Part shown: piece by piece, positions 1 to 32,000 of the stretch
Position numbering within the stretch: position 1 is the stretch's first letter
Layout: every line of letters starts with the position of its first letter
DNA from: Dickeya dadantii NCPPB 898
GTDB taxonomy: Bacteria; Pseudomonadota; Gammaproteobacteria; Enterobacterales; Enterobacteriaceae
DNA: 32,000 nucleotides
Reading direction: 5' to 3'
Assembly: GCF_000406145.1 (NCBI RefSeq)
Contig: NZ_CM001976.1
Coordinates: 4,057,472 to 4,089,471, forward strand
Position numbers and translations under genes: made by a program
Notes under the pieces: generated by a model
Seen by the model: the letters and a program-made list of their open reading frames with translations, nothing else
Told to the model about the DNA's origin: nothing
Databases searched by the model: none

Positions 1-1086
1 CTTGGCCTGCGCGGCTGGCACTTTTTCCGGCTGGTGGAGTGGCCGTGGCTGCGCCGCCAGCTGTTGCCCGCCGGCGCGCTGATTTTCATGCTGTGTTTCG
101 CCAGCTTCGCCACCGTGCTGGCGCTGGGCGGCGGTCCACAAGCCACTACCATTGAACTGGCGATCTATCAGGCGCTCAGCTTTGATTATGACCCGGCGCG
201 CGCCGCGTTGCTGGCGCTATTGCAGATGGTGTGCTGTCTGGGGTTGGTACTACTCAGCCAACGGCTGGGCCAGTTGCTGGCGGTGGGCGCCGGCAACCGC
301 CTGAGCTGGCGCGATCCGCAGGACAGCCGGTTCAGCCGCGTTACCGATACACTGCTGATTGCGGCGGCGCTGCTGCTGCTGTTGCCGCCGCTGCTGGCGG
401 TGGTGGCGGACGGCCTGAACCGTTCACTGCCGGGCGTGTTACGCCAGCCGGCGTTATGGCAAACGCTCCGGACCTCGCTGCGCATCGCGCTGGCCGCCGG
501 CGCGCTCAGCGTGGTGCTGACATTGATGCTGCTGTGGAGCAGCCGGGAACTGAAACTGCGCCAGCGGCGGCTGCCCGCCCAGTTGCTGGATATCAGCGGA
601 ATGCTGATTCTGGCGATGCCGGGGATTGTGCTGGCGTCCGGTTTTTTCCTGCTGTTTAACCGCACCGTCGGGTTACCGGCTTCCCCTTACGGGCTGGTGG
701 TATTGACCAACGCGCTGCTGGCCATTCCTTATGCGATGAAAGTGCTGGAAAACCCGATGGTCGACACGGCGGCGCGTTACAGTCTGTTGTGCCAGTCGCT
801 GGATATCCGCGGCTGGCATCGTCTCAGGGTGGTGGAACTGAAGGCGCTGCGCGCGCCCATCGCGCAGGCGCTAGCCTTTGCCAGCGTGCTGTCGGTGGGC
901 GATTTCGGCATCATCGCCTTGTTCGGCAACGAACAGTTCCGCACCCTGCCGTTTTATCTTTATCAGCAAATTGGCGCTTATCGCAGCGCCGACGGCGCGG
1001 TGACGGCGCTGCTACTGCTGCTGCTGTGTTTTATGCTGTTTACCCTGATTGAGAAACTGGCAGGCCTTAATGATCGCGCTCGATAA
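1..1086 (+). CDS. thiP: Thiamine ABC transporter permease ThiP, 5' end outside window
   Basis: The frame of the 34..1086 ORF stays open back to nt 1 ([21 protein letters not shown]...). The product is strongly hydrophobic and multi-TM. Its stop overlaps the start of the ThiQ ATPase gene. It matches my recollection of the C-terminal half of E. coli ThiP (about 536 aa full length). Confidence 0.85.
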
Positions 1087-1762
1087 GTTGACCTACCTCT
1101 ACCAGCACCTACCGATGCGCTTTGATTTACAAGCGCAGCCCGGCGAACGCATCGCCATTCTCGGCCCAAGCGGTGCAGGCAAAAGCACGCTGCTCAGCCT
1201 GATCGCCGGTTTCCTGCCGGCCGACGGCGGCCGATTGCAGCTCAACGGACAGGATCACCTCGCCACGCCGCCGGCAAAACGCCCGGTGTCGATCCTGTTC
1301 CAGGAAAACAACCTGTTTCCTCACCTGACGCTGGCGCAGAATATCGCGCTCGGTCTGCACCCCGGACTGAAACTGACCGCGGACCAACAAGGGACGCTGC
1401 GCGATATCGCCGGCCGCATGGGGCTGTCGGACTTACTGGAACGCCTGCCGTCGCAGGTGTCCGGCGGCCAGCGGCAACGGGCGGCACTGGCGCGCTGCCT
1501 GATTCGCCAGCAACCAATCCTGCTGCTGGACGAGCCGTTCTCCGCGCTCGATCCGGCTCTGCGCCAGGAAATGCTGTCGCTGGTGGACGAGATCTGCCGG
1601 GATCGCCGGTTAACGCTGTTGATGGTGTCGCACCAGTTGGAAGACGCCATGCGCATCGCACCGCGCTGCGTACTGGTGGTGGACGGCCGCATCTATCACG
1701 ATGGCCCAACCGGGGAACTGGCCAGCCACCCGGATGCGGCGCGGATCCTGGGTTTGAGGTGA
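1070..1762 (+). CDS. thiQ: Thiamine ABC transporter ATP-binding protein ThiQ
   Basis: Walker [10 protein letters not shown], signature SGGQRQR and Walker B LLLDEP are present. The N-terminus [20 protein letters not shown] resembles E. coli ThiQ. The ORF track starts at 1049, but ATG 1070 gives 230 aa (E. coli ThiQ is 232 aa) and overlaps the thiP stop at 1084-1086. Confidence 0.88.
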
Positions 1763-1820
1763 CAGCGCGGTCTGGGATGGCAGTGCTGTCTGAAATGACA
1801 GAATGAAACCCTTACTAAAA

Positions 1821-1842
1821 AAATGTGATCTTACGCACGATT
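1821..1842 (+). promoter_or_regulatory. Possible CRP-binding site upstream of the ilvB leader
   Basis: AAATGTGATCTTACGCACGATT has a perfect TGTGA left half, a 6-nt spacer and a degenerate right half (GCACG versus TCACA). E. coli ilvBN is known to be cAMP-CRP activated. This is a by-eye match only. Confidence 0.3.
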
Positions 1843-1934
1843 TTGCGTTTTCAGTGCGACAGAGCCTTGTCTGATTTTCCGCACTCATGGTTAGATGAAG
1901 ACGCTGATTAACCCAAACGAATATAAGGTTCTCC

Positions 1935-2036
1935 GTGAAACACGCCGCCTCTACTTTCGCACTACTAAACAACACCGCGCTGCTTGACGCGGTCGTCGTC
2001 GTGCGCGTGGTGGTCGTGGTCGGCAGCGCGCCGTAA
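1935..2036 (+). CDS. ivbL: ilvBN leader peptide (IvbL-like), 33 aa, Val/Leu-rich
   Basis: GTG at 1935 follows AAGG (1925-1928). The translation is MKHAASTFALLNNTALLDAVVVVRVVVVVGSAP*. The AVVVVRVVVVVG.AP core matches E. coli IvbL. An in-frame TAA at 1908-1910 excludes an upstream ATG. An intrinsic terminator lies directly downstream and ilvB follows. Confidence 0.8.
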   Translation: MKHAASTFALLNNTALLDAVVVVRVVVVVGSAP

Positions 2037-2063
2037 CGGGTTCCGAATCAAACCTAGATTCCC

Positions 2064-2099
2064 AAACCCCGCCGGCGCAAGCCGAGCGGGGTTTCTTTT
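2064..2099 (+). terminator. ilvBN attenuator (rho-independent terminator)
   Basis: AAACCCCGC (2064-2072) pairs with GCGGGGTTT (2086-2094), and a TTTCTTTT run follows. It lies between the leader peptide stop (2036) and the ilvB start (2144). Confidence 0.8.
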
Positions 2100-2143
2100 A
2101 TCCACCCTCCCCGCTCTCCCTGACACCGGCTCTGATAAAGGAT

Positions 2144-3814
2144 ATGACTATGCGTTATACAGGAGCTGAGCTGATCATCCGTCTGCTGGAGCAGCAAGGC
2201 ATCACCACAGTGAGTGGTATTCCGGGCGGGGCGGCGCTGCCGCTGTACGATGCGTTGGGAAAAAGCCGTACCATTCGCCACGTACTCGCCCGCCATGAAC
2301 AGGGAGCCGGATTCATCGCGCAGGGTATGGCGCGCGCCAGCGGTAAGGCAGCGGTTTGCATGGCGTCCAGCGGTCCCGGCGCCACCAACCTGCTCACCGC
2401 CATCGCCGATGCCAAACTCGACTCCATTCCGTTGGTGTGCATCACCGGCCAGGTGCCGTCCGGCATGATCGGCACCGATGCCTTTCAGGAAGTGGATACC
2501 TACGGCATCTCGATTCCGGTCACCAAGCACAACTATCTGGTGCGCGACATCAGCGAACTGCCGCAGGTGATCAATGACGCCTTCCGGCTGGCGCAGTCCG
2601 GTCGTCCCGGTCCGGTCTGGGTGGACATTCCCAAAGACGTACAAACGGCCACCATTGAGCTGGCGGAACTGCCCGCGCCGGCCGAGCTTACCCCGGCGCC
2701 GGTAGTGGATCAGGATGCCCTGCGCGCCGCCGCCGCCATGATCAATCAGGCCAAACGGCCGATCCTGTATCTGGGTGGCGGCATTATCAGCGCCGGCGCA
2801 CATCAGCAGGCTATCGAACTGGCGGAACGCGCCGGGCTGCCTACCACCATGACGCTGATGGCGCTGGGCGCCATGCCGGTGGATCACCCGCTGTCGCTCG
2901 GTATGCTCGGCATGCACGCCGCCCGTTATACCAATATGATCCTGCAGCAATCGGACCTGTTGATCGTGCTGGGCGCCCGCTTTGACGATCGCGCCATCGG
3001 CAAAGCGGAAGAGTTCTGCCCGGATGCCCGCGTGATCCATATCGATATTGATTCGGCGGAGTTCGGCAAGATTCGCCAGCCGCACGTGGCGCTGCACGCC
3101 GATGTGGCGCAGGCGCTGGATCAGTTGCTGCCGCTGGTCGACCGTCAGCCGCGCGCCGACTGGCTCGCCCAGGTGCGCGCCCTGCAACACGATTTCCCGT
3201 TCAGTATGCCCAACGCCGACGATCCGCTCAGCCACTATGGTTTGATCCGCGCCGTGGCCGAGCAACTGGACGATCAGGCCATCATTACCACCGATGTGGG
3301 CCAGCACCAGATGTGGGTGGCGCAGGCGTATCCGCTGCGGCGCTCGCGTCAGTGGCTGACCTCCGGCGGTTTCGGCACCATGGGTTTTGGCGTCCCCGCG
3401 GCTATCGGCGCCGCGCTGGCGGAACCGCAGCGTACCGTGGTCTGTTTTTCCGGCGACGGCAGCCTGATGATGAACATTCAGGAAATGGCTACCGCCGTGG
3501 AAGAAAACCTGAACGTAAAAATCGTGTTGATGAACAACCAGTCGCTGGGGCTGGTGCACCAGCAGCAGGATCTGTTCTACCAACAGAATTTTGTGGCCTC
3601 CGACTACCGCTATCAGACCAACTTTCTGGCGATTGCCGCCGGATTCGGCTTCGCCACTTGCGATCTGAACGCCGCTGAAAACCCGCAAGCCGCCCTGCGC
3701 GACGCCCTGCAACAACCCGGCCCGGCTTTAATTCACGCCGCTATCGATATCAACGAAAAAGTGTTCCCGATGGTACCGCCGGGTGCCGCCAACATTGAGA
3801 TGATTGGAGATTAA
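2144..3814 (+). CDS. ilvB: Acetolactate synthase I large (catalytic) subunit IlvB
   Basis: 556 aa with ThDP-enzyme motifs (HEQGAGFIAQGMAR, SGPGATNL, GTMGFG, GDGSLMMNIQE). It is closely collinear with E. coli IlvB as I recall it. It is preceded by the ivbL leader and followed by the short IlvN-type subunit. The second ATG at 2150 has better spacing from AGGA (2139-2142) and may be the true start. Confidence 0.93.
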   Translation: MTMRYTGAELIIRLLEQQGITTVSGIPGGAALPLYDALGKSRTIRHVLARHEQGAGFIAQGMARASGKAAVCMASSGPGATNLLTAIADAKLDSIPLVCITGQVPSGMIGTDAFQEVDTYGISIPVTKHNYLVRDISELPQVINDAFRLAQSGRPGPVWVDIPKDVQTATIELAELPAPAELTPAPVVDQDALRAAAAMINQAKRPILYLGGGIISAGAHQQAIELAERAGLPTTMTLMALGAMPVDHPLSLGMLGMHAARYTNMILQQSDLLIVLGARFDDRAIGKAEEFCPDARVIHIDIDSAEFGKIRQPHVALHADVAQALDQLLPLVDRQPRADWLAQVRALQHDFPFSMPNADDPLSHYGLIRAVAEQLDDQAIITTDVGQHQMWVAQAYPLRRSRQWLTSGGFGTMGFGVPAAIGAALAEPQRTVVCFSGDGSLMMNIQEMATAVEENLNVKIVLMNNQSLGLVHQQQDLFYQQNFVASDYRYQTNFLAIAAGFGFATCDLNAAENPQAALRDALQQPGPALIHAAIDINEKVFPMVPPGAANIEMIGD

Positions 3815-3817
3815 CTC

Positions 3818-4111
3818 ATGCAGACCCCATCCATTACCGCACAGGTCACGCTGGAACTCTCGGTACGCAACCACCCAGGCGTGATGTCGCACGTGTGCGG
3901 GCTATTCGCCCGCCGCGCGTTCAACGTAGAAGGCATCATGTGTATGCCGCTGCCGGGCAATGAGCAAAGCCGTATCTGGCTACTGGTGAAAGACGATCAG
4001 CGCCTGCCGCAGATGATCAGTCAGGTGGAAAAGCTGGAAGACGTGCTACAGGTGACTCGCCACGGCGAAGAGATGCGTATTTTTGATCAGGTGGCGGAGT
4101 TTTACCGCTGA
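3818..4111 (+). CDS. ilvN: Acetolactate synthase I small (regulatory) subunit IlvN
   Basis: 97 aa. [29 protein letters not shown]...[21 protein letters not shown] is near-identical in pattern to E. coli IlvN (96 aa). The start is 4 nt after the ilvB stop. Confidence 0.93.
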
Positions 4112-4119
4112 GCCGCAGA

Positions 4120-4144
4120 GGCCATACCGATTCCCGGTATGGCC
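4120..4144. terminator. Hairpin between convergent ilvN and yabI (possible bidirectional terminator)
   Basis: GGCCATACCG (4120-4129) and CGGTATGGCC (4135-4144) form a 10-bp perfect stem with a 5-nt loop. Neither side has a clear U-tract. Confidence 0.5.
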
Positions 4145-4156
4145 TTCGGCCTTGAT

Positions 4157-4924
4157 TCAGCCATTCAGAATTTGCCACAGCAGGCGACGGTACACCGGCA
4201 TCAACGGATGCTGCCACAGCTGCCACAGACTGACGGCGGCGATAACCGACACCAGCGGCGCCAGCCAGTACAGACGCGAAGCCGTCAACCAACCGGTTGA
4301 TTCGGCTTTCGCTCCGCGACGAACACGCCACAGACGCCACACCAGCCAGCCCGCTCCCCACAGCAAAATAGCCGTGACCAACAGTAGCCACTTGAAACTG
4401 CCGCTGTCGGCCTGTTTGGGGATATCGATCGCCACGCCGGCCAGAATGCCGGGCAGCAGATAAACCGGCGGCCAGGTAAGGCAGCCGATGATATTCGGCA
4501 ACGCAAAGCGCCGGGGCGACAACTCCAGCATCCCCGCCACCATCGGGATCAGCGGACGAGTCGGGCCAAAAAACCGCCCAATCAGGATGGTCGCCATATT
4601 GTGCTGATGCAGCATTTTTTCCGTGCGATACAGATACGCCCGATGCTTTTGCAGAAACGACCAGTTATGCAGCCGGTCCTTGAAACGCCAGCCGATAAAA
4701 TAGGAAATCCAGTCTCCCAGCAGGCAACCGATGATGCCCATGCCCCAGGCCGGGTACAGCCCCATATTACCGCTGCCGATCAGCGCCCCCAGCGACGCCA
4801 TCATCAGCGTGCCGGGCAATAGCAGCCCCACCAACGCCAGCGACTCCAGAAACGCCACCAGCAGTACCGCCGTCAGCGACCAGGCTAACGATTGAGTGAT
4901 CAGATGCTCCAGCCAGGCTTCCAT
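4157..4924 (-). CDS. yabI: DedA-family inner membrane protein YabI
   Basis: 255 aa and multi-TM. VAFLESLALVGLLLPGT, GRFFGPTRPLIPMVAGML and NIIGCLTWPPVYLLPGILAG are collinear with E. coli YabI (254 aa). Confidence 0.88.
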   Translation of the reverse strand: MEAWLEHLITQSLAWSLTAVLLVAFLESLALVGLLLPGTLMMASLGALIGSGNMGLYPAWGMGIIGCLLGDWISYFIGWRFKDRLHNWSFLQKHRAYLYRTEKMLHQHNMATILIGRFFGPTRPLIPMVAGMLELSPRRFALPNIIGCLTWPPVYLLPGILAGVAIDIPKQADSGSFKWLLLVTAILLWGAGWLVWRLWRVRRGAKAESTGWLTASRLYWLAPLVSVIAAVSLWQLWQHPLMPVYRRLLWQILNG

Positions 4925-5035
4925 AAACCTCTACATTTCTGCTTTTTTATGAACAAAGATAACGGGATGATAGCAGGAAACGGCAGGAATATGGCAGATA
5001 GTAGTAAAAGCACGGCTGACGCGAAGCTCACCACG

Positions 5036-5168
5036 ACTGGACAGCCATTTCCTTGAAGCAGCACCCTTTTTTTGTTATAAAAGTATCACTTTAGGACAAT
5101 AAATGGATTGACTCATGGAAGAAGCGAGGATTGCTTTTCCTGTTGGCAACGGGCAGATCAACAGAGTT
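5036..5168 (+). repeat. Copy A of a ~133-bp direct repeat (promoter, 5' UTR and first 18 codons of the muramidase gene)
   Basis: It is collinear with 8362..8493, and the distance from the -35 hexamer to the ATG is 62 nt in both copies. I count about 5 mismatches over the ~94 nt from the -35 hexamer to codon 11. Confidence 0.9.
5053..5081 (+). promoter_or_regulatory. Sigma70-like promoter of the effector-immunity operon
   Basis: TTGAAG (5053-5058), a 17-nt spacer and TATAAA (5076-5081) lie 34 nt upstream of the ATG at 5115. The identical hexamers and spacing recur at 8378..8406. Confidence 0.55.
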
Positions 5169-5966
5169 GAAGACGTAAAAACCGTTCAACAGTTGCTGAA
5201 CAGCCGGTCAAACGGAACACTGAGCGTTGACGGTATTGTCGGCACCAGAACACAGGCAGCCATTATCCACTTTCAACGCCAGATATTAGGAATGGGTACA
5301 CCTGACGGTATTGTCTCCCCGCACGGACCTACACTGAGAAAATTAAACCATCTTCACACCCGACGCCCGGCAACCTCTCAGCCATCATTTTCTGCCGACT
5401 CCGGCGACAGCGTTTCCGAAGAGCTCTATCTGAATGCAGCCAGAGAGCTAAACTGCGAAGTAGCGGCGATTAAAGCGATTGTAATGACTGAAACCGCGCT
5501 AAATAGCGCGTTTATCAGCCCAGGTAAACCCAAAATACTTTATGAACGACACTACTTTCGTCGTCTGACACAAGGTAGATACGACCGGTCAAATCCGGAT
5601 ATATCGGGTGATCAATACGATCGTTATGGTTCAAATAACCGTCAATACGAGCGGCTTGAACAAGCAATAAGACTAGACAGGCGAGCAGCATTAATGTCGG
5701 CCTCATGGGGAGCTTTCCAGATTATGGGGGCAAATTATAGAACAGCTGGCTTTGATGATGTCGAAAGTTTCGTAGCCGCGATGAGTAATATTAATGGGCA
5801 AGTATTTTCTTTCATCAATCATATAAAAAGCTCAACAGTTCTACTTTCAGCGCTACAACATAAAGACTGGAAAAAATTTGCAAGACACTATAATGGCAAG
5901 GATTACGAAAAGAAAAAATATGATTTAATTATAGCTAACAACTATAATCTACTAACAAACAGATAA
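5115..5966 (+). CDS. Peptidoglycan-binding domain plus DUF3380/PF11860-type N-acetylmuramidase; candidate Hcp-associated T6SS antibacterial effector
   Basis: 283 aa with no signal peptide or TM segment. The N-terminal region VKTVQQLLN...DGIVGTRTQAAIIHFQ...GTPDGIVSP looks like PG_binding_1. The C-terminal part carries motifs I associate with the DUF3380 muramidase family (KPKILYERHYF, RRAALMSASWGAFQIMGANY, W.KFARHYNG.DY..KKYD). The gene is AT-rich relative to the flanks. Confidence 0.85.
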   Translation: MEEARIAFPVGNGQINRVEDVKTVQQLLNSRSNGTLSVDGIVGTRTQAAIIHFQRQILGMGTPDGIVSPHGPTLRKLNHLHTRRPATSQPSFSADSGDSVSEELYLNAARELNCEVAAIKAIVMTETALNSAFISPGKPKILYERHYFRRLTQGRYDRSNPDISGDQYDRYGSNNRQYERLEQAIRLDRRAALMSASWGAFQIMGANYRTAGFDDVESFVAAMSNINGQVFSFINHIKSSTVLLSALQHKDWKKFARHYNGKDYEKKKYDLIIANNYNLLTNR

Positions 5967-5975
5967 GGATAAAAA

Positions 5976-6539
5976 ATGAAAAAACTCCTGACATACTTAA
6001 TCATATTATTATCATTCGAATCTTACGCATCTATAAACTTAAAAAAACCTGAAAACATTGATTTTTCCAGGCAACTTACTGAAAAAACAAAATCATTAGA
6101 AATAAGTGACATTAACATAGAAAAAGATCAAACATTTGAAATAGAAAAGGATGGGTTATATCTAGGAACACTAATCCCTGCCGAGGGTTATTATAGAAAA
6201 TACAATCCGCTATGTTTTATTGGTTGGTCGATAGACAAAAAAGAAATCAGTAATATTGTTCCATCTATTGGCCAGGGTGATTTCGAAAATTCAACCTGCT
6301 TAAGTCTCGATGCAGTAGGGAAAATAGACGTTAGCGATAAGACATATATAGGATTTGTCTATACTGTTGGATTAAGAGATAGACGAGCAAAAAACTACTT
6401 CTTGCTTGAGCTGGATAAAGATAAAAGAACGATCGTAGATAAAAGTACAGTTATTGATGAGCTACAGAATAATGGTGAGAAAAAAAGCATTACAGCACTC
6501 CGAAAACATCTTGAAAACACCAAGGAGAAAAAAGAGTGA
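5976..6539 (+). CDS. Paralog 1 of 5: secreted (periplasmic) protein, candidate muramidase immunity/inhibitor
   Basis: 187 aa with signal peptide MKKLLTYLIILLSFESYA|S. AAGGA lies upstream, and the start is 9 nt after the effector stop. It shares the family core GT.IPA.G.Y.NY.PLCFIGWS.DKK.IS.I..S.G.G.FE...C..LDA.GKI....K..IGF.Y.VGL.DR...NYFL.ELD with two conserved Cys. Confidence 0.88.
   Translation: MKKLLTYLIILLSFESYASINLKKPENIDFSRQLTEKTKSLEISDINIEKDQTFEIEKDGLYLGTLIPAEGYYRKYNPLCFIGWSIDKKEISNIVPSIGQGDFENSTCLSLDAVGKIDVSDKTYIGFVYTVGLRDRRAKNYFLLELDKDKRTIVDKSTVIDELQNNGEKKSITALRKHLENTKEKKE
6159..6426 (+). repeat. High-identity segment shared by paralog 1 and paralog 5 (copy in paralog 1)
   Basis: This 268-nt segment is collinear with 9263..9530. 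I count about 23 differences, mostly synonymous. The 5' and 3' parts of the two genes are much more diverged. Confidence 0.8.
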
Positions 6540-7102
6540 GAGCGGTATCAATGATATTCTTTATGGTAATATCGTTGCAATCTTACGCATCAATTAACCT
6601 AATAAAAAACAATGAAGATTCACTGATAAAGCAAGTCATTGAAGATGCCAATAAAAGAGGCATTGTTGATATAAAAATACAAGAAGAGCAAATTTTTGAC
6701 ATTAATGAAAACAATAAAAACATAGGAACAATAATACCAGGAAAAGGATTTTATAAAAATTACTATCCAGTTTGTTTTATTAGCTGGTCTACTGACAAGA
6801 AGACAATATCCAATATTGTCTTCTCAATGGGGAATGGTGATTTTGAGTTTTCACAATGCGAAACCCTTGATGCGCTAGGAAAAATAGAGTCCGCAGGAAA
6901 GATATTCATTGGATTTGTTTATTCAGTCGGTTTACCTGATGGTAGAACGGAACAAAATTATTTTTTATTGGCGCTAGATCAGGATAGAAGAGCTATTGTA
7001 GATAAAAGTAAACTTGTAGAACCTCTGCAAAACACCAATGAAAGAAAAAGTATTTCTGCAATCAGAAGACATCTTAAAAAGGTGATGGAAGATAAAGAAT
7101 GA
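6536..7102 (+). CDS. Paralog 2 of 5: secreted protein, candidate immunity
   Basis: 188 aa. The GTG start overlaps the paralog 1 stop (GTGA at 6536-6539), with AAGGAG at 6522-6527. The signal peptide is MRAVSMIFFMVISLQSYA|S. An alternative ATG at 6551 lacks a charged n-region. The family core is the same. Confidence 0.85.
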   Translation: MRAVSMIFFMVISLQSYASINLIKNNEDSLIKQVIEDANKRGIVDIKIQEEQIFDINENNKNIGTIIPGKGFYKNYYPVCFISWSTDKKTISNIVFSMGNGDFEFSQCETLDALGKIESAGKIFIGFVYSVGLPDGRTEQNYFLLALDQDRRAIVDKSKLVEPLQNTNERKSISAIRRHLKKVMEDKE

Positions 7103-7665
7103 AAGTTCTGTTGGCAATACTCACATTGATAATTCCATTGAGTTCATATTCTACTATTAAACTAACTAAAATTAATGATAGTAGCATATTGAAGAAATTG
7201 ATAATAAAAGGCCAAGCATCAGATATCAGCCGCATAAAAATACAGAAAGATCAGACTTTCGACATCAGCGAAGACGGAAAATACATAGGCACTATCGTGC
7301 CCGCAGAAGGATATTACAACAATATTGAACCACTCTGTTTCATTGGATGGTCTTCAGATAATAAAAATATCTCAGATATAAAAATTTCTATCGGTCGGGG
7401 ATTTTTTGAAACAGTGACCTGCCTGAGTCTCGATGCAGTAGGAAAAATTGAAGTTAAAGGAAAAACGTTCATTGGTTTTGTTTATACCGTAGCATTGCGT
7501 GACAGAACATCGCAAAACTATTTTTTACTTGAACTAGATAAAGAAAGAAAAACAATAACAGACGTAAGCAATACAATTGAAAAACTACAATTTTACTCTG
7601 AAAAGAAAAGCATCATTGATCTTAAAAAGTACCTTGAAGAAAATTTGCAAGCTGTAAAAAGCTAA
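7099..7665 (+). CDS. Paralog 3 of 5: secreted protein, candidate immunity
   Basis: 188 aa. An ATGA start/stop overlap with paralog 2 (7099-7102) suggests translational coupling. The signal peptide is MKVLLAILTLIIPLSSYS|T. The family core is the same. Confidence 0.88.
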   Translation: MKVLLAILTLIIPLSSYSTIKLTKINDSSILKKLIIKGQASDISRIKIQKDQTFDISEDGKYIGTIVPAEGYYNNIEPLCFIGWSSDNKNISDIKISIGRGFFETVTCLSLDAVGKIEVKGKTFIGFVYTVALRDRTSQNYFLLELDKERKTITDVSNTIEKLQFYSEKKSIIDLKKYLEENLQAVKS

Positions 7666-7686
7666 AAACCGTTAAATTTCAGCTTA

Positions 7687-7726
7687 ATTATCTGGCACCT
7701 AATATCACACAATGGTGCCAGATAAT
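7687..7726. terminator. Bidirectional hairpin terminator between the effector-immunity operon and convergent hcp
   Basis: ATTATCTGGCACC (7687-7699) and GGTGCCAGATAAT (7714-7726) form a 13-bp perfect stem with a 14-nt loop. It sits in the 82-bp gap between the paralog 3 stop (7665) and the hcp stop (7748), in A/T-rich flanks. Confidence 0.7.
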
Positions 7727-7747
7727 AACGCAGGAAGATCCCACTAA

Positions 7748-8227
7748 TTAAAACAGCTGACTTTCCCAAATGCAATATGCACTGGTTCCGGCTTTGACAT
7801 GTTCGCATAACATGTTTTTATAAGTAAAAGAGATAAACTCTTCTGGTTGATATTCATTGTGCGTTATCGAACTGGGGTAGTGCATTCTGATATTTTTTAC
7901 TTTTGCATCGGTCAATTTTATTGAGAAATATTGCTCCATCCCCCCATTCTCTGAAGTTCGGTAGAAAATGAAAGTACAGGTTAAATATTCGTTCTCGTTT
8001 AACGTGCTCAATAATAATGGTGTCGATTTATCAATTGGTTTCCTAATTTCAACAGGTTGATATGCAACATTATCGATACGCTCTGCTGCATTGTTTAGCT
8101 CATAGACAAAAATCTCATTTTCATGCCCTTTTTGCCATTTGTTCCCCATTGAGTCATAAGATCCACATCCAGAAGAGATCAGCCCCTGATTTTTACCTTC
8201 TATTTTCAGATAAATGATATTGGCCAT
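7748..8227 (-). CDS. hcp: Type VI secretion tube protein Hcp (TssD), orphan copy
   Basis: 159 aa. The N-terminus MANIIYLKIEGKNQGLISSGCGSYDSMGNKWQKGHENEIFV, the size and the overall pattern resemble enterobacterial Hcp-family proteins as I recall them. There is no C-terminal toxin extension. AAGGGAA lies upstream of the ATG. Confidence 0.82.
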   Translation of the reverse strand: MANIIYLKIEGKNQGLISSGCGSYDSMGNKWQKGHENEIFVYELNNAAERIDNVAYQPVEIRKPIDKSTPLLLSTLNENEYLTCTFIFYRTSENGGMEQYFSIKLTDAKVKNIRMHYPSSITHNEYQPEEFISFTYKNMLCEHVKAGTSAYCIWESQLF

Positions 8228-8361
8228 AAAATTCCCTTTAACAATTGAAATATATTAATTAAGCAAGATACAACCAACGATGATAATGTAATTTCTATTA
8301 CATATCTATATTCTAAGCAAATAAAAATCCTGCCGATACGTGTCAGGATAGTTTAATCATA

Positions 8362-8493
8362 ACTGGCAACCATTGCCTTGAAGCAACACCATTTTTTTGT
8401 TATAAAAGCATCACATTAGGACAATAAATGGATTGACTCATGGAAGAAGCCAGGATTGCTTTTCCTGTTGGTACATTGCAGAACAACAGAGTT
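8362..8493 (+). repeat. Copy B of the ~133-bp direct repeat (promoter, 5' UTR and effector codons 1-18)
   Basis: See copy A (5036..5168). Similarity ends right after AACAGAGTT (codon 18). Confidence 0.9.
8378..8406 (+). promoter_or_regulatory. Second copy of the sigma70-like promoter, now driving paralogs 4-5
   Basis: TTGAAG (8378-8383), a 17-nt spacer and TATAAA (8401-8406) have the same hexamers and spacing as 5053..5081. Confidence 0.55.
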
Positions 8494-8505
8494 AAGTTAG
8501 GGTGA
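8440..8505 (+). pseudogene. Remnant of a second muramidase effector gene (first ~18 codons only; 21-aa ORF)
   Basis: The sequence ATGGAAGAAGCCAGGATTGCTTTTCCTGTTGG... translates to MEEARIAFPVGTLQNNRVKLG*, compared with MEEARIAFPVGNGQINRVEDVK... in the intact gene at 5115. The rest of the effector is absent, and the paralog 4 start follows 5 nt after the stop. Confidence 0.8.
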
Positions 8506-8510
8506 CCCAT

Positions 8511-9077
8511 ATGAAAAAAATAGCACATGCTTCACTATTAATAGCGCTATTGGCCTCATTACAAGCCTATGCATCTATTAATTTAATCAAGAATGAGGAT
8601 AAAACCCTATCAAGTGAAGTAATAAAATATGGAAATAAAAAAGGGCTAGTTGATATAAAAACCCAGAGCGATCAGAGCTTTGACATTATTGACGACGGGA
8701 AATACATAGGAACAATCATTCCAGCCAAAGGATTTCATAAAAACTATTACCCGCTATGCTTTATTGGTTGGTCAACTGATAAAAAAACAATATCAAAAAT
8801 CATCCCATCAATAGGGCAAGGATATTTTGAACTTTCCCTCTGTTCAAAACTTGATGCAATAGGAAAAATAGAGGAAAAAGGAAGAACCTTTATTGGCTTT
8901 ATATACACTGTAGGGTTGAGAGACAGATATGCTCAAAACTACTTTCTCATTGAGCTTAATAGAGAAAAAAGAACTATAGAAGATAAAAGTCAACTCATTG
9001 AAAAATTTCAAAATGACTCAGAAAAAAAGAGCATAGCTGATCTCAGAAGAGATATAAAGAAAATTGATGAGAAATAG
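8511..9077 (+). CDS. Paralog 4 of 5: secreted protein, candidate (orphan) immunity
   Basis: The ORF track starts at GTG 8502. ATG 8511 gives 188 aa, the same as the other paralogs. The signal peptide is MKKIAHASLLIALLASLQAYA|S. The mature N-terminus (SINLIKNEDK..VDIK) resembles paralog 2. The family core is the same. Confidence 0.86.
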   Translation: MKKIAHASLLIALLASLQAYASINLIKNEDKTLSSEVIKYGNKKGLVDIKTQSDQSFDIIDDGKYIGTIIPAKGFHKNYYPLCFIGWSTDKKTISKIIPSIGQGYFELSLCSKLDAIGKIEEKGRTFIGFIYTVGLRDRYAQNYFLIELNREKRTIEDKSQLIEKFQNDSEKKSIADLRRDIKKIDEK

Positions 9078-9079
9078 CA

Positions 9080-9634
9080 ATGAAGAAAATATTGACAATA
9101 ATAACATTATCAATATCGCTTCAAGCGCATGCATCAATTACGTTAACGCCGATTGATAGCAGTAATCTATTATTGCAGCTGTCGATAAAAACACAGCCCT
9201 TGGGAATAGACCAGATAAAAATAGATAATGGACAATCTTTTGACATTACTGAAAACGGTAAATATCTAGGCACACTAATCCCTGCCGAGGGTTATTATAG
9301 AAAATACAATCCGCTATGCTTTATTGGTTGGTCTATAGACAAAAAAGAAATCAGTAATATTGTTCCATCTATTGGTCAAGGTGATTTCGAAAACTCAACT
9401 TGCTTAAGTCTCGATGCAGTTGGAAAAATAGATGTTAGGAAGAAAACATATATAGGGTTTGTTTATACTGTTGGATTAAGAGACAGACGAGCTAAAAACT
9501 ATTTTTTGATTGAGTTAGATAAAGATAAAATAACGATCGCAGATAAAAATGCCCTTGTCGATAGTCTACAAAATAATAGTGATGAAAAAAGCATTGCAAT
9601 GCTCAGGAAAGAGACTGTAATTAAAATTGTGTAA
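9080..9634 (+). CDS. Paralog 5 of 5: secreted protein, candidate (orphan) immunity, 3' end replaced by IS sequence
   Basis: 184 aa with signal peptide MKKILTIITLSISLQAHA|S. The central part is near-identical to paralog 1. From codon 178 (GAG at 9611) the reading frame runs into the IS left inverted repeat, giving the foreign tail ETVIKIV*. Confidence 0.82.
   Translation: MKKILTIITLSISLQAHASITLTPIDSSNLLLQLSIKTQPLGIDQIKIDNGQSFDITENGKYLGTLIPAEGYYRKYNPLCFIGWSIDKKEISNIVPSIGQGDFENSTCLSLDAVGKIDVRKKTYIGFVYTVGLRDRRAKNYFLIELDKDKITIADKNALVDSLQNNSDEKSIAMLRKETVIKIV
9263..9530 (+). repeat. High-identity segment shared by paralog 1 and paralog 5 (copy in paralog 5)
   Basis: See 6159..6426. Confidence 0.8.
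9603..9610. repeat. Left copy of the 8-bp target-site duplication (TCAGGAAA)
   Basis: TCAGGAAA directly abuts the IS left end, and an identical octamer is found at 10926-10933. A 9-bp reading (CTCAGGAAA) is equally possible because the adjacent base is ambiguous. Confidence 0.8.
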
Positions 9635-10925
9635 TTGCCTGTTTTTGATATGTTCACTCCAACAACGGAGACAGGCAAACGATGGACGAAAAGAAACTCA
9701 AAGCACTGGCTGCTGAATTGGCTAAAGGCCTTAAAACCGAAGCTGACCTCAATGCGTTTTCCCGCATGCTGACGAAGTTAACCGTCGAAACCGCGCTCAA
9801 TACAGAACTGACTGAGCATCTCGGGCACGAGAAAAATGCCCCTAAATCAGGCTCTAATACCCGAAATGGTTACTCGTCTAAAACCGTGTTATGCGACGAC
9901 GGTGAGATTGAACTGAGTACGCCACGTGACCGCGAAAACACCTTCGAGCCGCAACTGATAAAGAAAAATCAGACACGTATCACGCAGATGGACAGCCAGA
10001 TTTTATCTCTGTACGCCAAAGGCATGACGACCCGTGAAATCGTTTCTACATTCAAAGAGATGTACGATGCTGATGTGTCTCCCACGCTGATATCCAAAGT
10101 GACCGATGCGGTTAAAGAGCAGGTGACAGAATGGCAAAACCGGCCACTGAACCCGCTATATCCCATTGTTTATCTTGATTGTATCGTGGTGAAAGTCCGT
10201 CATAGCGGCAGCGTCATTAACAAAGCGGTATTCCTTGCGTTGGGCATCAACACAGACGGCCAGAAAGAGCTGCTGGGTATGTGGCTGGCCGAAAACGAAG
10301 GCGCGAAGTTCTGGCTCAATGTGCTGACGGAGCTTAAAAACCGGGGACTTCAGGATATCCTGATTGCCTGCGTGGACGGTCTGAAAGGTTTCCCGGAGGC
10401 GATAAACAGCGTTTATCCTCAGACACATATCCAGTTATGCATCATCCATATGGTGCGCAACAGCCTGAAATATGTCTCGTGGAAGGATTACAAGGGCGTC
10501 ACCAGCGGGCTGAAAGCGGTGTATCAGGCCCCAACTGAGGAAGCGGCGTTGATGGCGCTGGACAAGTTCTCCGGCATCTGGGATGAAAAATACCCCCAAA
10601 TCAGTAAAAGCTGGCGTGCGCACTGGGAAAATCTCAACACGTTCTTTGGCTACCCGCCGGATATCCGCAAGGCTATCTACACCACCAATGCCATCGAGTC
10701 GCTGAACAGTGTTATTCGGCAGGCGATAAAGAAACGTAAGGTGTTCCCGACAGATGATTCGGTACGTAAAGTGATTTATCTGGCAATACAGTCGGCCTCG
10801 AAAAAATGGAGTATGCCGATCCAGAACTGGCGGCTGGCGATGAGCCGTTTTATTATCGAGTTCGGTGACCGCCTGAGCGATCACCTTTAATACGGTGGCA
10901 ATTACACAGAATTATTTACAGGGTC
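9611..10925 (+). mobile_element. IS256-family insertion sequence (~1.3 kb)
   Basis: It carries a single Mutator/IS256-type transposase ORF. The terminal inverted repeats are imperfect: GAGACTGTAATTAAAATTGTGTAATTGCC (9611-9639) against the reverse complement of 10897-10925, GACCCTGTAAATAATTCTGTGTAATTGCC, with 23 of 29 matches by my count. The element is flanked by the 8-bp direct repeat TCAGGAAA. Its base composition is intermediate between island and core. Confidence 0.9.
9682..10890 (+). CDS. IS256-family (Mutator-like) transposase
   Basis: 402 aa. MDEKKLKALAAELAKGLKTEADL...TELTEHLGHEK...YLDCIVVKVR...ACVDGLKGFPEAI...IQLCIIHMVRNS...TTNAIESLN is the typical layout of IS256/IS285-like transposases. 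Confidence 0.93.
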   Translation: MDEKKLKALAAELAKGLKTEADLNAFSRMLTKLTVETALNTELTEHLGHEKNAPKSGSNTRNGYSSKTVLCDDGEIELSTPRDRENTFEPQLIKKNQTRITQMDSQILSLYAKGMTTREIVSTFKEMYDADVSPTLISKVTDAVKEQVTEWQNRPLNPLYPIVYLDCIVVKVRHSGSVINKAVFLALGINTDGQKELLGMWLAENEGAKFWLNVLTELKNRGLQDILIACVDGLKGFPEAINSVYPQTHIQLCIIHMVRNSLKYVSWKDYKGVTSGLKAVYQAPTEEAALMALDKFSGIWDEKYPQISKSWRAHWENLNTFFGYPPDIRKAIYTTNAIESLNSVIRQAIKKRKVFPTDDSVRKVIYLAIQSASKKWSMPIQNWRLAMSRFIIEFGDRLSDHL

Positions 10926-10933
10926 TCAGGAAA
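10926..10933. repeat. Right copy of the 8-bp target-site duplication (TCAGGAAA)
   Basis: It is identical to 9603-9610 and directly abuts the IS right end. Confidence 0.8.
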
Positions 10934-10960
10934 TATTTTTCTCAAAACATCTCACGTTAA
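10934..10960 (+). pseudogene. Displaced original 3' end of paralog 5 (8 codons plus stop)
   Basis: Removing the IS and one TSD copy joins ...ATG CTC AGG AAA to TAT TTT TCT CAA AAC ATC TCA CGT TAA. This restores ...MLRKYFSQNISR* (185 aa), which is comparable to the LRKHL/IRRHL/LKKYL tails of the other paralogs. Confidence 0.65.
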
Positions 10961-11006
10961 TCCAGACGTATCATTAATTATAAATCCAGCAGGAAAATAG
11001 AGGCAA

Positions 11007-11399
11007 TTATAACAGCAATTCAAAATAAGTAGCATTATCTTCACGATTAACGGAAAGCACAATAAATTTATTTTTATCTGGCGATTCCCATACCTCTCGG
11101 TAGCCATCATCCATATTGAGCGTAAACTTCAATAATTTCAAATAGTTCCTTAACGTCTCAATATCGGTGGTATTTTCAAAATATATACCAGTGACCTGCT
11201 TCCCAGGCCCTTCAGCATCGCCGTGTTTAATTTGATATTTTTGAGATATTTTGGGTACGTTTTTTATTATTGGATCAATTAATTGACTGCTGTCAAAACC
11301 AATCAAAGAGGGGATGCAAGCACCAACATTAAGAGAATAGGTAAGAAAAGATGAAATAAAAATCAGCCTGAACAATATGTTCATATGTTTCTTACTCAT
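11007..11399 (-). CDS. Small hypothetical lipoprotein (orphan, AT-rich)
   Basis: 130 aa. The N-terminus MSKKHMNILFRLIFISSFLTYSLNVGAC has a charged n-region, a hydrophobic core and a lipobox-like VGAC. I recognise no family. It lies at the right end of the AT-rich island. Confidence 0.65.
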   Translation of the reverse strand: MSKKHMNILFRLIFISSFLTYSLNVGACIPSLIGFDSSQLIDPIIKNVPKISQKYQIKHGDAEGPGKQVTGIYFENTTDIETLRNYLKLLKFTLNMDDGYREVWESPDKNKFIVLSVNREDNATYFELLL

Positions 11400-11510
11400 T
11401 ATTCTTTAAGTACAGTGGTTAATTCACTTGCGCCACGAAATCCCAACCAGATCACATAGAAAAGAGACTGATCGAAGGCATAACCTAAACCAGAGCAACA
11501 ATATAGACAA

Positions 11511-11534
11511 GTGCGCCGACGTGACACGGCGCAC
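11511..11534 (-). terminator. Hairpin terminator downstream of the liv-like operon
   Basis: GTGCGCCG (11511-11518) and CGGCGCAC (11527-11534) form an 8-bp GC-rich stem with an 8-nt loop. It lies 10 nt past the livF-like stop. On the minus strand it is followed by TTGTCTATATTGTTG. Confidence 0.6.
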
Positions 11535-11543
11535 TCTCTTCTC

Positions 11544-12231
11544 TCATCCCCCCAAATACATCCGCTTAACCTCCGGATTGGCGAGAATCTCCTGCGCCGG
11601 GCCATGCAATGCAATACGACCGTTTTCCAGCACATAGGCGCGATCGGCGATTTTCAGCGCCGCGGTGGCGTTCTGCTCTACCAGCAGGATGGTGATGCCT
11701 TCTTTTTGCAACTGCTTGATGGTTGAGAATAATTCGCCCACCACCTTCGGCGCCAGCCCCAGGCTTGGTTCGTCCAGCATCAGTAACACCGGTTCGCTCA
11801 TCAGCGCGCGGGCGATTGCCAGCATCTGCTGTTCGCCGCCGCTCATGGTGCCGGCCATCTGGCCGCGCCGTTCTTTGAGACGCGGAAACAGCGCGTACAT
11901 TTTGTCGCGCAGGTAGGTAAAGTTGACCGGGTTATTGTAAGCGCCCATACGCAGGTTTTCTTCAATGGTCAGATTGGTGAACACCTTGCGCCCTTCCGGC
12001 ACCAGCGCCAGCCCTTTGCGCACGATTTGGTGCGTTGGGCTGTGGGAAATATCCTCGTTGAGAAAACCGACCGCTCCGGTGGATTTCACCAGATTGATGA
12101 TGCCGTTGAGAGTTGAGGTTTTCCCGGCGCCGTTGCTGCCGATCAGGGTGACGATTTCGCTGTTGTTCACTTCCAGATCGATGCCTTTTAGCCCCTGAAT
12201 CAGCCCGTAAAACACCTGCAGATCGCTGGCC

Positions 12232-12239
<8 letters not shown>
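11544..12239 (-). CDS. livF: Branched-chain amino acid (HAAT-family) ABC transporter ATP-binding protein, LivF-type
   Basis: 231 aa with Walker A GSNGAGKTS, signature SGGEQQMLAIARAL and Walker B LLMLDEPSLGLAP. It is the last gene of a 5-gene operon with overlapping start/stop codons. This may be a paralogous HAAT system rather than the canonical liv locus. Confidence 0.85.
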
Positions 12240-13000
<761 letters not shown>

Positions 13001-13011
<11 letters not shown>

Positions 13012-14044
13012 TCGCGCTTCTCCTGCGGATATCCCAGACTTCCTGCTTGCCCAGCAGCCCTTCGCGGGCGAACAGCATGATCACCAGCAGCACCAGCGAG
13101 AACACCACCATCCGCAACCCCGGATGCGCCCCCAGATCCTGGCCGAACAGCGTCAGCGGTTGATCGAGGAAGCGCAGCCACTCGCCGCTGCCGATCACGA
13201 TGATCGTGCCGAGAATGGCGCCGGTGGTGCTGCCCAACCCGCCGAGTACGATGATGATCAGCAACTGGAAGGTCAGCATGAAGTCGAACAGATCCGGCGA
13301 GATGATCGTCAGCAACGACGCCAGCAGCCCGCCGCCGATGCCCTCGAAAAAGGCGCTGGTGGCGAAAGCGCAGGTCTTGACGCGAAAGGTATTGATGCCC
13401 ATTGCAATCGCCGCGTCTTCATCGTCGCGCACCGCTTTCATGGCGCGGCCGTATTTGGAGTAGACCAATTGTAGGATGAACAGCACCGCCGCCAGCGCGA
13501 TGAAACCGCACCAGTACAGAATATGACTGACCTGCGGGATCTCGTTCAGACCAATGGCGCCGTTGGTAAATTGCGGGTTATTGATGGCGAAGATCTTGAT
13601 GATGAAGCCGAACCCCAGCGTGACGATCGCCAGATAATCGCCGCGCACGCGGAATACCGGAAACGACAGGCACACCGCCACCGCCGCCGCGCATACCCCG
13701 CTGATGATCAGCGCCGGCAGAAACGACGCATGCACCGCCAGAATCAGCGGGCTGGGCGCCGTCATCTCGAACATATTGGTTTTGGCATCCGCGCTCAACA
13801 GCAGCAGCGCCGTAATGTAAGCGCCGATCGCCACAAAGCCGTTAGGCTCCAGCGACAGCTGCCCGGTCACGCCGTTAATCAGGTTATAGCTGACCGCCAG
13901 AATCATAAAAATGAAGATGTTACAGAAGATGCGCACGATATAGTCATTAAACAGCGCATCCAACCCGGTCAGCGCCAGCAGAGCCAGCGCAAACACGGCG
14001 AAATATCCCAGCCACATCGTCGGGGAAGTCCGCGGCATTCTCAT
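13001..14044 (-). CDS. livM: Branched-chain amino acid ABC transporter permease, LivM-type
   Basis: 347 aa and multi-TM. Its ATG shares a base with the upstream TGA stop (TGATGA at 14046-14041 on the minus strand). It sits between the LivH-type and LivG-type genes. Confidence 0.82.
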
Positions 14045-14946
14045 CAGAAACGGCTCCTTTCCAGTCGTTCGTCGCCCATAATGCCTACCGGTCTGAACAG
14101 CAGTACCAGAATCAAAAACATGAAGGCAAAGGCGTCTTTATAGCCGCCCAATTCCGGAAACAGCGCCACCGCCACCACTTCGGTAAAGCCGAGGATAAAA
14201 CCGCCGATCACCGCGCCGGTGACGCTGCCGATGCCGCCCAGCACCGCCGCGGCGAAGGCTTTCAGGCCGATCAACACCCCCATCAGCGGATCGATAGAGG
14301 GGTAGCTGATGGCGTAGAACACGCCGCCCAGCGCCGCCAGCGCGCTGCCGAGCGCGAACACGAAGGCGATGATCTGGTTGGCGTCGATGCCCATCAGCCG
14401 CACGGTGTTGACGTCAAACGCCACCGCGCGGATCGCCATCCCCTGCCGGGTGCGATAAAGAATGCACAGGATCACCGCCAGCAGCGCCAGCGTCATCAAC
14501 GGTACGATCCAGGCCACATTGGTGACGACGATCGGCCCGAGATTGATGGTCTGATTAAAGAACGGCGGCGACTCGAAGTAACGCGGGCTGCCGCCGAACA
14601 CCACATTGAACAGGTTCTCCAGAAAGAAACTGACGCCGATGGCGGTGATCAGCATCGAGATCTTCGATGCCTGCCTAAGCGGGCGGTAGGCGATTTGATC
14701 GATACCGATCCCCAGCAGCGCGGCGATGAGAATGGCGAGGATCACGGCGGCCCCGAAAGGCAACCCGAGGGAGGTGAAACCGAGCAGGGCCATAAAAGCC
14801 CCGACCATCATGATATCGGCATGAGCGAAGTTGATCAGCCGCAGCACGCCGTACACCATGGTATAGCCGATGGCGATCAGCGCGTACATGCTGCCAAGGC
14901 TCATGCCATTGACCACTTGCTGCAAGAAAACGGCAAGATCCATCAT
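14044..14946 (-). CDS. livH: Branched-chain amino acid ABC transporter permease, LivH-type
   Basis: 300 aa and multi-TM. The N-terminus ...QQVVNGMSLGSMYALIAIGYTMVYGVLRLINFAHAD is typical of the LivH/BraD family. Confidence 0.85.
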   Translation of the reverse strand: MMDLAVFLQQVVNGMSLGSMYALIAIGYTMVYGVLRLINFAHADIMMVGAFMALLGFTSLGLPFGAAVILAILIAALLGIGIDQIAYRPLRQASKISMLITAIGVSFFLENLFNVVFGGSPRYFESPPFFNQTINLGPIVVTNVAWIVPLMTLALLAVILCILYRTRQGMAIRAVAFDVNTVRLMGIDANQIIAFVFALGSALAALGGVFYAISYPSIDPLMGVLIGLKAFAAAVLGGIGSVTGAVIGGFILGFTEVVAVALFPELGGYKDAFAFMFLILVLLFRPVGIMGDERLERSRF

Positions 14947-15073
14947 GTCATCCTTTACTGTTAGGCTGCGCCCCGCCTTGCTATTCGCGGATGCCGCTAG
15001 CGGCGATGATTCCGCGCGGCAAGGCGCCAGCCGTGAAGTGTGGTAGACCAGACAAACGACGGGGCAAAGCCGA

Positions 15074-16210
15074 TTACGGGTTGATCACCGTTTTAAACAC
15101 CATCTCGCCGCCTTTCACTTCGTTGATCACCGCCGGACGAATGGCGTCGCCGTCTTTCAGGGTCAGGGTGCCGGTGATGCCGGTGAAGTTGCTGGTAGCG
15201 CGAATCGCCTTGTTGACGCAGACGCGATCGTGCGGATCGCTACAGGTGTTCATGGCGTTGACGATCATCTTGTAGGCGTCCGCCGTCATCGCTCCCCAGG
15301 TGTGGGTCGGTTCCTTGTATTTGGCGGTCCAGGCTTTGATGAACTTTTCCCCTTCCGGCGTCTGCTCTTTGGCGTTCGGCGAGTAGTAGTCGGTGGTCAT
15401 CCACCCTTCCACCGCATCCTGCCCCATTTTGAAGAACACCGGATCCGCCGCCAGACCGTCGCCGCCGACCACCGGCACCTTCAGCCCGAGCTGTTTGGCC
15501 TGCACGGCGATCAGCGCGCCTTCGGTGTAATAAATCGGCATGTAGATCACGTCCACATTGTGGGATTTGATGGTGGAGAGCTGGGCTTTGAAATCTTTGC
15601 TGCCGCCGGGCGCCTGCACTTCAATCGGGATGGTGCCGCCGTTTTTCAGGAATTGGGTGCGGAATGATTTAGCCAGCCCTACCGAGTAGTCGTTGCTGCT
15701 GTCGAACATGATGGCGGCTTTCTTCGCCTTCAGGTCGCGGGTCGCCAGATTGGCGCCGACCACGCCCTGAAAACTGTCGGAGAAGCAGACGCGGCTGACG
15801 TACTCCTTGCCTTTGGTCACCCGGTCGTTGGTGGCGGTCGGCGAGACGATCGGCGTTTTGGTGTCTTCCGCCATTTTAGTCATCGCCATGGTATTGGTGG
15901 AGGTCACCTCGCCGATCACCGCATCCACTTTATCGCTGGATACCAGGCGCTGCATGGCGTTGGCCGCTTCCACCTTGTCGCTCTTGTCGTCAATCACCAC
16001 CAGCTTGATGGTATCGCCGTTCTTCAGTTTGGTATCGATACCGTTAATCAGTTCCAGTCCTTTCAGCGACGGCTGACCATAACCGCTCAATGCCCCGCTC
16101 AGGGGCAATACCACGCCAATCTTGATGTCATCCGCCCACGCCCCCACCGAAGCCAGTGAAGACGATACGGCTACCGCTGCGACAGTAAATCTGAAAAATT
16201 TGTTCTTCAT
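15074..16210 (-). CDS. Periplasmic amino-acid-binding protein of the HAAT ABC transporter (LivJ/LivK-like)
   Basis: The ORF track start (16237) is trimmed to ATG 16210, which is preceded by GAGG plus a 5-nt spacer. The signal peptide is MKNKFFRFTVAAVAVSSSLASVGAWA|DD. It shows a type I periplasmic binding protein pattern (IKIGVVLPLSG...). It is the first gene of the operon. Confidence 0.82.
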   Translation of the reverse strand: MKNKFFRFTVAAVAVSSSLASVGAWADDIKIGVVLPLSGALSGYGQPSLKGLELINGIDTKLKNGDTIKLVVIDDKSDKVEAANAMQRLVSSDKVDAVIGEVTSTNTMAMTKMAEDTKTPIVSPTATNDRVTKGKEYVSRVCFSDSFQGVVGANLATRDLKAKKAAIMFDSSNDYSVGLAKSFRTQFLKNGGTIPIEVQAPGGSKDFKAQLSTIKSHNVDVIYMPIYYTEGALIAVQAKQLGLKVPVVGGDGLAADPVFFKMGQDAVEGWMTTDYYSPNAKEQTPEGEKFIKAWTAKYKEPTHTWGAMTADAYKMIVNAMNTCSDPHDRVCVNKAIRATSNFTGITGTLTLKDGDAIRPAVINEVKGGEMVFKTVINP

Positions 16211-16727
16211 GATCGCCTCTTCAAAAATAAAGATCACATTTCAGTTGTGAAATGACGCTGCATACAGGGTGATAAAAAGAAGATCTGTGTGACAGGATAT
16301 CCAGGCTGTTCACCGGGGAAGTGGCAGCAATAAATATGCCAAAATAACAAGAATAATTAATGTATTAATAATCAAAACATAAAAGAAAAAGATATGAATA
16401 ATTCCCCCGCCCCGCGCAGCCGCCTTTGGCGGCCATGCACCAATTGATTACCGCCATGCTTTTTATTAGTGCGAAAACGGCATCGCTTTTCACAGATAAA
16501 TCAACCAATAGCAAAAGATGCCATATGGGTGATCATGCGTTTCCCCATAAATGTATTATTCTCTGTCTATCATTTTGCAGCGCGACGGCTTCAGCAATTA
16601 TTTCCGGAATAGTTTCGTTTTCATCGTTTTATTCTGAATGGAATACCTTCAGGTTAAATAAACATTCCTAACAACAATGCAACACCGTGGTCTGGCAATA
16701 ACGGTATGGAGAATGAAACTGGACAAG

Positions 16728-16747
16728 TACTGTATGTATATACATAA
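16728..16747 (+). promoter_or_regulatory. LexA (SOS) box upstream of polB
   Basis: TACTGTATGTATATACATAA compares with the consensus TACTGTATATATATACAGTA (CTG-N10-CAT here rather than CAG). It lies 41 nt upstream of the polB ATG. polB is a known SOS gene in E. coli. Confidence 0.7.
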
Positions 16748-16787
16748 TTCATCGTATTGTTTCACTGCTTCCTCTGACTAACACCTC

Positions 16788-19160
16788 ATGACTCCTTCAC
16801 CACCGCGTCAGGGATTCGTACTCACCCGCCACTGGCAGGACACGCCCGCTGGGGTTCAGGTCGAATGCTGGCTGGCGACCGATAACGGCCCCTGCCGGGT
16901 CAGGCTATCTCCGCAGCAGGCGGTGGCGTTTGTGCCGATGCGCCATCAGGCGCGGATTACCCAGTTGTTGAGCGGTGAAAGGCACTGGCAACTGCGGCCG
17001 CTGGCACTGAAAAACTTCCACCACGAGCCGCAGCTCGGGCTCTATTGCCTGCAATACCGTCAATTGTTGCGTCTGGAAAAGAAACTGCAGGAAGCGGGGA
17101 TTCCGGTGTACGAAGCGGATATCCGCCCGCCGGAGCGGTTTCTGATGGAACGCTTTATTACCGCCCCAGTCTGGTTCAGCGGCGAGGAAACCGCCGACGG
17201 CCTGATCGATCAGGTCAGGCTGAAGCCGGCGCCCGACTATCGTCCGCCGCTGAAAACCGTGTCGCTGGATATCGAAACCAGCCGTCACGGCGAGCTGTAC
17301 TGCATCGGTCTGGAAGGCTGCGGTCAGCGTCAGGTGTTTATGCTGGGGCCGGAGAACGGTAACGCCGACGATGCCGGCGACCTGACGCTGGAATACGTCG
17401 CCAGTCGCCCGCAACTGCTGGAAAAACTCAATCACTGGCTACAGACCTACGATCCGGATGTGATCATCGGCTGGAATCTGGTGCAGTTCGACCTGCGGGT
17501 ACTGCAACAGCACGCCGAACGCTATCGCATTCCGCTACGGCTCGGGCGCGGCGGTCAGGAAATGGAATGGCGCGAGCACGGCTACCGGCAGGGGCACTTT
17601 TTCGCCGGCGCGCCGGGTCGATTGATCGTCGATGGCATCGAAGCGCTGAAGTCCGCCACCTGGAACTTTGCCTCGTTCAGCCTGGAATTTGTCGCTCAGT
17701 CGCTGCTGGGCGAAGGCAAGGCCAGCGACAATCCCTACCAACGGCTGGAAGAAATCGAACAGCGCTTTCAACAGGATAAGCCGGCGCTGGCGCGCTACAA
17801 CCTGAAAGACTGTGAACTGGTGACGCGCATCTTCGAGAAAACCCATCTGATGCCTTTTCTGCTGGAGCGCGCCAGCGTCACCGGGCTGGCGGCGGACCGC
17901 AGCGGCGGCTCGGTGGCGGCGTTCACCCACCTTTACCTGCCGCGGATGCACCGGGCTGGATTCGTGGCGCCCAATCTCGGCGAGGTGCCGCCGGAAGCCA
18001 GCCCCGGCGGCTACGTGATGGACTCCCGTCCCGGTCTGTATGATTCGGTGCTGGTGCTGGACTACAAAAGCCTGTATCCCTCCATCATCCGCACGTTTTT
18101 GATCGACCCGATCGGCCTGGTGACCGGTTTGCAGCAGCCCGACGAGCAACATGCGGTAGAGGGCTTTCGCGGCGCCTGGTTCTCCCGTCGCCACCATTGT
18201 CTGCCCGCCATCGTGGAAGGCATCTGGCATGAACGCGACCTCGCCAAACAGCACAACAACAAACCGCTGTCGCAGGCGCTGAAAATCATCATGAATGCGT
18301 TTTACGGCGTGCTGGGGTCCAGCGGCTGTCGCTTTTTCGATCCGCGCCTCGCTTCCTCCATCACCCTGCGCGGCCATGAGATCATGCGCCAGACCCGCTC
18401 CCTGATCGAAGCCAGAGGCTATCAGGTGATTTACGGCGATACCGACTCCACCTTCGTCTGGCTTAAGCGCGCCCACAGTGAGGACGACGCGAACATCATC
18501 GGTCATGAACTGGTGGCTTACATCAACGACTGGTGGCAGCAACATCTGCACCAGCAACACGGGCTGGCCAGCGCGCTGGAGATGGAGTACGAAACTCATT
18601 TTCACCGCTTTCTGATGCCCACCATCCGCGGCGCCGAATTGGGCAGCAAAAAACGCTACGCCGGCATGACCATTAACGCGCAGGGCGAACAGATGGTGTT
18701 CAAAGGGCTGGAAACGGTACGTTCCGACTGGACGCCGCTGGCGCAGCAATTCCAGCAACAGCTTTACCAGCGCGTCTTCCACCGCGAACCGTATCAGGAG
18801 TGGGTGCGGGAGTACGTAGAAAAGACGCTGAACGGCGAGCACGACGACCTGCTGGTGTACCGCAAACGCCTGCGCCACAAGCTGAGCGACTATCAGCGCA
18901 ACGTGCCGCCGCAGGTACGCGCCGCCAGAATGGCCGACGATTACAACCGCCAGCATGACCGACCGTTGCAATACCAGAGCGGCGGCTGGATAAGCTACGT
19001 CATCACGGTGAATGGCCCGGAACCGCTGGAAAATCGCCGCTCGCCGCTGGATTACAGTCACTACGTGGAAAAACAGCTGCAACCGGTAGCCGATGCTATT
19101 CTGCCTTTCATTCACGATGATTTTGCTACACTGGTTACCGGACAGATGGGGCTATTTTAG
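16788..19160 (+). CDS. polB: DNA polymerase II (B-family)
   Basis: 790 aa with exonuclease motif SLDIET and polymerase motifs [19 protein letters not shown] and YGDTDS. It is collinear with E. coli PolB (783 aa). Confidence 0.95.
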
Positions 19161-19431
19161 TAATCCGATGGTGCCTGACAGGTGACGAACAGGCTACCAT
19201 CCAGTACCATAGCGCCCTTTCAAAAATATCAGGCGTGGGTCCACGTCTGTCTGTTAGACAACGGTCAATTAAACAACCGGAATACCCGGGGCGCTCCCCC
19301 ACACCCGCATCACAGGCTGTGCCCGACATCACGACTGTCGCGCAGGGCGGGTCAGGTATTGCCGGGCGCAAGGGTCGGCGGCCCTTTGCCCAGACATTCT
19401 CCGACAACGACGAGTATCGAGCTTAGAATTT

Positions 19432-22335
19432 ATGCCTTTTACACTTGGTCAACGCTGGATCAGCGATACAGAAAGCGATTTAGGATTGGGTACGGTGGTG
19501 GCGATAGACGCCCGCATGGTCACTCTGCTGTTTCCGGCCAGTGGCGAAAACCGCCTCTATTCCAGAAATGACGCCCCCATTACCCGTGTCATGTTCAATC
19601 CCGGCGATACCATTACCAGCCACGAAAACTGGCAGTTACAGGTGGAGGATGTTCGTGACGAGGATGGCCTGCGCACCTATATCGGCCAACGGCTGGACAC
19701 CGATGAACCCGCCGAACTGCGGGAAGTGTTCCTCGACAGCAAGCTGACGTTCAATAAACCGCAGGATCGGCTGTTCGCCGGTCAAATCGACCGGATGGAT
19801 CGCTTTGCGCTGCGTTACCGCGCGCACCGTCACCAGCTCGAACAGGCGTTGCAGCCGTGGGGCGGGCTGCGCGGCATGCGCGCCAGCCTGATTCCGCATC
19901 AGTTGCACATCGCCCGCGAAGTGGGCCAACGCCACGCGCCGCGTGTGTTGCTGGCGGACGAAGTGGGCTTGGGCAAAACCATCGAAGCCGGCATGATTAT
20001 CCACCAGCAGTTGCTGGCGGGCCGGGCGGAACGCGTACTGATCGTGGTGCCGGAAACGCTGCAACACCAGTGGCTGGTGGAAATGCTGCGCCGCTTCAAC
20101 CTGCTGTTCTCGCTGTTTGACGATGAGCGCTACGCCGAAGCCCGCCTTGACAGCGACAATCCGTTTGAAACTGAGCAGTTGATCATCTGTTCGCTGGATT
20201 TTGTACGTCGCAACCCGTCCCGTTTCGAACAACTGCTGGACGCCGACTGGGACCTGCTGGTGGTGGACGAAGCGCACCATCTGGTATGGAGCGAAGACGC
20301 GCCCAGCGCCGGATACAAGGCGGTTGAGCGTCTGGCGCGCGCCATCCCCGCGGTGCTGCTGCTGACCGCGACGCCGGAACAATTGGGTCAGGAGAGCCAT
20401 TTTGCCCGTCTGCGGCTGCTCGATCCGAACCGCTTCCATGACTACCACGAGTTTATCGCCGAACAGCAGCAATACCGCCCGGTGGCCGACGCGGTCACGC
20501 TGCTGCTGAGCGGCAACCGTATCAGCGATGGCGAACGCAACGCGCTCGGCGAGATGCTGGGCGAACAGGATATCGAGCCGCTGCTGAAATCCATCGCCAG
20601 CGACAGCGAAGACAGCGTCGCGGCGCGTCAGGAACTGATCACCATGCTGATGGACCGCCACGGCACCAGCCGCGTGCTGTTCCGCAACACCCGTCAGGGG
20701 GTGAAAGGCTTCCCGAAACGCGAACTGCATCAGATCAAGCTGCCGCTGCCGACACAGTACCAGACGGCTATCCGCGTATCCGGCATCATGAATGCCCGTA
20801 AATCCGCCGAAGACTGCGCACGCGACATGCTCTATCCGGAGCAGATCTATCAGCAGTTTGAAGACGACAACGCCACCTGGTGGAGCTTCGATCCGCGCGT
20901 CGAATGGATGTTGGATTTTCTGACCAGCCACCGCGACGAGAAAGTGTTGGTGATCTGCGCCAAGGCCGCCACCGCGCTGCAACTGGAGCAGGTGCTGCGC
21001 ACCCGCGAAGCCATCCGCGCCGCGGTGTTCCACGAGGGGTTGTCGATTCTGGAACGCGACCGCGCCGCCGCTTACTTCGCTTCCGAAGAGGAAGGCGCAC
21101 AGGTGCTGATCTGTTCCGAGATCGGTTCCGAAGGCCGTAACTTCCAGTTCGCCAGCCACCTGATCATGTTTGATCTACCGTTTAACCCGGATCTGCTGGA
21201 ACAGCGCATCGGCCGTTTGGACCGTATCGGCCAGAGCCGCGATATCCAGATTCTGGTGCCGTATCTGGAAAATACCGCCCAGGCGCTGCTGGTCCGCTGG
21301 TACCACGAAGGGCTGGATGCGTTCGAGCACACCTGCCCGACCGGCCGCTCGATTTATGACAGCCACTACGAGCAACTGATTAACCTGCTCGCCAAACCGT
21401 CCGAACAGACGGGGCTGGACGAGTTCATCCACACCTGCCGCCAGCAGCATGACGCGCTGAAAGTCCAACTGGAACAGGGCCGTGACCGCCTGCTGGAGAT
21501 GCATTCCAACGGCGGCGAACAGGCGCTGGCGCTGGCCGAAGCGATCGCCGAACAGGATAACGACGTCAATCTGGTGAATTTCGCCCTCAACCTGTTCGAC
21601 ATCATCGGTATTCATCAGGACGACCGCAGCGATAACCTGATCGTGCTGACGCCGTCCGACCATATGCTGGTGCCGGATTTCCCCGGCCTGCCGCAGGACG
21701 GCTGCACCATCACCTTCGATCGCGATCAGGCGCTATCCCGCGAAGACGCGCAGTTCGTCAGTTGGGAACACCCGCTGATCCGCAACGGGCTGGATCTGAT
21801 CCTGTCCGGCGACACCGGCAGCTGCGCCGTGTCGCTGCTGAAAAACAAGGCGCTGCCGGTCGGCACCCTGCTGACGGAACTGGTGTACGTGGTGGAAGCG
21901 CAGGCGCCGAAGAAACTGCAACTGACCCGCTTCCTGCCGCCGACGCCGATTCGCGTCCTGCTGGACCGCAAAGGCGCCAATCTGGCGGCGCAGGTGGAGT
22001 TCGAGAGCTTCAACCGTCAGTTGAGCGCGGTCAATCGCCATACCTCCAGCAAGCTGGTGAACGCGGTGCAGGACGATGTGCATGACATGCTGCAAAAAGC
22101 TCAGCCGCTGGTAGAAGCGCAGGCGCAGGCGCTAATCGCCGACGCGCAGCGCAGCGCCGAAACGCAGTTGCGCCGCGAACAGGAGCGGCTGGAAGCGCTC
22201 AAGGCGGTCAACCCGAACATCCGTGACGACGAACTGGAGGCGCTGGAAGAACAGCGCGAGCAGGTACTGCTCAACCTGCAGCAGGCCAACTGGCGTCTCG
22301 ATGCCATCCGTCTGGTGATGGTGGCGCACCAGTAA
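19432..22335 (+). CDS. rapA: RNA polymerase-associated SWI2/SNF2 ATPase RapA (HepA)
   Basis: 967 aa. The N-terminus [24 protein letters not shown] is essentially identical to E. coli RapA. Helicase motifs [15 protein letters not shown] and [10 protein letters not shown] are present. Confidence 0.96.
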
Positions 22336-22399
22336 GCCCCATCGGTTGTCTATATACTTCGCGGCAAGGCCTGCCCTTGCCGCGATGCCGGAGCCATTC

Positions 22400-23053
22400 A
22401 TGGAACCCTACAACCCACCCCGCGATCCCTGGCTGCACATCCTGTATCAGGATCAGCACATCATGGTGGTGAACAAACCCAGCGGACTGCTCTCCGTTCC
22501 CGGCCGCGCCGAGGAACACAAGGACAGCATTATGACCCGCATTCAGGCCGACTTTCCCGCCGCCGAATCCGTCCATCGTCTGGACATGGCGACCAGCGGC
22601 GTGATGGTGGTGGCGCTGACCAAAGCGGCGGAACGGGAACTGAAACGCCAGTTCCGCGAACGGGAGCCGAAGAAATCCTACATCGCCCGCGTCTGGGGCC
22701 ATCTGGAACAGGATGACGGGCTGGTGGACCTGCCGCTGATTTGCGACTGGCCGAACCGCCCAAAACAAAAAGTCTGTTTTGAACAGGGCAAGCCCGCCCA
22801 AACCGGCTATGTCGTGTTATCACGGGACAGCGACGGCACCACCCGCGTGAAGCTGATGCCGATCACCGGCCGCTCGCACCAGTTGCGCGTCCACATGCTG
22901 GCGCTGGGCCACCCGATTCTCGGCGACGGGTTCTACGCCCACCCGCAGGCGAAAGCCATGGCGCCCCGCTTGCTGCTGCACGCGCAGGAACTGGCGATCG
23001 CCCATCCGGCGTTTAACACGCCGATGCATTTTCGCTGCGAAGCGGATTTCTGA
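22400..23053 (+). CDS. rluA: 23S rRNA/tRNA pseudouridine synthase RluA
   Basis: The ORF track starts at 22346. ATG 22400 is preceded by GGAG and gives 217 aa (E. coli RluA is 219 aa). MEPYNPPRDPWLHILYQDQHIMVVNKPSGLLSVPGR and the HRLDMATSG catalytic motif are present. Confidence 0.92.
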   Translation: MEPYNPPRDPWLHILYQDQHIMVVNKPSGLLSVPGRAEEHKDSIMTRIQADFPAAESVHRLDMATSGVMVVALTKAAERELKRQFREREPKKSYIARVWGHLEQDDGLVDLPLICDWPNRPKQKVCFEQGKPAQTGYVVLSRDSDGTTRVKLMPITGRSHQLRVHMLALGHPILGDGFYAHPQAKAMAPRLLLHAQELAIAHPAFNTPMHFRCEADF

Positions 23054-23116
23054 TACGCACGTTGGGCAGGAAACAAGGGTTAACGACAGCCGGACAGACT
23101 ATCAAAGGAAGAGAAA

Positions 23117-24097
23117 TCAGCGGGAAAACTTGTTGATTTTGAGAAACTCATAGGCGGCCTGAATATCCTGCGCTTTGCGCTTGGCCATTTCAATCATGCG
23201 CGGCGACAGGCCCTTACCCATCATCTTATCGGGGTGGTGTTCGCTCATCAGTTTACGATAAGCTCGTTTCACCGTGGCGGCGTCATCGCTGCTGCGCACT
23301 CCCAGCGTGCGGCAGGCGCTTTCAACCGTCGGCCCATACGACGACACCGGCGGCCGCTGACCGTAAGACTGCCCGCCATACGACTGATTGCGCCGCTGGT
23401 AAGATTTGTTGCCCTGACGCGATGACTGATGGCTGTTCTGCCGTGACTGATAGTTGTTGTTCTGGCGAGACTGATGGTTGTTGTTCTGACGAGACTGATA
23501 GTTATTGCCCTGCCGCGACTGGTAACCGCTGCCGTTGCTCTGCTTTGATGACTGGTGGTTGCCGCGTTCCATATTACGCATGAACAACTCGAACTGTTCG
23601 CGGGTCACGCCCAGCTCATCGGCGAACAGGTACAGCAACCGGCGCTCGCTAGGGTGCAGTGCGCCGTCGACAAACGCCACCTGCAGTTGAATCTCCAGAA
23701 ACATCCGGATCAAATCAAAGCGGCCGATACAGGCGTCGCGCAATTTGCGCAGTTTGCTGCGTACCGGAAACTGGCTGGCTTTGCCTTCCCGGAACGCCTG
23801 TTGCGCGGCATTGCGCGCCTCGCCACGCAGTTCCAGCCGGTCCATCATGGTGGTGGCGATACGGATATCGGATTCCGTCACCCGGCCTTTCGACTTAGCC
23901 AGGTGCCCCATCGCCTGAAAGGTTGTCAGACAAAACAGCGCCTGGCGGGTAGCTTGCGCGGTAAAAAAGTCGCGCCGACGGGATGCACGGGCTCTGTCAA
24001 GCAAATGACCCAACAACAGTCCGATTATCAATCCGCCGATACCGGCGCTGGACGCAATCCCCAGCGCTAGCCCCAGCAACTTTCCCCAATACCGCAT
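23117..24097 (-). CDS. djlA: Membrane-anchored DnaJ-like co-chaperone DjlA with expanded Q/N-rich linker
   Basis: 326 aa with an N-terminal TM segment, a central TerB-like region and a C-terminal J domain with HPD (SEHHPDK). It is about 55 aa longer than E. coli DjlA (271 aa) because of a YQSRQNNN-type repeat tract. Confidence 0.9.
   Translation of the reverse strand: MRYWGKLLGLALGIASSAGIGGLIIGLLLGHLLDRARASRRRDFFTAQATRQALFCLTTFQAMGHLAKSKGRVTESDIRIATTMMDRLELRGEARNAAQQAFREGKASQFPVRSKLRKLRDACIGRFDLIRMFLEIQLQVAFVDGALHPSERRLLYLFADELGVTREQFELFMRNMERGNHQSSKQSNGSGYQSRQGNNYQSRQNNNHQSRQNNNYQSRQNSHQSSRQGNKSYQRRNQSYGGQSYGQRPPVSSYGPTVESACRTLGVRSSDDAATVKRAYRKLMSEHHPDKMMGKGLSPRMIEMAKRKAQDIQAAYEFLKINKFSR
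23426..23518 (-). repeat. In-frame 24-bp tandem repeats inside djlA (encode YQSRQ(G/N)NN units)
   Basis: The units are CTGATGGCTGTTCTGCCGTGA (21 nt), CTGATAGTTGTTGTTCTGGCGAGA, CTGATGGTTGTTGTTCTGACGAGA and CTGATAGTTATTGCCCTGCCGCGA, arranged head to tail. Degenerate related units flank them (about 23396..23553). Confidence 0.85.
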
Positions 24098-24283
24098 ATA
24101 CTCCTCAAATCCCCATGCCGTCGGCCAAAAATTGCTTTATCATACCTGTCATTTATCTTTGCTCCTAACGGCAACGCATAGAAAATGGCGGGGATTTTGC
24201 ACTGGCGCCACGCCGGTGGCTGATATAGTCTCTGACCGTTTGCCGGCATGACGCCCTTGATGACGGAACACCAGATACCGCGT

Positions 24284-26659
24284 ATGAAAAAAAGTTTTCC
24301 AACCCTGCTGGCCTCATTAATTTGGTCGGCGCTGTACAGCCAGCAGGCGCTGGCCGATCTCGCCTCTCAGTGTATGTCGGGCGTTCCCGTATATAATCGC
24401 CCGCTGGTCACCGGCGACACCAGCCAGTTGCCGGTGCATATCAAAGCCGATCAGTCGCAGGCTAATTACCCGGATAGCGCTGTTTTTACGGGTAACGTCA
24501 ACGTCGAGCAGGGTAATCGCGTGCTCACCGCAGATCAGGTACAGCTGCACCAGAAGCCGCAGCCCGGTCAGGCCGACCCTATCCGCACCGTTACCGCGAT
24601 CGGCAACGCGCATTACGATGACAACCAGGTCATCCTGAAAGGCCCGCGAGCCTGGTCCAACCTCAACACCAAAGATACCGACGTGGAAAACGGCGACTAT
24701 CTGATGGTGGGCCGTCAGGGGCGCGGCGATGCCGACAAGATGAAACAGCGTGAAAACAACCGTTACACCATTCTGGATAACGGCTCGTTTACCTCCTGTT
24801 TGCCCGGTGATGATAGCTGGAGTGTCGTCGGTTCGGAAGTGATCCAGGACCGGCAGGAAGAAGTGGCTGAAATCTGGAACGCCCGCTTCCACATCGCCGG
24901 CGTTCCCGTGTTCTACAGCCCTTACATGCAGTTGCCTATTGGCGATAAGCGCCGTTCCGGTTTTCTGATCCCCAATGCCAAATACGGTAATCGCAATGGC
25001 TTTGAACTGATCACCCCTTACTACTGGAACATCGCCCCCAACTACGACGCCACCATCACGCCGCATGTGCAGACCAACCGCGGCATCCAGTGGCAGAACG
25101 AGTTCCGTAATCTGTCCCGTTTTGGTTTCAGCGTGTTCGAATTCGACTGGCTGCAGAACGACAGACAGTATAAAAGCGATGTCCTCTCCGGCAAATCCGG
25201 CTATGCCGCCGACGATAACTACACCCGTTGGCTGTTCCACTGGATGCACAGCGGCGTTGTCGATCAGGTCTGGCGTATCAACGTCGATTACACCAAGGTC
25301 AGCGATCAGAACTATTTCACCGACCTGGATTCGGTTTACGGCAACACCACCGACGGCTACGCCACCCAGAAGTTCAGCCTGGGTTACGCCACCCGCAACT
25401 GGGACGCCACGCTGTCGACGCGCCAGTATCAGATCTTCAGCAACCTGGCTAATCGGGACGTCTACCGGGCGATGCCGCAGTTGGATATCAACTTCGCCAA
25501 GAATGATATCGGCCCCTTTGACTTATACCTGTACGGTCAGGCGGCGAAGTTTACTAACGTCAACCCCACTTATCCGGATGCAACCCGGCTCCATATCGAG
25601 CCGACGCTGTCGCTGCCGATTTCCAACGGCTGGGCCAGTCTGAGCACCGAAGCCAAGTTGATGGCCACCCACTATCAGCAAGAGAATCTGGATACATATT
25701 TGGCTAATCACGCCGACAATGCGGATGCTACGTTGTTGAAAGGCACTGTGAATCGCGTGATGCCGCAGTTCAAAACCGACGGCAAGATGGTGTTTGAACG
25801 CGACATGGATTGGGCCAAAGGCTACACCCAGACGCTGGAGCCGCGGGTGCAATACCTGTACGTGCCGTACCGGGATCAGTCATCCATTCGCACCTATGAC
25901 TCCACGTTGCTGCAGGCGGATTACGCCGGTCTGTTCCGCGATCGCACCTTCAGTGGTCTGGATCGCATCGCGTCCGCCAATCAGGTATCGACCGGCATGA
26001 CCACCCGTTTGTACGACGGCTCGCTGGAAGAACGCTTCAACGCGTCGCTGGGGCAGATTTATTACTTTGAACGTCCACGCACCGGCACCGCATCCACCAT
26101 TGACCAGAACGATGATCGTGGCAGCCTGAGCTGGGCGGGAGACTCGTACTGGAAGTTCGCCGACAACTGGGGTATCCGGGGCGGCGCACAGTATGATCAA
26201 CGCCTGAAGGACTTCACGCTCGGCGATGCCGTGCTGGAATACCGTGGCGGCGGCGAACGTATGTTCCAGTTGAACTACCGTTTCGCCAGTTCAAAATATA
26301 TTCAGGCTATGTTGCCGACCGTGACAAACCCAGGCTTCCAGCAGGGCATTTCCCAGGTTGGCGCCACCGCCAGCTGGCCGCTGACGGATCGCTGGGCTAT
26401 CGTGGGCGCTTACTACTACGATACCAAAGCCAACCAACCGGCCGACCAGTTGCTGGGTCTGCAATACAATACCTGCTGCTGGGCGGTTAACGTCGGCTAT
26501 GAGCGCAAAATCACCAAGTGGAACAGCACCACCAATCAAAGCGTTTACGACAACAAGATCGGCTTTAGCTTTGAACTGCGCGGCCTGAGCAGCAATTATG
26601 GTCTGGGTACGGACAAAATGCTGAAAACCGGTATTTTGCCTTACCAGCGCGCGTTCTGA
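24284..26659 (+). CDS. lptD: LPS assembly outer membrane protein LptD (Imp)
   Basis: The ORF track starts at 24248. ATG 24284 gives [24 protein letters not shown]|D (signal peptide) and 791 aa (E. coli LptD is 784 aa). The gene lies upstream of surA as in E. coli. Confidence 0.94.
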
Positions 26660-26770
26660 TGGTGCGTTATGAATAATGTAACGCCGGGAACTCTGGCGGC
26701 AATAAACGTCTAATGACCGGTAGCGATTAAACATTTAACCCGCCCTGGCGGAAAAATTAACGGGAAAGGT

Positions 26771-28063
26771 ATGAAGAACTGGAGAGCGCTTGTTCTGGGG
26801 CTGGCACTGAGTGCCAACATGGCGTTTGCGGCGCCGCAGGAGGTCAACAAGATCGCCGCGGTCGTCGACAACAGTGTGGTTCTGGAAAGCGATATCAATA
26901 GCCTGTTGCAGTCCGTCAAGTTGAACGCGCAAGAAGCCGGTCAACAGTTGCCGGACGACGCTACGCTCCGTCACCAGATTCTGGAGCGCTTGATCATGGA
27001 TAACATCATCCTGCAGATGGCGCAGAAGATGGGCGTTCAGGTCACCGACGAGCAATTGGATCGTTCTATCGCCAACATCGCCGCGCAGAACCGCATGAGC
27101 GTGGACCAGTTGCGCAGCCGTCTGGCAGCCGAAGGCGTCAGCTTTGATACCTACCGCAGCCAGATTCGCAAAGACATGATCATTGCCGAAGTGCGTAACA
27201 GCGAAGTGCGCCGTCGTGTCACCGTGCTGCCGCAGGAAGTGGATTCGCTGGCCCAGCAGATTGCCAGCCAGGGAGCGAGCGGCCCCGAGGTCAACCTGAG
27301 CCAGATTCTGATCCCGCTGCCGGAAAACCCGACGCAGGATCAGGTCGACAAGGCGGAAAGCCTGGCTAATCGTCTGGTGAAAGAAGCCTCGCAGGGCGCC
27401 GACTTCGGTAAACTGGCTATCACCTACTCCGCCGATCCGCAGGCGCTGAAAGGCGGACAAATGGGCTGGGGCCGTCCGCAGGAATTGCCGTCGCTGTTCG
27501 CCGAACGTCTGACCAATCCGCAGAAAGGCCAGGTTATCGGGCCGATCCGCTCCGGCGTTGGTTTCCATATTCTGCGCGTCAACGACACCCGCGGCGGCGA
27601 TCAGTCCGTATCGGTGACCGAAGTACACGCCCGCCACATTCTGCTGCGCACCTCGGTGGTCATGAACGATGCACAGGCCAGAGCCAGACTGGAAGATATC
27701 GCCAGCCAGATCAAAAGCGGCAAGTTAAGCTTCGCCAACGCCGCCAAACAGCTGTCGCAGGATCCGGGCACCGCCAATCAGGGCGGCGATCTGGGTTGGT
27801 CATCGCCGGACATGTATGACCCGTCATTCCGCGACGCGTTGACCCAATTGAAGAAAGGCGAAATCAGCGCGCCGGTGCATTCCTCCTTCGGCTGGCACCT
27901 GATTCAGTTGCTGGATACCCGTCAGGTGGACAAGACCGACGCCGCCCAGAAAGATCGCGCCTATCGCATGCTGTTTAACCGTAAATTCGCCGAGGAAGCG
28001 CAAACCTGGATGCAGGAAAAACGCGCCGCGGCTTACGTGAAAATCCTGAACGGGCAGAACTGA
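26771..28063 (+). CDS. surA: Periplasmic chaperone / peptidyl-prolyl isomerase SurA
   Basis: 430 aa. [25 protein letters not shown] and two parvulin domains (GVGFHIL, SFGWHLI) are present. It is highly collinear with E. coli SurA. Confidence 0.96.
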
Positions 28064-29064
28064 TGCCGACTGAAACGCAGGTGCAGCGAGTGGTGATCAC
28101 ACCCGGCGAACCCGCCGGGATTGGTCCTGATCTGGTTGTAGCGCTGGCGCAGCAAAACTGGCCGGTGGAACTGGTGGTGTGCGCTGACGCCGAGCTGCTG
28201 TTGAGCCGCGCGCTGGCGCTGAAACTGCCGCTGACATTGCGTGAGTACCAGCCGCACCAGCGGGCGCAGGCGCAAACCGCCGGCACACTGACGCTGCTGC
28301 CGGTCGTCGCCGACGCCACCGTGGTGCCGGGGCAACTGAACGTGGCGAACAGCCGCTATGTGCTGGATACGCTGACCCGCGCCTGCGACGGCTGCCTGAA
28401 TGGCGACTTCGCCGCGCTGATCACCGGGCCGGTGCACAAGGGCATCATCAACGAGTCCGGTATTCCGTTTTCCGGTCACACTGAATTTTTCGCTGAGCGC
28501 AGTCACTGCGCGCGCGTGGTGATGATGCTGGCGACCGAGGAGCTGCGCGTCGCGCTGGCGACCACCCATCTGCCGCTAAAAGCCGTCTCGGACGCTATTA
28601 CCCGCGACAGCCTGCACGAAGTCATCACCATTCTGCATCGGGACTTGCAGCGCAAGTTCGGCCTCGCCCAACCGGTCATCTACGTCTGCGGCCTGAATCC
28701 GCACGCCGGCGAAGGCGGCCACATGGGGCGTGAAGAACTGGATGTGATTATTCCGGCGCTGGATGAACTACGTCAGTCCGGTATCCAGTTGGTCGGCCCG
28801 CTGCCGGCCGATACCCTGTTCCAACCCAAGTATCTCGAACACGCCGATGCCGTACTGGCGATGTATCACGATCAGGGCCTGCCGGTACTGAAATATCAGG
28901 GCTTCGGCCGGGCCGTCAACATCACGCTGGGGCTGCCGTTTATCCGCACGTCCGTCGACCATGGTACCGCGCTGGAACTTGCCGGCAGCGGTCAGGCCGA
29001 TCCGGGTAGCTTCCGCACCGCATTGAATCTCGCTCTACATATGATTGCTAACCGTAATGAATAA
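28063..29064 (+). CDS. pdxA: 4-hydroxythreonine-4-phosphate dehydrogenase PdxA
   Basis: 333 aa. The ATG overlaps the surA stop (TGATG). Motifs [15 protein letters not shown] and [11 protein letters not shown] are present. Confidence 0.94.
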
Positions 29065-29875
29065 TCGCGTCCATCAAGGCCACTTCGCCCGTAAGCGTTT
29101 CGGCCAAAATTTTCTTAACGATCAGTTTGTGATCGACAGTATTGTTTCCGCCATCCACCCGCAGCCGGGTCAGGCGATAGTGGAAATCGGCCCCGGCCTG
29201 GGGGCGCTCACCATCCCGGTCGGCGAGCGTATCGACAGCTTTACCGTGGTGGAGCTGGACCGCGATCTGGCCGCCCGGCTGGAGGTTCACCCCACGCTCA
29301 GAGACAAGCTGACCATCATCCAGCAGGACGCAATGACGGTGGACTTCGCCGCGTTGTCACAACAGGCGGGACAACCGCTGCGGGTTTTTGGTAACCTGCC
29401 GTATAATATTTCGACACCGCTGATGTTCCACCTGTTCAGCTATACTCAGGCTATTCGCGACATGCACTTCATGTTGCAGAAAGAGGTGGTCAACCGGCTG
29501 GTGGCAGGGCCGGACAGCAAGGCTTATGGTCGGCTGAGCGTGATGGCGCAGTACTATTGTCAGGTCATTCCGGTGCTTGAAGTGCCGCCGACGGCCTTCA
29601 AACCGGCTCCTAAAGTGGATTCCGCGGTGGTGCGTCTGGTGCCGCACACCACATCGCCTTATCCGGCGGTGGATACGCGAATTCTGAGCCGGATTACCAC
29701 GGAAGCCTTTAATCAGCGACGCAAAACGCTGCGTAACAGCCTGGGCAACCTGTTCACACCGGAGCAATTGACCGCGCTGGAGGTGGACCCGAACGTCCGG
29801 GCGGAAAACGTCACCATTACGCAGTATTGTCGTCTGGCCGAGTGGCTGACCGCGCATCCCACATCGCAGGAATAA
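29057..29875 (+). CDS. rsmA: 16S rRNA (adenine1518/1519-N6) dimethyltransferase RsmA (KsgA)
   Basis: The ORF track starts at 29045. ATG 29057 gives [20 protein letters not shown], as in E. coli KsgA, and 272 aa. The SAM-binding motif [11 protein letters not shown] is present. Confidence 0.94.
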
Positions 29876-29890
29876 GCTGGAGTTGTCGTC

Positions 29891-30268
29891 ATGATGAACG
29901 CCCCCCGAGTGTGTATACAGGTTCAAAGCTTCTACGTTGAAGCGCAGTCCCAGCCAGAAGAAGGGCGTTTCGTCTTCGCTTATACCATCACTATTCGCAA
30001 TCTGGGTCGTCATGACGTCAAACTGCTCAGCCGTTACTGGACGATTACCAACGGCAACGGCAAGCAAACCGAAGTTCAGGGCGAAGGCGTGATTGGCCTT
30101 CAGCCCGTCATTCAGCCGGGCAACGAATTCCAATACACCAGCGGCGCCATTCTGGAAACGCCGATGGGCACCATGGAAGGCCATTACCAGATGATTGACC
30201 ATCAGGGTGAAACATTTCAGGTCCCCATTACGGTATTCCGCCTGGCCATCCCCTCACTGATACACTGA
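29891..30268 (+). CDS. apaG: ApaG (DUF525) protein
   Basis: 125 aa. [14 protein letters not shown]...[14 protein letters not shown] and [19 protein letters not shown] are collinear with E. coli ApaG. Confidence 0.93.
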
Positions 30269-30274
30269 AAGATT

Positions 30275-31108
30275 ATGGCTACCTATCTTGTCGGCGACGT
30301 TCACGGCTGCGCCATCGAACTCAAAGCGCTGCTGGCGCAAGTCGCCTTTGACCCCGAGCATGACACTCTGTGGTTGACCGGCGATCTGGTCGCCCGCGGT
30401 CCCGATTCGCTGGAAGTGCTGCGCTATGTCCGTTCGCTGGGCGACGCGGTGCGCATGGTGCTCGGCAACCACGATTTGCATCTGCTGGCGGTGTACGCCG
30501 GCATCAGCCGCAACAAACCCAAGGATCGCCTGGATCCGCTGCTGTCGGCGCCGGATGCGGACGAGCTGATCAACTGGCTACGCCGCCAGCCGCTGCTGCA
30601 GGTGGACGAGGAACGCAAGCTGGTGATGTCCCATGCCGGCATCACGCCGCAGTGGGATCTGGACACCGCCAAAATGTGCGCGCGGGAAGTGGAAGCGATC
30701 CTCAGCAGCGATAGCTACCCACTGTTTCTGGACGCGATGTACGGTGACATGCCGAACCACTGGAGTCCGGAACTGAGCGGGCTGGCGCGTCTGCGGTTCA
30801 GCACCAACGTATTTACCCGCATGCGCTACTGCTTCTCCGGCGGCCAGCTCGACATGCTGTGCAAGGAAGCGCCGTCGCAGGCGCCGTCCTTGTTGAAACC
30901 CTGGTTCGAACTGCCGGGACCGGTATCGGCCGAATACGCCATCGCGTTCGGCCACTGGGCGTCGCTGGAAGGTAGAGGCACGCCGGAAGGCATCTACGCG
31001 CTGGATACCGGCTGCTGCTGGGGAGGCGCGCTCACCGGCCTGCGCTGGGAAGACCAGCGCTACTTCACCCAACCGTCGCTGACGGCCCCGGAAACCGACG
31101 CCATTTGA
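30275..31108 (+). CDS. apaH: Bis(5'-nucleosyl)-tetraphosphatase (symmetrical) ApaH
   Basis: 277 aa with metallophosphatase motifs [14 protein letters not shown] and GNHD. It is collinear with E. coli ApaH. Confidence 0.95.
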
Positions 31109-31110
31109 TG

Positions 31111-31136
31111 TATCCGGCGGCGGTTGTCGCCGGATA
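31111..31136. terminator. Hairpin just after apaH (possible terminator)
   Basis: TATCCGGCG (31111-31119) and CGCCGGATA (31128-31136) form a 9-bp stem with an 8-nt loop, starting 3 nt after the apaH stop. No clear U-tract follows. Confidence 0.45.
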
Positions 31137-31271
31137 TCGCACGCCTGCCCCGATCTACAACATTACGCCCCGATCACACCGCCGTCTTCTCGGGTGAACA
31201 TGATGACCAAAGTCGATGCTGGACTAAGCGGGCCGATCGCTACCATCCAGCCATGCCGATATCGCCAAAGC

Positions 31272-32000
31272 TCAATGCTGATAAGGTTTCCTCATCACAG
31301 ATAAAATTGCCGCTACCTTTTTTCCTGCCCGAATCGAAGGCGTTTCAATCCATGTGAACATAACTGATGACATTAGGATACTGCCGGCAATAGAGAGCAT
31401 AAATATTGCCATTCTTTCGATAGATGTCGCTGAGTCTGATAAATGGTTTTTTAAAAAAACCATTACAGGATAATGAACGAGATAAAGTGAATAGGAGATG
31501 CCCCCGAGAAAAGTCAGTATCCGACTATTTCCTGTCTCATTGTTACCATTCAGTATAATGGCCGAAATCATGATAACCAACGCCAACCAGAAACCGCCAC
31601 TCAAGCCAAAAACCTGTGGACCAACAATAACAGCACCAGCTGCTGCAGCAGCGAAGGCTATTTTCGCAACGGTCCGGCTGCAAGGTGATTTATTGATTCT
31701 CCCCCTGATCATTAATTCAGCCAGCAACATACCAGCAATGAATTCAAACATGATGGTATTACTTATTAATTTAATCCAAGCTTGCCACCAGTGTGTAACC
31801 ATAATATCCGGCGACACCTGTGATGAGAAATTAAAATTGCCGTTGTAGTACAGCTGAAAACCTGTCATGGCGGCCACAAAAACCAGCGTGCAAATGTAGC
31901 TGCGATAGCGGTAATTGATGTACATCGATACAGAAAAAATAAAGTAGAACATTATTTCGTAGGATAACGTCCACGGAGGGCCAAGAGCACTGTAGCCGAA
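31272..32000 (-). CDS. Acyltransferase-3 family (OafA/YrhL-like) integral membrane protein, 5' end outside window
   Basis: The frame remains open from 31952 to the window edge (FGYSALGPPWTLSYEIMFYFIF...). WTLSYE..FY resembles the W(S/T)LS.E..FY motif of Acyltransferase_3. The product is multi-TM. The gene is markedly AT-rich compared with the adjacent apaH. Confidence 0.7.
   Translation of the reverse strand, partial: FGYSALGPPWTLSYEIMFYFIFSVSMYINYRYRSYICTLVFVAAMTGFQLYYNGNFNFSSQVSPDIMVTHWWQAWIKLISNTIMFEFIAGMLLAELMIRGRINKSPCSRTVAKIAFAAAAAGAVIVGPQVFGLSGGFWLALVIMISAIILNGNNETGNSRILTFLGGISYSLYLVHYPVMVFLKNHLSDSATSIERMAIFMLSIAGSILMSSVMFTWIETPSIRAGKKVAAILSVMRKPYQH

Follow-up and report, generated by a model that had tools for sequence, protein, structure and literature searches.

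Proteins of about 280 aa that combine a PG_binding_1 domain with an N-acetylmuramidase domain are encoded in the hcp islands of Pantoea and were put forward as candidate T6SS effectors in papers of 2011 and 2014 (PMC3235180, PMC3942780). PANA_2363 of P. ananatis LMG 20103 (PMC3235180; PMC3942780) and Ame (acetylmuramidase effector) of Pantoea agglomerans T6 are both putative effectors of the T6SS-1 hcp island; Ame was named in a 2023 preprint that reported an HHpred match to endolysin 7RUM (10.1101/2023.03.17.533219). The likeness of the Dickeya protein analyzed here to Ame and PANA_2363 was judged by published descriptions, not by their own sequences, and all three are predicted effectors only. 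The Pantoea gene runs in the direction of hcp and belongs to the main T6SS cluster, whereas the Dickeya gene is part of an orphan island whose hcp is convergent and of another subfamily; five paralogs and cassette swapping are described for the Dickeya locus only. The Pantoea papers did not name the downstream gene of approximately 185 aa as a partner, and the preprint pointed to LprI-domain genes (10.1101/2023.03.17.533219). A DUF3380 domain has also been reported on V. cholerae VgrG-3 type I (Kirchberger 2017, PMC5361080), and 353 WHIX effectors with an N-acetylmuramidase C-terminus have been predicted (PMC12135965). In the literature searched, we found no experimental characterization of a PF11860-class T6SS effector.

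The Tge1 (Tse3), Tge2 and Tge3 glycoside hydrolase effectors are accompanied by periplasmic Tgi/Tsi3 immunity proteins (Whitney et al. 2013, as cited in PMC3942780). The Dickeya locus resembles these systems in its linkage to T6SS loci, in the predicted cognate periplasmic or lipoprotein immunity gene located immediately downstream, and in the proposed delivery of a cytoplasmic muramidase to the target periplasm. Orphan immunity arrays have been described in Pantoea hcp islands (Carobbi 2022, PMC9796082); in these and in the V. cholerae arrays (PMC5361080), a new cassette displaces the old effector and the older immunity genes are kept downstream, a pattern that the Dickeya locus appears to share. 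The Dickeya locus differs in that its toxin is a free cargo protein instead of a C-terminal extension of VgrG, as in V. cholerae VgrG-3, in that recombination breaks at the domain boundary within the cargo gene, and in that the array members are all paralogs of one family.

A modular endolysin with PG_binding_1 and DUF3380 domains was reportedly described in a Salmonella phage by Rodriguez-Rubio in 2016. The Dickeya effector has the two-domain architecture, fold and catalytic Glu of such endolysins, among them AP3gp15 (5NM7, Burkholderia phage) and LysT84 (7RUM, E. coli phage), and muramidase activity has been demonstrated biochemically for these phage relatives; the E101A mutant of AP3gp15 lost 99.4% of its activity (PMC5674055). 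Unlike the phage endolysins, the Dickeya gene has no phage context and a dedicated predicted periplasmic partner family, and its product has a polymorphic catalytic domain that swaps together with the partner.

The window, i.e., the whole stretch of DNA that was analyzed, comprises 32,000 nucleotides of the soft-rot plant pathogen Dickeya dadantii NCPPB 898 (NZ_CM001976.1:4057472-4089471). Based on ORF calling, the muramidase, hcp and five signal-peptide paralogs (I1 to I5) are all located within positions 5115-9634 (Table 1). We consider it likely from comparative evidence that this is a polymorphic T6SS effector-immunity locus that would operate by the mechanism proposed below, since T6SS linkage recurs in four lineages, effector and paralog types co-vary, orphan modules are present and a phage lysis context is absent. 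The preliminary description had proposed an undescribed system of this kind; the muramidase effector with periplasmic immunity is supported by our comparisons, while the claim of novelty is overstated for the effector, whose class had already been predicted as a T6SS effector.

Table 1. Features of the Dickeya dadantii island, in window coordinates.
Feature	Position	Strand	Evidence or remark
Promoter/5' leader, effector operon	5042..5114	+	127-nt repeat; inferred
Effector, PG_binding_1 + PF11860 N-acetylmuramidase, 283 aa	5115..5966	+	ORF, domains
Paralog I1, 187 aa, predicted cognate immunity	5976..6539	+	ORF, signal-peptide-like N-terminus, co-variation
Paralog I2, 188 aa, predicted orphan immunity gene	6536..7102	+	ORF, other Dickeya loci
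Paralog I3, 188 aa, predicted orphan immunity gene	7099..7665	+	ORF, L092 counterpart
Orphan hcp (tssD), 159 aa	7748..8227	-	PF05638, TIGR03344
Duplicated effector promoter + 21-codon effector remnant	8367..8505	+	Repeat alignment
Paralog I4, 188 aa, predicted orphan immunity gene	8511..9077	+	ORF, L091/L001 counterparts
Paralog I5, 184 aa, predicted orphan immunity gene	9080..9634	+	ORF, 3' end altered by IS
IS256-family insertion sequence, transposase 9682-10890	9611..10925	+	PF00872, NF033543, inverted repeats
Predicted lipoprotein, 130 aa, AT-rich, membership in system uncertain	11007..11399	-	ORF, lipobox-like LNVGAC

The effector-hcp-paralog island, of 33% GC, is a horizontally acquired part of the Dickeya chromosome; GC values are 0.33-0.38 over positions 5501-9500, against 0.56-0.67 in the flanks. 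The effector stop codon is separated from I1 by 9 nt, I1/I2 and I2/I3 overlap by 4 nt each (6536-6539 and 7099-7102), and 82 nt lie between the end of I3 (7665) and hcp (7748). The I4 ORF opens at 8502 or 8511, with the ATG at 8511 as the likely start. The gene layout, spacings and overlaps, together with the AT-rich block within a GC-rich core, are as given in the preliminary description, to which the strand of hcp, the likely start of I4, the effector remnant and the origin of the I5 stop are added or corrected here. In every Dickeya locus examined, from at least six species, the island is located at the same ilvGM-dedA site. The lipoprotein ORF marks its far edge, and the encoded protein had no match in Pfam or NCBIfam. 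Locus L090, from another D. dadantii strain, has an ORF that matches it in length, in strand and in its placement relative to livF.

The assignment of the 5115..5966 product to PF01471 and PF11860 was confirmed by a Pfam search, which located PG_binding_1 at aa 19-69 (E=2.7e-7) and Muramidase at aa 115-278 (E=3.9e-56). A signal peptide is absent, as had been noted earlier, the N-terminus being not strongly hydrophobic (best 10-mer Kyte-Doolittle value, 1.05). The protein is 100% identical to a D. dadantii protein, and its PDB sequence matches are the endolysins 7q4s, 5nm7 and 7rum, all over the full length. The AF2 model (pLDDT 88) matched 5nm7, 7rum and 7q4t in Foldseek with E values of 1e-13 to 1e-15. 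Membership in the Tge group was rejected, as the model matched Tse3 (4luq, E=1.4) and Tge2 (4kt3, E=3.8) non-significantly, compared with 1e-15 for the PF11860 endolysins. E126, the predicted catalytic glutamate, aligns with Glu101 of AP3gp15 and is invariant in 21 effector homologues. In the effector, a flexible linker at approximately aa 80-100 joins the PG_binding_1 domain at the N-terminus to the C-terminal lysozyme-like PF11860 muramidase domain; the protein would be a cytoplasmic product with its ancestry among the modular phage endolysins.

The five paralogs share 48-68% identity with one another, and their N-termini are strongly hydrophobic (best 10-mer Kyte-Doolittle values, 2.3-3.4); I1 is predicted to be periplasmic. 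None of them matched Pfam, NCBIfam or the PDB. The AF2 model of I1 (pLDDT 82.9) is all-beta with a C-terminal helix and had no Foldseek match at E<=0.001; likewise, no PDB match, Tsi3 and Tgi2 included, was obtained with the immunity model and profile. The earlier suspicion that the paralogs fall outside the known immunity and lysozyme-inhibitor families held at the levels of sequence, profile and fold, and this family of approximately 185-aa proteins appears to be undescribed. Two cysteines, C80 and C108 in I1, are invariant. Among the 176 family members, 143 have exactly two cysteines in the mature region, 158 have a hydrophobic N-terminus and 25 a lipobox.

A family member was found directly downstream of the effector homologue in 30 of the 78 loci identified in a search of genome contigs and in 10 of 16 individually fetched loci, and the pairs span Gamma-, Alpha- and Betaproteobacteria and Acidobacteria. 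Linkage of these pairs to T6SS genes recurs in four independent lineages. In Pantoea, hcp is followed after 70 bp by the effector and a family member, inside a tssJ..tssC / tagH..tssF cluster; these effector homologues, which immediately follow hcp, share 48-52% identity with the window protein. The same hcp-effector-family member arrangement is present in the Erwinia and Pantoea loci L003-L009. In Mangrovibacter, the gene order is vgrG, DUF1795, effector, family member, DUF1795 and PAAR-Rhs. In two Sphingomonas loci (L018 and L022), the pair is flanked by tssG and clpV, and in a Beijerinckiaceae locus (L019), clpV is located upstream of the pair on the contig. In all Dickeya loci, hcp adjoins the effector-paralog locus. 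The comparison shows the two-Cys family as the predicted conserved partner of the Pantoea-type effector.

Across seven Dickeya loci, aa 1-110 of the effector are 90-100% identical in all pairs, while aa 111-283 show 72-80% identity between types and 89-97% within a type. In these loci, the effector type tracks the first downstream paralog: type A is followed by an I2-like gene (L090, L002 and L094), type B by an I4-like gene (L091 and L001), and type D, in D. fangzhongdai L092, by a gene 83% identical to I3. The window and L090 effector genes, both from D. dadantii, are 97.6% identical in nt 1-330 and 77.5% identical in nt 331-849. Distances in the catalytic domain and in the first paralog are correlated (Mantel r=0.94, reached in 2 of 5040 exact permutations), in a sample of seven loci forming only four types, a size that weighs against the effector-immunity reading; for the N-terminal part, r is 0.06. 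The unit of exchange is a cassette made up of the catalytic domain and the paralog next to it, and does not include the N-terminal domain. For the effector type of this strain, I1 is the predicted cognate immunity protein.

A direct repeat of 127 nt (5042-5168 and 8367-8493, 90% identity) links the two modules of the island. Since 8367-8505 is a 90% identical copy of the effector promoter and the first 11 effector codons, we interpret it as a deleted second effector gene; the remnant ORF begins with the ATG at 8440 (MEEARIAFPVG...) and stops at 8503-8505, and a matching remnant precedes an I4-like gene in L090 (position 9768). We infer the promoter function of 5042..5114 from where it lies and from its retention in the second copy. 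The I4-I5 module has lost its effector but retains the promoter, and its two paralogs now resemble orphan immunity genes; I2 and I3 are also predicted to be orphan immunity genes. I5 shares a 300-nt stretch of 90% identity with I1. Its stop codon at 9634 was created by the insertion of the IS256-family element (transposase PF00872, E=9.4e-116; NF033543, E=1.1e-126), which replaced the last 8 codons. The element, with inverted repeats at 9610-9639 and 10897-10926 and an 8-bp target duplication (TCAGGAAA), is outside the system, yet interrupts it.

The hcp product (PF05638, E=4.6e-19; TIGR03344, E=1e-53) matches the Hcp structures 6a2v, 3he1 and 5mxn in the PDB, is 97% identical in D. oryzae, and its gene holds an equal position in every Dickeya locus extending that far. 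The gene lies on the minus strand, convergent with I1-I3 and divergent from I4-I5, so that it is not co-transcribed with the effector. Moreover, the Dickeya Hcp shares only 24% identity with its Pantoea counterpart next to the homologous effector, and belongs to a different subfamily; a specific Hcp-cargo relationship is thus not conserved. Both observations, and an effector of approximately 32 kDa that exceeds most Hcp-lumen cargo, count against delivery by the adjacent Hcp. It is quite possible that this effector-immunity system relies on a VgrG/PAAR spike from another locus as its carrier, in which case the orphan hcp would be a mere co-resident of a T6SS accessory island or encode an extra tube subunit. 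Such a carrier would fit the Mangrovibacter pair, which follows vgrG and a DUF1795 adaptor-type gene and not hcp, the Pseudoalteromonas pair, which lies within an Rhs/CHAP/lipase effector island, and the fusions of PF11860 to VgrG-3 (PMC5361080) and to WHIX domains (PMC12135965). Nevertheless, of the T6SS genes hcp alone, at 97% conservation, accompanies the locus throughout the Dickeya loci examined, the Erwinia and Pantoea effector genes come immediately after hcp, and ORF calling and domain searches revealed no vgrG, PAAR or adaptor gene in the window's island.

Explanations outside T6SS must also be weighed. Ivy, MliC, PliG and PliI are periplasmic lysozyme inhibitors unrelated to T6SS, and the muramidase could be an endogenous autolysin or cell-wall remodelling enzyme with periplasmic inhibitors, or the paralogs could be general inhibitors of host lysozymes or phage lysins. 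With locally built profiles, no T6SS core gene was detected within 10 kb of the pair at approximately half of the loci that carry one (among them Sphingomonas L083, Acetobacter L011 and the Acidobacteria loci), which speaks for these roles and against an effector-immunity system, and long FG-GAP repeat proteins that match the family profile show weak similarity to the PliI model. We nonetheless consider such roles unlikely: the effector has no export signal, so that peptidoglycan is out of its reach in the producer, T6SS linkage is found in four independent lineages, the type-specific co-variation with the catalytic half is unexpected for a general inhibitor, and neither by sequence nor by fold does the family match Ivy, MliC, PliG, PliI or LprI. 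The other explanation, that an endolysin and its accessory lysis or anti-lysis genes remain from a degenerate prophage lysis cassette and neighbor hcp by chance, would account for the endolysin architecture and fold, for the 822 phage records that match the effector, with 5nm7 and 7rum matching over the full length, and for an AT-rich island carrying an IS element. It is highly improbable, however, as phage identity is at most 39%, compared with 45-52% for the T6SS-linked chromosomal clade, the paralog family had no match in 50,697 phage records, and neither the island nor any annotated homologous locus contains a holin, spanin, integrase or structural phage gene. The constant ilvGM-dedA site is not a phage attachment pattern, and none of 94 homologous loci lies in an intact prophage with holin and spanin genes, the context that the preliminary description had named as contrary to its proposal.

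Under the effector-immunity reading, the effector would be delivered by the strain's T6SS, encoded elsewhere, into the periplasm of neighboring Gram-negative cells, carried by the adjacent orphan Hcp or by a VgrG/PAAR spike, and would there bind and cleave the glycan strands of peptidoglycan, leading to lysis. The downstream proteins would be exported by Sec into the periplasm, probably with one disulfide (C80-C108), and may neutralize incoming or leaked effector by binding to its catalytic domain. Specificity would be type-for-type, with the gene right after the effector (here I1) providing cognate immunity, and I2 to I5 would be retained as orphan immunity genes against other effector types circulating in the genus. 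New types may arise by recombination that replaces the catalytic half of the effector together with the first immunity gene. The type of weapon is known, and the antidote family appears to be new.

The preliminary description had placed a muramidase gene, a series of linked paralogs and an hcp gene in an AT-rich block, and all of these genes were recovered by ORF calls. The GC content is 0.33-0.38 over positions 5501-9500 and 0.56-0.67 in the flanks, as that description had it. The effector stop codon is separated from the first of the five paralogs (I1 to I5) by a 9-nt gap, and I1, I2 and I3 are joined by 4-nt start/stop overlaps. The hcp gene lies 82 bp from the effector operon, convergent with it and divergent from I4 and I5; the ATG at 8511 is most likely the start of I4. 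A promoter and terminator scan of positions 4900-9700 returned the counts expected from shuffled sequence and is therefore uninformative. The five paralogs share 48-68% pairwise identity. I1 and I5, which are 68% identical at the protein level, have a 300-nt central stretch (6158-6457 and 9262-9561, respectively) that is 90% identical with diverged ends, which suggests gene conversion or recombination between the predicted immunity paralogs.

Features of the effector island and its downstream flank in window coordinates
Feature	Position	Strand	Size	Basis
Effector	5115-5966	+	283 aa	ORF call
Paralog 1 (I1)	5976-6539	+	187-188 aa (I1-I3)	ORF call
Paralog 2 (I2)	6536-7102	+	187-188 aa (I1-I3)	ORF call
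Paralog 3 (I3)	7099-7665	+	187-188 aa (I1-I3)	ORF call
hcp	7748-8227	-	159 aa	ORF call and domain match
Effector remnant	8367-8505			90% identity to the 5' region and first 11 codons of the effector
Paralog 4 (I4)	8502/8511-9077	+		ORF call
Paralog 5 (I5)	9080-9634	+		ORF call
IS256-family element	9611-10925			inverted repeats and target duplication (site 9603-10933)
Lipobox-like ORF	11007-11399	-	130 aa	
livFGMH and binding protein	11544-16237			

A Pfam search bore out the proposed combination of a peptidoglycan-binding and a DUF3380 domain in the effector, with PF01471 (PG_binding_1) at aa 19-69 (E=2.7e-7) and PF11860 (Muramidase) at aa 115-278 (E=3.9e-56; 190.5 bits, cut-off 22.3; profile positions 1-172 of 175). 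The PDB sequence search matched PF11860 endolysins only, namely Pae87 (7q4s), AP3gp15 (5nm7) and LysT84 (7rum). The same three structures were retrieved at E values of 1e-13 to 1e-15 when the AlphaFold model of the effector (pLDDT 88; linker aa 82-91 disordered) was searched with Foldseek, and the T6SS muramidases Tse3 (4luq, E=1.4) and Tge2 (4kt3, E=3.8) gave non-significant matches. Residue E126, the single predicted catalytic glutamate, did not vary in alignments of 21 and of 22 homologues and corresponds to Glu101 of AP3gp15, whose E101A mutation reduces muralytic activity by 99.4% (PMC5674055). Based on the endolysin-only matches and the invariant E126, the effector is probably an active endolysin-type muramidase, and it does not belong to the Tge1-3 families. 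It is 100% identical to one D. dadantii protein. The N-terminus of the effector scored 1.05 in a crude hydrophobicity test and those of the paralogs 2.3-3.4, consistent with the earlier reading that only the latter carry signal peptides. Of the published effectors considered, TseG of P. ananatis was set aside as a different effector, linked to DUF2169 and carrying pentapeptide repeats, and Tse1 of P. chlororaphis because its paper merely cites the DUF3380 paper.

The N-termini of the paralogs are strongly hydrophobic and end in YA/SI. Two cysteines (C80 and C108 of I1) and Y129 are invariant in an alignment of diverse family members, and Q52, G99 and G115 are nearly so. A hydrophobic N-terminus is present in 158 of 176 family-sized homologues and a lipobox-like motif in 25; the mature part contains exactly two cysteines in 143. 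The family is small, since an exhaustive HMMER search of 1.84 billion representatives of 50%-identity clusters gave only 148 matches at E<=1e-3, 53 of them at E<=1e-10. All 49 word-index homologues of I1 are 'hypothetical proteins' from Dickeya, and a word-indexed search with the diverse family profile, confined to 8000 candidates, had mainly Dickeya among the matches listed; the Erwinia and Pantoea members came from tblastn and local HMMs. In the hcp islands of two Erwinia loci (L003, 11441-12298; L005, 11889-12731), some family members are 280-285 aa long and share a conserved C-terminal extension of ~95 aa (GEPG, VEKHGG.CPGD and RLFSVYVD motifs).

The preliminary description had not recognized the paralogs as any known immunity or lysozyme-inhibitor family, and the searches were in line with this. 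I1 to I5 have no Pfam match at E<=0.1 and none in NCBIfam, and the family profile has no PDB match at E<=10. The AlphaFold model of I1 (pLDDT 82.9, pTM 0.78), with about twelve beta strands and a C-terminal helix, found no Foldseek match at E<=0.001 in PDB or BFVD; its weak best matches were beta-propellers. Membership in the Tsi3 or Tgi2 families was rejected based on these empty PDB profile and Foldseek results. Ivy, MliC/PliC, PliG, PliI and LprI were likewise rejected, with no Pfam match and no inhibitor structure in the top 50 PDB Foldseek matches, none of which was significant. A kinship with PliI was also considered through FG-GAP proteins. When 21 diverse family members were compared with Pfam at E<=10, the one relevant match was that of a single member to FG-GAP (E=0.001). 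Five long FG-GAP repeat proteins (P0251, P0261, P0269, P0273 and P0282) match positions ~100-137 of the family profile 4-10 times each, and these proteins also weakly touch the Pfam PliI and CarG-like models. The repeated matches and the one weak member match suggest that the central hairpins of the putative immunity family may be FG-GAP-like, and no family assignment is justified. The PliI kinship itself was rejected as unsupported because no family member matches PliI and no PliI structure occurs in the non-significant top 50.

We scanned 185,579 species genomes and obtained 78 loci with effector relatives, at which family neighbours and T6SS genes were located by tblastn and locally iterated HMMs. 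A family member lies directly downstream of the effector homologue in 30 of these 78 loci and in 10 of 16 loci fetched individually. The pair occurs in Erwinia, Pantoea, Mangrovibacter, Sphingomonas, Polymorphobacter, Acetobacter and other Acetobacteraceae, as well as in Beijerinckiaceae, Ruegeria, Ideonella and three Acidobacteria. The Pantoea gene order is tssK-tssL-tssM-tagF-tssA-tssB-tssC-hcp, followed after 70 bp by the effector, a family member, LprI genes, a second family member and tagH, which is the classical 'hcp island' and recurs in the Erwinia and Pantoea loci L003-L009. In Mangrovibacter, the order is tssF-tssG-clpV-kinase-vgrG-DUF1795-effector-family member-DUF1795-PAAR-Rhs. Two DcrB/DUF1795 (Eag-type adaptor) genes thus bracket the pair between vgrG and PAAR-Rhs (L085/L086, 9564-11913); such a DUF1795 neighbour is unusual for an effector that lacks an obvious transmembrane segment. 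In two Sphingomonas species (L018 and L022, ~10000-11600), the pair is flanked by tssG and clpV of the core T6SS operon and is not placed in an hcp or vgrG island. The linkage expected of a T6SS effector-immunity pair was found as an adjacent hcp in Dickeya and as a position in or next to a T6SS cluster in the genera Pantoea, Erwinia, Mangrovibacter and Sphingomonas; no T6SS gene occurs within 10 kb of the pair in another Sphingomonas locus (L083) and some other pair loci. Marine gammaproteobacterial homologues have no two-Cys gene downstream: the Pseudoalteromonas effector (L089) lies within an Rhs/CHAP/lipase effector island and is followed by an overlapping, unrelated 144-aa gene (10878-11312), and that of Vibrio neptunius (L087) is followed by no small gene at all. 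Immunity to this effector family must have other solutions as well.

A muramidase of endolysin type followed by small exported proteins could also belong to a prophage lysis cassette, a possibility that the preliminary description had named as incompatible with its reading. The effector does have 822 endolysin-type matches among 50,697 phage records, all at <=39% identity. The paralog family has no match in the same records, and neither the window island nor any Pfam-annotated homologous context contains holin, spanin, integrase or virion genes. The lysis cassette was rejected on these two grounds, and we consider the effector-immunity reading of the locus to be well supported and probably correct.

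We compared eight Dickeya loci (the window, L001, L002 and L090-L094), which represent D. dadantii, D. oryzae, D. undicola, D. parazeae and D. fangzhongdai. The island occupies the same site after ilvGM-dedA in all eight, and its common plan, where the contig reaches, starts with the effector and one to three family genes, continues with a convergent hcp of 159 aa and closes with zero to two further family genes. The far flank is either polB or the liv ABC-transporter operon. In D. dadantii and D. fangzhongdai, the liv operon separates the island from polB; D. oryzae and D. parazeae (L001, L091 and L094) lack it at this place, and there hcp directly abuts polB. The 130-aa AT-rich ORF between the IS element and livF matches no Pfam or NCBIfam family; it contains a lipobox-like LNVGAC motif and could be a further orphan immunity gene from a different family. 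The other D. dadantii locus (L090) has a 130-aa ORF at the equivalent place, and the D. fangzhongdai locus (L092) has a 153-aa gene there.

Six full-length, gap-free Dickeya effectors revealed a mosaic. The PG-binding domain and linker (aa 1-110) are 90-100% identical in every pair, while the catalytic domain (aa 111-283) shows 72-80% identity between types and 89-97% within a type, with hypervariable segments at aa 161-180 and 241-283. Type A effectors (L090, L002 and L094) are followed by an I2-like gene, type B effectors (L091 and L001) by an I4-like gene, the type C effector of the window by I1 and the type D effector (L092) by an I3-like gene. Across these seven loci and four types, the identities of the catalytic domain and of the first family gene are correlated (Mantel r=0.94, reached by 2 of 5040 exact permutations), whereas the N-terminal control gave r=0.06. 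The N-terminal parts of L091, L001 and L094 are 100% identical, yet L094 combines type A with an I2-like gene and the other two combine type B with an I4-like gene. Similarly, the window and L090 effectors, both from D. dadantii, are 97.6% identical over nt 1-330 and 77.5% over nt 331-849, and in the window I1 is inserted before the I2-I3 pair common to both loci. This co-variation of the catalytic type with the first family gene, and not with the N-terminus, is the signature of a putative swappable cassette of toxin domain and immunity gene. Because the non-first paralogs of each array take the first position behind effectors of other types in other Dickeya loci, they are predicted to be orphan immunity genes.

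Upstream of I4, the window repeats the region 5' of the effector together with the first 11 effector codons; this copy reads MEEARIAFPVG and then runs through a junction into a stop. The remnant ORF of 21 codons, which begins with the ATG at 8440 directly 5' of I4, reads MEEARIAFPVGTLQNNRVKLG before its stop codon, and the same remnant is found in L090 at position 9768. This segment marks a second effector-immunity module whose effector has been deleted: behind hcp, both D. dadantii loci keep the copy of the predicted promoter and 11 effector codons and an intact I4-I5 pair, which supports the cassette and orphan-immunity reading. The IS256-family element, which is bounded by imperfect 30-nt inverted repeats and has duplicated an 8-bp target (TCAGGAAA), is inserted in the 3' end of I5 and has replaced its final 8 codons, so that the original C-terminus LRKYFSQNISR now reads LRKETVIKIV.

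The 159-aa protein is an Hcp/TssD (PF05638, E=4.6e-19; TIGR03344, E=1e-53). Its D. dadantii and D. oryzae versions share 97% identity, on par with the flanking core genes despite the AT-rich island; an exact-sequence look-up of the window Hcp gave no record. Its gene is the sole linked T6SS gene in Dickeya, and in Erwinia and Pantoea hcp directly precedes the effector. The carrier of the effector may nevertheless be either this Hcp or a VgrG/PAAR spike; the window Hcp is only 24% identical to the Hcp encoded beside the Pantoea effector, and in Mangrovibacter the pair is found behind vgrG and a DUF1795 gene. For D. dadantii, PMC4028081 reports a T6SS together with three hcp-vgrG-rhs loci; according to the same paper, D. 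paradisiaca has no T6SS. In the mechanism we propose, the effector would be made in the cytoplasm and leave the cell through the Dickeya T6SS, whose genes lie elsewhere, and it would bind and cleave peptidoglycan in the periplasm of the target cell. The immunity proteins, Sec-exported and probably disulfide-bonded, would block the catalytic domain in a type-specific manner. We lean slightly towards the view that the ~185-aa two-Cys, all-beta periplasmic family is a structurally new class of PF11860-specific inhibitors, paired with its targets across Proteobacteria and Acidobacteria, which would tell apart effector variants whose catalytic domains differ by only ~20-25%.

Papers of 2011 and 2014 had already put forward PG_binding_1 proteins from the hcp islands of Pantoea as effectors (PMC3235180, PMC3942780), and a 2023 preprint gave the name 'Ame' to the N-acetylmuramidase of P. 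agglomerans T6, with a loose tie to LprI genes (10.1101/2023.03.17.533219). Additionally, type I VgrG-3 of V. cholerae carries DUF3380 (PMC5361080), and 353 WHIX effectors have an N-acetylmuramidase domain at their end (PMC12135965); Geller 2021 contained nothing relevant. Our literature search, which covered few subscription papers, found neither an experimental study of the PF11860 effector class nor an account of the ~185-aa partner family, and an earlier mention of the Dickeya locus is possible. The system suggested to be undescribed is so only in part: the effector class itself was already predicted, and the new observations concern the immunity family, the breadth of its pairing with PF11860 effectors and the Dickeya cassette polymorphism.

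If confirmed, the paralogs would be the first immunity family to be defined for T6SS muramidases of the endolysin type (PF11860), a class so far predicted repeatedly (Pantoea, Vibrio and WHIX proteins) and uncharacterised, and the loose assignment of LprI genes as partners would be corrected. The general understanding of T6SS effector-immunity systems would stay unchanged. A natural type-specific inhibitor of DUF3380 muramidases would be relevant to endolysin-based antimicrobials that use this domain, against which the paralogs could serve as ready-made resistance determinants. For the genus itself, a swappable cassette would sort Dickeya strains into four or more effector/immunity compatibility types, and these types, together with the orphan arrays, would provide a testable strain-compatibility map for Dickeya soft-rot pathogens that co-infect crops.

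Follow-up and report, generated by a model that had tools for sequence, protein, structure and literature searches.

Overall organization of the locus

The locus, situated in a low-GC insert, forms a detached T6SS 'hcp island' that holds a predicted muramidase effector, its own predicted immunity gene and predicted orphan immunity genes. For this plant pathogen it would, in simple terms, be a weapon-and-antidote island, with one toxin, its own antidote and four spares matching rival Dickeya variants. We put the probability at roughly 0.7 for the account as a whole, in which a T6SS muramidase has the paralog A1 as its cognate immunity protein, the orphans are directed against circulating alleles and the array originated by displacement.

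The insert spans approximately positions 5000–11400 of the window (the whole 32,000-nucleotide stretch of DNA analysed here). It is ~33–38% GC over most of its length, compared with ~60% in the flanks, which belong to the Dickeya core chromosome (a dedA-like gene on one side and a liv-type ABC operon/polB on the other). The island consists, in order, of a PG_binding_1 + PF11860 muramidase effector, the paralogs A1-B-C, hcp on the minus strand, an effector stump, D-A2 and an IS256-family element. The paralogs had been described as a single tandem array, but they are split 3 + 2 by 845 bp carrying the intact minus-strand hcp gene and a duplicate of the effector upstream region with the first 18 effector codons. 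The original prediction overlooked hcp as well as the stump and the IS element.

The effector and its association with hcp

The effector (type T1, 283 aa; 5115–5966, plus strand) was assigned as a T6SS N-acetylmuramidase from Pfam (PF11860, E = 3.9e-56; PF01471, E = 2.7e-07), its PDB relatives (the endolysins 7q4s, 5nm7 and 7rum) and the place of its homologs behind hcp in Erwinia/Pantoea T6SS clusters. No signal peptide was found in it. Glu126 aligns with the catalytic Glu101 of the endolysin AP3gp15, the catalytic Glu being conserved. The segment immediately upstream (5042–5114, plus strand) is a probable promoter or leader of the effector operon; it is duplicated at 8367–8439 and the same region is kept in other Dickeya loci. 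A scan of consensus promoters gave matches no commoner than chance.

The hcp gene (7748–8227, minus strand) encodes a 159-aa TssD tube protein (PF05638, E = 4.6e-19; TIGR03344, E = 1e-53) and shares 97% identity with the hcp that D. oryzae carries in this position. Its product is the presumed carrier of the effector, which we regard as a cargo effector whose delivery would depend on Hcp and the T6SS. With a mass of ~31 kDa, the effector is big for transport within the lumen of Hcp, and genes for an adaptor, VgrG or PAAR are lacking near it in Dickeya; in Mangrovibacter the homologous muramidase adjoins VgrG, DcrB and PAAR-Rhs. An inverted repeat (7677–7736; 23-nt arms, 83% complementary, 14 nt apart) separates hcp from the convergent paralog C and is possibly a bidirectional terminator.

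The closest solved structures are those of phage endolysins, the low-GC island bears an IS element and no T6SS structural gene other than hcp is present in the 32,000-nucleotide window. These features would also suit a domesticated phage endolysin or a TtsA-like secretion-assisting muramidase, with the paralogs being periplasmic proteins that serve, for example, as general lysozyme inhibitors against host or phage enzymes rather than as part of a T6SS effector–immunity system. However, there are no holin or phage genes near the locus and the adjacency of the effector to hcp is conserved in Dickeya. A homologous muramidase also lies directly after hcp inside the complete main T6SS clusters of Erwinia and Pantoea (TssC-Hcp-muramidase-family member-…-Fha). 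Furthermore, the paralog family occurs only next to this muramidase subclade, and a 3' half that varies in step with its neighbour is the hallmark of toxin–immunity pairs. We therefore consider a role outside the T6SS to be very improbable.

The predicted immunity family

As originally proposed, the five plus-strand ORFs belong to one family. Their pairwise identities are 47–68%, and against the family profile every copy gives an E-value of 1e-92 to 1e-96, which excludes a chance relationship. Each copy carries a Sec signal peptide ending, as predicted, in (S/A)(Y/H)(A/S) before S/T (SYA-S, SYA-S, SYS-T, AYA-S and AHA-S in copies 1–5) and has exactly two cysteines, C80 and C108. Across 31 family members from several phyla these two cysteines are the only invariant columns, and all members have a signal-peptide-like N-terminus. 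The five paralogs are predicted to be Sec-exported, periplasmic immunity proteins, which a C80–C108 disulfide probably stabilizes.

Between copies the core is better conserved than the ends, the mean pairwise identity being 69% over residues 64–147 compared with 40% over residues 20–63 and 44% over residues 148–187. The term hypervariable is too strong for the ends, which inside any one orthologous clade are 72–80% conserved. The consensus originally given for the core is only approximately right, as copies 2 and 3 deviate from it at several positions.

No match to the family was found in Pfam, NCBIfam or the PDB, or by fold. Among 78 muramidase loci (4746 ORFs), each of the 27 family matches either follows the muramidase immediately or stands in tandem behind a gene that does, and the family is found beside this one muramidase subclade only; 17 of the 19 loci most similar in the muramidase set carry a family gene.

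The individual paralogs and neighbouring features

Paralog A1 (187 aa; 5976–6539, plus strand) starts 9 bp past the effector stop and is predicted to be cognate to the T1 effector beside it. The protein is a chimera in which a unique N-terminal 63 residues are joined to an A-clade core: compared with A2, residues 1–63 are 36–42% identical and the core is 96–100% identical. Paralog B (188 aa, GTG start; 6536–7102, plus strand) overlaps the A1 stop by 4 bp and is followed by C (188 aa; 7099–7665, plus strand). Beyond hcp are D (188 aa from ATG, or 191 aa from the GTG at 8502; 8511–9077, plus strand), which is 98% identical to an orphan D in D. solani, and A2 (184 aa; 9080–9634, plus strand). B, C, D and A2 are all orphans here.

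The 3' end of A2 is disrupted by an IS256-family insertion (9611–10925, plus strand; transposase ORF 9682–10890, NF033543, E = 1.1e-126) with terminal inverted repeats and an 8 bp target duplication (TCAGGAAA, at 9603–9610 and 10926–10933). The last eight native codons have been replaced by seven IS-derived codons. The displaced native end (…YFSQNISR and stop; 10926–10960, plus strand) is collinear with the A2 gene of D. solani, in which the insertion site is uninterrupted. The odd short C-terminus of copy 5 is an artefact of this insertion.

The stump (8367–8505, plus strand) comprises the copy of the effector upstream region and a 21-codon ORF (8440–8505) that keeps only the first 18 effector codons; positions 8367–8493 and 5042–5168 form a direct repeat with 90% identity. 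This junction recurs in D. dadantii (locus L083) and in D. solani (L080), the latter copy having an in-frame stop. The stump is the 5' remnant of a deleted second effector copy.

A further gene (11007–11399, minus strand) encodes a 130-aa protein with a hydrophobic N-terminus and no match in Pfam or NCBIfam. It is 95% identical over 95 aa to a 128-aa gene that D. solani carries behind another hcp and the gene for a putative effector of 231 aa; neither of the latter two is present in the window. Because of the position of this homolog, the 130-aa protein is probably an orphan immunity protein of a second effector family.

Effector types and matching predicted immunity clades

The original prediction held that the paralogs had accumulated as immunity against muramidase alleles carried by competitors, and so turned on allelic diversity of the effector. 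Such diversity does exist: at least four deeply diverged types of the effector C-terminal half are found in Dickeya, in six 90%-identity clusters. Codons 1–155 track species, whereas codons 156–283 track type and have dS > 1.1 between types. Several types occur within single species, as seen for D. dadantii, for D. fangzhongdai and for D. oryzae and its closest relative.

The effector type corresponds to the clade of the gene directly downstream in 14 of 14 Dickeya loci (T1-A1, T2-D, T3-B and T4-C), although this perfect association is weaker than its count suggests, since the loci share ancestry and are not independent. A1 follows T1 in all four T1 loci. Clade D follows T2 in L084, L082, L001, L087 and L090, the last of which had been set as a forward prediction and fitted the rule. 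Clade B follows T3 in L002, L086 and L089, and in D. fangzhongdai L088 the T4 effector is followed by a clade C gene alone. Orthologs of the other window paralogs, at 84–98% protein identity, lie beside other effector types elsewhere; no effector for A2 distinct from that of A1 was seen in the Dickeya loci examined. These relationships point to allele specificity of the paralogs, with the window predicted to hold the whole immunity repertoire (the clades of T1–T4).

The same comparison bears on dosage or backup, which had been offered as an alternative, and on hetero-oligomers: several paralogs would jointly or additively neutralize the single resident effector. Three co-oriented paralogs do lie behind the effector with overlapping or abutting start and stop codons, which suggests co-expression. 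Nevertheless, the paralogs are only ~50% identical while orthologs of each are found at 84–98% identity in other species, and they are therefore not recent dosage duplicates. Elsewhere the main array behind an intact effector holds just a single family gene (L088) or a pair of them (L002, L087 and L089), and the clade-to-type mapping would not be expected. We find joint neutralization of one effector hard to credit.

Array order, transfer and orphan retention

All of the Dickeya arrays are nested suffixes of D-A-B-C. Between D. dianthicola and D. parazeae, dS is 0.69 for dedA and 0.70 for the effector 5' half, but 0.06 for the effector 3' half and 0.05 for D; transfer between species involves the effector 3' half and its neighbouring immunity gene as a unit. 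Tandem hcp-muramidase-immunity modules in Erwinia psidii and E. oleae share 89–99% identity in Hcp, 53–71% in the effector and 35–40% in the immunity protein. The stump-D-A2 module is common to the window, D. solani and D. dadantii, and in D. solani, which has no effector, it is the sole content of this kind.

It could be argued that the extra copies are neutral relics of recombination at the effector 3' end, either giving no meaningful protection or each cross-neutralizing all alleles. Orphans are decaying in some loci (D and A2 are truncated in L086, A2 is reduced to a fragment in L083 and the IS disrupts A2 in the window), the L082 effector is frameshifted, and the family core is 67% identical between clades, which makes cross-reactivity conceivable. 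On the other hand, orphans are kept across species at 75–98% identity with dN/dS of ~0.1–0.5, and D. solani retains intact D and A2 genes without any effector. The D-A2 module is found in T1, T3 and T4 strains but not in T2 strains, whose main array already has D-A2. Each incoming effector type also always brings its own clade, which suggests that the resident immunity genes did not suffice. On balance we regard the relic explanation as unlikely, and the decay of some orphans fits weak or intermittent selection.

The pattern fits sequential effector displacement with retained orphan immunity, as modelled for Vibrio cholerae and the Pantoea hcp island, and for this reason the comparison of loci supports polyimmunity. 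The four effector types, their linkage to immunity clades, the co-transfer and the orphan-only locus of D. solani all favour accumulation against rivals' alleles.

Proposed mechanism

In the mechanism that we propose, the effector would be injected into neighbouring bacteria and cut cell-wall glycan strands via Glu126. The paralogs probably bind the variable C-terminal lobe of the muramidase and thereby inhibit the enzyme; a G-x-G-x-(F/W)-E…C loop conserved among them may lie in the active-site cleft or close to it, with variable flanking residues perhaps setting allele specificity. Of the five, A1 alone would be cognate to the T1 allele present here. The orphans would be B, C and D (with A2), the first three matching the T3, T4 and T2 alleles found circulating among other Dickeya, the same species included, and these orphans would protect the window strain from attack by strains carrying those alleles. 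The array probably arose by repeated swaps in which recombination within the conserved 5' half brought in both a different effector 3' half and a new immunity gene. Older immunity genes would stay downstream after each swap, giving the order D-A-B-C, and the stump-D-A2 module would have lost its effector by internal deletion.

Comparison with known systems

The Tge/Tgi pairs (Tse3-Tsi3 and Tge2-Tgi2), which Whitney and colleagues are said to have described in 2013, reportedly comprise a periplasm-active T6SS muramidase neutralized by a signal-peptide-bearing immunity protein encoded next to it. The Dickeya muramidase also lies beside a gene for a signal-peptide-bearing, predicted immunity protein. 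It differs in belonging to the PF11860/DUF3380 class with a single catalytic Glu, which we take to be other than the lysozyme fold of Tse3, and no sequence or fold relationship was found between the window paralogs and solved immunity proteins.

In Serratia marcescens, Rap1a, Rap1b, Rap2a and Rap2b are Tai4-family immunity paralogs for the amidases Ssp1 and Ssp2, and their genes lie inside the T6SS cluster alongside the two effectors. Both systems cluster several immunity paralogs that are, or in Dickeya are predicted to be, periplasmic and disulfide-containing, some without an assigned effector, with peptidoglycan-targeting T6SS effectors. The Dickeya effector is a muramidase rather than an amidase, and the window paralogs have no Tai4 or Rap match in Pfam or the PDB; as the families are unrelated, the comparison is one of analogy only.

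The effector shares its PG_binding_1 + DUF3380 order (E = 4.9e-28) and single catalytic Glu, conserved as Glu126, with the muramidase AP3gp15 of phage AP3 (PDB entry 5NM7; PMC5674055). Unlike AP3gp15 it is encoded on the chromosome in linkage with hcp, has a family of predicted cognate inhibitors and shows polymorphism in the C-terminal lobe.

The Rhs/CdiA-CT polymorphic toxins (Poole 2011 and Koskiniemi 2013, as cited in later papers) similarly combine a constant 5' region with a variable 3' toxin region tied to its cognate immunity gene; they are exchanged through homologous recombination and have orphan toxin-immunity modules downstream. Dickeya differs in that the effector is a small cargo enzyme whose variable part retains fold and activity, and in that the orphans are immunity genes without toxin tips, except for the 18-codon 5' stump.

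The Pantoea hcp island is a described effector/orphan-immunity island (Shyntum 2014, PMC3942780; Carobbi 2022, PMC9796082), and orphan immunity arrays have been proposed for the T6SS-1 hcp island of Pantoea/Erwinia (Carobbi 2022, PMC9796082). There too the effector family is positioned directly after hcp, the effector is a PG-binding + PF11860 protein similar to the endolysin 7RUM and ~50% identical to the window effector, and a homolog of the window paralogs follows it. That island, however, forms part of the main T6SS cluster, and its described arrays combine immunity families that are unrelated to one another (Tai4, LprI and ACP-like); in Dickeya hcp follows the array and has the opposite orientation. 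The accessible portion of a preprint (bioRxiv 10.1101/2023.03.17.533219) names the P. agglomerans homolog as the putative effector Ame and links Ame and Pme to LprI lysozyme-inhibitor genes, with no mention in that portion of the window immunity family.

In V. cholerae, a new effector-immunity module displaces the old effector while the old immunity gene stays downstream; the orphans match cognate immunity genes of other strains, and recombination in the conserved 5' region yields mosaic clusters (Kirchberger et al. 2017, PMC5361080). This displacement logic is also seen in the Dickeya arrays. They differ in that the effector types form one family and the immunity genes another, that the swap involves the C-terminal half of one catalytic domain rather than a different toxin or VgrG C-terminal domain, that the order is strictly nested (D-A-B-C), that the island lies apart from the T6SS cluster, with linkage to hcp alone, and that one breakpoint lies inside an immunity gene (the A1 chimera). 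In our view, the Dickeya locus is a new example of an already known phenomenon, the orphan immunity array.

Organization of the locus

Positions 5000–11400 of the window form a low-GC insert (33–38% GC over most of 6000–10000) in surrounding DNA of about 60% GC. The insert is flanked by core genes, which comprise upstream the thiamine ABC transporter genes (as listed in gene tables for syntenic Dickeya loci), ilvIH and a dedA-like VTT gene, and downstream a liv-type ABC operon, polB, rapA, rluA, djlA, lptD, surA, pdxA, rsmA and apaH. The chromosomal site is identical for all Dickeya loci. At the far right of the window the GC content drops to 0.48 (31001–32000) around a partial acyltransferase gene (PF01757; 31272–31952, minus strand), which may mark the border of a further acquired segment.

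The insert carries a gene for a 283-residue protein with domain matches to PG_binding_1 and the PF11860 N-acetylmuramidase (5115–5966), referred to here as the effector. It is followed by three co-oriented members of a family of secreted paralogs, A1 (5976–6539), B (6536–7102) and C (7099–7665), the starts and stops of which abut or overlap. An inverted repeat lies between paralog C and hcp, which is intact and on the minus strand (7748–8227; TIGR03344, E 1e-53). Next comes a 127-nt duplicate (8367–8493) with 90% identity to 5042–5168, that is, to the upstream region and first 18 codons of the effector gene. This stump precedes two further paralogs, D (8511–9077) and A2 (9080–9634). The last 25 or so nucleotides of the stump look like an effector 3′ fragment by eye, but blastn-short gave no support for a 3′ remnant and only the 18 5′ codons are therefore claimed. 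The original prediction had described five open reading frames with signal peptides, a conserved core and two cysteines, all of which are real; the single tandem array that it proposed is really an arrangement of three plus two genes around hcp and the effector stump.

Paralog A2 is interrupted by an IS256-family element of 1315 bp (9611–10925) with imperfect terminal inverted repeats and an 8-bp target duplication, TCAGGAAA (span 9603–10933). The element sits eight codons before the A2 stop, so that the last eight codons are cut off, and its insertion is considered recent because D. solani shows an uninterrupted site. A promoter and terminator scan of the AT-rich DNA at 4900–11500 gave matches at the level of the shuffled expectation, and an Rfam scan of the whole window gave no match.

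A gene for a 130-residue protein (11007–11399, minus strand) lies beyond the element and shares 95% identity over 95 residues with a D. solani gene (locus L080). In D. solani (11174–12776 of that locus, minus strand) the homolog is preceded by another hcp gene, which is 53% identical to that of the window, and by a gene for a 231-residue protein with no Pfam match. These three D. solani genes look like a second Hcp–effector–immunity module; in the window only an orphan immunity-like gene is left of it. D. chrysanthemi, D. dadantii and D. fangzhongdai have homologs of 125–153 residues at the equivalent position.

The putative effector and its probable link to type VI secretion

The PF11860 match of the effector is strong (190.5 bits, with the curated cut-off at 22.3; E 3.9e-56). 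Glu126 aligns with Glu101 of AP3gp15, the single catalytic glutamate of the DUF3380 class, and the E101A mutant of AP3gp15 loses 99.4% of its activity (PMC5674055). The N-terminus, MEEARIAFPVGNGQ..., has no hydrophobic h-region and, as judged by reading the sequence, no signal peptide. The protein thus combines a putatively toxic enzymatic domain with the lack of a Sec or Tat signal, as is expected of a T6SS cargo effector.

Adjacency to a T6SS tube or spike gene recurs across genomes. All Dickeya loci for which the reading extended that far have an hcp gene. The main T6SS clusters of Erwinia and Pantoea contain the arrangement TssC–Hcp–muramidase–family member–...–Fha, and in Mangrovibacter a muramidase–family pair stands beside VgrG, DcrB and a PAAR–Rhs toxin. 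The hcp–tagH stretch of Pantoea has been described as an ‘hcp island’ that carries genes for putative effectors together with orphan immunity genes (PMC3942780; PMC9796082). In a preprint, the P. agglomerans homolog of the muramidase is the putative effector Ame, named on its likeness to endolysin 7RUM (bioRxiv 10.1101/2023.03.17.533219), which is also among the PDB matches of the window effector. Such likeness might also suit a pair of endolysin and inhibitor with no connection to T6SS, but beside the recurrent Hcp and VgrG neighbours we regard this as less likely. A T6SS module linked to Hcp is the best explanation of the gene content and order of the locus.

Pairing of the paralog family with the muramidase

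Relatives of the effector were scanned in one genome per species, giving 78 loci in which 4746 open reading frames were searched with a profile of the paralog family. All 27 family matches, from 19 loci, lie directly downstream of a muramidase gene or in tandem behind such a gene. Conversely, of the 19 loci whose full-length effectors are most similar, 17 carry a family gene. The family-bearing loci span Dickeya, Erwinia, Pantoea, Mangrovibacter, Acetobacter, Polymorphobacter, Beijerinckiaceae and Acidobacteria. In the window the gap between the effector and A1 is 9 bp, and A1 has the co-orientation, directly downstream position and predicted compartment targeting of an immunity gene.

Several of these loci are more elaborate. 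The Erwinia loci hold two or three family genes per hcp island, and in E. oleae (L004, 5529–11426) and E. psidii (L007, 9364–15825) the whole hcp–muramidase–immunity module occurs twice in tandem. Between the module copies Hcp is 89–99% identical, the effector 53–71% and the immunity protein 35–40%, a gradient of the kind expected of a co-diversifying pair. The first muramidase of E. oleae, as called from its open reading frame (206 residues), is without the peptidoglycan-binding domain. Mangrovibacter yixingensis (L011, 7578–10867) has two muramidase genes less than 3 kb apart; a family member follows the first, and the second is directly followed by a DcrB-like adaptor gene and a PAAR–Rhs gene, with no recognisable immunity gene. 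In Erwinia sp. CGal63 (L003, 7905–9768) the gap between hcp and the muramidase gene encodes three proteins, one of 143 residues that lacks a signal peptide and two small ones that have it (240 and 133 residues). The three are probably another effector–immunity set in the same hcp island. Proteins of 133–139 residues with similar N-terminal sequences are also present in L004, L006 and L007.

Effector types and immunity clades in Dickeya

The Dickeya paralogs form four deep clades: A, which is divided into subtypes A1 and A2, and B, C and D. Identity is about 50% between clades and 75–98% between orthologs across species. Every known clade is present in the window, in the order A1-B-C, hcp, stump, D-A2. 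The effector sequence is mosaic in structure: residues 1–155 are almost invariant and track the species, while residues 156–283, the C-terminal half of the catalytic domain, occur in four types (T1–T4). Type T1 is followed by A1-B-C (the window, L079, L083 and L091), T2 by D-A2(-B-C) (L084, L082, L001, L087 and L090), T3 by B-C (L002, L086 and L089) and T4 by C only (L088). The effector type predicts the next gene in 14 of 14 loci, and L090, which was looked at after the rule had been formulated, fits. Several types can occur within one species (T1, T2 and T3 in D. dadantii; T2 and T4 in D. fangzhongdai), and D. oryzae and its closest relative carry T2 and T3.

From this correspondence between type and next gene, the arrays are suffixes, or truncated suffixes, of one order, D-A-B-C. 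The arrays D-A2-B-C, A1-B-C, B-C and C have the arrangement expected if array order records history, with the newest gene beside the effector and the older ones distal. In other strains B adjoins T3, C adjoins T4 and D adjoins T2, so that the orphans of the window are orthologous to genes beside intact effector variants elsewhere; the window copies are 84–98% identical to their closest orthologs adjoining other effector types. The extra paralogs might instead serve dosage or a hetero-oligomer, as several co-oriented copies behind one effector might suggest, but next to the correspondence of each clade with its own effector type we consider this less likely.

Exchange of effector ends and immunity genes

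The 5′ half of the effector gene follows the species: between the window and T3-carrying D. dadantii its dS is 0.17, with 0.07 for dedA. The 3′ half follows the type, with between-type dS values of 1.1–4.6. Between D. dianthicola and D. parazeae the dS is 0.69 for dedA, 0.70 for the effector 5′ half and 2.0 for hcp, as against 0.06 for the effector 3′ half, 0.05 for D and 0.32 for A2. Because dS is 0.05–0.06 here and 0.7 in the flanks, the 3′ half of the effector gene moves as one unit with the immunity gene beside it. A conserved 5′ part is therefore combined with a variable 3′ part that is co-transferred with its immunity gene.

Paralog A1 is a chimera too. Residues 1–63 are 36–42% identical to those of A2, while the core is 100% and the C-region 92% identical to A2 of D. 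dianthicola. One exchange thus ended within the immunity gene.

Retention and decay of the orphans

The stump junction before D is common to the window, D. dadantii L083 and D. solani L080. The D. solani stump also holds a stop codon, and this species has no effector, only stump-D-A2. In D. chrysanthemi (L079) D-A2 is present without the stump. The stump-D-A2 module, or D-A2 as in L079, occurs in strains with T1, T3 and T4; none of the four readable T2 strains has it, and these strains already have D-A2 in their main array. D. fangzhongdai provides a within-species contrast for the presence of the D-A2 module. In one strain of that species (L082, 6013–6865; CP094338) the T2 effector is split by a 1-nt insertion into open reading frames of 114 and 168 residues; all four immunity genes behind it are intact, and the strain appears to be on its way to an immunity-only state.

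The orphan genes have dN/dS ratios of about 0.1–0.5. There is decay in some strains, and A2 of the window has been struck by the insertion element, which is what one might expect if the orphans were neutral relics or cross-reactive copies. Alongside these ratios and the match of clades to living effector types, we regard that view as less likely than protection. In our judgement the best explanation of the gene order and divergence is a muramidase effector with a cognate immunity gene and protective orphans. Under this reading the muramidase would be a T6SS effector linked to Hcp, A1 its one cognate immunity gene and the other four paralogs orphan immunity genes. As effector 3′ ends were displaced one after another, the orphans would have been retained or acquired, and they would confer protection from the T2, T3 and T4 alleles carried by other Dickeya.

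The paralog family

The five window copies share 47–68% pairwise identity. None of 31 family members has a Pfam or NCBIfam match, even at E values up to 1, and no sequence relative was found in the PDB by single sequence or profile. A word-indexed search of 5.8 billion proteins returned 53 family clusters, of which the organism-named ones are all Dickeya and the named ones all ‘hypothetical’; an exhaustive profile search of 1.84 billion representatives returned only 34, at E up to 1e-3. The family is rare. Members of 280–285 residues in Erwinia sp. CGal63 (L003, 11441–12298) and E. endophytica (L005, 11889–12731) consist of the family domain and a C-terminal extension of about 100 residues, and members of 283 and 372 residues were also returned by the representative search.

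A confident AlphaFold model based on 50 homologs (pLDDT 82.6, pTM 0.77) is mostly β, with a disordered signal peptide (residues 1–16 have pLDDT below 50) and two C-terminal helices. Fold searches with this model gave no significant match, the best E being 0.06 in the PDB (TM up to 0.35 among the matches listed) and 0.04 in BFVD. The β-propeller, sialidase and GH117 folds (E 0.06–1, TM ≤ 0.35) were set aside as generic β-sheet similarity. Two weak hits, z-alpha (E 0.048) and GIL01 gp7 (E 0.51), cover the C-terminal helix only and were discarded as chance. No likeness to the Tsi3/Tgi, Tai4/Rap, Ivy, MliC/PliC, PliG or LprI families was found in the Pfam, NCBIfam, PDB and fold searches.

The N-termini are of the Sec type with A/S-x-A/S cleavage motifs, and the paralogs are predicted to be periplasmic. 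Across the 31 diverse members the two cysteines are the only invariant columns, and the near-invariant positions include G64, G71, F81, G99, E104 and G115. Core positions that discriminate between clades cluster at residues 86–109, interleaved with the invariant G99, G101, F103, E104 and C108. This loop, together with the N-terminal region, is predicted to make up the effector-binding surface. A bolder proposal, which we hold only tentatively and think rather doubtful, is that the paralogs represent an undescribed muramidase-inhibitor fold. This would be a disulfide-braced β structure with a conserved G-x-G-x-(F/W)-E...C loop, in which allele specificity comes from a few loop-interleaved positions (86–109) and a swappable segment of 45 N-terminal residues. 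If this were true, the A1 chimera would show that specificity can be reprogrammed by short-segment exchange, and the D-A-B-C arrays of Dickeya would be a readable record of four successive effector sweeps across the genus.

Significance and comparison with known systems

Orphan immunity arrays are thought to decide strain coexistence, and there are few in which every orphan can be matched to a living effector allele. In Dickeya, four alleles and four matching clades give a complete 4 × 4 (strictly 4 × 5) matrix that is directly testable in a genus of crop pathogens. The paralogs are an uncharacterised putative inhibitor family for DUF3380 muramidases, enzymes that are in development as endolysin antibacterials, and the natural chimeras point to specificity determinants. 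The locus could also be used to type strains where soft-rot Dickeya compete on a shared host. The literature searched contained no description of the paralog family or of its pairing with a PF11860 ‘Ame’-type effector, nor of four alleles that correspond one to one with four clades or of strictly nested Dickeya arrays.

The orphan-array phenomenon itself is already known, and the Dickeya system is a tidy and directly testable case of it, not a surprise. Sequential effector displacement has been proposed for V. cholerae (PMC5361080) and, with orphan immunity, for the hcp islands of Pantoea (PMC9796082); the mechanism that we propose for the Dickeya arrays is the same.

Follow-up and report, generated by a model that had tools for sequence, protein, structure and literature searches.

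A probable remnant of an old effector allele ahead of two orphan putative immunity genes in Dickeya dadantii

In Dickeya dadantii NCPPB 898, the promoter and the first 18 codons of an effector gene occur twice, once at the head of the intact gene and once directly ahead of two putative immunity genes. How did the second copy come to stand there, and what would it do now? We examined this question in a window of 32,000 nucleotides (assembly GCF_000406145.1, contig NZ_CM001976.1, positions 4,057,472 to 4,089,471); all coordinates below, apart from those given for strain 3937, are counted from the first nucleotide of this window. The reading that we consider quite probable is that the second copy is the remnant of an old effector allele, whose own promoter and stub now drive the p4 and p5 antidotes, the toxin itself being gone. 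An initial annotation of the same DNA had described a duplicated or acquired module that lost its toxin in this strain. Its reading was partly supported: the anatomy was right and the function probably right, while the order of events was wrong or unproven.

An effector-immunity island beside dedA

The genes in question lie in an island with a GC content of about 33%, as against 56-65% in the flanks. A dedA-family gene forms the left flank, and a liv-type ABC transporter, polB and rapA form the right one. Over the left flank, the window had 98.1% identity with a D. dadantii assembly and 94.8% with D. solani, and the dedA-family protein was 98-100% identical in the D. dadantii and D. solani loci. 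The region between dedA and liv/polB would be a low-GC hot spot for effector-immunity modules, each made up of an effector with one to four paralogous genes for secreted immunity proteins behind it. The features of the window that are needed here are the following.

4157..4924, minus strand: dedA/yabI-family gene (Pfam VTT_dom, E 2.9e-19), the conserved left border of the variable island
5036..5168, plus strand: repeat copy A, with the effector promoter, the 5'UTR and codons 1-18 of the intact effector
5115..5966, plus strand: effector of 283 aa, with N-terminal peptidoglycan-binding and C-terminal N-acetylmuramidase domains
5976..6539, plus strand: p1, putative periplasmic immunity gene, from the ORF list
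6536..7102, plus strand: p2, putative periplasmic immunity gene, with a GTG start
7099..7665, plus strand: p3, putative periplasmic immunity gene, from the ORF list
7748..8227, minus strand: orphan hcp (Hcp1; Pfam T6SS_HCP, PF05638, E 4.6e-19), divergent from the remnant module
8228..8349, no strand: AT-rich region upstream of hcp, with its right edge at about 8331/8332
8362..8493, plus strand: repeat copy B, with the retained effector promoter, the 5'UTR and effector codons 1-18
8440..8505, plus strand: remnant ORF, a pseudogene stub of 21 codons, with the junction following 8493
8511..9077, plus strand: p4, orphan putative immunity gene of 188 aa, with a signal-peptide-like N-terminus
9080..9634, plus strand: p5, second orphan putative immunity gene, with an IS-altered 3' end
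9611..10924, plus strand: ISEc39-like element of the IS256 family, with a 9-bp target duplication, CTCAGGAAA, at 9602..9610 and 10925..10933
11007..11399, minus strand: imm2, a second kind of orphan gene, whose D. solani orthologue lies behind Hcp2 and a 231-aa putative effector

Hcp2 and the 231-aa putative effector (eff2) are missing from the window. Pfam gave zero matches for imm2 or its D. solani partner genes, and Rfam gave no RNA family within 4800..11700.

The effector matched PF11860 over 172 of 175 profile positions (E 3.9e-56) and PF01471 (PG_binding_1, E 2.7e-07), and it resembled the solved phage endolysins PDB 7q4s, 5nm7 and 7rum; these matches give the toxin domain of a T6SS effector-immunity module. 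Full-length homologues were found across Dickeya, and in many other genera at 43-52% identity. The C-terminal half is polymorphic between strains. In a 50-nt sliding comparison with other D. dadantii, identity was 96-100% to about 5500 and 56-88% thereafter. We also considered whether codon 18, where the second copy breaks off, coincides with this polymorphic boundary, and rejected the idea, as the drop occurs only in the muramidase half. Since an orphan hcp is linked to the gene, the protein is most probably an endolysin-like muramidase delivered by the T6SS. The hcp gene lies 82 nt past p3, and it does likewise in most Dickeya loci. The linkage was seen only in Dickeya loci; in 3937 and in the Erwinia, Pantoea and Mangrovibacter loci examined, no homologue of Hcp1 or Hcp2 was present within 10 kb of the effector.

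The genes p1-p3 are paralogous ORFs of 187-188 aa with signal-peptide-like N-termini, and they share 52-57% amino-acid identity with p4. By inspection, the N-termini of the family follow a basic-hydrophobic-AxA signal-peptide pattern, and the family alignment contains 36 invariant columns. The family had zero Pfam matches and no PDB relative by sequence search, and the AlphaFold (AF2) model of p4, although confident (pLDDT 86), gave no significant PDB fold match. A p-family gene stands immediately 3' of the effector in every Dickeya locus. The same is true in Erwinia, Pantoea and Mangrovibacter, where the proteins are 21-35% identical and often present in several copies. Because of this adjacency to the effector, the paralogy and the signal-peptide-like N-termini, the p-family proteins would be its immunity proteins. 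What is new here is an unannotated putative immunity family for endolysin-like muramidase effectors, of which a gene is paired with the effector across four genera.

The stub, the deletion and the locus in related strains

We compared the two copies of the repeat by self-BLASTN of 4900..9700. The stretches 5036..5168 and 8362..8493 aligned over 133 columns with 13 mismatches and one gap (89.5% identity, E = 7e-46), and a MAFFT alignment of copies A and B gave the same result; the collinear repeat had been placed at exactly these coordinates. The similarity reached past the promoter into the coding part, through codon 18 (GTT, 8491..8493), after which the copies diverged, and faint homology lengthened the repeat by ~12 nt upstream, to about 8350 and 5024. 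From the -35 hexamer to codon 11, we found 6 mismatches, the figure first given being about 5, and the numbers of the initial annotation held throughout. The promoter copies are direct repeats either side of a 3.3-kb block, which contains the remainder of the effector, p1-p3, Hcp1 and the AT-rich spacer. The join between Hcp1-upstream and promoter-type sequence is at about 8331/8332, and the alignment with the Hcp1-upstream sequence of D. fangzhongdai ends at about 8328-8331. The AT-rich segment 8228..8349 was 99% identical in L085 and L086, two D. dadantii loci of the tandem type listed below.

In copy B, three extra codons follow codon 18, giving the stub peptide MEEARIAFPVGTLQNNRVKLG*. The stop codon lies at 8503..8505 and the p4 ATG at 8511, which agrees with the 5-nt gap first reported. 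PG_binding_1 begins at residue 19, just past the last effector codon in the stub, and zero domains are left in it. Since full-length 283-aa homologues are widespread, both in Dickeya and outside it, the long gene is the ancestral form and the short ORF the derived one, and not the reverse.

We observed an intact effector followed by a p4-like and then a p5-like gene in D. dadantii 3937, D. dianthicola, D. fangzhongdai and D. oryzae. The orthologues of p4 and p5 thus follow an intact effector in four species, whereas in the window 18 effector codons precede them, which makes the two genes orphans. The context to the right of p5 (imm2-liv) is 98.3% identical between 3937 and the window, and 3937 therefore has its intact effector exactly at the position of the stub. 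The effector ATG and the p4 ATG are 858 nt apart in 3937 and 71 nt apart in the window, which has lost 787 bp net relative to 3937. These loci support the proposal that an effector was deleted, with its promoter and 18 codons joined to the immunity genes. The 3937 operon appears to be an allelic cousin of the remnant and not its direct parent, since its p4 is only 84% identical to the window p4 in protein, with differences that are mostly N-terminal. A deletion of ~787 bp would have taken out the effector from codon 19 to roughly its stop codon, and would have put a sigma-70 promoter, the 5'UTR and the 18-codon stub right ahead of p4 and p5.

The junction ...AACAACAGAGTTAAGTTAG(G/A)GT(G/A)A... 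was common to the window, D. solani L079 and L080, and D. dadantii L085, L087, L089 and L090, and this identity points to a single deletion event. The right breakpoint would lie within about the last five effector codons; set against the intact junctions of seven loci, the 17 nt at 8494..8510 were only loosely like the final codons with their stop and spacer. Intact alleles read stop, 6 nt, ATG and the stub reads stop, 5 nt, ATG, and the stop codon of the stub may be the effector's own. A possible imperfect microhomology at the junction is AGA(G)TTAA. Codons 11-15 of the stub encode GTLQN, as against GNGQI or GKGQV in intact alleles, which places the parental effector allele outside the sampled genomes. 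The stub peptide varied between strains (G11D, Q14R, G21E), and in D. solani its codon 2 is TAA; the stub appears to evolve neutrally, as a peptide without function.

Exact look-ups of the Hcp, effector and p4 proteins of the window gave no entry, and the comparison was made through close homologues. The locus was gathered from 14 genomes, and its layouts were sorted into five types.

F type: effector, p4, p5, p2, p3, Hcp1(-); D. dianthicola L083, and also L092
E type: effector, p4, p5, imm2(-); D. dadantii 3937 (L091)
S type: remnant, p4, p5, imm2(-), eff2(-), Hcp2(-); D. solani L079 and D. dadantii L089
S-min type: remnant, p4, p5, imm2(-); D. dadantii L087
D type (tandem): effector, (p1), p2, p3, Hcp1(-), remnant, p4, p5, imm2(-); the window, L085 and L090

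Shorter versions of the F type occurred in D. fangzhongdai, D. oryzae and D. undicola. L082 is probably of the D type, and its contig ends at hcp. Assemblies GCA_020047155 and GCA_000406185 belong to tandem-type strains. In D. dadantii and D. solani together, the locus has at least six haplotypes.

The remnant was the sole module adjoining dedA in D. solani and in two D. dadantii strains, and the same junction was present in two further tandem D. dadantii strains. Since the identical junction stands as the only module in these D. solani and D. dadantii loci, we take the decapitated allele to be old and shared with D. solani. Recombination would then have placed it beside the intact effector-immunity-Hcp block. 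The most economical course leads from the S type to S-min, with loss of eff2 and Hcp2, and from there to the tandem, with gain of the block.

Could the events have run the other way? A module may have been duplicated or acquired in this lineage and its second toxin deleted in place, the single-module forms arising later by recombination between the promoter repeats. We regard this course, which is close to the initial annotation, as possible but somewhat unlikely. The single remnants beside dedA do look like the left part of copy A joined to the right part of copy B. The switch point differs between the species, lying at the spacer/5'UTR in D. dadantii and at the 5'UTR/codon 11 in D. solani, as would fit independent losses. 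Tandem-type strains moreover cover the diversity of D. dadantii, and their left flanks are 96.6-98.7% identical to each other. However, 3937 shows that the 'copy-B-like' 5'UTR is the native allele of the dedA-adjacent module, and much of the apparent chimerism is then gone. This course also needs a haplotype that was not observed, a tandem still carrying eff2 and Hcp2, and at least two or three independent losses, as against the one loss and one gain of the course from S through S-min to the tandem. A deletion made in this strain sits poorly with the same junction standing alone beside dedA elsewhere, and a copied module sits poorly with p4 and p5, which are orthologous to the two leading genes of the ancestral array and are not copies of p1-p3. 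The diagnostic sites in 13 promoter copies and the flank identities are ambiguous as to direction, insertion of the block or its loss.

The promoter of the remnant and the maintenance of p4 and p5

The promoter described for both copies, TTGAAG-N17-TATAAA, was read directly from the sequence, with a 17-nt spacer in each:

5053..5058 (copy A) and 8378..8383 (copy B), plus strand: -35 hexamer TTGAAG, by sequence reading
5076..5081 (copy A) and 8401..8406 (copy B), plus strand: -10 hexamer TATAAA, by sequence reading

Counted from the first T of the -35, the ATG codons at 5115 and 8440 lie at the same distance of 62 nt, as first reported. In both copies TGT precedes TATAAA and forms an extended -10 (TG at -15/-14), and the predicted start sites are at about 5087-5088 (copy A) and about 8412-8413 (copy B). 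A consensus promoter scanner missed the site, only because it demands T as the sixth base of the -10. Among 13 aligned Dickeya copies from six species, the -35 hexamer and TGTTATAAAAG were unvarying, and 7 of the 17 spacer positions were variable. The -35 of D. dianthicola, seen in a separate alignment outside these 13 copies, is TTGATG.

A measured start site is available for the homologous promoter of D. dadantii 3937. In Table S1A of its transcriptome map, transcription unit TU1726 comprises Dda3937_01364, 01365 and 01366 (PMC9239193; Forquet et al. 2022). Its primary start site at 4152200 is labelled 'strong+pred', meaning TEX and RNA-seq support plus a predicted promoter; both gene junctions were validated by Nanopore reads, and the first start codon is at 4152228 (PMC9239193). 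On inspection of the 3937 locus sequence, the three genes proved to be the effector, p4 and p5. The start site lies 27-28 nt ahead of the effector start codon and, from the locus sequence together with the published map, 6-7 nt past TATAAA. The distance from the yabI/dedA start to the effector start codon is 191 nt in 3937, and the spacing in the window is equal. The hexamers, the 17-nt spacing and a start mapped in 3937 at 6-7 nt after TATAAA are those of a sigma-70 promoter. The imm2 gene of 3937 has its own strong start site (TU1727, PMC9239193).

Copy B and the 3937 promoter are identical from TATAAA to ATG, and over the stretch that runs from the -35 to the start site only 3 positions, all in the spacer, set them apart. 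The predicted start of copy B, ~7 nt after 8406, coincides with that measured in this sister strain. The copy B promoter itself probably fires, as judged from this likeness, and transcription from about 8412-8413 would run through the stub into p4 and p5. Upstream of the -10, copy B has a divergent version that is confined to tandem-type strains, and its left part (about 8332-8400) had no match in the sampled genomes apart from these strains. Within this part, 9 inserted nucleotides form a hairpin, and a new palindrome, GGCAAccaTTGCC, at 8365..8377, abuts the -35. The regulation of copy B may therefore differ, or silencing in the AT-rich region may be possible. B-to-A gene conversion in this strain is only suggestive, from one site unique to both copies (a spacer T) and two sites also found in 3937.

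The p4 protein was 98% identical in amino acids to D. solani P0001. In pairwise comparisons among the orphan copies, its dN/dS was 0.12-0.22, on small counts of 8-15 synonymous and 4-10 nonsynonymous changes, and p4 appears to be under purifying selection. The full 188-aa frame was present in the window, in D. solani and in three of the four D. dadantii remnant loci (L085, L087 and L089), and the fourth, L090, has it shortened to 174 aa. Orthologues of p5 are 185 aa long in D. solani L079 and D. dadantii 3937, and p5 is truncated in L085 and L080. In the window, an IS has replaced the last 8 codons of p5 by 7 IS codons, and the displaced native 3' end is at 10934..10960. The element encodes a transposase (Pfam Transposase_mut, PF00872, E 9.4e-116) and has the imperfect inverted ends, GAGAC..TGTAA..., of the IS256 family. 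Its left end was 100% identical to ISEc39-family elements annotated in E. coli genomes, and this IS end was the sole match when the region was searched by megablast against 5,426 E. coli genomes. The target site is uninterrupted in L085 and L079.

The truncations of p5 in L085 and L080 and of p4 in L090, the IS interruption of p5 in the window and the nonsense codon in the D. solani stub might together mean that the remnant module is decaying debris, with a silent or irrelevant copy B promoter, incipient pseudogenes in p4 and p5, and no protection. We consider this quite unlikely. The p4 frame is kept at full length in the window, D. solani, L085, L087 and L089 with low dN/dS, the IS costs p5 only its end, both hexamers and their spacing are intact among the 13 aligned copies, and the homologous promoter is strong in 3937. 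It is highly improbable that the short ORF is a functional leader (an upstream ORF) coupling translation to p4: a stop, TGA or TAA, does lie 5 nt ahead of the p4 ATG in every remnant copy, but a retained effector stop and spacer also explains this position, stub residues change freely between strains, and the TAA in D. solani means that the ORF is not translated through there.

With the remnant read as an old allele that drives p4 and p5, the cell would keep periplasmic antidotes against an effector allele that it lost and that is still present in relatives. The two genes may thus be of protective benefit, and we propose that the bacteria remain shielded from a weapon they no longer carry.

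Comparison with known systems

Orphan immunity arrays that arose by effector displacement or loss are known from T6SS clusters of V. cholerae (Kirchberger et al. 2017, PMC5361080), and orphan immunity genes are known from hcp, vgrG and paar islands of Pantoea agglomerans (Carobbi et al. 2022, PMC9796082). The I-type effector of V. cholerae carries a DUF3380/PF11860 domain (PMC5361080), as does the effector of the window. The Dickeya locus is similar in that effectorless immunity genes, several of them related, lie at a recombination hot spot next to the effector-immunity module now in place, with homology-anchored recombination as the proposed origin. It differs in retaining the 5' end and promoter of the effector and not a 3' remnant. 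Because the surviving part of the toxin gene is the 5' end with its promoter, the Dickeya orphan set has a promoter of its own, whose homologue is active in 3937, and does not depend on a position downstream of a new module. In the window, hcp also stands between the orphan set and the intact module, and the decapitated allele occurs alone in D. solani and two D. dadantii strains.

The concepts are unchanged by this locus, since there are already good descriptions of orphan T6SS immunity genes and of effector displacement. It is a new example of orphan T6SS immunity genes after effector loss, ordinary but clear. What it would offer is a clean case of the birth of an orphan immunity operon resolved to the base, in which one deletion left the promoter and start site of the toxin to drive the antidotes. 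It also suggests that a decapitated allele can be kept on both sides of a species boundary, in D. solani as well as in D. dadantii. The effector-immunity hot spot, with six or more haplotypes in soft-rot pathogens of importance, may help explain which Dickeya strains coexist on plants or exclude one another.

In orphan cdiA-CT/cdiI and rhs-CT/rhsI modules, the C-terminal domain of the toxin is kept, and the promoter and start codon are usually missing. These modules resemble the Dickeya locus in that fragments of toxins are kept together with immunity genes behind an active locus, and in short shared sequences that let recombination swap modules in and out. In Dickeya, unlike there, the toxin domain is wholly gone and the promoter and start codon are retained.

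The conserved promoter-plus-leader segment (about 145 bp) might itself be an integrase-free docking site, an idea that we put forward as an unlikely one. Since every module variant starts with the segment, recombination there could add or remove whole effector-immunity-Hcp cassettes, and the older immunity genes would always stay under a working promoter. The six haplotypes would then be snapshots of a reversible switch, 'weapon on / weapon off, shield always on', and the upstream changes of copy B, including the palindrome at the -35, would represent re-tuned regulation of the shield.

The closest undeleted counterpart of the remnant is the TU1726 operon of 3937, in which the effector, p4 and p5 follow one another behind the same promoter and in the same context of dedA and imm2-liv. 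It differs in its intact effector, and in having no hcp or second module at the locus.

Among named effectors, the closest is Ame (acetylmuramidase effector), a predicted hcp-island T6SS effector of P. agglomerans strain T6, of which amino acids 14-277 match the endolysin PDB 7RUM and for which LprI-type lysozyme inhibitors were suggested as likely partners (bioRxiv 10.1101/2023.03.17.533219). The window effector has the same endolysin-like architecture, its residues 16-277 also matching 7RUM, and its Pantoea homologues are 47-50% identical over their full length. Unlike the partners suggested for Ame, the gene that comes next after the effector is a member of the unannotated p family, both in the window and in the examined loci of Erwinia, Pantoea and Mangrovibacter.

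Allele structure of the intact module and the p family

We observed that the two halves of the intact effector, a 283-aa muramidase, have different identity patterns. The N-terminal half shares 96-100% identity with other D. dadantii, while the muramidase half shows just 56-88% DNA identity to every relative (region 5500..6157). The first third of p1, the first putative immunity gene behind the effector, was also without a close match in this region. From 6158 on, the orthologue of p1 is D. dianthicola's second immunity gene, and its identity to p5, the second orphan immunity gene behind the decapitated effector remnant, is 88%. From this pattern of identity, the intact module looks like the product of a polymorphic-toxin-style allele swap, in which the cognate immunity gene would be chimeric.

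The p family itself (p1-p5) is unannotated, and Pfam, PDB sequence and PDB fold searches returned no match. It has 36 invariant positions (two cysteines among them), and its AF2 model has a pLDDT of 86. The family accompanies PF11860 effectors in Dickeya, Erwinia, Pantoea and Mangrovibacter (p1-p5 of the window and loci L003-L014). On the basis of this pairing, we consider it a candidate new family of muramidase inhibitors.

The two promoter copies and the hcp-facing hairpin

The promoter copies were compared over 5059..5114 (copy A, of the intact effector) and 8384..8439 (copy B, of the remnant). In the window strain, copy A carries a spacer T (TTTTTTTG) that was elsewhere found only in B copies, and two 5'UTR bases common to B copies and D. 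dadantii 3937. These shared bases suggest gene conversion between the promoter repeats over a short tract.

A perfect palindrome, GGCAAccaTTGCC, adjoins the -35 of copy B at 8365..8377. It arose through changes confined to the tandem-type strains (those with the intact block plus the remnant module), and was not present in copy A, D. solani or 3937. It may be a candidate operator or a chance product. A hairpin, ATCCTGccgatacgtgtCAGGAT, lies at 8329..8351, at the junction of Hcp1-upstream and promoter-type sequence. As a T-rich run comes after it on the minus strand, it looks like a terminator facing hcp.

Insertion elements, imm2 and island borders

The island (region 5000..11500) has a GC content of about 33%; the core genes on either side are at 56-65%, and the boundaries are sharp, near 5500 (left) and 11500 (right). 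Two features lie in its right part:

9611..10924 (9602..10933 with flanking duplications), ISEc39-like IS256 element interrupting p5
11007..11399, minus strand, imm2, 130-aa ORF

The element is inserted 8 codons short of the p5 stop, with a 9 bp target duplication, CTCAGGAAA. In another genome (L092), an IS256-family transposase is located between p3 and Hcp1; the island thus repeatedly attracts such elements.

In D. solani and one D. dadantii strain, a 128-aa gene follows a second hcp (Hcp2) and a 231-aa protein that has no match in Pfam; imm2 is the orphan counterpart of this gene. The two versions differ in their N-terminal 40 residues. In 3937, imm2 is transcribed from a strong start of its own (TU1727). 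The right island border carries a GC-rich hairpin, GAGTGCGCCG...CGGCGCACT (11509..11536), directly past the stop codon of livF; the hairpin reads identically on either strand and is probably the liv operon terminator.
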